In this document: positions 1-64,000 of the stretch, in pieces
How the letters are laid out: every line of letters starts with the position of its first letter
How positions within the stretch are numbered: position 1 is the stretch's first letter
Source: Macrostomum hystrix
Taxonomy: Eukaryota > Animalia > Platyhelminthes
DNA: 64,000 bases
NCBI GenBank assembly: GCA_950097015.1
Contig: CATNEN010000012.1
Span: 2,480,001-2,544,000 of the forward strand
Direction: 5' to 3'
Translations under genes and position numbers: made by a program
The notes under the pieces: model-generated
Seen by the model: only the letters and a program-made list of their open reading frames with translations
What the model was told of the DNA's origin: nothing
The model's database searches: none

Positions 1-1600
1 CACAGGAATCGGTAGGAGTGTCCGTCAGTGAGCACAGGAATCGGTAGGTGTGTCAGTCAGTGAGCACAGGAATCGGTAGGTGTGTTAGTGAGTGAGCACA
101 GGAATCGGTAGGAGTGTCCGTCAGTGAGCACAGGAATCGGTAGGTGTGTCAGTCAGTGAGCACAGGAATCGGTAGGTGTGTTAGTGAGTGAGCACAGGAA
201 TCGGTAGGAGTGTCCGTCAGTGAGCACAGGAATCGGTAGGTGTGTTAGTGAGTGAGCACAGGAATCGGTAGGTGTGTCAGTCAGTGAGCACAGGAATCGG
301 TAGGTGTGTCAGTGAGTGGGCACAGGAATCGGTAGGTGTGTCAGTGAGTGAGCACAGGAATCGGTAGGTGTGTCAGTCAGTGAGCACAGGAATCGGTAGG
401 AGTGTCCGTCAGTGAGCACAGGAATCGGTAGGTGTGACAGTCAGTGGGCACAGGAATCGGTAGGTGTGTCAGTGAGTGAGCACAGGAATCGGTAGGTGTG
501 TCAGTCAGTGAGCACAGGAATCGGTAGGTGTGTCAGTGAGTGGGCACAGGAATCGGTAGGTGTGTCAGTCAGTGAGCACAGGAATCGGTAGGTGTGTTAG
601 TGAGTGAGCACAGGAATCGGTAGGAGTGTCCGTCAGTGAGCACAGGAATCGGTAGGTGTGTCAGTCAGTGAGCACAGGAATCGGTAGGTGTGTTAGTGAG
701 TGAGCACAGGAATCGGTAGGTGTGTCAGTCAGTGAGCACAGGAATCGGTAGGTGTGTTAGTGAGTGAGCACAGGAATCGGTAGGTGTGACAGTCAGTGGG
801 CACAGGAATCGGTAGGAGTGTCCGTCAGTGAGCACAGGAATCGGTAGGTGTGTTAGTCAGTGAGCACAGGAATCGGTAGGTGTGTTAGTCAGTGAGCACA
901 GGAATCGGTAGGTGTGTCAGTCAGTGAGCACAGGAATCGGTAGGTGTGTTAGTGAGTGAGCACAGGAATCGGTAGGAGTGTCCGTCAGTGAGCACAGGAA
1001 TCGGTAGGTGTGTCAGTCAGTGAGCACAGGAATCGGTAGGTGTGTTAGTGAGTGAGCACAGGAATCGGTAGGAGTGTCCGTCAGTGAGCACAGGAATCGG
1101 TAGGTGTGTCAGTCAGTGAGCACAGGAATCGGTAGGTGTGTTAGTGAGTGAGCACAGGAATCGGTAGGAGTGTCCGTCAGTGAGCACAGGAATCGGTAGG
1201 TGTGTTAGTGAGTGAGCACAGGAATCGGTAGGTGTGTCAGTCAGTGAGCACAGGAATCGGTAGGTGTGTCAGTGAGTGGGCACAGGAATCGGTAGGTGTG
1301 TCAGTGAGTGAGCACAGGAATCGGTAGGTGTGTCAGTCAGTGAGCACAGGAATCGGTAGGAGTGTCCGTCAGTGAGCACAGGAATCGGTAGGTGTGTCAG
1401 TGAGTGAGCACAGGAATCGGTAGGTGTGTTAGTCAGTGAGCACAGGAATCGGTAGGTGTGTCAGTCAGTGAGCACAGGAATCGGTAGGTGTGTCAGTCAG
1501 TGAGCACAGGAATCGGTAGGTGTGTTAGTGAGTGAGCACAGGAATCGGTAGGAGTGTCCGTCAGTGAGCACAGGAATCGGTAGGTGTGTTAGTCAGTCAG
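1..1600. repeat. 32-bp minisatellite (CACAGGAATCGGTAGGTGTGTCAGTCAGTGAG), truncated by window start
   Basis: About 50 tandem units with few variant positions; bases 1-436 recur identically at 961-1396. Confidence 0.97.
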
Positions 1601-2574
1601 AAATTAAGGTTTGAAGGCAAACAAGCAGCTGGTCATGTGTAATATCGCTAATGATACAGGACCCTAAATCCTTGTTGCTCTGATATGCATTTCAGTGTGG
1701 TAGCAAGCGTGTATTGTTCTTGTCAGTCTATATATTTATTATTAGCTAATCAAAAATGTAGAAAAGCAGGTTTTCCATCGCTCTGTATTGCTTGGACCGT
1801 CCGCATAGCAACACAGACTGATCTAGTGTCTGGCGCATGACGTGGCGGTAACTAAAGGGGAAAGAAATTATTGACAAGCTTGTAGATAGAAAGCGTGCAT
1901 TATACTGTTGCGCTGAGAATCAAATTGGAATTTTTCAGCATCTTTGCGAGCAAAACTCGCAGAGAAATTAAAAAAAGCATAGGCGTCTTACTTAAATTTG
2001 TTAGACGCCATGTGCGCATGTGTGTAGATATTACATGTATAAAGTAATAAATACATTCTTCTTCTTCTGTGCAAAGATAATACGATTCGGCTGGACGATC
2101 ACCCTGGATGACCTTCAAATGAACTTTTTATCGGCTCGAAAGAAAAAAGCAACAGACCAGACCCGGGATATCCTGACTGGCCATATCACTAAAACAAAAA
2201 ACTGGGTTAGTAAAAACAATATGCACAGAAAAATGAAATTCGGATGTACATTGAATGCACTACAATTGACTGCGTATCGTCTAAAGCGTTTAGAGCGTCT
2301 AGACTCTAGGGCTAAATTCTCTTTAACGGAAGCCAGCCGTATCAGCGTTGATATCAACTGCGAGACAATGTCCGTATGGGAAACTTGCGGAGACACAACA
2401 CATTTATTAATTGCAAAATTCAACCAAAAAGTGTCGGTGTAGAGACTCGAAAAATGTGAAATAATACAAGCAAATTTGGGCATACAAACTGCCTGACTTC
2501 AATTATTGCTTAATAAGATCAACTTAAAGACTGACTGTACCGACTTCGAGCTATTCTGTTTTGCTAAAAGGACT

Positions 2575-3830
2575 CACTGGAGACAGGTGGATTAGACACA
2601 CTGGAGACAGGTGGATTAGACACACTGGAGACAGGTGAATTAGACACACTGGAGACAGGTGGATTAGACACACTGGAGACAGGTGGATTAGACACCCTGG
2701 AGACAGGTGGATTAGACACACTGGAGACAGATGGATTAGACACACTGGAGACAGGTGAATTAGACACACTGGAGACAGATGGATTAGACACACTGGAGAC
2801 AGGTGGATTAGACACACTGGAGACAGGTGGATTAGACACACTGGAGACAGGTGAATTAGACACACTGGAGACAGATGGATTAGACACACTGGAGACAGGT
2901 GGATTAGACACACTGGAGACAGGTGAATTAGACACACTGGAGACAGGTGGATTAGACACACTGGAGACAGGTGAATTAGACACACTGGAGACAGGTGAAT
3001 TAGACACACTGGAGACAGATGGATTAGACACACTGGAGACAGGTGGATTAGACACACTGGAGACAGGTGGATTAGACACACTGGAGACAGGTGAATTAGA
3101 CACACTGGAGACAGGTGGATTAGACACACTGGAGACAGGTGAATTAGACACACTGGAGACAGGTGGATTAGACACACTGGAGACAGGTGGATTAGACACA
3201 CTGGAGACAGGTGGATTAGACACACTGGAGACAGGTGGATTAGACACACTGGAGACAGGTGAATTAGACACACTGGAGACAGATGGATTAGACACACTGG
3301 AGACAGGTGGATTAGACACACTGGAGACAGGTGGATTAGACACACTGGAGACAGGTGAATTAGACACACTGGAGACAGGTGGATTAGACACACTGGAGAC
3401 AGGTGGATTAGACACACTGGAGACAGGTGGATTAGACACACTGGAGACAGGTGGATTAGACACACTGGAGACAGGTGGATTAGACACACTGGAGACAGGT
3501 GAATTAGACACACTGGAGACAGGTGGATTAGACACACTGGAGACAGGTGAATTAGACACACTGGAGACAGGTGGATTAGACACACTGGAGACAGGTGGAT
3601 TAGACACACTGGAGACAGGTGGATTAGACACACTGGAGACAGGTGGATTAGACACACTGGAGACAGGTGAATTAGACACACTGGAGACAGATGGATTAGA
3701 CACACTGGAGACAGGTGGATTAGACACACTGGAGACAGGTGGATTAGATACACTGGAGACAGGTGGATTAGACACACTGGAGACAGGTGGATTAGACACA
3801 CTGGAGACAGATGGATTAGACACACTGGAG
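2575..3830. repeat. 24-bp minisatellite (CTGGAGACAGGTGGATTAGACACA)
   Basis: About 52 tandem units; source of the artefactual CLIHLSPV and SSVSNPPV ORFs. Confidence 0.97.
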
Positions 3831-4114
3831 TTTATCCTATTACCAGTAAAGAGGTAGTTTGCTATGTAATAAAGCTTTGAGTCTTACTGATTTCGTTATT
3901 AAATGAGTATAAAATATTTCGACATCGAGCCCAGTTGACCTGACTTATAACAAACAAAAAGCTGCTAAAAAGCTGACAAAAATAAACAAAAACAAAAATG
4001 ACCAGTTGAGTTTTAATCATTTAAAAACAAATTTACAGAAAAAAAATACAAAATTACTTTAATGAGTTTGAAGCACAACATGAGGACTAATTAAATCGCT
4101 TCTTTTTCTCGTCT

Positions 4115-5068
4115 CGGACACTACAGTCTATCAGTTCGGACACTACAGTCTATCAGTTCGGACACTACAGTCTCTCAGTTCGGACACTATAGTCTATCAG
4201 TTCGGACACTACAGTCTCTCAGTTCGGACACTATAGTCTATCAGTTCGGACACTACAGTCTATCAGTTCGGACACTACAGTCTATCAGTTCGGACACTAC
4301 AGTCTCTCAGTTCGGACACTACAGTCTCTCAGTTCGGACACTACAGTCTCTCAGTTCGGACACTACAGTCTCTCAGTTCGGACACTACAGTCTCTCAGTT
4401 CGGACACTACAGTCTCTCAGTTCGGACACTACAGTCTCTCAGTTCGGACACTACAGTCTCTCAGTTCGGACACTAAAGTCTCTCAGTTCGGACACTACAG
4501 TCTCTCAGTTCGGACACTACAGTCTCTCAGTTCGGACACTACAGTCTCTCAGTTCGGACACTACAGTCTCTCAGTTCGGACACTACAGTCTCTCAGTTCG
4601 GACACTATAGTCTATCAGTTCGGACACTACAGTCTCTCAGTTCGGACACTACAGTCTCTCAGTTCGGACACTACAGTCTATCAGTTCGGACACTACAGTC
4701 TATCAGTTCGGACACTACAGTCTATCAGTTCGGACACTACAGTCTATCAGTTCGGACACTACAGTCTATCAGTTCGGACACTACAGTCTATCAGTTCGGA
4801 CACTACAGTCTATCAGTTCGGACACTATAGTCTATCAGTTCGGACACTACAGTCTATCAGTTCGGACACTATAGTCTATCAGTTCGGACACTACAGTCTA
4901 TCAGTTCGGACACTACAGTCTCTCAGTTCGGACACTACAGTCTATCAGTTCGGACACTACAGTCTCTCAGTTCGGACACTACAGTCTATCAGTTCGGACA
5001 CTACAGTCTATCAGTTCGGACACTACAGTCTATCAGTTCGGACACTACAGTCTCTCAGTTCGGACACT
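4115..5068. repeat. 22-bp minisatellite (GGACACTACAGTCTATCAGTTC)
   Basis: About 43 tandem units with a ctat/ctct variant. Confidence 0.97.
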
Positions 5069-5176
5069 GTCCTTTATAAAAAACTAAAAAACACTAAAAA
5101 TGTCAAAAAATTAATACAGAACGGAGCAAGTACATCGGACACAGCCAATGGGGTTCGAGCCATCTGGGCAGACTGT

Positions 5177-8100
5177 TCACTGGATACTATTCAGGCTGGC
5201 AATCTCTCTCTTGACCCTGTCCATGTCTACGCAGCAGGCGTGAAAGCTCTTCTTAATAGTGTCAATCTCTTCTTTCAGGCCGGCAATGTTCTCTAGAGCG
5301 GCCCGCTTGAATCTGATCAGCTCCTGAATCTCCCGCTCTTGCTGGGTTGCCTCGGTGCGCAACCGGCGAACCTCCTGCTGAAGCTCGGCCACCGTGGCCG
5401 GAGCCGCGCCGTTAGAAGCTGCAATTGCGGCCGAACTGTACGATGTGGCCGCTGTCGTCATCTGGGACCCGTCGTGGTTGCTGATGTCCTCCTGTGCGGC
5501 GCAAAACGGCTGTGTTAGGGCATGCGTTTAAAGGTGTATAGTTTAAAAACTGCTCACTATGCAACAACTGGAAAACCCACTCTTGCACACTGCACCACAT
5601 GGGGAACCCACTCTTGCACACTGCACCACATGGGGAACCCACTCTTGCATCCTGCACCACATGGGCAACCCACTCTTGCACACTGCACCACATGGGGAAC
5701 CCACTCTTGCATCCTGCACCACATGGGCAACCCACTCTTGCACACTGCACCACATGGGGAACCCACTCTTGCACACTGCAGCACATGGGGAACCCACTCT
5801 TGCACACTGCACCACATGGGGAACCCACTCTTGCACACTGCAGCACATGGGGAACCCACTCTTGCACACTGCAGCACATGGGGAACCCACTCTTGCACAC
5901 TGCACCACATGGGGAACCCACTCTTGCACACTGCAGCACATGGGGAACCCACTCTTGCACACTGCACCACATGGGGAACCCACTCTTGCACACTGCAGCA
6001 CATGGGGAACCCACTCTTGCACACTGCACCACATGGGGAACCCACTCTTGCACACTGCAGCACATGGGGAACCCACTCTTGCACACTGCAGCACATGGGG
6101 AACCCACTCTTGCACACTGCACCACATGGGGAACCCACCCTTGCACACTGCACCACATGGGGAACCCACCCTTGCACACTGCACCACATGGGGAACCCAC
6201 TCTTGCACACTGCACCACATGGGGAACCCACCCTTGCACACTGCACCACATGGGGAACCCACTCTTGCACACTGCACCACATGGGGAACCCACCCTTGCA
6301 CACTGCACCACATGGGGAACCCACTCTTGCACACTGCACCACATGGGGAACCCACTCTTGCACACTGCACCACATGGGGAACCCACTCTTGCACACTGCA
6401 CCACATGGGGAACCCACTCTTGCACACTGCACCACATGGGGAACCCACTCTTGCACACTGCACCACATGGGGAACCCACTCTTGCACACTGCACCACATG
6501 GGGAACCCACTCTTGCACACTGCACCACATGGGGAACCCACTCTTGCACACTGCAGCACATGGGGAACCCACTCTTGCACACTGCACCACATGGGGAACC
6601 CACTCTTGCACACTGCAGCACATGGGGAACCCACTCTTGCACACTGCACCACATGGGGAACCCACCCTTGCATCCTGCACCACATGGGGAACCCACTCTT
6701 GCACACTGCAGCACATGGGGAACCCACTCTTGCACACTGCACCACATGGGGAACCCACTCTTGCACACTGCACCACATGGGGAACCCACTCTTGCACACT
6801 GCACCACATGGGGAACCCACTCTTGCACACTGCACCACATGGGGAACCCACTCTTGCACACTGCAGCACATGGGGAACCCACTCTTGCACACTGCAGCAC
6901 AAGTAAATTCATACTTTAACGCCGCGCCTGTGCCTTGGAAAACGAGCATTTTAATATTCTCCTCCATACATATTTCATAGGTATATAATTCAAAACTAGC
7001 GGCCCTACACAACCTAACATAAATGCAAAATTACAGAGCTAAACAGAAAGTACAAGAATGAAAATTGAGTCGAAGCGACAAGAAAAGAATGAATGCTCTA
7101 GTTATCTTGAGAAGTCAGAAAATACTTTGTGGATTCCCTAAGTAAGACCTCATCGGATATCTCTCATCCATACACAAAGGACTGGTTAGCAGTAGTTCCT
7201 CTACTTTTGTCTCTCCTCTCAGTGGATTAGCTTCTTCTTTAGACTAATGCGAATGAGGATAATAACTTTTGGACAAACTTCCCTAACACTCGTGGCTTTA
7301 TGCCCCGATAAGTAATTATCCTATCTACGTGTATATACTCCTAGCTACACTGCCGCATGTAAAATAACAAGCAAGCGCTTTCTGAGAGAATCACTGCTTT
7401 CAAAATGATTGATTGATTGACGGAAGCATAGTGCTTTTGAATTGAAATTACCCGACTACTTAACTCTTTTAGTAAATGAAAGCGACAATTCAGCTAATTT
7501 ATAGCACTAGACTCGTATAGAATGTCACGGCTTATTACACCGATTTATATAGTACAATCCCGATATAACTTATCTAACGAGCAGACAAAAATGGGATGCA
7601 ACTGCTGGGATAAATTTCCTAACGTGACAAGAAACTAGTCGAGTAGTATGAAATATGAAATACAACTAACTAAACAAGTCTAACGACAGGTAAAAAATGT
7701 GGGGGATAAATGTCTTGATATCACAGGTAACTAGTGGGGATAAATGTCACAATGACAGGCAGCTAATAGGGATAAATTTTGTATTCTCTGAAAGGCATAT
7801 CGTATATAAATTGTCCCAAATATTAGCTACCTGTTAAAAGGCATGTAGAGAAGGGAGATTCAAGACATAACAAGCGAAACACACCTGGCTCCAATTAGTG
7901 GGCCCATTATTATTTGGCGGCCTCTTCCCTGCGGCTGGCCTTGGCCGACCAGCGGCTGCATTAGGCAGCGGCTGGTGATGGTCACCGGCTAGCAGGCCGT
8001 TGCTGCTGCCGACGCCGGTGGGCGAATCAGCCGGTCTGCCGACGCCGGCGCCCCCGCCAGTAGCAGTCTGGCGAGCCGCGGCGCTAACCGGCGGCCTAGC

Positions 8101-9108
8101 CGGAGCGGCGCTCGCCGCCGCCGCCGGCGATCTAGCCTGCAGGCCGGCCGACGAAGGCGAGTAGGGCTCGACGAAGTTGTCTGGAAATACGCCGACCCGG
8201 CCGTGCAGGTCGCCCTGCCACCAGCCGTCGTCGCTTAAACAGCGATTTGTTACGCGTATGATGTCCCCAATGTTGATTGACAGCTCGTCCGGGTTCTGGC
8301 CAGTGTAGGCGTGAATCACCTGGAGTAGCATAGATTTCGAATGTAAAAAATTCCCCGATCTAGAATGTGAAATTTCAAAGATTAGGAATATGAAAATATC
8401 AAGATCTGGAATGCAAAATGTCAAGACGAAGATATTTAGAACGCAGATCTAAGGATTCAAGTTTTCAATCCCGAGAGCTTGTACCTTCACAAGGTCGGGC
8501 TGCAACTGCAGCTTGGCCTTCTCGGACAGCAACGCTGATCCAGAAGAAGCCGCTATTCCAGTAGACGTAGCCGACTGAGATGGCCGAGATTGCTGCTGCT
8601 GCTGCTGCTGCTTGGCGCCCACAGACTGGTGCTCACTAGTTGGCGGTGGAAAAGACTTACTAGCCGGCACCAGACCGGCCAGAGGTCGGGGCGGAAGCTG
8701 CTGCTGATCGTGGGCAGTCGAACCGCCGCCACCGCCCACACCGTCGATATCTAAATAGGCTAGCGGCACTGGGAACTTGGCGCTCAGCTTTGGCACATAG
8801 ATTTGGACAATTGTCGATGTGCCATTAGTCGAGCCAGCCGGTAGAGGCTCCATGGCATACACGGCGGTGTTGGCCTCAAGTCCGGCCGAGCGCTGCTTGG
8901 CGTCGACCCGGCGCAGGGTAGCCAGCCGACAGGGCTTCACGAAATTGTCTGGAAATAAGCCGCGCTTGCCGGCGGAATTTCGGCCGCGCAGCCAACCATC
9001 CTCCTCCTGCTCGGCATCGTAGAGCAGCTCGCCTTTGGCAATTGACAGCTCGTCCTGCTGTTCGGCCTTGTAGTCGAATTCAACTAGATAGCAGGGCTTG
9101 TCTGACAT
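5177..9108 (-). CDS. CD2AP/CIN85(SH3KBP1)-like adaptor: two SH3 domains, Pro-rich linkers, C-terminal coiled coil (3 coding exons, about 457 aa)
   Basis: Exons 9108-8485, 8319-7885 and 5491-5177, all GT-AG phase 0. SH3-1 is YLVEFDYKAEQQDELSIAKGE...DGWLRG...GLFPDNFV. SH3-2 is completed across the junction (LVK|VIHAYTGQNPDELSINIGDII...DGWWQG...GVFPDNFV). Coiled coil is ELQQEVRRLRTEATQQEREIQEL. The exon 3 acceptor is the least certain. CD2AP/CIN85 normally have 3 SH3 domains, so no symbol is given. Confidence 0.75.
5575..6900. repeat. 31-bp minisatellite (CATGGGGAACCCACTCTTGCACACTGCACCA) in intron 2 of the SH3 gene
   Basis: About 43 units; stop-free in all six frames, giving six spurious 430-500 aa ORFs. 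Confidence 0.97.
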
Positions 9109-11135
9109 TGCTGACTAACCTGCAATTGGTATCGTTGTTTTAAATGCCAGGGTAATTTCTTAGCTAATTTTAATTATTTCTAAGTTATTTAGCTCTGAAA
9201 TAAGCTACTTAGGCCAAAGACAAAGTATATCTTAAATAAAAACCAATATAGCTTTTCTATTTAAAACCGTACTCCAATTAGAGAAAGTCATTGTTCTGCT
9301 CTATTTACTGCTCTGTTTTTTTAGGTTTTGTCAAAGTCCATTACTTCATTCAGGTGGATCTTGGCATTCCTTAACTCAATAATAATGAGGAATAATTTTT
9401 TAAATGCTTGCTTATAAGTAGAGACTTCTTAAACTTTAATATTCTAAAATATTTCCAGCTTTAGATGGGGTTATAAATGTGTCTACATGGATTTTTTAGG
9501 GGTGCTGGGTTCAAAAAAGAAATCGATTTTTTTGAATTCACAATTACTTTCTATGGAATGGCTTCCTAACAAAGCATGACCACAATTAGCAAAACATGGG
9601 GAATTAGGGATTTTTGTTTAGTAGCTAATTAAAATTTAAATTTAAATTGCTAACCATTAGGGTTAAACTTCAATAGAGCTAAGGACTCAAGGGACCCATT
9701 GAAGATTAATCATGTTTATTATAGGATGGGTCTAAGGGCTTTTGTGGGTACCCTAATATATAGGAAAACAACACTAAATGGGACATGGAAATGAGGGGTT
9801 TTTAGTGGGTAAACTTTGTTAATAATAGATAGGTTTAAACTTCAATAGAGGTATGGGGATCTATTGAAGATTAATTCTTATTTATTATTAAGTAGGCCTA
9901 AGGGCTTTTGGGGGTATCCCAATGTGTTGGAATCAGACACTATTGCAATCATTACAAATGATAGCAACAACCATATATAGCCAGAAATGAAGCTTAATGC
10001 TATTATTAATTTTAAAAAATTTAAATTCATAAAAATTGTTCATAAAGTTATGGGGGAATCACATTAGTTTTTTTCATAAAACAAAGAGCAACCTTAAACT
10101 AAGTACTTTACAAAAGTTATTTTAAAGGTATAGGTAAGCTATAATAGACAATAATTTAATGACCCACTGTCCTATATTAGGTCTACAGCTGCTTAAGTTA
10201 ATTGGAAACTAAAGGTCATTTTTTGGTTTAAGTTCAAGAAGCAAGTTCATGGAATTTTGTTTTTGTTGTAGGGGCCTAATACTAAGTTGTTATATTATTA
10301 TATATTGTAGATTAGCTACACTTTATTTTACTTTATTAAATATAAATTATATCACAGTATTGTTTGTAACTCAGGGCCATTCATAGGGTAATGTATCATC
10401 AACCAAACAAGAATGTGTATTTTTTTTACTTCAAACCTAAGCTACAGATTTTCTATTTAAGATATGATTATAAACATACATGCGCAACACCCGGCCTGAC
10501 CCAGCCGACCGATAGGCCCTTCACAATTGTATAATAATACTTCTAATTCTAAAATATGTAGCCTTAGTCTAACTATAAATATTAGTAGTCTCACAAATGA
10601 CAAAACATTTGTCTATGTCAAACTGCATATTTCTTCTCTAAATTTTTATATTGACCTATTTACAATGGAGATGATGACACTAAAACACCTGACACTGATT
10701 CTCAATTATTGATCCCAATTGCAACCTATGGCCTATAAATTCAATCCTGTTGGACCTTTACTCCTCACAATGCCACTAAACTAGTGACTCCACCCACCTC
10801 AAATTACCTAACTATATGGCCTCTGAGCATGCTCAGGCCCCATAATGTGGGGTTAAAGTAGTTAGTTAAAGATGTATCCTAGGTGATAGTGATATATAGG
10901 CTATGACATAAATTTAGTGTAGACATAGAATCAAATGCAATGGAGTGAATTTCTCAACATCTTATTCCTAAAAAATGGTGCAAAATTCCACAGAAAGTAG
11001 CTAGTACTCGGTTTGCTTCCAAACTGAAAATCAAGCACAATCTGACAATCATAATAAAAAATTTTCATTACTTTAGTGAAGTGTACAGGCCTATGGCTAT
11101 AGGCCTAGCATAATTAAAATAGGCCTAATTTATTT

Positions 11136-11556
11136 GGCAGTGCTTATCCCCACGGTACCGTAGAAATAATTTTTGTCTTATTCCTACGGTACCGTGGGAA
11201 TAATTTCCTGCTTATCCGCACGGCACACTGACGAGATAGCTGTCCTATCTTCAACATATTCCGTGGGAATAATTTCATGCTTATCCGCACGGCACACTGA
11301 CGAGATTGCTGTCCTATCATCTATCTTTTTATCGTGACTGCAATATTCCTTTTTTCTTCCGGTTTTTAAAAGCAAGTAAACAAATTAAAGTTTTCTTAAC
11401 CGTGCGGATAAGCATGAAATTATTCCCACGGAATATGTTGAAGATAGGACAGCTATCTCGTCAGTGTGCCGTGCGGATAAGCAGGAAATTATTCCCACGG
11501 TACCGTAGGAATAAGACAAAAATTATTTCTACGGTACCGTGGGGATAAGCACTGCC
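11136..11556. mobile_element. MITE, 421 bp, 157-bp terminal inverted repeats, 9-bp target-site duplication (Mutator/Merlin-like)
   Basis: 11136-11292 is the reverse complement of 11400-11556 (GGCAGTGCTTATCCCCACGG...CCGTGGGGATAAGCACTGCC); AATTTATTT at 11127-11135 and 11557-11565; no coding capacity. Confidence 0.9.
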
Positions 11557-13709
11557 AATTTATTTATTAAGATTTGGCAAGCTAATAATATAAGCTAACT
11601 AATTTAAGGAGAAATTGTGTTATTATAATTAGAGAATAAGTGTTTTCCCAAAAGTCTGTGAAGTTTTTGTTGGCTAAGTGGCTTAAGGAATTTAGTACGT
11701 CAATTAAGCTTGATATGGACATGTTAGCACGTAACACGTTGATATGGACATCAGACTGAAATCACAAGTAATTTAGAACATATAAAATATCTGAGTCAGT
11801 TTAAAAGCTGGTTCATGCAACCCAAAGTTACATTACCATTTCAGTTCAGTTCATGCTTTAGGGATGCAAAAAAGTTACCTACCTGTTTAGCTCGATCTGA
11901 CCTAGACGCTTTGCAATATCAAAATCGTTTCCCACTCTTGCCGCAAGTTAAAGTCGTTCTAAAAACTCGTTTTTAACGTCAAAATAAAAACACTTGGTAA
12001 AAATGCAATTTTCCTTTAGGCTTAGTTTCTATAAAAACGTTTGATGGGTTATTTATACCTTCTCAAAACACAAATTTTTAAAAAATTTAAGAATTAAGCA
12101 AAAAAGTTTATAAAGTATTTTTTACGAAAACTGGCTTCAAACGAATTGAAGTCATTTTATACGCTAACAAGGGAATTATCGAATTATCAATACATATCAC
12201 ATTAAATCAACAAATCAGTCAACAAATTAATTAGTAAATAAACAGCAATTAACAAGTAATAATCAATACTGATCACAAATTAAAGTAAAATTAGGAACAT
12301 CTACTTGTAAGTCAGTGAAGAGTCTCTCGATAGACTCTATAGTCTCTTCTTAAAGTGGCACTAATTAAGCCTTGTTTCAGTAGTCCTTTGGGATTGATAC
12401 AACGGGTTCAGACCAGTTTTGTATCTCTTTGCACACCACGACATAAATAGTCGTTTTTGTTTGTTCAGAATCTCCTTCAATACCGCGATGTATTTGCATC
12501 AGAAGATTAGATCTAAGTATAATATATTTCTTTTTGACGCACGACATTGTCCAGCAAAAAGCCTATAGTAACTACTACAAATGCTAGCAAAACAAATGCT
12601 AGTTAAGAAAAAATTTGATTTGATGAGAGCAGCTAGGATTCACAATTTAACAACCGTTTTATAAAGTATAGAAATTCTCTAGAACGTTTCATTGTCTGCA
12701 GTCACAAATCCGCTGTTTAACCCTGTCTAATAGTCTCCTTGTCTTTCAGTTTCTGCACTGTATTTCTAACAGTTTCTAACTGTTCAGGTAGTTTCATTTT
12801 CTATTGTGAAAGTTTCAAAGGACTTTTTATATTAACGCATATGTGATGTTTTCCGTCATAGGATTTTCTTCTCTTGAATAAACATTCAGGAAATGTAAGC
12901 GTGCATGGAAATTGGAATTCCCCGGAAATTAAAAATTAGGCCCCATAATTTTAAAGTCTAGCTGTATGGCGAAAAATGCCTACGTGGGATCAGTAATTGT
13001 TTGCACTCCTGTCCCCCAAGTTCTCAATTTCATCTCCTCATTTGGAGCTATAGCCCAATAAATAGGAGTATTTCCGCTCGTTATAATCGCCCAGACACGG
13101 CAATATAAGAGCCGACAGACAGACCGACATGTTGCTCATCGTGGCACGGTTGTCAGACAGCAGGATGTCAGCATTGCTGGGGCCTTGTTCACTATCAATG
13201 CTATACTGGATCCTGATTTGAAATGCCAGGCTTTGTCTCTGCGATTTAGTGAACCCATTCGAACTAAAAGGTGGCGGTTGAGGAAAGCGAGCAACCTCTC
13301 TATGGCCGTAACCCTGCTTCGCACAGCTTCCGAGTGACACAGTTTGAGATCGTGATGCATACGAGATTTTTTAAATAATATCTTTATGGGTGGTCCGCAA
13401 AAGGACAATTAAAATTGTATCACTTTCTGAGACTGGTTGTAAAGTCACGGAATGAGCTATTGTGCATGAGGTTTTGATGCAGCCTGTTTATTTTTTAGAT
13501 GCCTCGATCGCTATATTGATAAATGGATGTATGCGCTAACTTGTTAAGTATACATTTATCCTAATTTTGAAACTTTTGCTAATTTACGATCGTACCTGAG
13601 ATTGCATTAACGTTCTCAACTAGTTATGCTTAGTTGCGACTACTGCTGAAATCCAACTGGCTTAAAGTAAAGCCAAAATCTAACAGGTGATACTGCTTCT
13701 CATTTATTA

Positions 13710-15779
13710 GGTGAGACTGCAGCTTATCTAATAGGTGAGACTGCAGCTTATCTAATAGGTGAGACTGCAGCTTATCTAATAGGTGAGACTGCAGCTTATC
13801 TAATAGGTGAGACTGCAGCTTATCTAATAGGTGAGACTGCAGCTTATCTAATAGGTGAGACTGCAGCTTATCTAATAGGTGAGACTGCAGCTTATCTAAT
13901 AGGTGAGACTGCAGCTTATCTAATAGGTGAGACTGCAGCTTATCTAATAGGTGAGACTGCAGCTTATCTAATAGGTGAGACTGCAGCTTATCTATCAGGA
14001 GCATGAGACTGCAGCTTATCTATCAGGTGCATGAGACTGCAGCTTATATATCAGGAGCATGAGACTGCAGCTTATCCATCAGGTGCATGAGACTGCAGCT
14101 TATCTATCAGGTGCATGAGACTGCAGCTTATCCATCAGGAGCATGAGACTGCAGCTTATCAATCAGGTGCATGAGACTGCAGCTTATCTATCAGGTGCAT
14201 GAGACTGCAGCTTATCTATCAGGTGCATGAGACTGCAGCTTATCTATCAGGTGCATGAGACTGCAGCTTATCCATCAGGTGCATGAGACTGCAGCTTATC
14301 TATCAGGTGCATGAGACTGCAGCTTATCTATCAGGTGCATAAGACTGCAGCTTATCTATCAGGTGCATAAGACTGCAGCTTATCTATCAGGTGCATGAGA
14401 CTGCAGCTTATTTCTCAGGTGCATGAGACTGCAGCTTATCTATCAGGTGCATGAGACTGCAGCTTATCTATCAGGTGCATGAGACTGCAGCTTATCTATC
14501 AGGTGCATGAGACTGCAGCTTATCCATCAGGTGCATGAGACTGCAGCTTATCTGTCAGGTGCATGAGACTGCAGCTTATCTATCAGGTGCATGAGACTGC
14601 AGCTTATCTATCAGGTGCATGAGACTGCAGCTTATCTATCAGGTGCATGAGACTGCAGCTTATCTATCAGGTGCATGAGACTGCAGCTTATCTATCAGGA
14701 GCATGAGACTGCAGCTTATCTATCAGGAGCATGAGACTGCAGCTTATCCATCAGGTGCATGAGACTGCAGCTTATCTATCAGGAGCATGAGACTGCAGCT
14801 TATCTATCAGGTGCATGAGACTGCAGCTTATCTATCAGGAGCATGAGACTGCAGCTTATCTATCAGGAGCACGAGACTGCAGCTTATCCATCAGGTGCAT
14901 GAGACTGCAGCTTATCTGTCAGGTGCATGAGACTGCAGCTTATCAATCAGGTGCATGAGACTGCAGCTTATCTATCAGGAGCATGAGACTGCAGCTTATC
15001 TATCAGGAGCATAAGACTGCAGCTTATCTATCAGGTGCATGAGACTGCAGCTTATTTCTCAGGTGCATGAGACTGCAGCTTATCAATCAGGTGCATGAGA
15101 CTGCAGCTTATCTATCAGGAGCATGAGACTGCAGCTTATCAATCAGGTGCATGAGACTGCAGCTTATCTATCAGGAGCATGAGACTGCAGCTTATCTATC
15201 AGGAGCATAAGACTGCAGCTTATCTATCAGGTGCATGAGACTGCAGCTTATTTCTCAGGTGCATGAGACTGCAGCTTATCTGTCAGGTGCATGAGACTGC
15301 AGCTTATCTATCAGGTGCATGAGACTGCAGCTTATCTATCAGGTGCATGAGACTGCAGCTTATCCATCAGGTGCATAAGACTGCAGCTTATCTATCAGGA
15401 GCATGAGACTGCAGCTTATCTATCAGGAGCATGAGACTGCAGCTTATCCATCAGGTGCATGAGACTGCAGCTTATCTATCAGGTGCATGAGACTGCAGCT
15501 TATCTATCAGGAGCATGAGACTGCAGCTTATCTGTCAGGTGCATGAGACTGCAGCTTATCTATCAGGTGCATGAGACTGCAGCTTATCTGTCAGGTGCAT
15601 GAGACTGCAGCTTATCTATAAGGTGCATGAGACTGCAGCTTATCTATCAGGTGTATGAGACTGCAGCTTATTTCTCAGGTGCATGAGACTGCAGCTTATC
15701 TATCAGGTGCATGAGACTGCAGCTTATCTATCAGGAGCATGAGACTGCAGCTTATCTATCAGGAGCATGAGACTGCAGC
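13710..15779. repeat. Compound minisatellite: 24-bp unit (GTGAGACTGCAGCTTATCTAATAG, to about 13990) then 28-bp unit (CATGAGACTGCAGCTTATCTATCAGGTG)
   Basis: Both units share the core GAGACTGCAGCTTATCT. Confidence 0.96.
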
Positions 15780-16763
15780 CAATTCATTAACTTAAAACTA
15801 AGTACACACAGTCAACGGGCCAACCTGAATTATACTCGAAGTTTTTATTCGCTTTAAGCCAAAAAAAACTGCACGGATAAACTGGAGGGTCCAACTTTGT
15901 AATGAAAAAAAACCAGGTTCGCTGGTTCTCCGGCACAACTATGAAGACAGATGCAGTGAGAGAGGTTTGAGGCAGAGGGAGAGAGAGAAGAGAGAGCAGT
16001 AGGTTCGAAATTATTTTTGTAGCGAAATAATTTTCCGCGCCCTTCAAATGTGGCGCATGCGTCGTGAACCCAAAGGCTGCTGCATGCGCGCCAAGGATTT
16101 AAGGGGCGGGGGCTCCTCACGAAGGCGGTACTCTGCATTTCGACTTTATGATTGCCTTCCAGTACTGGTGCGTGCAAATCGAAAGTTGCTCGCGTTAAGA
16201 CTCTCCCGCAATGCGACCCCGGCCGCTATACACCCTTCCCTCATCCAACGAAAAAATCAGAATCGATACATTTGGCTCACTCGAAAAGCCAGTGAGAGAG
16301 AGGGGTGGGAAACTGGGGTAAAAAGGGAGAAAAACACATGCGAAATGTAGCGATTCGCTGTCAGGACTGACGAGAAACGAACGAGAGAGAGAGAGAGCCG
16401 GACCGGCCTTCCGTCTGTCTCTCGCTCTTCTTATTTTCCTTTAGCCACTTGTTTCTAAAGAGAAACACATACACACAGGCAGAGCCAGGCACATTTTGGA
16501 GATCGACATTTAAGACAAACTAAAACGAGTAGTAATAATGCTGGCTGTGCATGTATTTAGGCTGAAACTGAGACTGCAGGTCACAATGTTTTCTTTGGGT
16601 AGGTCAGGTACAATTTAATTCTCCTGTCTAATTCTTCTTTTACTGAAAAAGTATTCCAGTTTTACCTGTGCGTAATAAAGTCCCGAAGTAAATTTAAACT
16701 GTTTCCAAGTGGATATTCTTTATGGGAGAGTTCCTGTTTAGTTTCCAAAGGGTTTTTTAAGTT

Positions 16764-18518
16764 TCGGAGTGGATATTCAGTTTCGGAGTAGATATTCAGT
16801 TTCGGAGTGGATATTCAGTTTCGGAGTGGATGTTCAGTTTCGGAGTGGATGTTCAGTTTCGGAGTGGATGTTCAGTTTCGGAGTGGATATTCAGTTTCGG
16901 AGTGGATGTTCAGTTTCGGAGTGGATATTCAGTTTCGGAGTGGATCTTTAAGTTTCGGAGTGGATGATCAGTTTCGGAGTGGATATTCAGTTTCGGAGTG
17001 GATGTTCAGTTTCGGAGTGGATGTTCAGTTTCGGAGTGGATATTCAGTTTCGGAGTGGATATTCAGTTTCGGAGTGGATATTCAGTTTCGGAGTAGATAT
17101 TCAGTTTCGGAGTGGATATTCAGTTTCGGAGTGGATGTTCAGTTTCGGAGTGGATGTTCAGTTTCGGAGTGGATGTTCAGTTTCGGAGTAGATATTCAGT
17201 TTCGGAGTGGATGTTCAGTTTCGGAGTGGATATTCAGTTTCGGAGTGGATATTCAGTTTCGGAGTGGATGATCAGTTTCGGAGTGGATGTTCAGTTTCGG
17301 AGTGGATGTTCAGTTTCGGAGTGGATGATCAGTTTCGGAGTGGATATTCAGTTTCGGAGTGGATATTCAGTTTCGGAGTGGATGTTCAGTTTCGGAGTGG
17401 ATGTTCAGTTTTGGAGTGGATGTTCAGTTTCGGAGTGGATATTCAGTTTCGGAGTGGATATTCAGTTTCGGAGTGGATATTCAGTTTCGGAGTGGATATT
17501 CAGTTTCGGAGTGGATGTTCAGTTTCGGAGTGGATATTCAGTTTCGGAGTGGATATTCAGTTTCGGAGTGGATGTTCAGTTTCGGAGTGGATGTTCAGTT
17601 TCGGAGTGGATATTCAGTTTCGGAGTGGATATTCAGTTTCGGAGTGGATGTTCAGTTTCGGAGTGGATGTTCAGTTTCGGAGTGGATATTCAGTTTCGGA
17701 GTGGATGTTCAGTTTCGGAGTGGATATTCAGTTTCGGAGTGGATATTCAGTTTCGGAGTGGATGTTCAGTTTCGGAGTGGATGTTCAGTTTCGGAGTGGA
17801 TGTTCAGTTTCGGAATGGATATTCAGTTTCGGAGTGGATGTTCAGTTTCGGAGTGGATGTTCAGTTTCGGAATGGATATTCAGTTTCGGAGTGGATGTTC
17901 AGTTTCGGAGTGGATATTCAGTTTCGGAGTGGATGTTCAGTTTCGGAGTGGATGTTCAGTTTCGGAGTGGATATTCAGTTTCGGAGTGGATATTCAGTTT
18001 CGGAGTGGATATTCAGTTTCGGAGTGGATATTCAGTTTCGGAGTGGATATTCAGTTTCGGAGTGGATATTCAGTTTCGGAGTGGATATTCAGTTTCGGAG
18101 TGGATATTCAGTTTCGGAGTGGATGTTCAGTTTCGGAGTGGATATTCAGTTTCGGAGTGGATATTCAGTTTCGGAGTGGATGTTCAGTTTCGGAGTGGAT
18201 GTTCAGTTTCGGAGTGGATGTTCAGTTTCGGAATGGATATTCAGTTTCGGAGTGGATGTTCAGTTTCGGAGTGGATATTCAGTTTCGGAGTGGATGTTCA
18301 GTTTCGGAGTGGATGTTCAGTTTCGGAGGGGATGTTCAGTTTCGGAGTGGATATTCAGTTTCGGAGGGGATGTTCAGTTTCGGAATGGATATTCAGTTTC
18401 GGAGTGGATGTTCAGTTTCGGAGGGGATGTTCAGTTTCGGAGTGGATATTCAGTTTCGGAGTGGATGTTCAGTTTCGGAGGGGATGTTCAGTTTCGGAGT
18501 GGATGTTCAGTTTCGGAG
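16764..18518. repeat. 19-bp minisatellite (GGAGTGGATATTCAGTTTC)
   Basis: About 90 units; source of the SEWMFSFGVDIQFRSG ORFs. Confidence 0.97.
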
Positions 18519-19065
18519 AGCTTAGGTGCGGTCCTATTGCGGACCAGTTAATCTATAAAATGCAGGTGAGTTTAGTGTAAATTTTCTTGACTATTTTTAA
18601 TACCGATTGCAGACATTGCAGACAGTTATTGGTATGTATTACGTATTTTGCTGACCAAAATCTAGGGTATTGTTTGGAGGGATGGTGATCTAAGTCCTGC
18701 CTTATATTTTTCCTTCGTGTCTGAATCTGGCCTGAAGACACGAGGAAAAGCGGTTTAATGCGATAGTGATAGATTTTCGTGAGGAGGGCAAGCTTGTCTT
18801 CCTTTTCTTTCCTTGAATAATCCTACTGAATATGTCCCTCATATTTTCTGCTGCTTCCAAGCCAAACTGCGCAGCGGAAGTACAAGCAGGGCTTGATCAT
18901 TTGGTGCATTCGGGAATATAACTTTGGATATTGTCATTTTGCTGCGGGAGCTTCAGGGTCCGACATTTGGGTGCAAGTCGGTGTTTGGCAGCCTCGTTTG
19001 CATCGCGATCCAGACTGAGATTGCAAAAGACAAACTTGAAATTGCAAGAGATGAGGCGGCAGAGG

Positions 19066-19812
19066 AGAGATGAGATGAGGGAAGAGATGAGACAGGGGAG
19101 AGATGAGACGGGGGAAGAGATGAGACAGGGGAGAGATGAGATGGGGGGAAGAGATGAGACGGGGGAGAGATGAGACGGGGGAGAGATGAGACAGGGGAGA
19201 GATGAGACTGGAGAGAGATGAGATGGGGGGAGATGAGACTGGAGAGAGATGAGACAGGAGAGAGATGAGACAGGGGAGAGATGAGACAGGAGAGAGATGA
19301 GACAGGGGAGAGATGAGACGGGGGAGATGAGACGGGGGAGAGATGAGACGGGGGAGAATTGAGAAAGGCAGGGGAGAGATGAGACGGGGAGAGCGATGAG
19401 ACGGGGGGAGAGATGAGACGGGGGGAGAGATGAGACGGGGGAGAGATGAGACGGGGGAGAGATGAGACAGGGGAGAGATGAGACTGGAGAGAGATGAGAT
19501 GGGGGGAGATGAGACTGGAGAGAGATAAGACAGGAGAGAGATGAGACAGGGGAGAGATGAGATGGGGAGAGATGAGATGGGGGAGATGAGACGGGGAAGA
19601 TGAGACGGGGGAGAGATGAGACAGGGCAGAGATGAGAAAGGCAGGGGAGAGATGAGACGGGGAGAGCGATGAGACGGGGGAGAGATGAGACGGGGGAGAG
19701 ATGAGACGAGGGAGAGATGAGACGGGGGAGAGATGAGACGGGGGGAGAGATGAGACAGGAGAGAGATGAGACAGGAGAGAGATGAGACAAGAGAGAGATG
19801 AGACAGGGGAGA
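19066..19812. repeat. Purine-rich degenerate repeat (GAGATGAGAC + G/A run, about 15-16 bp)
   Basis: Nearly pure G/A on the + strand with recurring GAGATGAGA. Confidence 0.92.
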
Positions 19813-20687
19813 CTGGGGTGTTGGGATAGGTTGAAATTAAGTCAGAGATTGAGACAGTGAAGGGAATAGAGAGGAAAGATGATAAGCAGGATAAGGTGGA
19901 TAATAGGAGTTTTGCGTAGACAATTTAGAGAGGAAACTTTTGCGGGGAGTCAAGAGATACAAAGGTTTGTTAAAGAGGATGATCAGACGTGATTAAGAAG
20001 AGGAAGGAATGTGTTAAGGGACCCGAATGAGACCGTGACGGATCACGGATATTAGCTACACAATCAATTATTGAGTTGGCATGGCCCTTAGTGGTTAGCG
20101 GAAGATTCACCTCTACATAAAGTTAATTAGTCACTTAGCAATGTACCATCATGGATTTACCTTGAATCTTTTGAAAATTCTCGGCCTGCAATCACCAGGA
20201 CCTGTCTATAGCAAGATTCCTTCTTTTTTGTTTGCTTTTGTCAGTCTTTTTGTTTAATTTCCCAACCGAATTGAAATCCCACGCAGATGAGGGACGGGAG
20301 TTGCCACACGACCTGGAGCAGCGAGGGCCGTCCTGTGCGGAAATTGCCTCACCAAATGCATAAAGGCTACATTCGGTGTATGGGAGTTTGTATAAGCATG
20401 CTCGATTCTGGAGCAAAGAGATCCCATCCGGGGCAACAAGGTTCGGTTGCCATGACGATGAGGAGCGGCGAAGAGATTGCAAAGAAATAAATGCCTATTT
20501 GATTTTGATGAATTGTTTGTGGCAGGAAAGTAGGTCTGCCTACAGTGTCCCTCTAAAAGGTTGTTGTTGACTTCCACTCACCACCGTGTTTGTTATATTA
20601 ATGGGATCGCTTTTTATAATTTTTTTAAATTGCTGCTAAATTGATGCAAACTTTCCATATTTTCCTTTTCCAATTGCTTTTACTAGT

Positions 20688-20962
<275 letters not shown>

Positions 20963-21445
20963 TCCTTATCCTTGATGGAGGATAAACTTATTAAGGCCGG
21001 CTGCAGCACAACAGGTACCTGAAGGTGCCAAACTATAAGAAAGTGATGCATAAACTTGCAGGCAGTGATTTGGTGGTGTTCGGTGTTGTCCACAATCTGG
21101 GACAGTCGCTCCTATACATTGGCCTGAGTGATGGAATCGCAGACGGGGCGCAGACAGACGGACTAGCGGAATGGATGGATAAGGGGGATATTGAACTTGC
21201 TTGCAGTGCTGCATCATATCCTGTTTCCTGTTTGATTTGCAGCCAGCCTAATCTTATACATGTATAATATGCATACTCACCTGAGTGCCACCTGCAGTAC
21301 GAAAGAATACCTACAGTGCTATAGGTGTCAAAACTCAATTCCGATTTTGTTTTGCAATTTCGATACGATGTCTGTAATGCATGCAATTACTGCGTAAGGC
21401 ATATTTCATATCAACTGGCTACCATATTGGGTAACTTACTGCCAG

Positions 21446-21772
21446 GATGTGAGAGGATCAGTGGAGGATGTGAGAGGATCAGTGGAGGATGTGAGAGGAT
21501 CAGTGGAGGATGTGAGAGGATCAGTGGAGGATGTGAGAGGATCAGTGGAGGATGTGAGAGGAAAGTACAGGATGTGAGAGGATCAGTGGAGGATGTGAGA
21601 GGATCAGTGGAGGATGTGAGAGGATCAGTGGAGGATGTGAGAGGATCAGTGGAGGATGTGAGAGGATCAGTGGAGGATGTGAGAGGATCAGTGGAGGATG
21701 TGAGAGGATCAGTGGAGGATGTGAGAGGATCAGTGGAGGATGTGAGAGGATCAGTGGAGGCTGTGAGAGGAT
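21446..21772. repeat. 21-bp minisatellite (GGATGTGAGAGGATCAGTGGA)
   Basis: About 15 units with one interruption near 21560. Confidence 0.95.
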
Positions 21773-22395
21773 TTTAGAACATGGGTGGTATAGTATGAGC
21801 ATTTGGTAAGATTCTCAATTCATCGCGAAAGGCAATGCAAGAAAGCCCCATGCTGAACAGCAGCTCACTGGAAGGCTTGTAAGCTAGAGGGAACCCGACG
21901 GAGCTCAATCGGCTCCTATTGGCTGGCGCTCGATAGCCCACCCCAACTCCGGCCGCAGTCGCGGCGGTCGCGCGCGTCTGCGCAGTTTAAGGCAGCGGCA
22001 GAGAGCAAATATGCAGACAGAAGCCAGAAAGCATTGAGCCGCCGTCCCACCGCTCTGTCAGTGATTAAATCGAGCGCAGCCAGGTAGTATTAGTAGCGGA
22101 AAAAATTTGCTCGCCGATACGAAAACCAAAACAGGCGTTTCAAGGCAACAATCCTCACTAGCAGCCAAAAAGCTAAACAACAAAAGAAGCAATACAAGCA
22201 ATATTAGGCGGCAGCACTCCAGTTGTTGCAATCTGGTGTAGCCATTTCCAACCCGACCCTGCAGGCCAACTCCACTGTACAGTTTTTAGGCCCGCCAAGT
22301 GCTTCAATACTTCCTTCTGAAATAGTGTTTTCCCTCTCCTTGAGGCATTGAGTGTATTCAAATTTGGGATAGACCCCAGCGCAGCTCCGCGGCCT

Positions 22396-22430
22396 CTATA
22401 TATAAATTAGGCATTAAGTAAATTCAGCTT
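22396..22430 (+). promoter_or_regulatory. Candidate TATA box (CTATATATAAAT) and initiator-like TCAGC upstream of the Dmrt ATG
   Basis: TATA run at 22396-22407, TCAGC about 29 nt downstream, ATG at 22443. Confidence 0.4.
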
Positions 22431-22442
22431 TTCCCTCTCAGT

Positions 22443-25400
22443 ATGGAGGCGAGATCGACTGATGGTGCAACCAGGGCGCTGCATTTCAACCAGGCCGCTG
22501 ATCGGTAAGTATGTGGGGCGGATTGTAATCAGGGGTTGTCTATGCGGGGGCGGATTGTAATTAGGGTTGTCGATACTGGGAAGCGGGTTGTAATCAGGGT
22601 TGTTCAGCCGGGGGGGCGGATTTTAATCAGGGTTGTCCAGCTGGGGAGCGGATTGTAATCAGGGCTTGTCGGTACTGGGGAGCGGATTGTCATCAGGGGT
22701 TGTCGATACTGGGGAGCGGATTGTAATCAGGTTGTCCGGCCAGTTGGGAGCGGATTGTAATCAGGGTTGTCCATCCAGTTGGGAGCGGATTGTAATCAGG
22801 GTTGTCCATCCAGTTGGGAGCGGATTGTAATCAGGGTTGTCCGGCCAGTTGGGAGCGGATTGTAATCAGGGTTGTCCGGCCAGTTGGGAGCGGATTGTAA
22901 TCAGGGTTGTCCGGCCAGTTGGGAGCGGATTGTAATCAGGGTTGTCCGGCCAGTTGGGAGCGGATTGTAATCAGGGTTGTCCGGCCAGTTGGGAGCGGAT
23001 TGAAATCAGGGTTGTCCGGCCAGTTGGGAGCGGATTGAAATCAGGGCTGTCCGGCCAGTTGGGAGCGGATTGTAATCAGGGCTGTCCATCCAGTTGGGAG
23101 CGGATTGTAATCAGGGTTGTCCAGCTAGTTGGGAGCGGATTGTAATCAGGGTTGTCCGGCCAGTTGGGAGCGGATTGTAATCAGGGTTGTCCGGCCAGTT
23201 GGGAGCGGATTGAAATCAGGGTTGTCCGGCCAGTTGGGAGCGGATTGAAATCAGGGCTGTCCGGCCAGTTGGGAGCGGATTGTAATCAGGGCTGTCCATC
23301 CAGTTGGGAGCGGATTGTAATCAGGGTTGTCCAGCTAGTTGGGAGCGGATTGTAATCAGGGTTGTCCGGCCAGTTGGGAGCGGATTGTAATCAGGGTTGT
23401 CCAGCTAGTTGGGAGTGGATTGTAATCAGGGTTGTCCGGCCAGTTGGGAGCGGATTGTAATCAGGGTTGTCCAGCTAGTTGGGAGCGGATTGTAATCAGG
23501 GTTGTCCGGCCAGTTGGGAGCGGATTGTAATCAGGGTTGTCCAGCTAGTTGGGAGCGGATTGTAATCAGGGCTGTCCGGCCAGTTGGGAGCGGATTGTAA
23601 TCAGGGTTGTCCGGCCAGTTGGGAGCGGATTGTAATCAGGGTTGTCCGGCCAGTTGGGAGCGGATTGTAATCAGGGTTGTCCAGCTAGTTGGGAGCGGAT
23701 TGTAATCAGGGTTGTCCAGCTAGTTGGTAGCGGATTGTAATCAGGGTTGTCCAGCTAGTTGGTAGCGGATTGTAATCAGGGTTGTCCAGCTAGTTGGGAG
23801 CGGATTGTAATCAGGGTTGTCCAGCTAGTTGGGAGCGGATTGTAATCAGGGTTGTCCAGCTTTGATGTGAATGCTTTGGTAATTAAGTCAGGATTGTTCT
23901 ATAAAATTGGATATCGTGTTTTTCAAAGCGGACGCTGAGATTAACCAGCACGCAATTGACTTTGAAAATTTCAATAAGCATCGGGCAAGACTCATTATCA
24001 TTCATTCATTAAAAGAAATGAGAATTTAGTCGCACATATATGAATGTGGAGCATCAGGTTGTTTGAAACAAAGGTTGACACGTGCAGATAAGCGAATTGA
24101 ATCAATCGCTTATATGTTTCGTTTATTTATTACACTGGTCCATTCATGCCGACTATAATACGCTTCTCAAACCCTAGACTGACAGGGCAAAGTCTTTTTT
24201 AAATCTTATTTTATGTTTTTTCCCATCTTCTTCCCCCGAGGGAAGGACTGGGAGATTTCTGGAGTATTAGGGCAAGCTGTTATAGGGATAATACTATATT
24301 AAGGATGGATTTATTAACTACTGGACAGGTGTGTCTGTGGCTGAAAAAACATCAGGGGTTCAAAGCTTCAAAGCTTCTGAATTCTGTGAATGATGCCTTT
24401 CTTCTATCCACTCTCAATAGTGGATAGCGAGTTATAGACTTGATTTATAGATATATAGATTTGACCGTCGCAAAAGATCAGGCTAAATCGTAAATAATGA
24501 TGTCATGCGGTCAAAGCTATATTTCAGCTACGAGTATAAGAGTAAAAAGGTAAATAATCAGGTATATATGTAAGCAGGTGTTGTGTCGCCTCTTGTGTCA
24601 CTTGATCTGTCCTATATAAGCTAGGAAAAAACGCTGTCATCCAATACTTTTCGTTTCGTGTAAAATAATCCCATACCTATATGGTCTGTCGGAATTTCCA
24701 CCCGGAACACCAGACCCAACAATAGCGTATATAATTAGTACATCAGCAGCAGCAGCGAAAGCAGCAGTGCAGAGCCTTGTTAAGAAGATGACTTTTTCAT
24801 TTATACACACATGCGCTAGTTAAAACAATAAAATATTTTGCCATTTTCCTGAACTACTCCGATGACAAATATACCTGTGTGACCTTGCAGCTCCAATTTA
24901 ATTAATGACGCATGTAAAATCCCTTATTTATTCCTTACACCCACCTTACCTTTAGCGGTGTGCATTTTTCCGATCCCCCAGTGCGGAGCCTCCGCCATCC
25001 ACAGCGCCACTTTCCGACCCCCAGTGCGGAACCTCCGCCATCCACAGCGCCACTTTCCGACCCCCAGTGCGGAGCCTCCGCCATCCACAGCGCCACTTTC
25101 CGACCCCCAGTGCGGAGCCTCCGCCATCTACAGCGCCACTTTCCGACTCCCAGAGCGGAGCATCCGCCATCCACAGCGCCACTTTCCGATCCCCCAGAGC
25201 GGAACCTCCGCCATCCACAGCGCCACTTTCCGACCCCCAGTGCGGAGCCTCCGCCATCCACAGCGCCACTTTCCGACCCCCAGTGCGGAGCCTCCGCCAT
25301 CTACAGCGCCACTTTCCGACCCCCAGAGCGGAGCATCCGCCATCCACAGCGCCACTTTCCGATCCCCCAGAGCGGAACCTCCGCCATCCACAGCGCCACT

Positions 25401-27614
25401 TTCCAAACACCAGTGCGGAACCTCCGCCACTCACAGCGCCACTTTCCGATCCCCGAGTGCTGAGCCTCAGCCATCCACGCATTCCTTAAACAGCAGAAAG
25501 TCGGCGTCAAGTAACGCGGCGCCATTGTCGGCTGCGGAAACAGGCACATTGGTGAACAGAAAGCAATATTTCTGCCGCAAGTGCAAAAGTCACGGCTTCA
25601 GCATTAGCGTGAAGGGCCACAAGCGCCATTGCAGCTTCAAGGTGTGCAAGTGCCCGAAGTGCAGCCTAGTTGACCACGGCCGCAAAATTGTTGCGCAACA
25701 GATCAGCAACTACAGGAAGCAGAGAAGCGAGGACATTCAGCAGCTGGCCACGGTGGCCGCTGCCAAGGGCCTATCGCCGCAGTTCCTGCTTGGTGAGTTG
25801 AGCTTATTTAACATAATTTAAATGTATTATGCTACTTTTAGTAAACGTTACGGCCTGCTTGATTGCAATGAATTTCAAAAGGAAGCAAGTAAGCATTTTG
25901 GCTAAGGAATTGAGAATTTAACAGAAACTGGCAGGTAAATGGTGTACTTATCTATGGAGCCTGACAGTGAGAATGGCGCCCTAGTCAAAAGAACCTGACA
26001 TGAAAGTGGCACCTTTGTCTAGAAGTAGGTTGACAAAGTGTTTCTCTTATCAGGAAACTGAGGGTTCCTGTTACTGCCTGCAGTCTCTAACTGACCTGAG
26101 TTATCCACCTGCAGGCAACTCGCCCCACTGCCGCCGATGCCGCAACCACGGCAAGACGGTGCTGTGGAAGGGTCACAAGAAGCGATGCCCCCATGCAGTG
26201 TGCATCTGTGACAGCTGCTCGCTCATTGCTCTGCGCAAGGCCAATGACAAAACGCTGAGAGAGGAGAGCATGATGCAGCGACAGCAGCAGCAGCATCAGC
26301 AGCAGCAGCAGCATCAGCAGCAGCAGCAGCAGCTACAGTTGCAGGAGCAGCAGCAGCAGCATTATCCAGCGCCGGCAAGTTTCAAACGGTTTCAAGACCC
26401 GCTGAACGATGACAAGAAACTGCTGGAAAGCAGCTACGACCTTTACCAGTACCAGCAGCAGCATCAGCAGCTTCTGCAGCATCTGCACCTGGCAACAGAA
26501 TCTTCTGATATGAAGCAAAGAATCCCTGTAAAAGCAGAATCTAACGAGTCCTTCGAGGGATCCAGCACAGATGCAGGTGAGGGGAAGTTTATGCATTATT
26601 TTACAACCAGTGCGGAGCCTCCGCCATCCACAGCGCCACTTTCCGACCCCCAGTGCGGAGCCTCCGCCATCCACAGCGCCACTTTCCGACCCCCAGTGCG
26701 GAGCCTCCGCCATCCACAGCGCCACTTTCCGACCCCCAGTGCGGAGCCTCCGCCATCCACAGCGCCACTTTCCAATCCCCCAGTGCGGAGCCTCCGCCAT
26801 CCACAGCGCCACTTTCCGACCCCCAGTGCGGAGCCTCCGCCATCCACAGCGCCACTTTCCGACCCCCAGTGCGGAACCTCCGCCATCCACAGCGCCACTT
26901 TCCGACCCCCAGTGCGGAGCCTCCGCCATCCACAGCGCCACTTTCCGACCCCCAGAGCGGAACCTCCGCCATCCACAGCGCCACTTTCCGATCCCCCAGA
27001 GCGGAACCTCCGCCATCCACAGCGCCACTTTCCGATCCCCCAGTGCTGAACCTCCGCCATCCACAACGCCACTTTCCGACCCCCAGTGCGGAGCCTCCGC
27101 CATCCACAGCGCCACTTTCCGATCCCCCAGTGCTGAACCTCCGCCATCCACAGAGCCACTTTCCGATCCCCCAGAGCGGAACCTCCGCCATCCACAGCGC
27201 CACTTTCCGATCCCCCAGTGCTGAACCTCCGCCATCCACAGCGTCACTTTCCAAACCCCAGAGCAGAACCTCCGCCATCCACAGCGCCACTTTCCGATCC
27301 CCCAGAGCGGAACCTCCGCCATCCACAGCGTCACTTTCCAACCCCCAGAGCAGAACCTCCGCCATCCACAGCGCCACTTTCCGATCCCCCAGTGCTGAAC
27401 CACAGCGCCTACCCAAGTTCGTGCAGAAAGTGGATGTTAAGCAGAACAATTCAGAATTTAAAAAATTGTCATTTGATAATAAATCTCTAGAGCAAAGCGA
27501 AATTTAAACTTTAGCGCTAAACTCAACGACTCAATTGTTCAGGAAACGCCAGTTTGTCATCAGAGTACCACTTTTACTCCGGTAGAAGTGATGTCACAGC
27601 AGTCGCTTCTGCCT

Positions 27615-27672
<58 letters not shown>

Positions 27673-28363
27673 TCAGCAGCAGCAGCTGTTGCAGCAGGCT
27701 CAGCATGAAAATGGCGCTTCACACGAGCTTCGGGTGTGCGACAGAGACGACGCTGCAGCCACCGCTGCAGCAGCCGCCGCTACAGCAGCTGCCGTTAGTT
27801 TTTGCGGTACACTGATGCCGCAGCACAGTCAGCAGTCAACGGCTGTGTCACCTGAATTAGTCTCTGGGCCGCCTTGCATTGAGCCTTCATGCTACAGCGC
27901 TGCCTCGTGGCGTGAGTTATGCATCCGATCTTTGTCTGCTCTCACTGCAGTCTTTGTCCGCTCTCACTGCAGTCTTTGACCGCTCTCACTGCAGTCTTTG
28001 TCCGCTCTCACTGCAGTCTTTGACCGCTCTCACTGCAGTCCTTTTCCGCTCTCACTGCAGTCTTTGTCCGCTCTCACTGCAGTCTTTGTCCGCTCTCACT
28101 GCAGTCTTTTTCGGCTTTCACTGCAGTCTTGCCCGCCTCATGCATAAGTAAGCATAAAACCCGTCCTTATTTTAGACATGGCCCAGCAACAGTACATGCC
28201 GCACAACGCTGCTCAGACTCAGTACTCAGGTCTCCAGCCGATTGAGCCGCACATTCACAATCAGCAGCAGCAGCAGCAGCAGCATCAGCAGCAGCAGCAG
28301 CAGCACTACGGAGTCTGGCGTCCAACATACGCGCAGTCGTTTGTCTATTCCTATCCAGTCTAA
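22443..28363 (+). CDS. dmrt: Doublesex/mab-3-related (Dmrt) transcription factor with two DM domains and polyQ tracts (5 exons, about 459 aa)
   Basis: Exons 22443-22504 (donor GTAAGT, phase 2), 25494-25792 (alternative in-phase acceptor at 24891), 26115-26576, 27543-27911 and 28176-28363; total 1380 nt, frame closes. DM1 is CRKCKSHGFSISVKGHKRHCSFKVCKCPKC and DM2 is CRRCRNHGKTVLWKGHKKRCPHAVCICDSC; both fit C-x2-C-x2-H-x8-H-x3-C-x4-C-x-C-x2-C. AATAAA near 28645. Exon 1 is inferred from splice signals and phase only. Confidence 0.85.
22515..23860. repeat. 35-bp minisatellite (GGGAGCGGATTGTAATCAGGGTTGTCCGGCCAGTT) in Dmrt intron 1
   Basis: Degenerate at the 5' end, then homogeneous; contains an exact 210-bp duplication (the identical ORFs at 22942 and 23152). 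Confidence 0.96.
24970..25480. repeat. 43-bp minisatellite, array 1 (AGTGCGGAGCCTCCGCCATCCACAGCGCCACTTTCCGACCCCC)
   Basis: About 12 units immediately upstream of the DM1 exon acceptor. Confidence 0.95.
26608..27405. repeat. 43-bp minisatellite, array 2 (same family and orientation as array 1), Dmrt intron 3
   Basis: About 18 units starting about 30 nt after the exon 3 donor. Confidence 0.95.
27935..28130. repeat. 22-bp minisatellite (CTCTCACTGCAGTCTTTGTCCG) in Dmrt intron 4
   Basis: About 8 units. Confidence 0.9.
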
Positions 28364-31221
28364 CAGTGTGTTAGGAGTTGACACATTTTGCAGAAAAAGC
28401 AAAAGTTACGTCATCAGCTTAAGATTTTGTAAAGTCCTGATGGCTATAATTAGCAAGCAACTAATAAGAGATGGGCAGGTTTGGGTTGTATAGGAGCTTG
28501 CACCAATAATCTATCGCTTTATCAATGGCTATTTTTCTCTGCCTGTTGCATGCACAAACCAATAGAATTTTAAGCAAAACAGCAAGACTCATACAGTTCT
28601 GTATATTCCTCGCAACCAAGTATTTCCTTTTGCATTCAATACTAATAAATCATTTTCAATGCTGGCTTGTTTATTTATAATCTGCACAATTATTTTTTAA
28701 AAACATTTATCGTGGACCCCACATTTTGCGGCTAGCAAATATGACTAGCTCGATTTCGTAGGTGAGAGAATACCCAAAGTAATTTCTGCTCATTTAATAC
28801 TTATACGTGGCTAATGATTTATCCCAGCTATCAGCAATAGCGCTTCAAATGTACCTGCAATTGTTGCACTTGCTTTAATTAAACATGAGTAGTTTTCTTA
28901 GACTGACCAATATTTCTATGATGAGGAAACAGTAGGATTAACGGTCGCAGACTGTGCGCAACACATTTAGTTCAAATCGTTCCAAAAATCAATTTCGCTA
29001 ATTCCAATAAGTATTTTTGCTGACTTTTGTGCTTTGATCACTCATGAGCAGAAAGCTTGAAAGTGAGTTCATGTTGTTTTTGTTTTACTTTTTTTCTGTG
29101 ACTCGTTACTTATCAAACACACACTTGAGTAATTCAGCTATTCAGCAAACAGCATAAATGCAATTAGAAATGTTGTAGTATATTGTACTATGCACATGCC
29201 CAGCGCAATGATCAATGACCAATATCAATGATCAGTCCGTATTCGAACTAATACATTGTACCTACTGCTAAATGTGTTCTGTTGTCTTTTATTCGTTCCA
29301 CAACTGTGGTATAGTTATAGTTTATATAGTATGTATAAATAACTTCATACAAGCAAAACTATATTCGATAAACTACTGTATTGTGAATGCTTCGCGCACC
29401 TTTTTTTGTACAATTTATGTACAATTTGCTTACTAATTAATGATAAGCTGAAATTTATGTGGTGAAAAAAATTATTTTTTTTCATGCAATACATACTCTA
29501 TGAGTTCATATACAGCCATAAACAAACTTTTAAAGCCTTATAAGACTTCGTATTAAGTACAAAGTATAAGCCGGAAAAATTATGTGGACTAACGGGCAAT
29601 TGATACTTGTTTTAACATGTTCTATTACGAACTCTATCCATTCGCTAAAAAAGTAATATGAACAATTTCCTACTAGTTTTATACATTTAGATCCTCTGAT
29701 ATTAAAATAAATAAATAGTTTTTGCCAAGAAAATCTACAGAAGAGATTTTACTTCGGGATTTTCAGATTCGCTGCATGAGTCTCTGCTAATGTTTAGTTA
29801 AGGTTGTATAAACTTACATATTACTCAAATGAAAGTACTTGCAACCGAAGTGTTAGTTATTAATTAAAAATAGTTTTTTACTGTATTTATGTTTTCATAC
29901 GTGTTTATGTACGGAAAAGGTTTACAGATAATTACGATGCTTTTTCCGTGTTTATTAAGGCAATAACTTGGCAAAACAAAATACCACAAAACCAAAAAAA
30001 CTAAAATACAAAAACGGGCGGAAAAAATGTTAAAGCAAGTTATAAATTATATAATATTTTTACAGTAAACAAAAAGTATTCTATGATTCTGCTCTTTTCT
30101 CACTGTTGCCAACCGCTGTATCTACAAATTAAACAAGTGTTTCAAATAATGTGCGTCTTCATATTATTGCCAACACAGCTTGATAATCAGGTTTGTGGTA
30201 TACATTTTGAAGCTTGCGAATTTGGTGCTTAAGTTCAATTTATTATGTTGTATTCGGCTTTTATAAAAATTCTATATAGATAGTTAGGTATTTAGTATCT
30301 ATTACAAGATCTGAATTGAAATATGTATGGTAAGTCGTAAAAATTAGTTTGAACTTAAAATAAAGAAACGTTAATTAGAATGCTATTACATTGTAATCAT
30401 TATAATTTTTACCATATATTTATATATATATTTGGTTAAATTGCAGAATGTGAGTACATTTTTTAGTAATATTCCAAGCTTATTTCAAGGTTCCATGGCA
30501 GAAAGAGTTATTGATTTTGTGCATTCAAGAAATCGTCAAGAAGTTCTCTCGTGAAAGATTTACAAAATGTGGTTGATTGGCTAATGAGAAATAATAATTT
30601 TTCCCAGATATTAAATAAACAATCAAACGACTCTTTTTCATAGAAAATTGTGAAGTAAAATTGTTAAAAGGAATTGTTGAAGGTAATATTTATTATAAGA
30701 CTGGTTTGTTGATGCTGCTAAAGTAGCTCGTATATTGGAGTTTTTATGACCCATAGTTTGCATTCAAACTATTGACCAGGGCACTCTTAGCAATTTTCTA
30801 ATGTATATTCATATTTGCTTGAGATATGAAAAAGTATTATAAAAAGATTTCCTATATAGAAAATAGAATGTAGATATAAGTGATACGATCTATTGCTACA
30901 TTATTTTCATATAACTATTAGCTTCATAATTTTTACCTATCTTAACTATTTGACTTTTAAATCGTTTTTTACTATTCTGTTTAACATAAATATGTTTATC
31001 TTCATAACTAAGCAATACATACTTTGTCTTCTAAAGAAACATTCGCGCACGATTTGACAATGTCTTGACTGTTATATAAAAAATTACATCCAATTGATTA
31101 TTTTTTCTGGAGCGCTCAATGAGGCAAATATTATTGAGTACACGCAGTTTGGTGAAGTAAATTCGTTGGGCTTTTTGTTGAACATTTTCCAGCTAAAGCA
31201 GCCAAGCAGCCAAGCCTGACA

Positions 31222-34200
31222 ATGTCAATCGCCGGTGTACAGCTGAGGCACGCATTCGGCCTGCGCATCGGAGTGGCTGGCAACATCTACTTCGTGGACG
31301 AGCAGACGGTGGTGTATCCGTGCGGTAACAACATTGTGCTACACAATGTCGACCAGAAGACGCAGCGTTTTATTCCGCTGTCCGAGAAGTGCGTCGGCAT
31401 TACGGCGATGGCTGTTTCACCTAATCGCCGTTTTGTTGCCGTCGCGGAAGCCGCCAGGGGCGAAGAGAAGCCGCTAATCCACGTCTACGACGTCCAGACC
31501 ACTAAGAAGAAGAAGACGGTGAGCTCCGCCGAGGTGACCGCCGGTGATTACGTCAGCGTGGCCTTCTCACCGGACTCGAAATACCTGGCCGGGCAGTCGA
31601 GCAAGCCGGACTACCAGCTGGTGTACTGGAGCTGGGAGAAGAACAAACAGCTTGCCATTGTTAAGTCGCTAAATGTGCAGGTAACACCGCACGCTTCAGT
31701 GAATCAGGTGAGCTCAGCTCAGGTTCAATTTGATGTCTGATGCGCAATCGTGACAATGAGGCCAAAGTCTGTGAAAAAATTGGGAAATCTTTTCTTTTTA
31801 GATCGCTTTCAACCCACAAGACAGCACCCAGGTCTCAGTGGTGGGCAACGGCACCTTTAAGCTGTACCGCTACTCAGAGAACAATCTGAAACAGTTCGCC
31901 GTCTCAAAAACCGAGCCGCAGAATTTCATCAGCCACTGCTGGGTGTCGGACGAGAGGATTATCGCCGGCACGGACTCCGGCAAGTGGGTGCTGATGGAAA
32001 ACGGCGAGCAGCGCGCTGAGTTCACCATGGCCGAGCCGGCCGGCGAATCCGGCGACGCCGATCTGAACGCCGCAATGGCCAACCAGGCGCACTCGATCGC
32101 AGCCTACTCGAAGGGCTTCGCCGTCTCATGCGGAGCTGGCCGGGTGCATCTGTTTGAGCGCACCGAGGACGCCAAAGAGTATTACAAGAAAGCCAGGGAA
32201 ATCAGGGTAGGAGGATTAACGATGCCGGATTTATGTTAATATGTTAATAAAAATTTCAAGTGAACTATTTACGAGCGTAGCCTCAATAGGTTAGCTCTAA
32301 ATCGAAAGATATTTCCTAGCCCCCCATGAGATGGATTTTCTGAGGACTTTCCTATCCTTTTCAGCCGCGGTAAAGTACATTGACCCAAAACCTAAACACC
32401 CAGCGCCTTGAATGTACATTCAGATATATTTCTTTTTACTAAAACCGGGTCTCCGGAATCTAGTTAACACGGAGCCCCTTAACACGGAGCCCCTTAACAC
32501 GGAGCCCCTTAACACAGAGCCCCTTAACACAGAGCCCCTTAACACAGAGCCCCGTAATGCAGAGCCCCTTAACAGAGAGCCCCTTAACAGAGAGCCCCTT
32601 AACACAGAGCCCCTTAACACCGGGGCCCCTTAACGCAGAGCACCTCAACACAGAGCCCTTCAGCACTGAGCCCCTTAACACAGAGATCCTTAACACAGAG
32701 CCCCTTAACACAGAGCCCCTTAACACAGAGCCCCTTAACACCGGGGCCCCTTAACGCAGAGCACCTCAACACAGAGCCCTTCAGCACTGAGCCCCTTAAC
32801 ACAGAGATCCTTAACACAGAGCCCCTTAACACAGAGCCCCTTAACATAGAGCCCCTTAACAGAGAGCCCTTAACAGAGAGCCCCTTAACAGAGAGCCCCT
32901 TAACAGAGAGCCCCTTAACACAGAGCCCCTTAACACCGGGGCCCCTTAACGCAGAGCACCTCAACACAGAGCCCTTCAGCACTGAGCCCCTTAACACAGA
33001 GATCCTTAACACAGAGCCCCTTAACACAGAGCCCCTTAACAGAGAGCCCTTAACAGAGAGCCCCTTAACAGAGAGCCCTTAACAGAGAGCCCCTTAACAG
33101 AGAGCCCCTTAACAGAGAGCCCCTTAACACAGAGCCCCTTAACACCGGGGCCCCTTTACGCAGAGCACCTCAACACAGAGCCCTTCAGCACTGAGCCCCT
33201 TAACACAGAGATCCTTAACACAGAGCCCCTTAACACAGAGCCCCTTAACACAGAGCCCCTTAACATAGAGCCCCTTAACAGAGAGCCCTAAACAGAGCGC
33301 TCCTTAATACAGAGCCCTCAACACAGAGCCCTTAACACGAAGCCCCTTAACACGGAGCCCTTTAACACAGAGCCCCTTAACACAGAGCCCCGTAATGCAG
33401 AGCCCCTTAACAGAGAGCCCCTTAACAGAGAGCCCCTTAACAGAGAGCCCATTAACACAGAGCCCCTTAACACCGGGGCCCCTTTACGCAGAGCACCTCA
33501 ACACAGAGCCCTTCAGCACTGAGCCCCTTAACACAGAGATCCTTAACACAGAGCCCCTTAACACAGAGCCCCTTAACATAGAGCCCCTGAACAGAGAGCC
33601 CCTTAACAGAGAGCCCTTAACAGAGCCCTCAACACAGAGCCCCTTAACACAGAGCCCCTTGATGCAGAGCCCCTTAACACACCGAACAATAAAAAAGCGT
33701 TGAAGCATTTCTCCTGAACCCCAGATTCCGGCAGATCCGTTCAGCGCCGACCCGTCAGTATCTGAGCAGCAGATCATCATCCAGCTGAGCATCAGCCCCT
33801 CCGAGGAGACGCTGGTGGCGGCCACTGACCGAGCCCAAATCTATCAGATCTCACTGGCCTCGTCGGAGCTGGGAAAGGTTTGAGCAAAATTTTGATTACT
33901 CCAAAAAAACTTTCAAAAAGTAATTATCAAAATTTCGAACTCGCTCAGGGCGGAGACTATGCTCAGTTCGAGTTGCTGTCGCACAGTTTCCACAGTAGCC
34001 AGGTGCTCGGGTTGGACGTGTGCTCGCGCAAGCCGCTAATTGCTACCTGCTCAGTGGATCGCTCTGTTCGCGTCTGGAACTTCGAGACCAAGTGAGCTGA
34101 CTTGGATGCAGATCAATTTTTAATATCCTTTCAATTAGGAGCTAAGCTTGAATTAGTGGGGGATAGCTTATGGTCCAGCTTGTGAAAAATCCACGGCCCC

Positions 34201-37200
34201 TGCCACCTGCGACCTCCCGCAGCCAATGCGAACTGTACAAGGAGTTCGCCGAGGAAGCCTACAGCGTGGCGCTGCATCCTTCAGGCCTTTTCTTGCTGGT
34301 TGGCTTCAGCGACAAGCTTCGCCTCATGAACTTGCTGATCGACGACATTCGCACCTTCAAGGAGTTCACAATCAGAGGCTGTCGAGAGGTGAGCTGCTGC
34401 TTTTACTCATAGTTTTATCACAGTCTCCGAGTGTAACCAAGCGAATCTCCTACACAAACCGCCACCAGTGCGCCTTCAGCAACGGTGGTCACCTGTTCGC
34501 GGCGGTGCACGGCAACATCATCCAGGTGTTCTCCACCATCAGCTTCGAGAATGTCGGCAACTTCAAGGGGCACAACGGCAAGATCAAGGGCCTTGTCTGG
34601 TCCCAAGACGACAGCAAGCTGGTGTCCTGCGGCATGGACGGCGCTGTCTACGAATGGGAGGTGGCCACTGGCAAGCGACTTCGCGAGCACGTTCTCAAAA
34701 CTTGCAGCTACACCGGCGTCGCAGCCACCGCAGACGTGAAGACAACCTACGCTGTTGGCAGCGACGGCAAGCTGAAGGAGATCACGGACGACGAGCCGAT
34801 GCCGGCGATCGACGCCGGAGAAGCCGAGTTCACATCTCTGGCGATGTCCAACTCGGGCCGGATGATGTTTGCGGGCACCAAGGCCGGCTCCATCCGGGCC
34901 ATCAAGTTTCCCTTCACGGCTGCCTCGGTTGGCGGTGGCGCCGGCTCCGACTGGCAGGAGGTGGCCGCCCACAGCGCCGGGGTGAACAAGATGCGCGTGG
35001 TCTGCACCGACGAGTGCATGGTCACCGTTGGCGACGACGGCTGCGTTTTTATTTGGAAGGTGACGGACAAGGAAGGCCGCGGTCTGAAGCGGGACAAAGA
35101 GACCGGCTGGGCCGAGGAGATCCTCATCACCAAGTCCGACCTGGAGGAGAAGAACGCCCTGACCGCCGAGCTCAATCAGCGCGTGGAGGAGCTGAAGATC
35201 GGCAACGAGTACCAGCTGCGCATGAAGGACATGAACTACAACGACAAAATCAAGGAGCTCACCGAGAAGTTCATCCAGGAGATGGAGTCGCTCAAGACCA
35301 AGAATCAGGTGCTAAAGACAGAGAAGGACAAGGAGGAGGCCAAGCACGAGGAGCAGCTTCAGGAGGTGATGGAGAAGCATAGCAAGGAGGTTCAGGACAT
35401 GGAAGCGGCCAACAACCAGAAGCTGATGATGGAGTACGAAAAGTACCAGGAGCTGCAGTCCAAGTCGCAGAAGATGCAGGAGGACTACGAGCGGCAGCTT
35501 CAGGAGATGGAAGAGGCGCGCCAGAAGTCCGAGGAGGAGATCACCGAGAAGTTCGAGGAGCGCATTCGTCAGTTGGACGAGAAGATCGAGGAGCTGGAGA
35601 GCCAGATTCATCAGCAGACTGAGGAGTACGAGGAGACCAAGAAGCTGATCGAAGAGGACGCGGATCGTGAGATTCTCGACTCCAAGATCAAATACGAGAA
35701 GCGGCTACGCGAGGAGAAGGAGTCCAACACCAAGCTGAAGAGCGAGTCGGGCATCATGAAGAAGAAGTTTACTTCGCTGCAGAAAGAGATCGACGACCAC
35801 AAGGACGAGATCAAGAAGCTGCAGACTGAGAACCAGAAGCTCAACAATGTCATCCGCAACCTGCAGAAGGACATCGACGGCCTGAAGAAGGAGATCCAGG
35901 AGCGCGATGAGACCATTCAGGACAAAGAGAAGCGAATCTACGATTTGAAGAAGAAGAATCAAGAGCTGGAGAAGTTCAAGTTTGTGCTGGACTACAAGAT
36001 CAAGGAGCTGAAGAAGCAGATTGAGCCCCGTGAGCAGGACATCAAGAACTACAAGGAGCAGATCCAGGAGATGGAGTCCGAGCTTGAGCGCTTCCACAAG
36101 CAGAACACGCAGCTGGAGCTCAACATCAGCGAGATGCGAGACAAGCTCAAGGCGGTGGAGAACGATTTGAAGAATGAGAAGACTGAGAAGTTCCGGGTTG
36201 AGGCGGCGGTGAGGCGGTTCAAGACCGATCTGCACAACTGCGTCAACTTCATCCAGGAGCCGAAGCAGCTCAAAGAGAGCATCACGACAATGTATAAGAA
36301 GCACGTTAGGGACGATGATATGGTAAGAATGCTTACTTGATACGATCGTAGTTTTCTAATAAATCTACGAGTATTTTTAGCTTGTAAAATTACAAAGATA
36401 GCTCGTAGTTAAAAAAAGACAAACACGTAAAACACGCATTTTCTTAAAATGTCCACAGGCCAGCGAGGCTAACATGGATGCCGACATCCAGAAGGAGTTC
36501 GCTAGACAACGAGAGCACTTGGAACGGTCGGTGGCCTCGCTAAGAAAGAAGCTCGCCAAAGAGAACGACATTCACAGAGCTGACTACGTGCGCATCATGC
36601 AGGTCAGTGAGACTCTATGTTCAACAGCGATTTAGTTCAGGTGTGAGGTGGCTAGGGAATGAGGTGGCTGGGAAGTGAGGTGGCTGTGGAGTGAGTTGGC
36701 TGGGGAGTGAGGTGGCTGGGGAGTGAGGTGGCTGGGAAATGAGGTGGCTGGGGAGTGAGGTGGCTGGGGAGTGAGGTGGCTGAGGAGTGAGGTGGCTGGG
36801 AAATGAGGTGGCTGGGAAATGAGGTGGCTGGGGAGTGAGGTGGCTGGGGAGTGAGGTGGCTGGGAAATGAGGTGGCTGGGAAATGAGATGGCTGGGAAAT
36901 GAGGTGGCTGGGGAGTGAGGTTTCTGGGCATGAAAAGTTTTTAATATATTTCTTGGCACATTCTAGGAGAACGTGTCTCTGATCAAGGAGATAAACGATC
37001 TGCGGCGCGACCTAAAGAAGTCTCGCACCCAGATCCACGATCTGGAGGCTGCGGTCGGCCTGCATCGGAAGAACAACGACCAGGCCAAGCAGCTGGTCGC
37101 CATGGTGACGTCTAACAAGTCTAATCCGGTGCTGGAGAAGGACATGGAGGAGAAGGAGCGCACGATTGAGACCCAGCGTCTCCTCATTCAGCAGTTGCGC

Positions 37201-37275
37201 GCCCAGATTCACGAGATGGAGAGCCGACCGCTGTCGGCGGGCAAGCAGCAGCTACCGCCGCTGGTGCAAAGCTGA
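31222..37275 (+). CDS. CFAP57: Cilia- and flagella-associated protein 57 (WDR65), WD40 repeats + long coiled coil (8 exons, about 1219 aa)
   Basis: Exons 31222-31707, 31802-32206, 33725-33877, 33949-34091, 34223-34388, 34469-36322, 36459-36602 and 36967-37275; all GT-AG with consistent phases, total 3660 nt. Recognisable motifs: [93 protein letters not shown]. Confidence 0.95.
32465..33680. repeat. 15-bp minisatellite (CAGAGCCCCTTAACA) with higher-order blocks, CFAP57 intron 2
   Basis: The variant block CCGGGGCCCC...GCAGAGCACCTCAACAC...GATCC recurs near 32620, 32742, 32936, 33144 and 33474. Confidence 0.95.
36645..36920. repeat. 16-bp G-rich minisatellite (GAGGTGGCTGGGGAGT / GAGGTGGCTGGGAAAT), CFAP57 intron 7
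   Basis: About 17 units. Confidence 0.93.
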
Positions 37276-38189
37276 GCTGCTTCACAGCACAGGCTGGAAG
37301 CGAGTTGGGCCATAGACTGCAAGGTTCTTGCTCGTCTCTGTTTAAGAATCCTTTATAGTAAATAAGCTGACTTTGCTTTTTCATTGTAATTTTGAATTTG
37401 AATATTAGCTAAAAATCTATAGGTATTGTAAGTACAATACCAATTGAATTAAAAAATGTTACGCAACACTTTTCAGCTCTGGGTTGAGGGACAAGATAAG
37501 GGACCTTGTCCTTTGCCTCAATTAAGGTTGGCTGGAAAATATTTTTTATGCTTCGCTATCATTCAGTTCTGTTGAAGAGAATTTTAATGCAGAACAACTT
37601 AACTGATGATGAATTTCTTTCATGTTAACTATAATATAAATCTCTCTACCGTTTAATATATTTTCTAGCAGCTGTCATAGGTTTTTAGAAAGCTTAAACT
37701 ACAGGTAAGAATCTCTCAAATGTACTTTAAAAGCTGCCTTGGTTGCAGCTTTATTTTTATTACATTTTTTGTTTGAAAAATACAATTGGGTTTTTAATAT
37801 TGTGTTTCTGAGAAACTGATGCCTATCTTACGCTACTCATAAAAGAAATTTTCTATGTTAATAGTTTAAATAACTTTTCTATTAATTGTGTACACGAACT
37901 TTTAAGCAGTAAAATTACTACTGTGATAATTTAATTCCATCTAAAATATAGAAGAGATGAAAAGAATGAGTTTGTCTATTTGTCTAAATAGGTACTGCAA
38001 CCCACGAAATATTAAAATGTGTCAAATTATTACTACTTTTTCTGGGGCATACATAATACTGACCATGTTAGTGAGTAGCATGTGGCGAAATGAACTTTCT
38101 AAGATTCGAAATTGATATATGTAATGGTATATCTGGGTGGAAGAAATATTATCTCTTTATCATTCAGTCATCTGATTGGTCAACAACTT

Positions 38190-38256
38190 TCAGTGTTTTG
38201 ATTGGTCATTAGCTCTCAGTGTTTTGATTGGTCATCAGCTTTCAGTGTTTTGACTG
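38190..38256. repeat. 26-bp satellite, left remnant split off by the retrotransposon insertion
   Basis: About 2.5 units identical in family to 42894-46410. Confidence 0.9.
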
Positions 38257-38945
38257 TAAACACCACACTCCCAGACACGAAGGCAGACAGAGACAGCAGT
38301 TGCGACATAGCAGAGAGCGAACGAGGGAAGGGCACCGTCTATGGCCCACATGCAATATATTTGCTGATAAATTGTTTCGAAGAAAATAATTAAAACGGCG
38401 AAGAAAGCAAAAAGCACAGAAAAGCAAGAAAAAGGAAGCCAGGAAAAGGCAAAAAAGAAAATTTCACACCACGCAGCGCGAAGAGACAAGGCTGGGCAGC
38501 ACGCGGGCGCCGGCTGAAATACGACCCAGCACAAGGCGGAGGGGTGGGTGTCTGAGGTGGGTGTTTACAACCAATCAGCGAACACCGATTGGACACTAAA
38601 CACCACACTCCCAGACACGAAGGCAGACAGAGACAGCAGTTGCGACATAGCAGAGAGCGAACGAGGGAAGGGCACCGTCTATGGCCCAAACCCAAAAAAA
38701 AGAAGAGGAAGGAGGGAGGCACGCAACACGAAAAGCAAAAGAGGGTGACACCGGTACGCACTTAAAACTGAGCTAAAACATAAAACACAAAATGGTTGAA
38801 AGTGTAAAAAAAGTTACAGCAAGACCAGCGAGCATAGCAAACGACAACTAAACGCGAAAGCAAAAATACAGAAGGCAGAAGCACTTGGTCCACAGCGAGT
38901 ACAAAGAAGGAGGTCACAAAGAATATTTCAGCGACACACCAAGGG

Positions 38946-39983
38946 TCAAACGCACGCTGATAGCTTTTGAGCAGCGGCCAGTTGCAGGTCGAGGCCCGAC
39001 TCCAACCCAAGGTACGCCTCCACCGCCGAGCTCCGCCAGTCTCCCAGCGCCTTGACGACGGGCAGCGGGATGCCTTCCCGAAAGGCTAGGGAGGCACCAC
39101 CGCGACGAAGGCTGTGTGGCGAGAGCGATAGACCTCCCAGGCCGGCGAGGTTGACTGCGCGGCGAAACAGGCGGTAGAACCGGGTGGCGGTCATTGGCAC
39201 GAGACCACCGCAATGGCGGAAAGCGAAGAGATGGGCTGAAGCAGGGACGGGCTGGTTGGCGTGCAGGTGGTGTCGCAGCGCTGCCACCGGACAGAGCGGG
39301 TGCTGCGCCTCGCGTCGAAGGCGTGGCAGGACTACGCGGTGCACTCGCTCGCGGAACTGGTTGGTCTTGGACTTGCGGACATGCAGGATTGCCAGGTCCG
39401 AGCCCAGCCGTAGGTCTTCAACGATGATGGCCTCTCCCGGTGGCGGCATTGGGGTCGGGCAACACAGGTTTGCGCGCCGCAGCAGGCCCCAGAATCCGAC
39501 CAGTACAGCCGCCCAGAAGGCTGCGTCCTCCGGAATATGCAGCTGCAGTACTCCCCGCAGTTTGAGCAGGTGGTTTGGCTTGATTGGAGCCTTGCGCGCG
39601 GGTGGCTTGGCCAGCTTGCGTCGCACGCCGCGGAGGAGCAGGTCGATGCGAGGGTCGCTTGGGAGGCCGCGGCCAGTCTGCAGCTTGCAGTACAGGTGGG
39701 CGGCGTTAAGGTATGCACCGATGCTGGCATGCGATGTGAGGCGGTCAGCCAGCACGATGACGTAGTGCGCGATCTGCTGTGCTGACGGTCTGGTGCTGTC
39801 GATGCGCGTTCGCTTACAGAAGCGTTGCCAGGAGGCAATTTGGCAGCGGTAGGAGCGCGCTGTGGTGCCTGCGAAGGCCAGGCTGCAGAGCTCTTGGTAG
39901 CGGCGGCTGAGGTGCGAACCCGGGACCGTAGGCGAGCGATCTGCAAAGAAAGGAATTGGCGGGAGGCGGACGAAAGGGTGTGC
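38946..39983 (-). CDS. Tyrosine recombinase (integrase) of the retrotransposon
   Basis: The frame is open from 39983 (after TGA at 39986-39984) to the stop at 38946. N-terminal SLAFAGTTARSYRCQIASWQRFCKR. Catalytic set: R (GLLRRANL), K (RKSKTNQ), HSLRRG, GDW, Y (AVEAY). No ATG before the catalytic core. Confidence 0.93.
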   Translation of the reverse strand, partial: AHPFVRLPPIPFFADRSPTVPGSHLSRRYQELCSLAFAGTTARSYRCQIASWQRFCKRTRIDSTRPSAQQIAHYVIVLADRLTSHASIGAYLNAAHLYCKLQTGRGLPSDPRIDLLLRGVRRKLAKPPARKAPIKPNHLLKLRGVLQLHIPEDAAFWAAVLVGFWGLLRRANLCCPTPMPPPGEAIIVEDLRLGSDLAILHVRKSKTNQFRERVHRVVLPRLRREAQHPLCPVAALRHHLHANQPVPASAHLFAFRHCGGLVPMTATRFYRLFRRAVNLAGLGGLSLSPHSLRRGGASLAFREGIPLPVVKALGDWRSSAVEAYLGLESGLDLQLAAAQKLSACV

Positions 39984-40018
39984 TCATGAAGGTTGTCAGT
40001 TTTAATGTCCACTGTGCC

Positions 40019-41776
40019 TTAGAGCCGGAGCAGAAAATTTGCCAGCTCGCTGATGTCATCTGCGCGACTGCCGCTGTCCGCAAAGATCTGGAACGTCCCA
40101 GGCACGTGGAAGGCTTGGATAACGAGATCGTGGTGAGCGGCGAGAAGCGCGAGCTGCTGCAGGGCTGTGTTGACAATCGGGTTCGGCGAGGAGCCTTTGT
40201 TGATGGCGCCGACAGCGGCCGTGCTGTCCGAGTAGATCACCAGGTTGCTTCCTGGTTGCAGCTGTTGTTGAAAGTGCAGAGCCGTGAATACGGGCGCGAG
40301 GCTCTCCTTAAAATTGATGTGCAGAGTTTCGAGCTCCTGGCTATCACGTTGCCAGTCGATGATGAGCCAGTTAGTGACGCCTGGGCCGCGGATGATGCCG
40401 CAGCCTCCCCAATTGGATGCGTCCGACTCGATTGCCCAGGCTGGCCCGGCGGTCCTCCAAATGCGGCAGCTGGGGGTCTTGGCCAGGCAGGCAACCCACC
40501 AGAGGATGGTCTCGCGGAGGTCGTTGTGCATGCGCAGTTTGTGGCAGTGCTGCTTTAGCTTATTGAGTTCCAGCAGGAGCGGCCTCAGGAAACACCTCCC
40601 GATACGGACGACCTGGCAAACCCAGTTAATGCGGCCACAGAGAGATTGGAGCTGGCGCTTGGTGATGCGCTTGTGCGAGAGTGCGGATTGCAGCTGCGCT
40701 TTCGTGGCCTCGAGCTTGTCCTTTGGGAGCTCTAGCAGGCCGCTGTTGGTGTCAATCATGACGCCCAGGTACACCAGCCTAGTGCACGGTGGAGCTACTT
40801 TGCTCCAGTTGATGGAGAAGCCTAGACGCCGCAGCAGATGAAGCAGAGTGTCCAGAGCTTGCTGGCAGGCGATCTCGGTTTCTGCCGCCACAGCAAAGTC
40901 GTCGAGGTAACTCCCGATGTTGCTGAAGCCGCGTCGCTGCATCATGCGCTTGATGGACTGGCTGAGGCGGTGGAAGACTTCCACTGAAGCTGCCGCGCCG
41001 AATGGCAGGCGCGTGTCGCACAGGTACATCGGGCCCGGTTGATCGCTGAACTTCCACTGTAGACCAGTGTAGCGGAAGTCGTGGGGACTGATTCCGACAC
41101 TGCGGTAAGCATTGGCCAGGTCGACCTTCGCCATGAACCAACCCGGCTGCAGCTTGGCAGTGAACTGGCTGACAGTCTCAAACTTGATCTGGTAGTCAGA
41201 GGAGAAACGGCTGTTCAGCGAGAGGTCCGGAGGTTGCGAGCAGTCGTGGATCAGCCGGATCTTGTTGTTCCCTTTCGGGATGGCACCGAGGGCGCTGACG
41301 ACGTCCGGCTTGTTGCTGACTTTCACATAACGGCCGTTGGCCACTTCTTCCCGCACCTGCTGCTCGACCAGTTGCCGATTACTGTCAGCGGAGAAGTAGT
41401 TCTGAGAGCAAGTGCTATTAGGCTGATTGTCAGGGGCACTGGGGCAGGTGAGTCGGAAGCCGTTGCGAACACCGTTCAGCAGGAAGTCACGATCGGGATC
41501 GCCGAGCAGCTCGGCATCCCAGGCGGCGCTGATAAGGTCAGAGGAGAAGGCAACAGACTCGATGGGCTTAGCTTGAGGCCGGCCAGGGGGGAGCGGGTGA
41601 TCGACCTTGTCAGAATCGGCCGGTGCAGTGGGGCCGTCGATCAAGTCCCCCGGCCGGCCGCAATCTAGTTTTTTGACGTGCAGAGCTGGCGCGGGTGTGC
41701 CGCGTAGCAGGCAGAGCACGCGTGTCTGAACTTGCAGTCGCGTCTGTGGCAGCTGTTTCGGTTGAATTTGACGCAC
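40019..41776 (-). CDS. Reverse transcriptase + RNase H (pol) of the retrotransposon
   Basis: Motifs KIRLIHDCS, AKVDLANAYRSV, RLPFG, SYLDDFAV and YLGVMID. RNase H: ESDAS, HINFKES, YSDSTAA, HVPG...ADSGSR. Overlaps gag in the -1 frame and has no ATG near its start. Confidence 0.95.
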   Translation of the reverse strand: MRQIQPKQLPQTRLQVQTRVLCLLRGTPAPALHVKKLDCGRPGDLIDGPTAPADSDKVDHPLPPGRPQAKPIESVAFSSDLISAAWDAELLGDPDRDFLLNGVRNGFRLTCPSAPDNQPNSTCSQNYFSADSNRQLVEQQVREEVANGRYVKVSNKPDVVSALGAIPKGNNKIRLIHDCSQPPDLSLNSRFSSDYQIKFETVSQFTAKLQPGWFMAKVDLANAYRSVGISPHDFRYTGLQWKFSDQPGPMYLCDTRLPFGAAASVEVFHRLSQSIKRMMQRRGFSNIGSYLDDFAVAAETEIACQQALDTLLHLLRRLGFSINWSKVAPPCTRLVYLGVMIDTNSGLLELPKDKLEATKAQLQSALSHKRITKRQLQSLCGRINWVCQVVRIGRCFLRPLLLELNKLKQHCHKLRMHNDLRETILWWVACLAKTPSCRIWRTAGPAWAIESDASNWGGCGIIRGPGVTNWLIIDWQRDSQELETLHINFKESLAPVFTALHFQQQLQPGSNLVIYSDSTAAVGAINKGSSPNPIVNTALQQLALLAAHHDLVIQAFHVPGTFQIFADSGSRADDISELANFLLRL

Positions 41777-42741
41777 AGCTCCCGACCTTCAGCGTCGGTT
41801 GGGCCGACCAAGCCGCTTGTCTGGTTTCTCATTTTGCTGAACTTAAAACCAGGCCGCGAATAGGTCGAACTGCCAGCAGGATTGGATTTAGGCGCCAGAA
41901 TGTGCTTGGACAGCAGCTGCAACGACTCCCGTTCCCAGCTGCCGCTGGTCTGGTGCTGCATGATCCTGAAGTCTTCGTCGTAGTCGTTGAGGGCGGCCTG
42001 GCTGAAGCCCTGATGCATAAACTCGCCGAACTGCACGCAATACCGCACATAGGCTTTCAGCTCACTCAAATCCATTGTGCCGTTTCTCGTTGTGACTAGG
42101 GCACCGTCGTCAAGCAGTCTCAGCAGGATGCGGCCGCTGCCTGCGACCCACTGGCCGGCCGTGATGTTCTCAGTTCGGGCTCTAGTCTTCGCTGATTGGG
42201 GCGCAGGCTCCTCGAAGTCACGATCGATGAAGTCTCTCACCAGCAGAGGCCTCGAGGTGACAGCGGGCTTGGTGTAGCTGCCTGGCAGTTCCCAGTCCGG
42301 CACTGGCAGATGCTGCTCCGGCTCGTGGGCACTGAGGGTTTGGTTAAGCAGCATCGGGCTAGTCGACTTACCACTCTGTCTGCGCTGGCCGTCCTTTCCA
42401 AGCTCGGCTTCGATCTCCGCTGTTTGGCGCTGAAGCGTTCTCAGGCGGAGCAGCTTCTCTTGTCGGGCTATCCTCTGGTCCAGGTCGTCGCCGCCTCCCA
42501 GATCACTCGCCCGGTCCGGGTTCGCCTCGCCGTCCTCTTCGCTGCAGGTGCTGCCGTCGTCCTCGACTTGGGCCGATGCGGTTGACCTTTGCTGCACACG
42601 GCGTGTGGTTCGGCTGGCTAAACTAGATTGTTCCAGTCTGACTTGCAGTTCACGCTTGCGACCGCTGCTAGGCAGGCCAAGTTGAATCAGGCGGTCTCTT
42701 AACTGGCGAGCCGTAAGCCGGTCAATTGGAAGCTCAGCCAT
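41665..42741 (-). CDS. Gag-like protein (358 aa) with N-terminal SAP-like motif and C-terminal Cys/His knuckle
   Basis: ATG at 42741, 12 nt inside the A1 boundary. LTARQLRDRLIQLGLPSSGRKRELQVRL fits the SAP consensus. C-terminus is CVKFNRNSCHRRDCKFRHACSACYAAHPRQLC. Confidence 0.88.
   Translation of the reverse strand: MAELPIDRLTARQLRDRLIQLGLPSSGRKRELQVRLEQSSLASRTTRRVQQRSTASAQVEDDGSTCSEEDGEANPDRASDLGGGDDLDQRIARQEKLLRLRTLQRQTAEIEAELGKDGQRRQSGKSTSPMLLNQTLSAHEPEQHLPVPDWELPGSYTKPAVTSRPLLVRDFIDRDFEEPAPQSAKTRARTENITAGQWVAGSGRILLRLLDDGALVTTRNGTMDLSELKAYVRYCVQFGEFMHQGFSQAALNDYDEDFRIMQHQTSGSWERESLQLLSKHILAPKSNPAGSSTYSRPGFKFSKMRNQTSGLVGPTDAEGRELCVKFNRNSCHRRDCKFRHACSACYAAHPRQLCTSKN
41668..41674 (-). promoter_or_regulatory. 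Candidate -1 ribosomal frameshift slippery heptamer A_AAA_AAC with downstream GC stem-loop
   Basis: Gag ends TCA AAA AAC TAG; the -1 frame reads AAA AAA CTA GAT = pol KKLD. CGGCCGG...CCGGCCG stem with inner GGGG/CCCC starts about 7 nt downstream. Confidence 0.7.
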
Positions 42742-42893
42742 TGCAGTAAGAGAGAAAATTTCACACCACGCAGCGCGAAGAGACAAGGCTGGGCAGCACG
42801 CGGGCGCCGGCTGAAATACGACCCAGCACAAGGCGGAGGGGTGGGTGTCTGAGGTGGGTGTTTACAACCAATCAGCGAACACCGATTGGACAC

Positions 42894-45800
42894 GTCATTA
42901 GCTCTCAGTGTTTTGATTGGTCATCAGCTCTCAGTGTTTTGATTGGTCATCAGCTCTCAGTGTTTTGACTGGTCATCAGCTTTCAGTGTTTTGACTGGTC
43001 ATCAGCTCTCAGTGTTTTGACTGGTCATCAGCTCTCAGTGTTTTGACTGGTCATCAGCTCTCAGTGTTTTGACTGGTCATCAGCTCTCAGTGTTTTGACT
43101 GGTCATCAGCTTTCAGTGTTTTGACTGGTCATCAGCTCTCAGTGTTTTGAATGGTCATCAGCTTTCAGTGTTTTGACTGGTCATCAGCTTTCAGTGTTTT
43201 GAATGGTCATCAGCTCTCAGTGTTTTGACTGGTCATCAGCTTTCAGTGTTTTGACTGGTCATCAGCTCTCAGTGTTTTGACTGGTCATCAGCTTTCAGTG
43301 TTTTGACTGGTCATCAGCTCTCAGTGTTTTGACTGGTCATCAGCTTTCAGTGTTTTGACTGGTCATCAGCTTTCAGTGTTTTGACTGGTCATCAGCTCTC
43401 AGTGTTTTGAATGGTCATCAGCTTTCAGTGTTTTGACTGGTCATCAGCTTTCAGTGTTTTGACTGGTCATCAGCTCTCAGTGTTTTGACTGGTCATCAGC
43501 TCTCAGTGTTTTGACTGGTCATCAGCTCTCAGTGTTTTGACTGGTCATCAGCTCTCAGTGTTTTGACTGGTCATCAGCTCTCAGTGTTTTGACTGGTCAT
43601 CAGCTTTCAGTGTTTTGACTGGTCATCAGCTCTCAGTGTTTTGACTGGTCATCAGCTCTCAGTGTTTTGACTGGTCATCAGCTTTCAGTGTTTTGACTGG
43701 TCATCAGCTCTCAGTGTTTTGACTGGTCATCAGCTCTCAGTGTTTTGACTGGTCATCAGCTCTCAGTGTTTTGACTGGTCATCAGCTCTCAGTGTTTTGA
43801 CTGGTCATCAGCTCTCAGTGTTTTGACTGGTCATCAGCTTTCAGTGTTTTGACTGGTCATCAGCTCTCAGTGTTTTGACTGGTCATCAGCTTTCAGTGTT
43901 TTGACTGGTCATCAGCTCTCAGTGTTTTGACTGGTCATCAGCTTTCAGTGTTTTGACTGGTCATCAGCTCTCAGTGTTTTGACTGGTCATCAGCTCTCAG
44001 TGTTTTGACTGGTCATCAGCTCTCAGTGTTTTGACTGGTCATCAGCTTTCAGTGTTTTGACTGGTCATCAGCTCTCAGTGTTTTGACTGGTCATCAGCTC
44101 TCAGTGTTTTGACTGGTCATCAGCTCTCAGTGTTTTGACTGGTCATCAGCTTTCAGTGTTTTGACTGGTCATCAGCTCTCAGTGTTTTGACTGGTCATCA
44201 GCTCTCAGTGTTTTGACTGGTCATCAGCTCTCAGTGTTTTGACTGGTCATCAGCTCTCAGTGTTTTGACTGGTCATCAGCTTTCAGTGTTTTGACTGGTC
44301 ATCAGCTCTCAGTGTTTTGAATGGTCATCAGCTTTCAGTGTTTTGACTGGTCATCAGCTTTCAGTGTTTTGAATGGTCATCAGCTCTCAGTGTTTTGACT
44401 GGTCATCAGCTTTCAGTGTTTTGACTGGTCATCAGCTCTCAGTGTTTTGACTGGTCATCAGCTCTCAGTGTTTTGACTGGTCATCAGCTCTCAGTGTTTT
44501 GACTGGTCATCAGCTTTCAGTGTTTTGACTGGTCATCAGCTCTCAGTGTTTTGAATGGTCATCAGCTTTCAGTGTTTTGACTGGTCATCAGCTTTCAGTG
44601 TTTTGACTGGTCATCAGCTCTCAGTGTTTTGACTGGTCATCAGCTTTCAGTGTTTTGACTGGTCATCAGCTCTCAGTGTTTTGACTGGTCATCAGCTCTC
44701 AGTGTTTTGACTGGTCATCAGCTCTCAGTGTTTTGACTGGTCATCAGCTTTCAGTGTTTTGACTGGTCATCAGCTCTCAGTGTTTTGACTGGTCATCAGC
44801 TCTCAGTGTTTTGACTGGTCATCAGCTTTCAGTGTTTTGACTGGTCATCAGCTCTCAGTGTTTTGACTGGTCATCAGCTCTCAGTGTTTTGACTGGTCAT
44901 CAGCTCTCAGTGTTTTGACTGGTCATCAGCTCTCAGTGTTTTGACTGGTCATCAGCTCTCAGTGTTTTGACTGGTCATCAGCTTTCAGTGTTTTGACTGG
45001 TCATCAGCTCTCAGTGTTTTGACTGGTCATCAGCTTTCAGTGTTTTGACTGGTCATCAGCTCTCAGTGTTTTGACTGGTCATCAGCTTTCAGTGTTTTGA
45101 CTGGTCATCAGCTCTCAGTGTTTTGACTGGTCATCAGCTTTCAGTGTTTTGACTGGTCATCAGCTCTCAGTGTTTTGACTGGTCATCAGCTCTCAGTGTT
45201 TTGACTGGTCATCAGCTCTCAGTGTTTTGACTGGTCATCAGCTCTCAGTGTTTTGACTGGTCATCAGCTCTCAGTGTTTTGACTGGTCATCAGCTCTCAG
45301 TGTTTTGACTGGTCATCAGCTCTCAGTGTTTTGACTGGTCATCAGCTTTCAGTGTTTTGACTGGTCATCAGCTCTCAGTGTTTTGACTGGTCATCAGCTT
45401 TCAGTGTTTTGACTGGTCATCAGCTCTCAGTGTTTTGACTGGTCATCAGCTTTCAGTGTTTTGACTGGTCATCAGCTCTCAGTGTTTTGACTGGTCATCA
45501 GCTCTCAGTGTTTTGACTGGTCATCAGCTCTCAGTGTTTTGACTGGTCATCAGCTTTCAGTGTTTTGATTGGTCATCAGCTTTCAGTGTTTTGATTGGTC
45601 ATCGCCTCCGATGCTTCGATTGTTTATCAGCAGCTTCTGGTGTTTTGATTGGCTATCAGTAGCTTCTAGTGTTTTGATTGGTTATCAGCAGCTTCTGGTG
45701 TTTTGATTGGTCATCAGCTTTCAGTGTTTTGATTGGTCATCGCCTCCGATGCTTCGATTGTTTATCAGCAGCTTCTGGTGTTTTGATTGGCTATCAGTAG

Positions 45801-46410
45801 CTTCTAGTGTTTTGATTGGTTATCAGCAGCTTCTGGTGTTTTGATTGGTTATCAGCAGCTTCTGGTGTTTTGATTGGTCATCAGCTTTCAGTGTTTTGAC
45901 TGGTCATCAGCTCTCAGTGTTTTGACTGGTCATCAGCTCTCAGTGTTTTGACTGGTCATCAGCTCTCAGTGTTTTGACTGGTCATCAGCTCTCAGTGTTT
46001 TGACTGGTCATCAGCTCTCAGTGTTTTGACTGGTCATCAGCTCTCAGTGTTTTGACTGGTCATCAGCTTTCAGTGTTTTGATTGGTCATCAGCTTTCAGT
46101 GTTTTGATTGGTCATCGCCTCCGATGCTTCGATTGTTTATCAGCAGCTTCTGGTGTTTTGATTGGCTATCAGTAGCTTCTAGTGTTTTGATTGGTTATCA
46201 GCAGCTTCTGGTGTTTTGATTGGTCATCAGCTTTCAGTGTTTTGATTGGTCATCGCCTCCGATGCTTCGATTGTTTATCAGCAGCTTCTGGTGTTTTGAT
46301 TGGCTATCAGTAGCTTCTAGTGTTTTGATTGGTTATCAGCAGCTTCTGGTGTTTTGATTGGTTATCAGCAGCTTGTGGTGTTTTGATTGGTCATCAGCTT
46401 TCAGTGTTTT
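42894..46410. repeat. 26-bp satellite (GTCATCAGCTCTCAGTGTTTTGACTG), about 3.5 kb, with duplicated variant blocks near 45590-45880 and 46110-46400
   Basis: Highly homogeneous tandem units; the variant CGCCTCCGATGCTTCGATTGTTTATCAGCAGC occurs four times. Confidence 0.97.
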
Positions 46411-47911
46411 GATAAGTTAATACGGATTAAACGAGATATATTGTACAAGTGATAATACTTGAAATTATTTCTCAAAAAGTTTTCTCTGCAAGCTTTCTTT
46501 TCTTTTAGAAGCCAAAATAAATACCGAATATGAATCGATGTCTGCCTTGAGTCCAAGAAGCAGATTGCAATGCGCTGTCTGAATTCTTGTCTTGAAAATG
46601 AGGAAATCTCATATCTACGATGCAGGTCGCATTGCCCAAACAGTAATCCCCAGAGGGGAATAAGGACAGTCAGGTCCGCTTACAATCTTTGACTGCGACT
46701 ACACACACGATTGCACACACCATATATGCTTATATTATGCAGTAAAAGAAGGGTGCAGTGATTGATTGATTATTTCAGTCGATTTCTTTTGAGGATCAAT
46801 CCGTTTTCCCCCACTGAGATTAAGTCAGTGCTGGAGAGAATGCAGAGACCTACTTAAAACCTTGCTTTAACTTTGATTAGTCAAAAAATTGTGAAGGCTT
46901 GCGGAAGGACAATTTTAGATGTTCTCTTGATTTCTTGTCTAACTGTTTTTGCATTGCTTTGCTTTTTGACGTTTGCATCGTAAAGACTCGACAGACAGCC
47001 AAGCAAAAACACAAACAATTAAGTCAGTAGCTTGTAGGACAATGCATTGTCTTCCGAACAATAGTAGAAAAAACTGAAATTTTGCCAAGACCACAGTTAA
47101 GCAGCAGCAGCAGCAGAGTAGGGAAGCAGGACAATGGACTGTAGTGCAGGAAGCTGAGCAGAAAACAGAATTCTCATCCCTCCCTCACACAGGAAGTCAC
47201 GATAAGTGGCTAAAAGTGCAGCAAAAAATGAAAAGACAGCCCAGCGATTCGGAAAATTGATATTGACGAATAAATCCATGATTTCCCTTTACAGCCGATA
47301 TGTAGCGAAATAGTTAAAACTGAAGTACGAATTTGATGAAGTCTGGAAATTCCTTTCGACAATGCAGAATTGCCTAATATTGGAGTTTTGAAATCAAGCC
47401 AGTAAAAGCATTGGTGCTGATGAAGTATTAAAGGACTCAAAGTTAGCGTGGCATGACACAACAGCTGATGCTCTTGCATGGCAACAGTTGCTATGTGCAT
47501 CGAATAGACTTATAGAGACAATCTAGACGTCAGCGCATGGAGTTGGCAACCATTAGCAATGCTCCAAGTGGGGGCTAATGAGCAGCAAAGGCTGACAGAC
47601 AGACTGAAGTGCCTTGTGTTGCACTACATTTTTAGGGATGCCGTATTCCCAGGGATCAGCTACTGGGACAGTTGAGACTCTGTAGACAATAACGCCTTTG
47701 TTATGCTTTGAAAAGTACAGTGAGCATAAGCAAACAACAAGATTGTTTATTTTCAGATTGTCTTTGCGTGAATGCCAGCCCCGCACAGTTCAATAATTGT
47801 TGAAAGAACACGGGTTATTTAAATATCCACATTTCTCTTTATCTGCATCTCCCTAAACTTTCCGCTCTATCCGATGAAACAACTTCCAGAATCACAGAAC
47901 ATCGACATCGT

Positions 47912-48200
47912 CGGGATATTCAACGATTCTCGTCGGGATATTCAACGAATCTCGTCGTGATATTCAACGATTCTCGTCGGGATATTCAACGATTCTCGTC
48001 GGGATATTCAACGATTCTCGTCGGGATATTCAACGATTCTCGTCGGGATATTCAACGATTCTCGTCGGGATATTCAACGATTCTCGTCGGGATATTCAAC
48101 GATTCTCGTCGGGATATTCAACGATTCTCGTCGGGATATTCAACGATTCTCGTCGGGATATTCAACGATTCTCGTCGGGATATTCAACGATTCTTGTCGG
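47912..48200. repeat. 22-bp minisatellite (TATTCAACGATTCTCGTCGGGA)
   Basis: About 13 units. Confidence 0.95.
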
Positions 48201-49016
48201 GCTGTCTTTTTGGTTGTCAAGGCCACCAATATAGGCATAATTTTTATGCTCAGAAAGTGTCATCATGTAACCATGTCGGCTATGATTGTTGACCATTTTG
48301 GATTGATTAAATTATCATTTTTTCATTTTCGAACCAACCAAGTTCATTGTCTAAGTTAGTTCATCGTAAAGGGCGGAAAATTCTGGTTTGTATGACTTTC
48401 ACGAAAACCGGTCATTCGGTTTGGGAGCTGTTGTGAAGTAGGCAGCGGCCATTTGAAACACCCAAATAGCCTGGTCTACTGTAAAAGAGCAACAAAATAG
48501 ACCCATCGAAACAGAAAAATAGAAAATAAAATCAGAAAACTATCAATTGTTCCTTTCATCTATTATCAGGCGACACAATGCCCGCAATCATGCGCAAGGT
48601 AATTTAGTTTTGTCGCCAAAGCCGCCTCTCTGCTAATTAAGTCTGAAACAACTTTGATAGTGAAAGCCCATGCGAGCAATCAGTCAATTGATTGGTGATT
48701 GATCTAATTGTCTAGCAGCGCATGGAACACTCTGTTAGCCTCTGGGGTTTTTGTTAACATGACCCCATGCATGACCCCACAGGGGAATCTGAAAACAGAA
48801 AAGAAAATAAGGGAAAGTGACCAACATATCTTTGAATAAAGGACCTAAGGAAATACAAAAGGCTTCTCGCCAAGCCTCGCCGAGCAACTTAGATAAATTC
48901 TAGAATACGCAAAGAATGTACGATGTCAGTCACCTGCTTGGCTTGAGGTTGAAGTTAAAGTTGAGTTTCCTCCCATACGATTTCTAAAAATAACAAAAAA
49001 ACAACAACGCGTGAAT

Positions 49017-49345
49017 GATGTCAGCCACGTGTTTGGGTTGAGGGTGCAGTTGAAATGGGGTTCACCACTCCTATATTTCTAAAATTAGCAACACACTAAC
49101 CACTGTTCAAGGTTAGTCACGTGCTTGGGTTTGGTTGCGGTGGATGTGGAATTACCCTAGATTTCTAAAAATAGCTAAAACTTAACCATGACCAAGATTA
49201 GTCATGCGCTGGGTTTGGTTGCGGTTGATGTGGTATTAGCCTAGGTTTCTAAAAATAGCAACAACTTAACCATGACCGAGGTTAGTCACGTGCTGGGTTT
49301 GGTTGCGGTGGATGTGGAATTACCCAAGATTTCTAAAAATAGCGA
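49017..49345. repeat. Degenerate approx. 83-bp tandem repeat (GTCACGTG..GGGTTTGGTTGCGG..GATGTGG...TTTCTAAAAATAGC)
   Basis: Four diverged copies seen by eye. Confidence 0.75.
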
Positions 49346-50324
49346 CGACCTAACTAAATCTATGTTTCTTTAGAAAAGCTTTCTCATATTAATTTTATTT
49401 CGTTCAATCAGACTTAAAATCACCTGCCAAATTGGCCAATATCTTAATTAAAACATTTCTAAACCCTACAGAAAAAATGCAGAAGAAATTTTCAGATTTT
49501 CGAATTATCGGAACTGTTCTGTATGCAAGTTCAAAGTATAATTGACCAGAATTACCAGTTGAAGAGAGAAATAAACTAAACTAACGAAAGATTGGCACTC
49601 GATATTCAGATCATGATTGAATATTTAATAGCTCTCTGTAAAGGCAGTAGTCAGTACAAAATACTCTGAACTGCACAGAGTTTGGACAAGTAAACCAATG
49701 AAACTGCGTGACAATGGAGTTCCAAAACTAAGAACCTTCGCAACATTCAAGGTACAGGGGAGAGAGAAGAGAGGGGGAGCCACAGGAGCCTGAGGACACG
49801 CAAACTGCCAGTTTTTGGGATTAGGACAAGCAAGTGAGCCAATCAATGCGTTTCTAGTTCTCAGCGGCAAGATGGGAGATGAGACAGGGCCGGGAGCTTT
49901 GGAGTTTCTTAAAGCAGTCCTCATCAATTGGTCTGAAGAGGACTGAACAAACTATATGCTAATCTTGCAGTGCAGCCTGCCACCCAATAGGAATGAATCT
50001 AGGCGGGGGTTGTTGACCCTAGTTGCAACTGATTCCCTACCTTGCTAGAATAATCTCATCCAAACTGAGGCCTCAGCTAGACTCCAAGGCTGCTCAACGA
50101 GCTGTTTGAACTCATTGATTGTTTTCACATTTTAGCAGCTGCCGTACTCATATAGCTAATCTAAGAAACTTATCTTTTATTTGTCAAAGCCTTAATCCCT
50201 CTTCAAGCTTTGCAGCCAGCTGATTCAAATGGTACGGAATGGTGAACGACCGTTTTGTGAGTTTTAAAGTGTGATTTCTGATCTACTCAAATGATTCTAT
50301 AACAAAGAAATCTGCCTGTACGAT

Positions 50325-50608
50325 GGGGTGAGTGGCGGAGTGGTTAACGCATTCGCCGCTCGCACCAATGTCTGAGCTCGATTCCGCGGCGAGGCCACAT
50401 TCATTTTGGGGGCGCAGCCGCGGAGAGAAGGCTTGGGGGCTTGTCGTGTTATTCACGCCCTCGAGGGTCAACCTCAAAGGCACAGTGAGAGTGTACACTT
50501 ATGGACGTTGAGAGAGTCATGGCAGATGTACACACCAGTGTGAGTGTGTGCCTGTGTACAGAATCTGTGTGCGTGTGTGCTCAGAAGTCAGCGAATTATT
50601 ATTACTAT
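50325..50608 (+). mobile_element. tRNA-derived SINE, copy 1
   Basis: A-box TGGCGGAGTGG (50333-50343), B-box-like GAGCTCGATTCC (50374-50385), body GGCGCAGCCGCGGAGAGAAGGCTTGGGGGC...GGCACAGTGA..GTGTACAC shared with copies 2 and 3, (ATT)n tail. Confidence 0.8.
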
Positions 50609-51159
50609 CTTCCTGTGTGCAGCGGTCCCCAGTCCATGGACTGAACAGCTGAACGCAACTATCTACCTGAATCTGCCTAAACTCAAATTAGTATTATAAT
50701 TATTAGTGCATATCTATAACACATAAAATTCATAGAAAAACTTTATGAAGGCCCAAATGATGGTCATAAAAATTTCTGTAATGCTATTTAGATTGTCACT
50801 AATGAAATAGCAATCGCATTTACACACTGACCAGTTAGCCAGCTAGGTTCCAAGCCAACGCGCACAACACAAAAAGCGCAATACCCTCACTGTACGGCCA
50901 CACACAACCCGTAAAACACAGTCCGCCAACTGTGGCCAAGCCAATAAATATTTTATTACCCAAAGGCTTTTAATCATCATCCATTCCGATTGTCGGCGCC
51001 AAAAAAATCCGCTGTGCCAAGGCCAAGACACGCACCTGAGCCCAGCAGGTATGAGCTGTTCTATTCAAAAGAAGCGGCGTTACAAGCTGACAAACTTGGA
51101 CTACGAAGTATTCATTCATGGTGTCCTGGATTAATAATGGGAAAACTTTGACCAGTGTT

Positions 51160-51478
51160 ATAATATAATAATTATAGGAGGGCTGCATGCAATGGTACAT
51201 CATTTGGTGACACTAGACCAGCAGCCAGCGAGGAGGCAATTCTGCCCATTTCGCTGACTCCTGAGCGCACGCTCACACAGGTGAATACATCTGCCCTGAC
51301 TTTCTCATCGTCAGGCAGTGTACACTTTCACTGTGCCTTGGAGGTTGGCCCTTAGGGCGTAAATTGCACGTCAAGCCCCCAAACCTTCTCTCCGCGGCTG
51401 CGCCCCAAATAAAATTGGAATCGAACTTAGGGACCTTGGTGCGAGAGGCAAACGTGTTAGACCACTCTGACACTGACC
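51160..51478 (-). mobile_element. tRNA-derived SINE, copy 2
   Basis: On the minus strand: A-box TGTCAGAGTGG, B-box GTTCGATTCC, same body, 3' part ...GTGTCACCAAATGATG..CCATTGC..GCAGCCCTCCT, AT-rich tail. Confidence 0.8.
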
Positions 51479-51505
51479 TCCAATATATCCTCAGGTCACT
51501 CAGCA

Positions 51506-52879
51506 ATGAGGCATGGCAGTGCTTTGCTGACTACTCTGATTCTAGCAGCGTCGCTGACTGCAGTCTGGGCCTTCCAAGGCGCGGCGGCGGCTCAAACAGA
51601 TTCAGCAGCGTCTGCCGTGCTCTGCCTGACGGGCCGCTGTGACAATCCGAGCGGCTGCAACCACAGCGAGGCGTTTCGACCGCAGCTCTGCCGGCACGGC
51701 TGCACCTCGCTGCTGTACACCGGTTTCGGGGGCCGCCAACTGCTGCTGCATCGACTCTGCGCCAAGCGGCGGCCGGCAGCTTCGGAGTACAATGTCACCA
51801 TCAAGTACTGCCGCAATAGGCCGTTGTGCAATGACCGGCTGGAGATGCGAGAAGGCGGTGTCGGCAGCGAGAGCAGCTCGCCACTGAGCTGCCTGCTCAG
51901 AGATCGATCGGTCCGGTCGGGCAGCCAGGGCTACCCGGTGCGCTGCAAGTCACCGCCCAGCTATGTACACCGCATGTGCATTGTTTACAGCCTGAAGTCG
52001 GAGCGGTCAGCCGAACCAGCCGCATCCGGCGCTCTGTGCTCATTGGACTATCTGCACCTGAACTACCTGGTCAATACCAGCAATCTGCTGCAGTACACCT
52101 CCTACGAGATCAACTGTCGCACCGACTATTGCACCGGATTCGAGAGCTCGTTGGCTGACGGAGGAAGCGGCAGGCTTGGCGGAGGAACCAGCGGACTGCA
52201 GGCTAGAAACGGAGTCGGCGGAGGCGTTGAAGGAGCAGTTATCGATGAAGAGCTGCCGCCGCCGCATCTGTCCACGTCGAGGATTGAATTCGACGATGCG
52301 GCAACGATGATGCGAGTGTTCGCCGGCGTGTCCACGGCCGCCCTGCTGCTGCTGCTGCTGGCAGCGCTGGCCCAGGCGAGGGCAGCGCAATCGGCGTCGG
52401 AATCCACGGCAGCGCCAGCTTTTGTCAGCGTGAACGCAAATGAGCGACAACGACAGCCAAGAAGCCGGCAAAGAACTTCGAATTGGTGCTGGCATGCTCA
52501 TGACAGCACCTGCCCAGCCTGCGGCGGAGCTCGAGCTATTGTCGCCGCTTCCAGCTCGGCTGGCTCGGCCTGCTGCGCAAATCGCGGAACGCCGCCGGCC
52601 TCGGTGCCTTCGGCAGCCAGATTTTTTCACGGCCATATCGACCAAACTATGCGGACCGCTGCGAGCGAGTCGGACCTTACTCGGCAGCTGCAGCAGCAGC
52701 AGCAGCAGCAGCAGTTGGAGCAGCTTCACCAGCCGCTAACGACTAGATCTGCTGTGGCTTCGAGACGCGGACTACAGCTGCAGGTTCACTTTGCCAACAG
52801 CGATGAGAGGGGCGGAGACGATGGAGCCAGCTCTGTGGCAGTGCTGGATAGCTGCGGCGAAGATGAGACCATTGTTTAA
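51506..52879 (+). CDS. Single-exon type I membrane protein: signal peptide, two Cys-rich three-finger (Ly6/uPAR- or TGF-beta-receptor-ectodomain-like) modules, TM helix, cytoplasmic tail ending ETIV
   Basis: 457-aa non-repetitive GC-rich ORF. Hydrophobic N-terminus ALLTTLILAASLTAVWA. The modules end in YCRNRPLCN and NCRTDYC (C-x4/5-C-N-like). TM is VFAGVSTAALLLLLLAALA. Fold assignment is by Cys spacing only. Confidence 0.7.
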   Translation: MRHGSALLTTLILAASLTAVWAFQGAAAAQTDSAASAVLCLTGRCDNPSGCNHSEAFRPQLCRHGCTSLLYTGFGGRQLLLHRLCAKRRPAASEYNVTIKYCRNRPLCNDRLEMREGGVGSESSSPLSCLLRDRSVRSGSQGYPVRCKSPPSYVHRMCIVYSLKSERSAEPAASGALCSLDYLHLNYLVNTSNLLQYTSYEINCRTDYCTGFESSLADGGSGRLGGGTSGLQARNGVGGGVEGAVIDEELPPPHLSTSRIEFDDAATMMRVFAGVSTAALLLLLLAALAQARAAQSASESTAAPAFVSVNANERQRQPRSRQRTSNWCWHAHDSTCPACGGARAIVAASSSAGSACCANRGTPPASVPSAARFFHGHIDQTMRTAASESDLTRQLQQQQQQQQLEQLHQPLTTRSAVASRRGLQLQVHFANSDERGGDDGASSVAVLDSCGEDETIV

Positions 52880-52989
52880 CATTGAAGCACTGCACTTATT
52901 GAGTAGCATTACAGACTACAGACTGTTTGTTTTAAATTGCTCATGCTGGAGTATGGTAGAACAAGAACAAGTGGGGTAGAGAAAATTAG

Positions 52990-53420
52990 GTGATGGGTGC
53001 CCAGCGGGTTCGAGAAGATGAGGTGGGGGTGTACAGTGGGTTCGAGAAAAGGAGGTGGTGAGTGTCCAGTAGGGTTAGAGAAAATGAGTTGGTGGGTGTT
53101 CAGTAGGGTTCGAGAAAAGGAGGTGGGGGTGTACAGCGTGGGTTCAAGAAAAGGAGGTGGTGGGTGTTCAGTAGGGTTCGAGAAAAGGAGGTGGGGGTGT
53201 ACAGTGGGTTCGAGAAAAGGAGGTGGTGGGTGTCCAGTAGGGTTCGAGAAAAGGAGGTGGGGGGTGCCCAGCGGGTTTGAGAAAATAAGGTGTTGGGTGT
53301 CCAGTAGGGTAGAGAAAATGAGGTGATGGGTGCCTAGTGGGTTCGAGAAAGTGAGGTGGTGGGTGTCCAGTAGGGTAGAGAATATGAGGTGGTGGGTATC
53401 CAGTGTGTTCGAGAAAATGA
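52990..53420. repeat. Degenerate approx. 33-bp G-rich repeat (GGGTTCGAGAAAAGGAGGTGGGGGTGTACAGT)
   Basis: About 13 diverged units. Confidence 0.85.
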
Positions 53421-55411
53421 GTTCGGAGCGCAGTACAATAATTGTTTGCTCTCTGTAAAGTGTAAGAAAGGACAGTGATTTAGGAACGGAAGAAAGGATT
53501 ACACTTTATTGCTGCGGCTCAGTATTTTTAAAAGGCAATCACTGCAATATACACTAGTTAATGCTAGCATTTTTTTGTACAAAGTATGATACTCGATCTC
53601 GGCGCCAGCACTTTTGTCACATTCGACTGCGCATCCTTACCTGCACCTTTAATTAAATATAATTGTTGATCGCCAAGCCAGCAATTACTTCGGGTGTCCC
53701 AAATTTATTTACTCTTCTCGCTAAATTTAACAATATCAACTGCAGCAACAAAACAAACCACCAGTCAGTGACGTGATCTCCTTGGCATTGAATAACAGCG
53801 TCGCAGTGATCTGGCGATGCTCGAAGTCTCGCTTCAGCCACTGCTAATCACTACTTAGTCACTTTTTATCACAAAAAAAACTTTTAAGAGGGGGTGGAAA
53901 TTATTTTCTTAAGCGAATACCAACCTAACAACAGATGACGGTGTTTTAACTTTAAAGTACATGTGTTACTACTATAAATAACCAATGATGTTAATTAGGA
54001 CGTGAAAGAATGAATTGTAAATAGATGATGGATACTTATTATTGCTTCCAGTTTTTGTATCATTTAGCGTGTACAAAATTTCATACAAGGGTGAATCTGA
54101 TTGGCTGATTGACCAACCACCCCAGAGTGTTTCTGCCCCTCTGGCATGGGGTGGGGCTGAACACACTCCCGCCCTATCTCGACAAGCGGCCTGCAATTGG
54201 CTGGGTGCGACTGTCTCTCTTAACCGTGGCGTCAACCCCCACCTAACCTCACTGTGTTTTTTAAGTCGCAAAATAAGAGAAAGGATAACAGTAGATTTTT
54301 ATAGCGTGCGCTGACTAACAATAATGTAATAGAACTACACAGAAAAGTACTTCCTTTCTCTTTTATTTAAATCAAAATATATGTATTAACAGATAAGAAA
54401 CGAGATTTGTGATTAATTTCCTGTGAATACTCGAGGAACAAGTCTTTATTGTGAAATTGTTAGGTGATCGGCGTGTTAAACAAGAAAATATTGGTCACAA
54501 AGACTAGGACTAGTGAATAGAATAAGACGACAAGGGTTCACGTTAGAAATGTACACAGCTATAAAAATTCGAAAAGACTGAATAACATAGGCTACTTTTA
54601 AACTATAGGACAATGCTTTCCATGAAAGAACAGGCAATACCCAGCAAGTATAAAAAGTTAAAAGATAGTTTTAGCAAAAAACAACAACAACAAAAAACAC
54701 CAAAGCATTTTTTTAAACTGTCATACAAACTATACATCAAAGACAGCCTGTGCTTAAGGTTATAATGATGTCATGTGCATGGCTATGATAATTCAGGGAA
54801 ATTTATGACTAACTGATGAACAAACACCACGTTATGCACAGTTAGGTACTGTGCGGACCCAGTTATTATTGTATTAGATAGATTATTGAAAAAACACAAA
54901 AACGGTTGCCAACACAGAAAACTGTAGTTAGGGAACGAAAAAGAACAATTGAATGAATGATATTTAAAACTCTATAATTTTATATTGGCGCCAAATTAGA
55001 ATGCTCTGACTCTACTAGAAGTAGTGAAACGTAAAAACGGTGAGCCAGTTTTGTTATCAAGTGAAGATAATGAACTTTCAGCTCCTACTATCTACTTAAA
55101 CTCGTGTTTTAGTTGAGTTCAATAAATTATTATGAAAGTGAGATAATAGATTTTAAGAGGCGTTTATAAAATCGTACAATAAATGCTATTTCTTGCTTCC
55201 ATTATTTTAGCGACGTCTATGGCCTAACAGTATACCAAGCGTTGCCATATGGATAGAAATGTAATTTTCCTGCAAAAAAACTGGCCTCTAAGTAAAAATG
55301 ACTCACTCATTTGTAAGCTTTTAAGCGGATACGTCGAATTCAATTACTTACTAACACTTGAATAATCAAATTTAGTTTTAACAAAAATAATTCCTAGCCA
55401 GACGCTGTCTG

Positions 55412-58400
55412 TCATTTGTCAGTCTGCGACAACTCCAGCACTCGCCTGAGCTGCTCCTCTTCGTCCTCCTGTTGGCGTCTACGTTCAGCCTCCGCCTGTT
55501 CGCTGAGCCGCATGGCTTCGACTAGTTCAGGATCCATCGCTGCTTGAGGTGTCGGCATCCGAAGCTGCTGCTGTTGCTGCTGCTGACCTTCTGGTTGCTG
55601 TTGAGACTGCTCGCGCAGCAGTTCGTAGGCTGTCAACTGTCGGCTATCATCTGTGGAGCTGCTGCCATTGCCGCTGCTAACATCGGCTCCTTCAACAGCC
55701 GCAGTCAGCAGGGAATCTGCGATAGCCTTCTGCAGATCCGAGTCAGACTGGGCAAGCGCCATCTGCAACAGGTCCTGCTGCTCGTCGAATCCTTCAAACT
55801 GTACATCGTCAGAAGCAGCGGCTAGGTTGTAATAGTCTTCGTCGCGACCCATTGGCGAGAATCGAGGCCGGCGCCTAGGCAGCACAGAGTAGCCGGCGGG
55901 TATGGCGAAGGCCCGGTCGTCTACGGCGCAGTACACGTGATCAGGGCCTTGAGCCTGGTCCTAAGTATGAAGCACAGTGAATGAGCAATAATAATAATAA
56001 TTGCAGGAGGGCTGCGGGCAATGGCACATCATTTGGTGACACTAGACCCACAACCAGCGGGAAGGCAATTCTGCCCAATTCGCTGACTCCTGAGCACACA
56101 CGCACGCAGATACGAGATACTGTACGCAGACACACGCTCACACAGGTGTTGTACATCTGCCCTGACTTTCTCATCGTCATACAGTGTACATTTCACTGTG
56201 CCTTGGAGGTTGGCCCTCAAGGGCGTAAATTGCACGACAAGCCCCCAAGCCTTCTCTCCGCGTCTGCGCCCCAAAAAATGTGGCCTCGCCGCTAAAGTAC
56301 TGGATTAACTGAGAGTCACTCTAAACAGACGCTGGATTAACTGAGAGTCACTCTAAACAGGTGCTGGATTAACTGAGAGTCACTCTAAACAAGTGCTGGA
56401 TTAACTGAGAGTCACTCTAAACAGGTGCTGGATTAACTGAGAGTCACTCTAAACAGGTGCTGGATTAACTGAGAGTCACTCTAAACAGGTGCTGGATTAA
56501 CTGAGAGTCACTCTAAACAGGTGCTGGATTAACTGAGAGTCACTCTAAACAGACGCTGGATTAACTGAGAGTCACTCTAAACAGGTGCTGGATTAACTGA
56601 GAGTCACTCTAAACAAGTGCTGGATTAACTGAGAGTCACTCTAAACAGGTGCTGGATTAACTGAGAGTCACTCTAAACAGGTGCTGGATTAACTGAGAGT
56701 CACTCTAAACAAGTGCTGGATTAACTGAGAGTCACTCTAAACAGGTGCTGGATTAACTGAGAGTCACTCTAAACAGGTGCTGGATTAACTGAGAGTCACT
56801 CTAAACAGGTGCTGGATTAACTGAGAGTCACTCTAAACAGGTGCTGGATTAACTGAGAGTCACTCTAAACAGACGCTGGATTAACTGAGAGTCACTCTAA
56901 ACAGGTGCTGGATTAACTGAGAGTCACTCTAAACAAGTGCTGGATTAACTGAGAGTCACTCTAAACAGGTGCTGGATTAACTGAGAGTCACTCTAAACAG
57001 GTGCTGGATTAACTGAGAGTCACTCTAAACAAGTGCTGGATTAACTGAGAGTCACTCTAAACAAGTGCTGGATTAACTGAGAGTCACTCTAAACAAGTGC
57101 TGGATTAACTGAGAGTCACTCTAAACAGGTGCTGGATTAACTGAGAGTCACTCTAAACAAGTGCTGGATTAACTGAGAGTCACTCTAAACAAGTGCTGGA
57201 TTAACTGAGAGTCACTCTAAACAAGTGCTGGATTAACTGAGAGTCACTCTAAACAAGTGCTGGATTAACTGAGAGTCACTCTAAACAGGTGCTGGATTAA
57301 CTGAGAGTCACTCTAAACAGGTGCTGGATTAACTGAGAGTCACTCTAAACAGGTGCTGGATTAACTGAGAGTCACTCTAAACAAGTGCTGGATTAACTGA
57401 GAGTCACTCTAAACAGGTGCTGGATTAACTGAGAGTCACTCTAAACAGGTGCTGGATTAACTGAGAGTCACTCTAAACAGGTGCTGGATTAACTGAGAGT
57501 CACTCTAAACAGGTGCTGGATTAACTGAGAGTCACTCTAAACAAGTGCTGGATTAACTGAGAGTCACTCTAAACAAGTGCTGGATTAACTGAGAGTCACT
57601 CTAAACAGGTGCTGGATTAACTGAGAGTCACTCTAAACAAGTGCTGGATTAACTGAGAGTCACTCTAAACAAGTGCTGGATTAACTGAGAGTCACTCTAA
57701 ACAAGTGCTGGATTAACTGAGAGTCACTCTAAACAAGTGCTGGATTAACTGAGAGTCACTCTAAACAGGTGCTGGATTAACTGAGAGTCACTCTAAACAG
57801 GTGCTGGATTAACTGAGAGTCACTCTAAACAAGTGCTGGATTAACTGAGAGTCACTCTAAACAGGTGCTGGATTAACTGAGAGTCACTCTAAACAGGTGC
57901 TGGATTAACTGAGAGTCACTCTAAACAGGTGCTGGATTAACTGAGAGTCACTCTAAACAGGTGCTGGATTAACTGAGAGTCACTCTAAACAAGTGCTGGA
58001 TTAACTGAGAGTCACTCTAAACAGGTGCTGGATTAACTGAGAGTCACAGGTGCTGAGTACCTAAATTCACATAAAACTGCACTACCTGGACCATCAGGTT
58101 CTGAAGAAGAAAGCAGGCTTTAATCTGTCACCTGTACAACATCGCGCAAGCAGCCGACGTGCTCCGCCGGATTGTCGGCGGCGAACAAGTTACAAAAGGA
58201 CACATTGGCCTGCAGCAGGGTGTGCAGGGGGATTTCAACGCGCAGAGGAAAGCCGGCGGGCAGCTGAAGGGTGACGAATTCGCGCAGCTGCGAAAAGTGA
58301 GCAGACTTGTTGGCCATGAGGTCCAGCACTGGCAGCACCTGCGGGTTAGGGTTTATTGGACGATCTCAATAGAGAATTAAACCGGAGAGCCAGCGTTATT

Positions 58401-60773
58401 GCCTGACAGAATTTAAAAATGTCTGAAAAGGCTAAAAATGTCAGGCAGAATCTGGAAATGTCAGACAGAATCTGGAAATGTCAGACAGAATCTGGAAATA
58501 TCAGACAGAATCTAGAAATGCCAGATAGAATCTAGAAACCTTAGACGGAACATAGAAATATCAGACATAATCTAGAAATGTTAGACAGAATTTAGAAATA
58601 GCAGACAGAATCTAGAAATGTCAGACGAAATCTAGAAATGTCAGACGAAACATAGAAATGTCAGACGGAATCTAGAAATGTCAGACGGAACATAGAAATG
58701 TCAGACGGAATCTACAAATATCAGACGGAATCTACAAATATTATCAGACAGAATCTACAAATATCAGACGGAATCTATTAATGTCAGACAGAACCTAGAA
58801 TTGTCAGAAAGAATCTAGAAATGTCAGACGGAATCTATTAATATCAGACAGAACCTAGAATTGTCAGAAAGAATCTATTAATGTCAGACGGAATCTATTA
58901 ATGTCAGACAGAATCTGGAAATATCAGACAGAATCAATTAATGTCAGACAGAATCAATTAATGTCAGACAGAATCAATTAATGTCAGACAGAACCTGACA
59001 GGCAACCCAATGCTCTCAATTGGTTCCAAACCTGATCCTGCAGATTCAGCGGAAAGCTGTCGCACATCCATAGCTTGGCCGTGAAGCTGTGCTCGCGCAG
59101 CGATATGTCACGCGGCACGCCGACGTCTCTGCCGGCCAGGCTAAGCTGCCGATTAAAGTACTCCTGGGCTGACACAGCGCCGGGCACGTACTCCAGGTGT
59201 CTCTCACTCTGCACCAGGCTAGCCAGAGGATTGGCTGAGCCCTGCAGCTCGGCCTTCTGCTCAGAGGTCAGGTGATCTGTGCGCCGAAAGTTGAGCACGC
59301 GCACTCCCGAAGCGCTGAATACTTTGCACTCGCGACCGGCTACCGTCTCAGTGCGCTCTCCTTTCCAGCCCAGAATGCCGGATTTGCTGCGCTCGAATAC
59401 GACGTCTTCTAGTAGAACCCGGGTGCCGCGAACCGGCTTGCTTAGTAAGTACTCAACCTGCGCCCATTATAGAATTAGAAATTAGATCATATTTTATTAC
59501 AGCAAATGTCTGAGAAGTATTCTTTTCTCAGTTAAACTCATGCACACCTGTCTGATGAAATCCCAGCTCAGATTAGTGGATTCACACCTGTCTGATGAAA
59601 TCCCAGCTCAGATTAGTGGATTCACACCTGTCTGATGAAATCCCAGCTTAGATTAGCTAATTCACACCCGTCTGATGAAATCCCAGCTCAGATTAGCGGA
59701 TTCACACCTGTCTGAAGAAATCCCAGCTACGATTATTGGATTCACACCTGTCTGATGAAATCCCAGCTCAGATTAGCGGATTCACACCTGTCTGAAGAAA
59801 TCCCAGCTCAGATTAGTGGATTCACACCTGTCTGATGAAATCCCAGCTCAGATTAGTGGATTCACACCTGTCTGATGAAATCCCTGATCAGATTAGCAGA
59901 TTCACACCTGTCTGATGAAATCCCTGATCAGATTAGCGGATTCACACCTGTCTGAAGAAATCCCAGCTCAGATTAGTGGATTCACACCTGTCTGATGAAA
60001 TCCCTGATCAGATTAGCGGATTCACTATAAAGGAAGGTTCTTCCACTAACCTGGCCAAGCAAAGCGACTTCAGGCTGACGGGACTCAGTCACGCCCTCTG
60101 GGTTAGTGGGTCCGGTCAAATCTGACAGCGTCTCCTGCATCACAGTGCGATTATCATGATTAACAATGTCCAAGCGTAGGCCGCTCTCAGACAAGCGAAA
60201 TATGTATGACCGGTTGCCGCGCACGGCCGTAGTGCCGTCCATGCCAATCAGCGTGGAATCGACACGAACATTCGAGCCAGATTTGTACACCCGGCAACTG
60301 TCATTAGGACAATAGCGACTAATCAGTGGAATCCAAGAGGAGAAATCCCATTTTAATTCTACATAGAAGTCTGGCGACTCATTTAATTGTTGCAGCAGCC
60401 GGCGAGTATCCGAATTAAAATGGCGCTGCATCTGCAAGATGCGATAGCTGAGCACAGACGAAGTCAGCTCAACATCAGACCGACTGATTGCCTCATCAAG
60501 CACGTCCCAGATGCCGTCAGTGGCTTGCGTGCTGGCACCGGCATCCAGGAGTAGCTTGGCACAGTCCACTCGGCGAAGGACCACAGCCAGCTGAAGCGCT
60601 GTTCGATGCCGGGGATCCTTGGCTTCGAGCTTACTGGCAGCCAGCTCAGTTGAGGAAGAATCGGCTAATTCAGCCAGCTGACGCTTCAACCAATCAGTGT
60701 CACTGTTCCATACTGCCGCATGCAGTGGGAATGCCTCTTTGATTGGGCTGCCTGCTATGCTGGATGACGCCAT
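55412..60773 (-). CDS. ANKRD13: Ankyrin repeat domain-containing protein 13 (A/B/D type with C-terminal UIMs), 4 exons, about 634 aa
   Basis: Exons 60773-60051, 59457-59032, 58338-58132 and 55960-55412, all phase 0 GT-AG. Motifs: FPLHAAVW, DPRHRTALQLAV, SPDFYVELKWDFSSWIPLISRYCPND, FERSKSGILGW, AHFSQLREFVTLQLPAGFPLRVEIP. UIMs: DLQKAIADS, ELVEAMRLS, EEQLRRVLELS. Confidence 0.93.
55985..56295 (-). mobile_element. tRNA-derived SINE, copy 3 (5'-truncated) in ANKRD13 intron 3
   Basis: Same body as copies 1 and 2; begins at GCGGCGAGGCCACA, ends in (ATT)n about 25 nt before the last-exon acceptor. Confidence 0.8.
56298..58050. repeat. 32-bp minisatellite (GCTGGATTAACTGAGAGTCACTCTAAACAGGT), ANKRD13 intron 3
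   Basis: About 55 homogeneous units, each with the inverted repeat AGAGT-C-ACTCT. Confidence 0.97.
58437..58995. repeat. Degenerate 20-bp repeat (AATCTAGAAATGTCAGACAG), ANKRD13 intron 2
   Basis: About 27 diverged units. Confidence 0.9.
59541..60024. repeat. 40-bp minisatellite (CACACCTGTCTGATGAAATCCCAGCTCAGATTAGTGGATT), ANKRD13 intron 1
   Basis: 12 units. Confidence 0.95.
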
Positions 60774-63309
60774 AGGTTACTGAAATTCGTGATTTATTAT
60801 CAATTTATCAATGAAAGCTAAATTTACAAAGTCAAAAAATTGTTTTCTGTGACACTCTCAAATATAACTGGTCGAATATTTTAATGTCACTAGACTGAGT
60901 GATTAAAATAGAATATTTTATACTTTACTTGAGACTAACAAACATACAATGTCACTTAAAAAGAACAAATCGTGTATGGAGGATTGTTGAAGGCTGCAGG
61001 TAAGGTTTTTTGCTTAGATAGCAGGGAACATTTTATTAATTTCATTGTTCTTGAAATGTACCTACTTTCCTTTCCTTTCAATCAGTTATTGACTGATTTT
61101 GTAGATCAAATCAAAGCATACAAGCTCTATTCTCTCTTTTGGCAGAAATGTAAGACAGGAGGCAGGAAAAATGATCCATTTTTATACTTACTACCATGAT
61201 TTTTTCTTTAGAAGCTCTTTAGATATAATCTATTGGCATCTATAAGAGTTAGCTTGAATCTCTTAAGTATAGATTATAAAGCAAAGCAACATCCCTTGAA
61301 ATATGCAGAAAAAATTGGGTGATTACAGGAAATTGACAACTGTAGCAATTATGCTGCAATTTATTAATAAATTTGATTACTGATTGATAATGAGCTTCAA
61401 GTACAATTATCAGGAGCAAAATTTTATTTTCAATACATAAGCATGTCAGTACATTAGACAGCAATGCTCAAGTACTTGTGATTATCATTTAGTAAATTTT
61501 ATATTCAAGTCAAGATATTATAAATTGGGTATTATATTCCAAGTATGGTAGCCTATTATTAAAAACCAAATCAAATATGTTATAATACTCTAGTAAATAT
61601 AACTAATTCATAAATTGAAAATTAATAGTTTTTTAGAAAACAAAACTATACAATGGATAAAAAATTCTCAATTCAGATATCTAAATTAATTTAGCTATAT
61701 ACTACAAGTTAAGGAAAATTAAGGAAATTAAGGAAAATTACCTCACACAAGGATATATATTATTTTAGTGACGAATCAGGCCAACCAATTAGAATTCTTA
61801 TACGAATTTTTTTCAATACTAATAGGTTTTACAGTACAAAATAACATTCGCCAACTCAGTTATTTATTTACTCAGGCCGCAATTTATGGCAATGTTCTAC
61901 TTCCGTTCGTTATATTATTGTTGATTATAGTATATTAGCATTACAATTAATCAAAATCAGGCCTGTAAAACATTATTATTAAAAAGGAAGTAATGCAATT
62001 GACAATATTTGACAATAATTCAAAAGAGTACCCACTTGTCAATTACTTAATTACAAAAAAAGTTTTGTAACTTTTACAGCATGAATGAAATTAGTTTCAG
62101 TTTATTATTCGAGTTAGATCTGTTTACACGAAGCTATTAGAAACACATTAAATTAAAAATGCCCCCAAAAGTTGATTTTAACAAACATGCTGAACGACTT
62201 AGATTTACCATTTATAATCAATAAGCTTAGGAAGGCTAGACCCATAAAATTGAGTTTTTATTCTTTTTTAGTACTAAAGCAAATGTTTAAAATAGTTTTT
62301 TATTAGGACGATTTCTTGTAAAAGTAAAAGCGTTCGTGGTGCTGCGCTTGTGAGTAGCGCACTTAGTCTTAGTCTCACTTCGACTCAGTGGCAGTGGCCT
62401 CCTGGTTGTCCTGTTGCGATAATGCAGTTTACCAGGTTGAACGATTGTAAGGTAGAACCAATTAGCAATTGGTGTTATTTTTCGTTTGGATTCATAGCCA
62501 TTAGTTTTTTCTAAAATGCTGAAATTTATGATTGCAAATACTTGGGGCTCTTCACTTGCAACCTGCCTCTGTCTCCGAGTTGCTCATTGGCATAGGAATC
62601 ATGAAACATAAGTGTTGACCCAAATAATAATACTTTTTAAGTTTTGATAAAATGCACCTCCAGTAAGCCTAATTACAAATATTCCTAACTGTAATTGTAA
62701 TTAGTTAGGCCTACTGCGTTTTTTCTCACAGCCTCTGATTTTAAGTTCCACTGTAACTATCAATTTGGTTAGGCCTATAGGAATTTATGGATATGAAGCT
62801 TTTTAGACAAAAGTTACAAATACAGATGTTTATGGGAACTTAAGTTTCTTGTATCTAGTTTCATATATTTATAATTATAGTTCTTAAGTAGGCCTATAGA
62901 TTGCACTGAAGTGAGAAAAACAAACAAGTTTTAACAATTGGTTTCCAATTTCTAACTATATTGAAATATATGAAGGTTATGGAAAGCTTCAGGAATTCTT
63001 TAGTTAAAAATATGGATGTGCATATAGATACAGCATTGGTGTGACAGAGGGAATCAGAAAAAAATGCTGGAGAAAAAAACACAGCAAAAAATTCCTGCTT
63101 AGGAGAGCACAAGACTGTTTTTTGATAAAGTGGCATTAATAAGTACTAGAAGTATATTTTCGCATGTACAATTTGCAAATACAGTGAAAATATTTGTGAA
63201 GACATTCCAAAAGCAAATACATGCAAATGAATGAGGGAATAGTCACAGACTTAATAAATAGTTGCTTGTCAAATAGCAGAGGCTAATGTATTAAGTTCAT
63301 ACTTCATTG

Positions 63310-63980
63310 CTTGGCCTCCAATTTGCACTTCTTCTTGGCCAGTTTGTTCTCTGCCTTATCCAGATTCTTCCTCTCCACCTGCAGGGCCAGCATCTTCTAC
63401 TGGTATTCACTTAGCAAGGCATTTGCCTTTTCCGATTCCATTTCAAGCAGCCACTTCTTTTCCCGAATCTTTGTCACCTTCGAATCAACATCTTTTGTAT
63501 GGCTTGTACTGGCAGCCTTTGAGCAAGTTGGTCCTTATGCAGCTCCTCTTCTCTCTGCATGCGCCTTTTCTGGGCAGCCAGATTTTGTTGGGCATTGAAT
63601 CCTTCAGCAATGTAATGGTCACCAAAACCTCCACCTCTATCACTTGCAAATTCAACTTGTCAGACTTGCATGTGTCACTACTGACTCAAGCTGCTGGCTT
63701 GAAAAATGAGTCAATTGGCTTCGCTGACTGCTTGTTTGATTCCATGCCTGAATCCCACTCTGAGCTTATACTTCTCATCATGCTTCTTAGACTACGCATG
63801 GTTTTCAATGGCACCAAACCTAGCTGAGCCAATGTGCAAAGTTTTAGAGCACAGTGTGCTGATTGCACTATGACAGTCCTTGGTATCGGATTGCAGCCAA
63901 ATCTTGCACTTCTGATCATTGACCACGCGACTGCGCCAGGCTTCAACAAACTTCGTAGCTCGCTGCTTTGAGAGAGACAT
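63310..63980 (-). pseudogene. Decayed coding fragment resembling the N-terminal zinc finger of DNA transposases (hAT-like)
   Basis: WLQSDTKDCHSAISTLCSKTLHIGSARFGAIENHA*SKKH resembles WL..D...A.C..C.K.....G...L..HA.SKKH, but with C>S and an in-frame stop. After a frameshift come KPIDSFFK and a stop-interrupted charged coiled-coil stretch. Confidence 0.4.
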
Positions 63981-64000
63981 GCTGCAAGTGGATATACGAG

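What the first reader, a model, noticed from the sequence alone, without database searches (positions are those of the whole stretch)
39940..42372. Retrotransposon appears to make its recombinase by splicing: in-frame gag(SAP)-tyrosine recombinase fusion
Seen in sequence: the YR frame has no ATG before its catalytic core and is closed upstream by a stop at 39986-39984, so it cannot be translated alone. Just upstream of the conserved YR N-terminus is a strong 3' splice site on the minus strand: CTTTCGTCCGCCTCCCGCCAATTCCTTTCTTTGCAG|AT (AG at 39942-39941, CTGAC branch-like motif about 55 nt upstream). It is phase 1 for the YR frame. Inside gag is a perfect donor, AGTG|GTAAGT (exon ends 42372), also phase 1. 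Removing the 2431-nt intron gives a 1365-nt ORF (454 aa): 123 gag residues with the SAP-like motif and a coiled segment, then D-RSPTVPG...YR. Established: DIRS-order elements integrate with a YR, and SAP domains bind DNA. Inference: one transcript yields Gag, Gag-Pol (by frameshift) and SAP-YR (by splicing), and SAP could tether the integrase to chromatin or satellite DNA. I do not know of this arrangement being described for Ngaro/PAT elements, but I could not search. A flatworm spliced-leader AUG joined at this acceptor would be in the wrong frame for YR, which favours cis-splicing.
Basis: partly seen in the sequence, partly recalled or inferred. Interest (0 to 1): 0.85.

Follow-up and report, generated by a model that had tools for sequence, protein, structure and literature searches.

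The report
Retrotransposon recombinase made by gag-to-recombinase splicing
A jumping gene in this flatworm-like genome most likely makes its integration enzyme by splicing the start of its gag gene onto a recombinase reading frame that has no start codon, and the same hidden intron is present in related elements of oysters, limpets and acorn worms.

Summary
A complete Ngaro-type tyrosine-recombinase (YR) retrotransposon lies on the minus strand at 42893-38257. Its YR frame opens only after a stop at 39986-39984. It does not overlap pol and has no ATG before the catalytic half. A GTAAGT donor follows 42372 and a pyrimidine-tract/CAG acceptor precedes 39940; both are phase 1.

Direct RNA evidence could not be obtained: the four runs laid were contigs showing only the unspliced form.

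The comparative evidence is strong:
- Nine other YR families in this genome (31-42% YR identity) carry a pyrimidine tract plus CAG at the same place, in phase 1 in every copy but one.
- A sister family has a genomic copy (L055) lacking exactly a 2,404-nt GT..AG interval. It reads as one ATG-started SAP-coil-YR frame between intact element termini, as a retro-copied spliced RNA would.
- A Macrostomum lignano protein and a metagenomic ORF are contiguous SAP-YR proteins.
- RefSeq gene models in an oyster, a limpet and an acorn worm join the gag N-terminus to YR across an RT-containing phase-1 intron of 2.1-3.3 kb.

No paper describing this was found. SAP tethering to satellite DNA stays speculative. 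The scan had not reported this before.

The parts
42748..42893 (-). A1 terminal repeat (5' end of the element)
   Evidence: 99% identical to A2 at 38451-38596. All full copies start here.
42372..42741 (-). Exon 1: gag ATG plus 123 codons and 1 nt, encoding a SAP domain, an acidic/Gly linker and a coiled segment
   Evidence: Pfam SAP E=1.2e-6. 94-100% aa identity in 12 near-full-length matches.
42366..42371 (-). 5' splice donor GTAAGT (context AGTG|GTAAGT), phase 1
   Evidence: It is the only GTAAGT upstream of the acceptor. It is unchanged in all copies, including the 85-90% diverged ones.
39941..42371 (-). Proposed 2,431-nt intron holding the rest of gag, the frameshift site and all of pol (RT/RNase H)
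   Evidence: Homologous introns are 2,404 nt (sister family), 2,118 nt (oyster), 2,248 nt (limpet) and 3,291 nt (acorn worm).
41665..42741 (-). Full gag ORF (358 aa, CCCH-like zinc knuckle near the C-terminus)
41668..41674 (-). A AAA AAC slippery heptamer directly before the gag stop; pol lies in the -1 frame
Evidence: Read; frames.
40019..41776 (-). pol open frame (RT plus RNase H, no room for a methyltransferase)
39995..39999 (-). CTGAC branch-point-like motif, with its A 55 nt before the AG
   Evidence: sequence only.
39941..39970 (-). Pyrimidine tract (16 of 20 Y) and CAG 3' splice acceptor
   Evidence: Intact in the full-length copies; a 10-nt tract deletion is seen only in an internally deleted copy.
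38946..39940 (-). Exon 2: tyrosine recombinase (core-binding and catalytic domains) with its stop codon
   Evidence: 98-100% aa identity in 8 full copies.
38234..38695 (-). 3' split direct repeats: B1 (38695-38574), A2 (38596-38451), B2 (38355-38234)

Best explanation
This is a recently active Ngaro-type YR retrotransposon whose full-length RNA has two fates. Left unspliced, it is the genomic RNA and the mRNA for Gag and, by -1 frameshifting, Gag-RT/RNase H. Alternatively the host spliceosome removes a 2,431-nt phase-1 intron (42371-39941). That joins the first 123 codons of gag (SAP domain plus coiled segment) to the YR frame at 39940 and gives a 454-residue SAP-coil-YR protein started at the gag AUG. 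Shown here: the splice signals, their matching phase and the lack of any other usable start. Also shown: conservation of the acceptor across divergent families, and the same splice in a retro-copied sister element and in annotated gene models of three other animal phyla. Inferred: that this particular element is spliced in vivo. Also inferred: that sharing the Gag N-terminus gives YR a start codon plus DNA-binding or co-assembly properties.
For: (2) Four copies are 99.6-100% identical and eight have intact YR frames, so the element was active recently and YR must be expressed.
(3) In nine other YR families of the same genome (31-42% aa identity) the YR frame has no early ATG. A pyrimidine tract (14-18 of 20 Y) plus CAG lies 95-110 nt before the conserved Trp codon. 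It is phase 1 in every copy except one with an 11-nt deletion.
(4) In the sister family the full-length copy reads CACAAG|GTGAGC at the end of exon 1. Locus L055 joins that exact exon end to the base after TTTCACAG, which deletes 2,404 nt. L055 reads as one ATG-started 446-residue SAP-coil-YR protein (a 450-codon stop-to-stop frame). It keeps A1 and B1-A2-B2 termini and is 100% identical to the full-length copy on both sides.
(5) M. lignano UniProt A0A1I8J2F9 is a contiguous SAP-coil-YR fragment with the junction at the same place. ENA contig L061 carries a contiguous 477-aa SAP-YR ORF.
(6) Three RefSeq models splice a gag N-terminal exon to YR across phase-1 GT..AG introns: XP_062601811 (Saccostrea cucullata), XP_050388701 (Patella vulgata) and XP_077986280 (Glandiceps talaboti). 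The introns are 2,118, 2,248 and 3,291 nt and contain an RT ORF.
Against: - No junction read was seen. The only runs available were contigs of uncertain type, and those that crossed the sites spanned donor and acceptor unspliced.
- No processed copy of this family exists in the genome: the distance from the SAP exon to YR is about 2,803 nt (2,803-2,814) in all 10 copies.
- RefSeq and UniProt models are predictions whose RNA support I could not inspect.
- The L055 junction carries a 4-nt AGGT microhomology, so template switching is not strictly excluded.
- A second phase-1 GTGAG site at 42065 could serve as an alternative donor.
Confidence: 0.8

Rival explanations
1. YR is translated from the unspliced RNA without splicing, by non-AUG initiation, an internal ribosome entry site, or termination-reinitiation after the pol stop.
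For: [quoted passage not shown] In some sister families pol runs 24-48 nt past the acceptor and overlaps the YR frame.
Against: Here three stops separate pol from YR, and the first AUG is codon 178, after the core-binding domain. This rival does not explain the conserved pyrimidine-tract/CAG in phase 1. It also does not explain L055 or the spliced gene models.
Confidence: 0.06
2. The conserved acceptor is used for spliced-leader trans-splicing, giving a YR mRNA without gag sequence.
For: The acceptor itself is generic.
Against: The acceptor is phase 1. From general knowledge, flatworm leaders end in AUG, and such an AUG would read the wrong frame; the leader sequence was not checked here. L055 carries the element's own A1 and gag exon 1 joined to YR. 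Oyster, limpet and acorn-worm models use cis exons.
Confidence: 0.05
3. Splicing occurs, but from another donor (for example 42065, TTGA|GTGAGC, also phase 1), giving a longer Gag part.
For: The site exists and is in phase.
Against: It is a weaker match to the donor consensus. Homologous first exons end right after the coiled segment and are 115-171 codons long, which matches 42372 (123 codons) and not 225 codons.
Confidence: 0.05
4. The signals are fortuitous, and L055 and similar copies are internal deletions made by template switching or recombination at AGGT microhomology.
For: Other internally deleted copies with non-splice-like ends exist: A1 joined to about 40116-40125, and a 38955-39748 deletion.
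Against: The deletion ends exactly at GT and AG with consensus flanks. It preserves the frame and recurs at the same protein position in another species. The same intron phase is seen in four phyla.
Confidence: 0.04

Closest known systems
Ngaro superfamily of YR retrotransposons (DIRS order; Goodwin and Poulter 2004, as cited)
   Same: It has gag, RT/RNase H and YR in that order, A1...B1-A2-B2 split direct repeats, and no protease, DDE integrase or methyltransferase.
   Different: Published descriptions that I could search treat YR as a third free-standing or overlapping ORF. Here YR has no start and appears to need a gag exon supplied by splicing. The Gag N-terminus is a SAP domain.
Retroviral and errantiviral subgenomic splicing (env mRNAs; avian leukosis virus env taking its AUG and first codons from gag; foamy-virus pol mRNA). 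This comparison rests on general knowledge.
   Same: One primary transcript is used with a donor in or near gag and an acceptor before a downstream gene. The unspliced RNA is kept as the genome. The downstream protein can borrow the gag AUG.
   Different: The spliced product here is the integration enzyme, not env. It carries a 123-residue folded Gag segment. The element is a YR retrotransposon, not an LTR element.
RefSeq 'integrase/recombinase xerD homolog' gene models of Saccostrea cucullata and Glandiceps talaboti, and LOC126807879 of Patella vulgata
   Same: They have the same two-exon structure, the same phase-1 intron containing gag-C and RT, and the same YR family.
   Different: They are annotated as host genes, not as transposon products. 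Pfam finds no SAP domain in their first exons.
Processed (intron-less) retro-copies of spliced retroelement RNAs
   Same: L055 keeps both element termini and lacks exactly the intron.
   Different: It belongs to a sister family. No such copy of the window's family was found.

Membership tests
Ngaro (YR retrotransposons, DIRS order) | Reverse transcriptase and RNase H ORF | tested here: met
   RVT_1 E=1.4e-13 and a weak RVT_thumb hit in the 585-aa pol frame.
Ngaro (YR retrotransposons, DIRS order) | Tyrosine recombinase instead of a DDE integrase | tested here: met
   Phage_integrase E=6.3e-7. The H-x-x-R motif and the C-terminal Tyr region are visible in the translation. No integrase or protease hit.
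Ngaro (YR retrotransposons, DIRS order) | Split direct repeats A1 ... B1-A2-B2 | tested here: met
   A1 42893-42748 matches A2 38596-38451 (99%). B1 38695-38574 matches B2 38355-38234 (90-100%). L055 has the same layout.
Ngaro (YR retrotransposons, DIRS order) | No methyltransferase domain downstream of RT/RNase H (this separates Ngaro from DIRS1-like and PAT-like elements) | tested here: met
   Pol is only 585 aa with no further Pfam domain, and 78 nt separate the pol stop from exon 2.
Retroelement with a spliced subgenomic mRNA | Donor and acceptor in matching phase that create an open fusion frame | tested here: met
   Conserved across families and phyla.
Retroelement with a spliced subgenomic mRNA | Spliced RNA observed for this element | tested here: inconclusive
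   Only contigs of uncertain library type were available, and they show the unspliced form.
Retroelement with a spliced subgenomic mRNA | Footprint of the spliced RNA in DNA (a processed copy) | tested here: met
   Met for the sister family only: L055 compared with the full-length copy on contig 39. Not found for the window's own family.

The most novel reading that the evidence does not exclude
Animal Ngaro-type retrotransposons carry an ancient, conserved phase-1 intron that spans gag-C and pol. Regulated splicing of the genomic RNA would then be their general way of making the recombinase, as a Gag-N-terminus/YR fusion. The shared N-terminus (SAP in flatworms) would couple YR to Gag assemblies or to target DNA. 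A retroelement would thus have kept an intron for hundreds of millions of years despite replicating through RNA.
Probability: 0.6. Interest if true: 0.8.

Novelty: new variant of a known kind. Interest (0 to 1): 0.72.

Why it matters
How YR retrotransposons express a recombinase ORF that often lacks a start codon has been left vague, as 'separate or overlapping ORFs'. A conserved gag-to-YR splice would give a concrete and testable answer. It would show that a whole class of retroelements must balance splicing against keeping unspliced genomic RNA, as retroviruses do. It would explain why genome annotators call 'xerD-like integrase' genes with a 2-3 kb intron full of RT. It would also define the real N-terminus of the enzyme, which matters for any biochemical work on eukaryotic YR integration.

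Tried and rejected
- **Read evidence.** One run search found 7 runs, none on record as RNA. Four were laid on 38600-42895. All were contigs. Donor and acceptor were spanned unspliced and no 42372|39940 joint appeared. This is inconclusive, not negative. The 'goes back' joint in that output comes from starting my stretch just after the A2 repeat.
- **Genome letters.** After that I ran genome searches with no loci returned, plus one short targeted pattern.
- **Joined model.** As the operators instructed, I did not build, search or fold the joined 454-residue model of this window; the exons were searched separately. In scripts 65 and 70 I joined exons of three deposited RefSeq models in memory, only to confirm that they translate to the deposited proteins. 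Nothing was printed or saved.
- **Long-range RNA pairing.** I tested pairing between gag 42538-42468 and the acceptor region 40039-39898. It beats shuffles (z=-3.4, 0 of 400) and is a reciprocal best partner. However, a cross-family control scores almost as well, and copies show no compensatory changes. I do not count it as evidence.
- **Coiled segment.** Complex prediction on two copies of exon-1 residues 70-123 gave no verdict.
- **Satellite targeting.** Only 3 of about 12 copies sit in tandem arrays, so a satellite preference is not established.
- **Literature.** Seven full-text searches and seven papers found no description of YR splicing in DIRS or Ngaro elements. Goodwin and Poulter 2004 is not held.
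Full report
**What is there**

A complete element lies on the minus strand from 42893 to 38257. Its parts, in order:
- Repeat A1 (42893-42748).
- A gag ORF (ATG at 42741, stop at 41667-41665).
- A pol frame in -1 (41776-40019).
- A third frame open from 39983 to the stop at 38948-38946.
- B1 (38695-38574), A2 (38596-38451) and B2 (38355-38234).

Pfam gives SAP at gag residues 7-38, RVT_1 in pol and Phage_integrase in the third frame. Pol is 585 aa, which leaves no room for a methyltransferase. With the split direct repeats, this is the Ngaro layout. The copy is embedded in a 26-bp satellite array on both sides.

**Check of the observation**

- Exon 1 (42741-42372) is 370 nt, so it ends on the first base of a codon.
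- The next bases are GTAAGT.
- The YR frame has stops at 40004, 39998 and 39986, and pol stops at 40021-40019. The frames therefore do not overlap, and a pol-to-YR frameshift is impossible.
- The first in-frame ATG is codon 178 (141 in the 96% subfamily), after the N-terminal core-binding domain.
- The acceptor CCTTTCTTTGCAG|AT puts exon 2 (from 39940) on codon position 2, which is the matching phase.

Taken alone, the pair is not statistically impressive. There are three GTRAG sites upstream and five acceptor-like sites in the element.

**Direct RNA test**

The one run search found seven runs, none on record as RNA. Four were laid on 38600-42895, within the 6,000-letter limit. All were contigs. 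Those that crossed the donor and the acceptor did so unspliced, and no 42372|39940 joint appeared. Contigs drop minor forms and the runs may be DNA, so this decides nothing.

**Copies in the genome**

The 220-Mb genome holds four copies that are 99.6-100% identical, at least five at about 96%, and some older fragments at 82-90%.
- Eight copies keep an intact 345-codon YR frame with 98-100% aa identity. The family was therefore active recently, and YR is under selection.
- Donor and acceptor are unchanged in all full-length copies. The donor also survives in the 85-90% copies.
- No copy of this family lacks the intron. The SAP exon lies about 2,803 nt (2,803-2,814) before YR in all ten pairs.

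**Sister families in the same genome**

A six-frame search with the exon-2 protein found many other YR elements at 31-42% identity.
- In nine such lineages the YR frame is closed upstream by a stop and has no ATG before the conserved domain. In four copies an ATG lies upstream of the acceptor, in what would be intron.
- Each lineage has a pyrimidine tract (14-18 of 20) ending in CAG, 95-110 nt before the conserved Trp codon.
- The AG is in phase 1 in every case except one copy with an 11-nt deletion.
- Pol ends 81-107 nt before this site in some families and 24-48 nt after it in others. Pol coding therefore does not explain the conservation.

**A retro-copied spliced RNA (locus L055)**

L055 comes from contig 1 and belongs to a family with 34% YR identity to the window's element.
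- It has one open frame that starts with ATG and reads SAP domain, Gly-rich linker, coiled segment and then YR. The protein from the ATG is 446 residues; the stop-to-stop frame is 450 codons.
- It is bounded by A1 and B1-A2-B2 and is 2,083 bp long.
- The full-length copy of the same family on contig 39 matches it 100% over the first 348 nt and again from 2,404 nt further on.
- At the break the full-length copy reads CACAAG|GTGAGC and TTTCACAG|GTCGC.
- L055 therefore lacks exactly a GT..AG interval, in phase 1. That is what a reverse-transcribed spliced RNA would look like.
- The AGGT microhomology inherent to consensus splice sites leaves template switching formally possible, but much less likely.

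**Other species**

- With L055's natural ORF as query, the best hit is Macrostomum lignano UniProt A0A1I8J2F9. It is a 344-residue fragment that runs from SAP through the coil into YR, with the junction at the same residue. This also suggests that the window comes from a macrostomid-like flatworm.
- An exhaustive profile search found most relatives as bare YR ORFs of about 300-340 residues, and some with N-terminal extensions.
- P0124 is a contiguous 477-residue SAP-YR ORF on an ENA contig.
- Three RefSeq proteins map as two exons: XP_062601811 (Saccostrea cucullata), XP_050388701 (Patella vulgata) and XP_077986280 (Glandiceps talaboti). The first exon is the first 121-171 codons of an ORF1 of 357-388 codons, and the second exon is YR.
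- Their introns are 2,118, 2,248 and 3,291 nt, with ends gtaaga..tttcag, gtatgt..aaacag and gtaatg..attgcag. All three are phase 1 and contain an RVT_1 ORF.
- The same intron, in the same phase, is thus modelled in a flatworm, two molluscs and a hemichordate.

**Mechanism proposed**

One transcript starts in A1. Unspliced, it serves as the genome and encodes Gag. Through the A AAA AAC heptamer at 41674-41668, just before the gag stop, it also encodes Gag-RT/RNase H (frames verified, shift not tested).

A fraction is spliced from 42372 to 39940. This yields SAP-coil-YR from the gag AUG. The spliced RNA keeps both termini and can occasionally be copied back into DNA, as L055 shows.

What the shared N-terminus does is inference. 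It could supply the start codon, nuclear or DNA targeting through SAP, or co-assembly with Gag through the coiled segment. A dimer prediction for the coil gave no verdict. Pfam found no SAP domain in the non-flatworm first exons.

In scripts the exons of deposited RefSeq models were joined in memory, only to verify that they translate to the deposited proteins.

**Novelty**

Seven full-text searches and seven papers gave only the standard account: three ORFs, with YR possibly frameshifted or overlapping. They gave no account of splicing. The original Ngaro paper is not in the library, so prior mention there cannot be excluded. The arrangement is implicit in RefSeq annotations, where it is labelled as a host xerD-like gene.

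I rate it a new variant of a known kind. It is a YR retrotransposon that uses retrovirus-style subgenomic splicing, and it appears to be ancient.

Noticed in passing
window 42538-42468 and 40039-39898 (minus strand): An exon-1 segment upstream of the donor is complementary to the region spanning the acceptor, in helices of about 10, 14 and 12 bp with the pyrimidine tract looped out. Each is the other's best partner within the element, and z=-3.4 against shuffles. A similar pairing appears in the sister family. However, a cross-family control scores nearly as well, and copies show no compensatory changes.
   Followed up: partly
window 42894-44400 and 38128-38256; L055:350-922 and 3006-3851; L011:4563-4918: The window's copy sits inside a 26-bp satellite array. 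The processed sister copy L055 sits inside a 21-bp satellite, and one truncated copy abuts a 20-bp satellite. The other copies are not in tandem arrays, so a target preference is not established.
   Followed up: partly
L016/L022 (G000 contig 7, about 4.640 Mb) and L026 (contig 3, about 16.042 Mb): Internally deleted derivatives join the A1 repeat to about window 40116-40125 without splice-like ends. One also has a 10-nt deletion in the pyrimidine tract that removes the upstream stop and opens an ATG-started frame into a truncated YR.
   Followed up: partly
window 38955-39748: A 792-nt deletion inside YR appears in contigs of two runs of 'organism C'. Similar deletions appear in genomic copies on contigs 1 and 7, so a deleted subfamily seems to have spread.
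   Followed up: no
L047 (G000 contig 41, 3647996-3651916): In one sister family, pol and YR lie in a single open frame of at least 818 codons that runs through the conserved pyrimidine-tract/CAG. An extra base near the conserved pol C-terminal motif suggests an indel and not a different expression strategy.
   Followed up: partly
G000 contig 7, 8654539-8654907 (copy L008): The gag exon-1 match sits in an open frame of 1,256 codons, so this 96% copy seems to have gag and pol fused in one frame.
   Followed up: no
window 41668-41674: An A AAA AAC heptamer lies immediately before the gag stop, with pol in the -1 frame. This fits programmed frameshifting and was also noted by another first-stage finding.
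   Followed up: partly
protein P0079 (988 aa): A YR domain with 44% identity to L055's is fused in one predicted protein to homocysteine S-methyltransferase and pterin-binding domains. It is probably a gene-model chimera of a transposon with a methionine synthase gene.
   Followed up: no
window 39332-40012 (minus strand): A 226-codon ORF in the alternative frame crosses the acceptor and overlaps the YR N-terminus. It is probably a by-product of the 59% G+C content.
   Followed up: no
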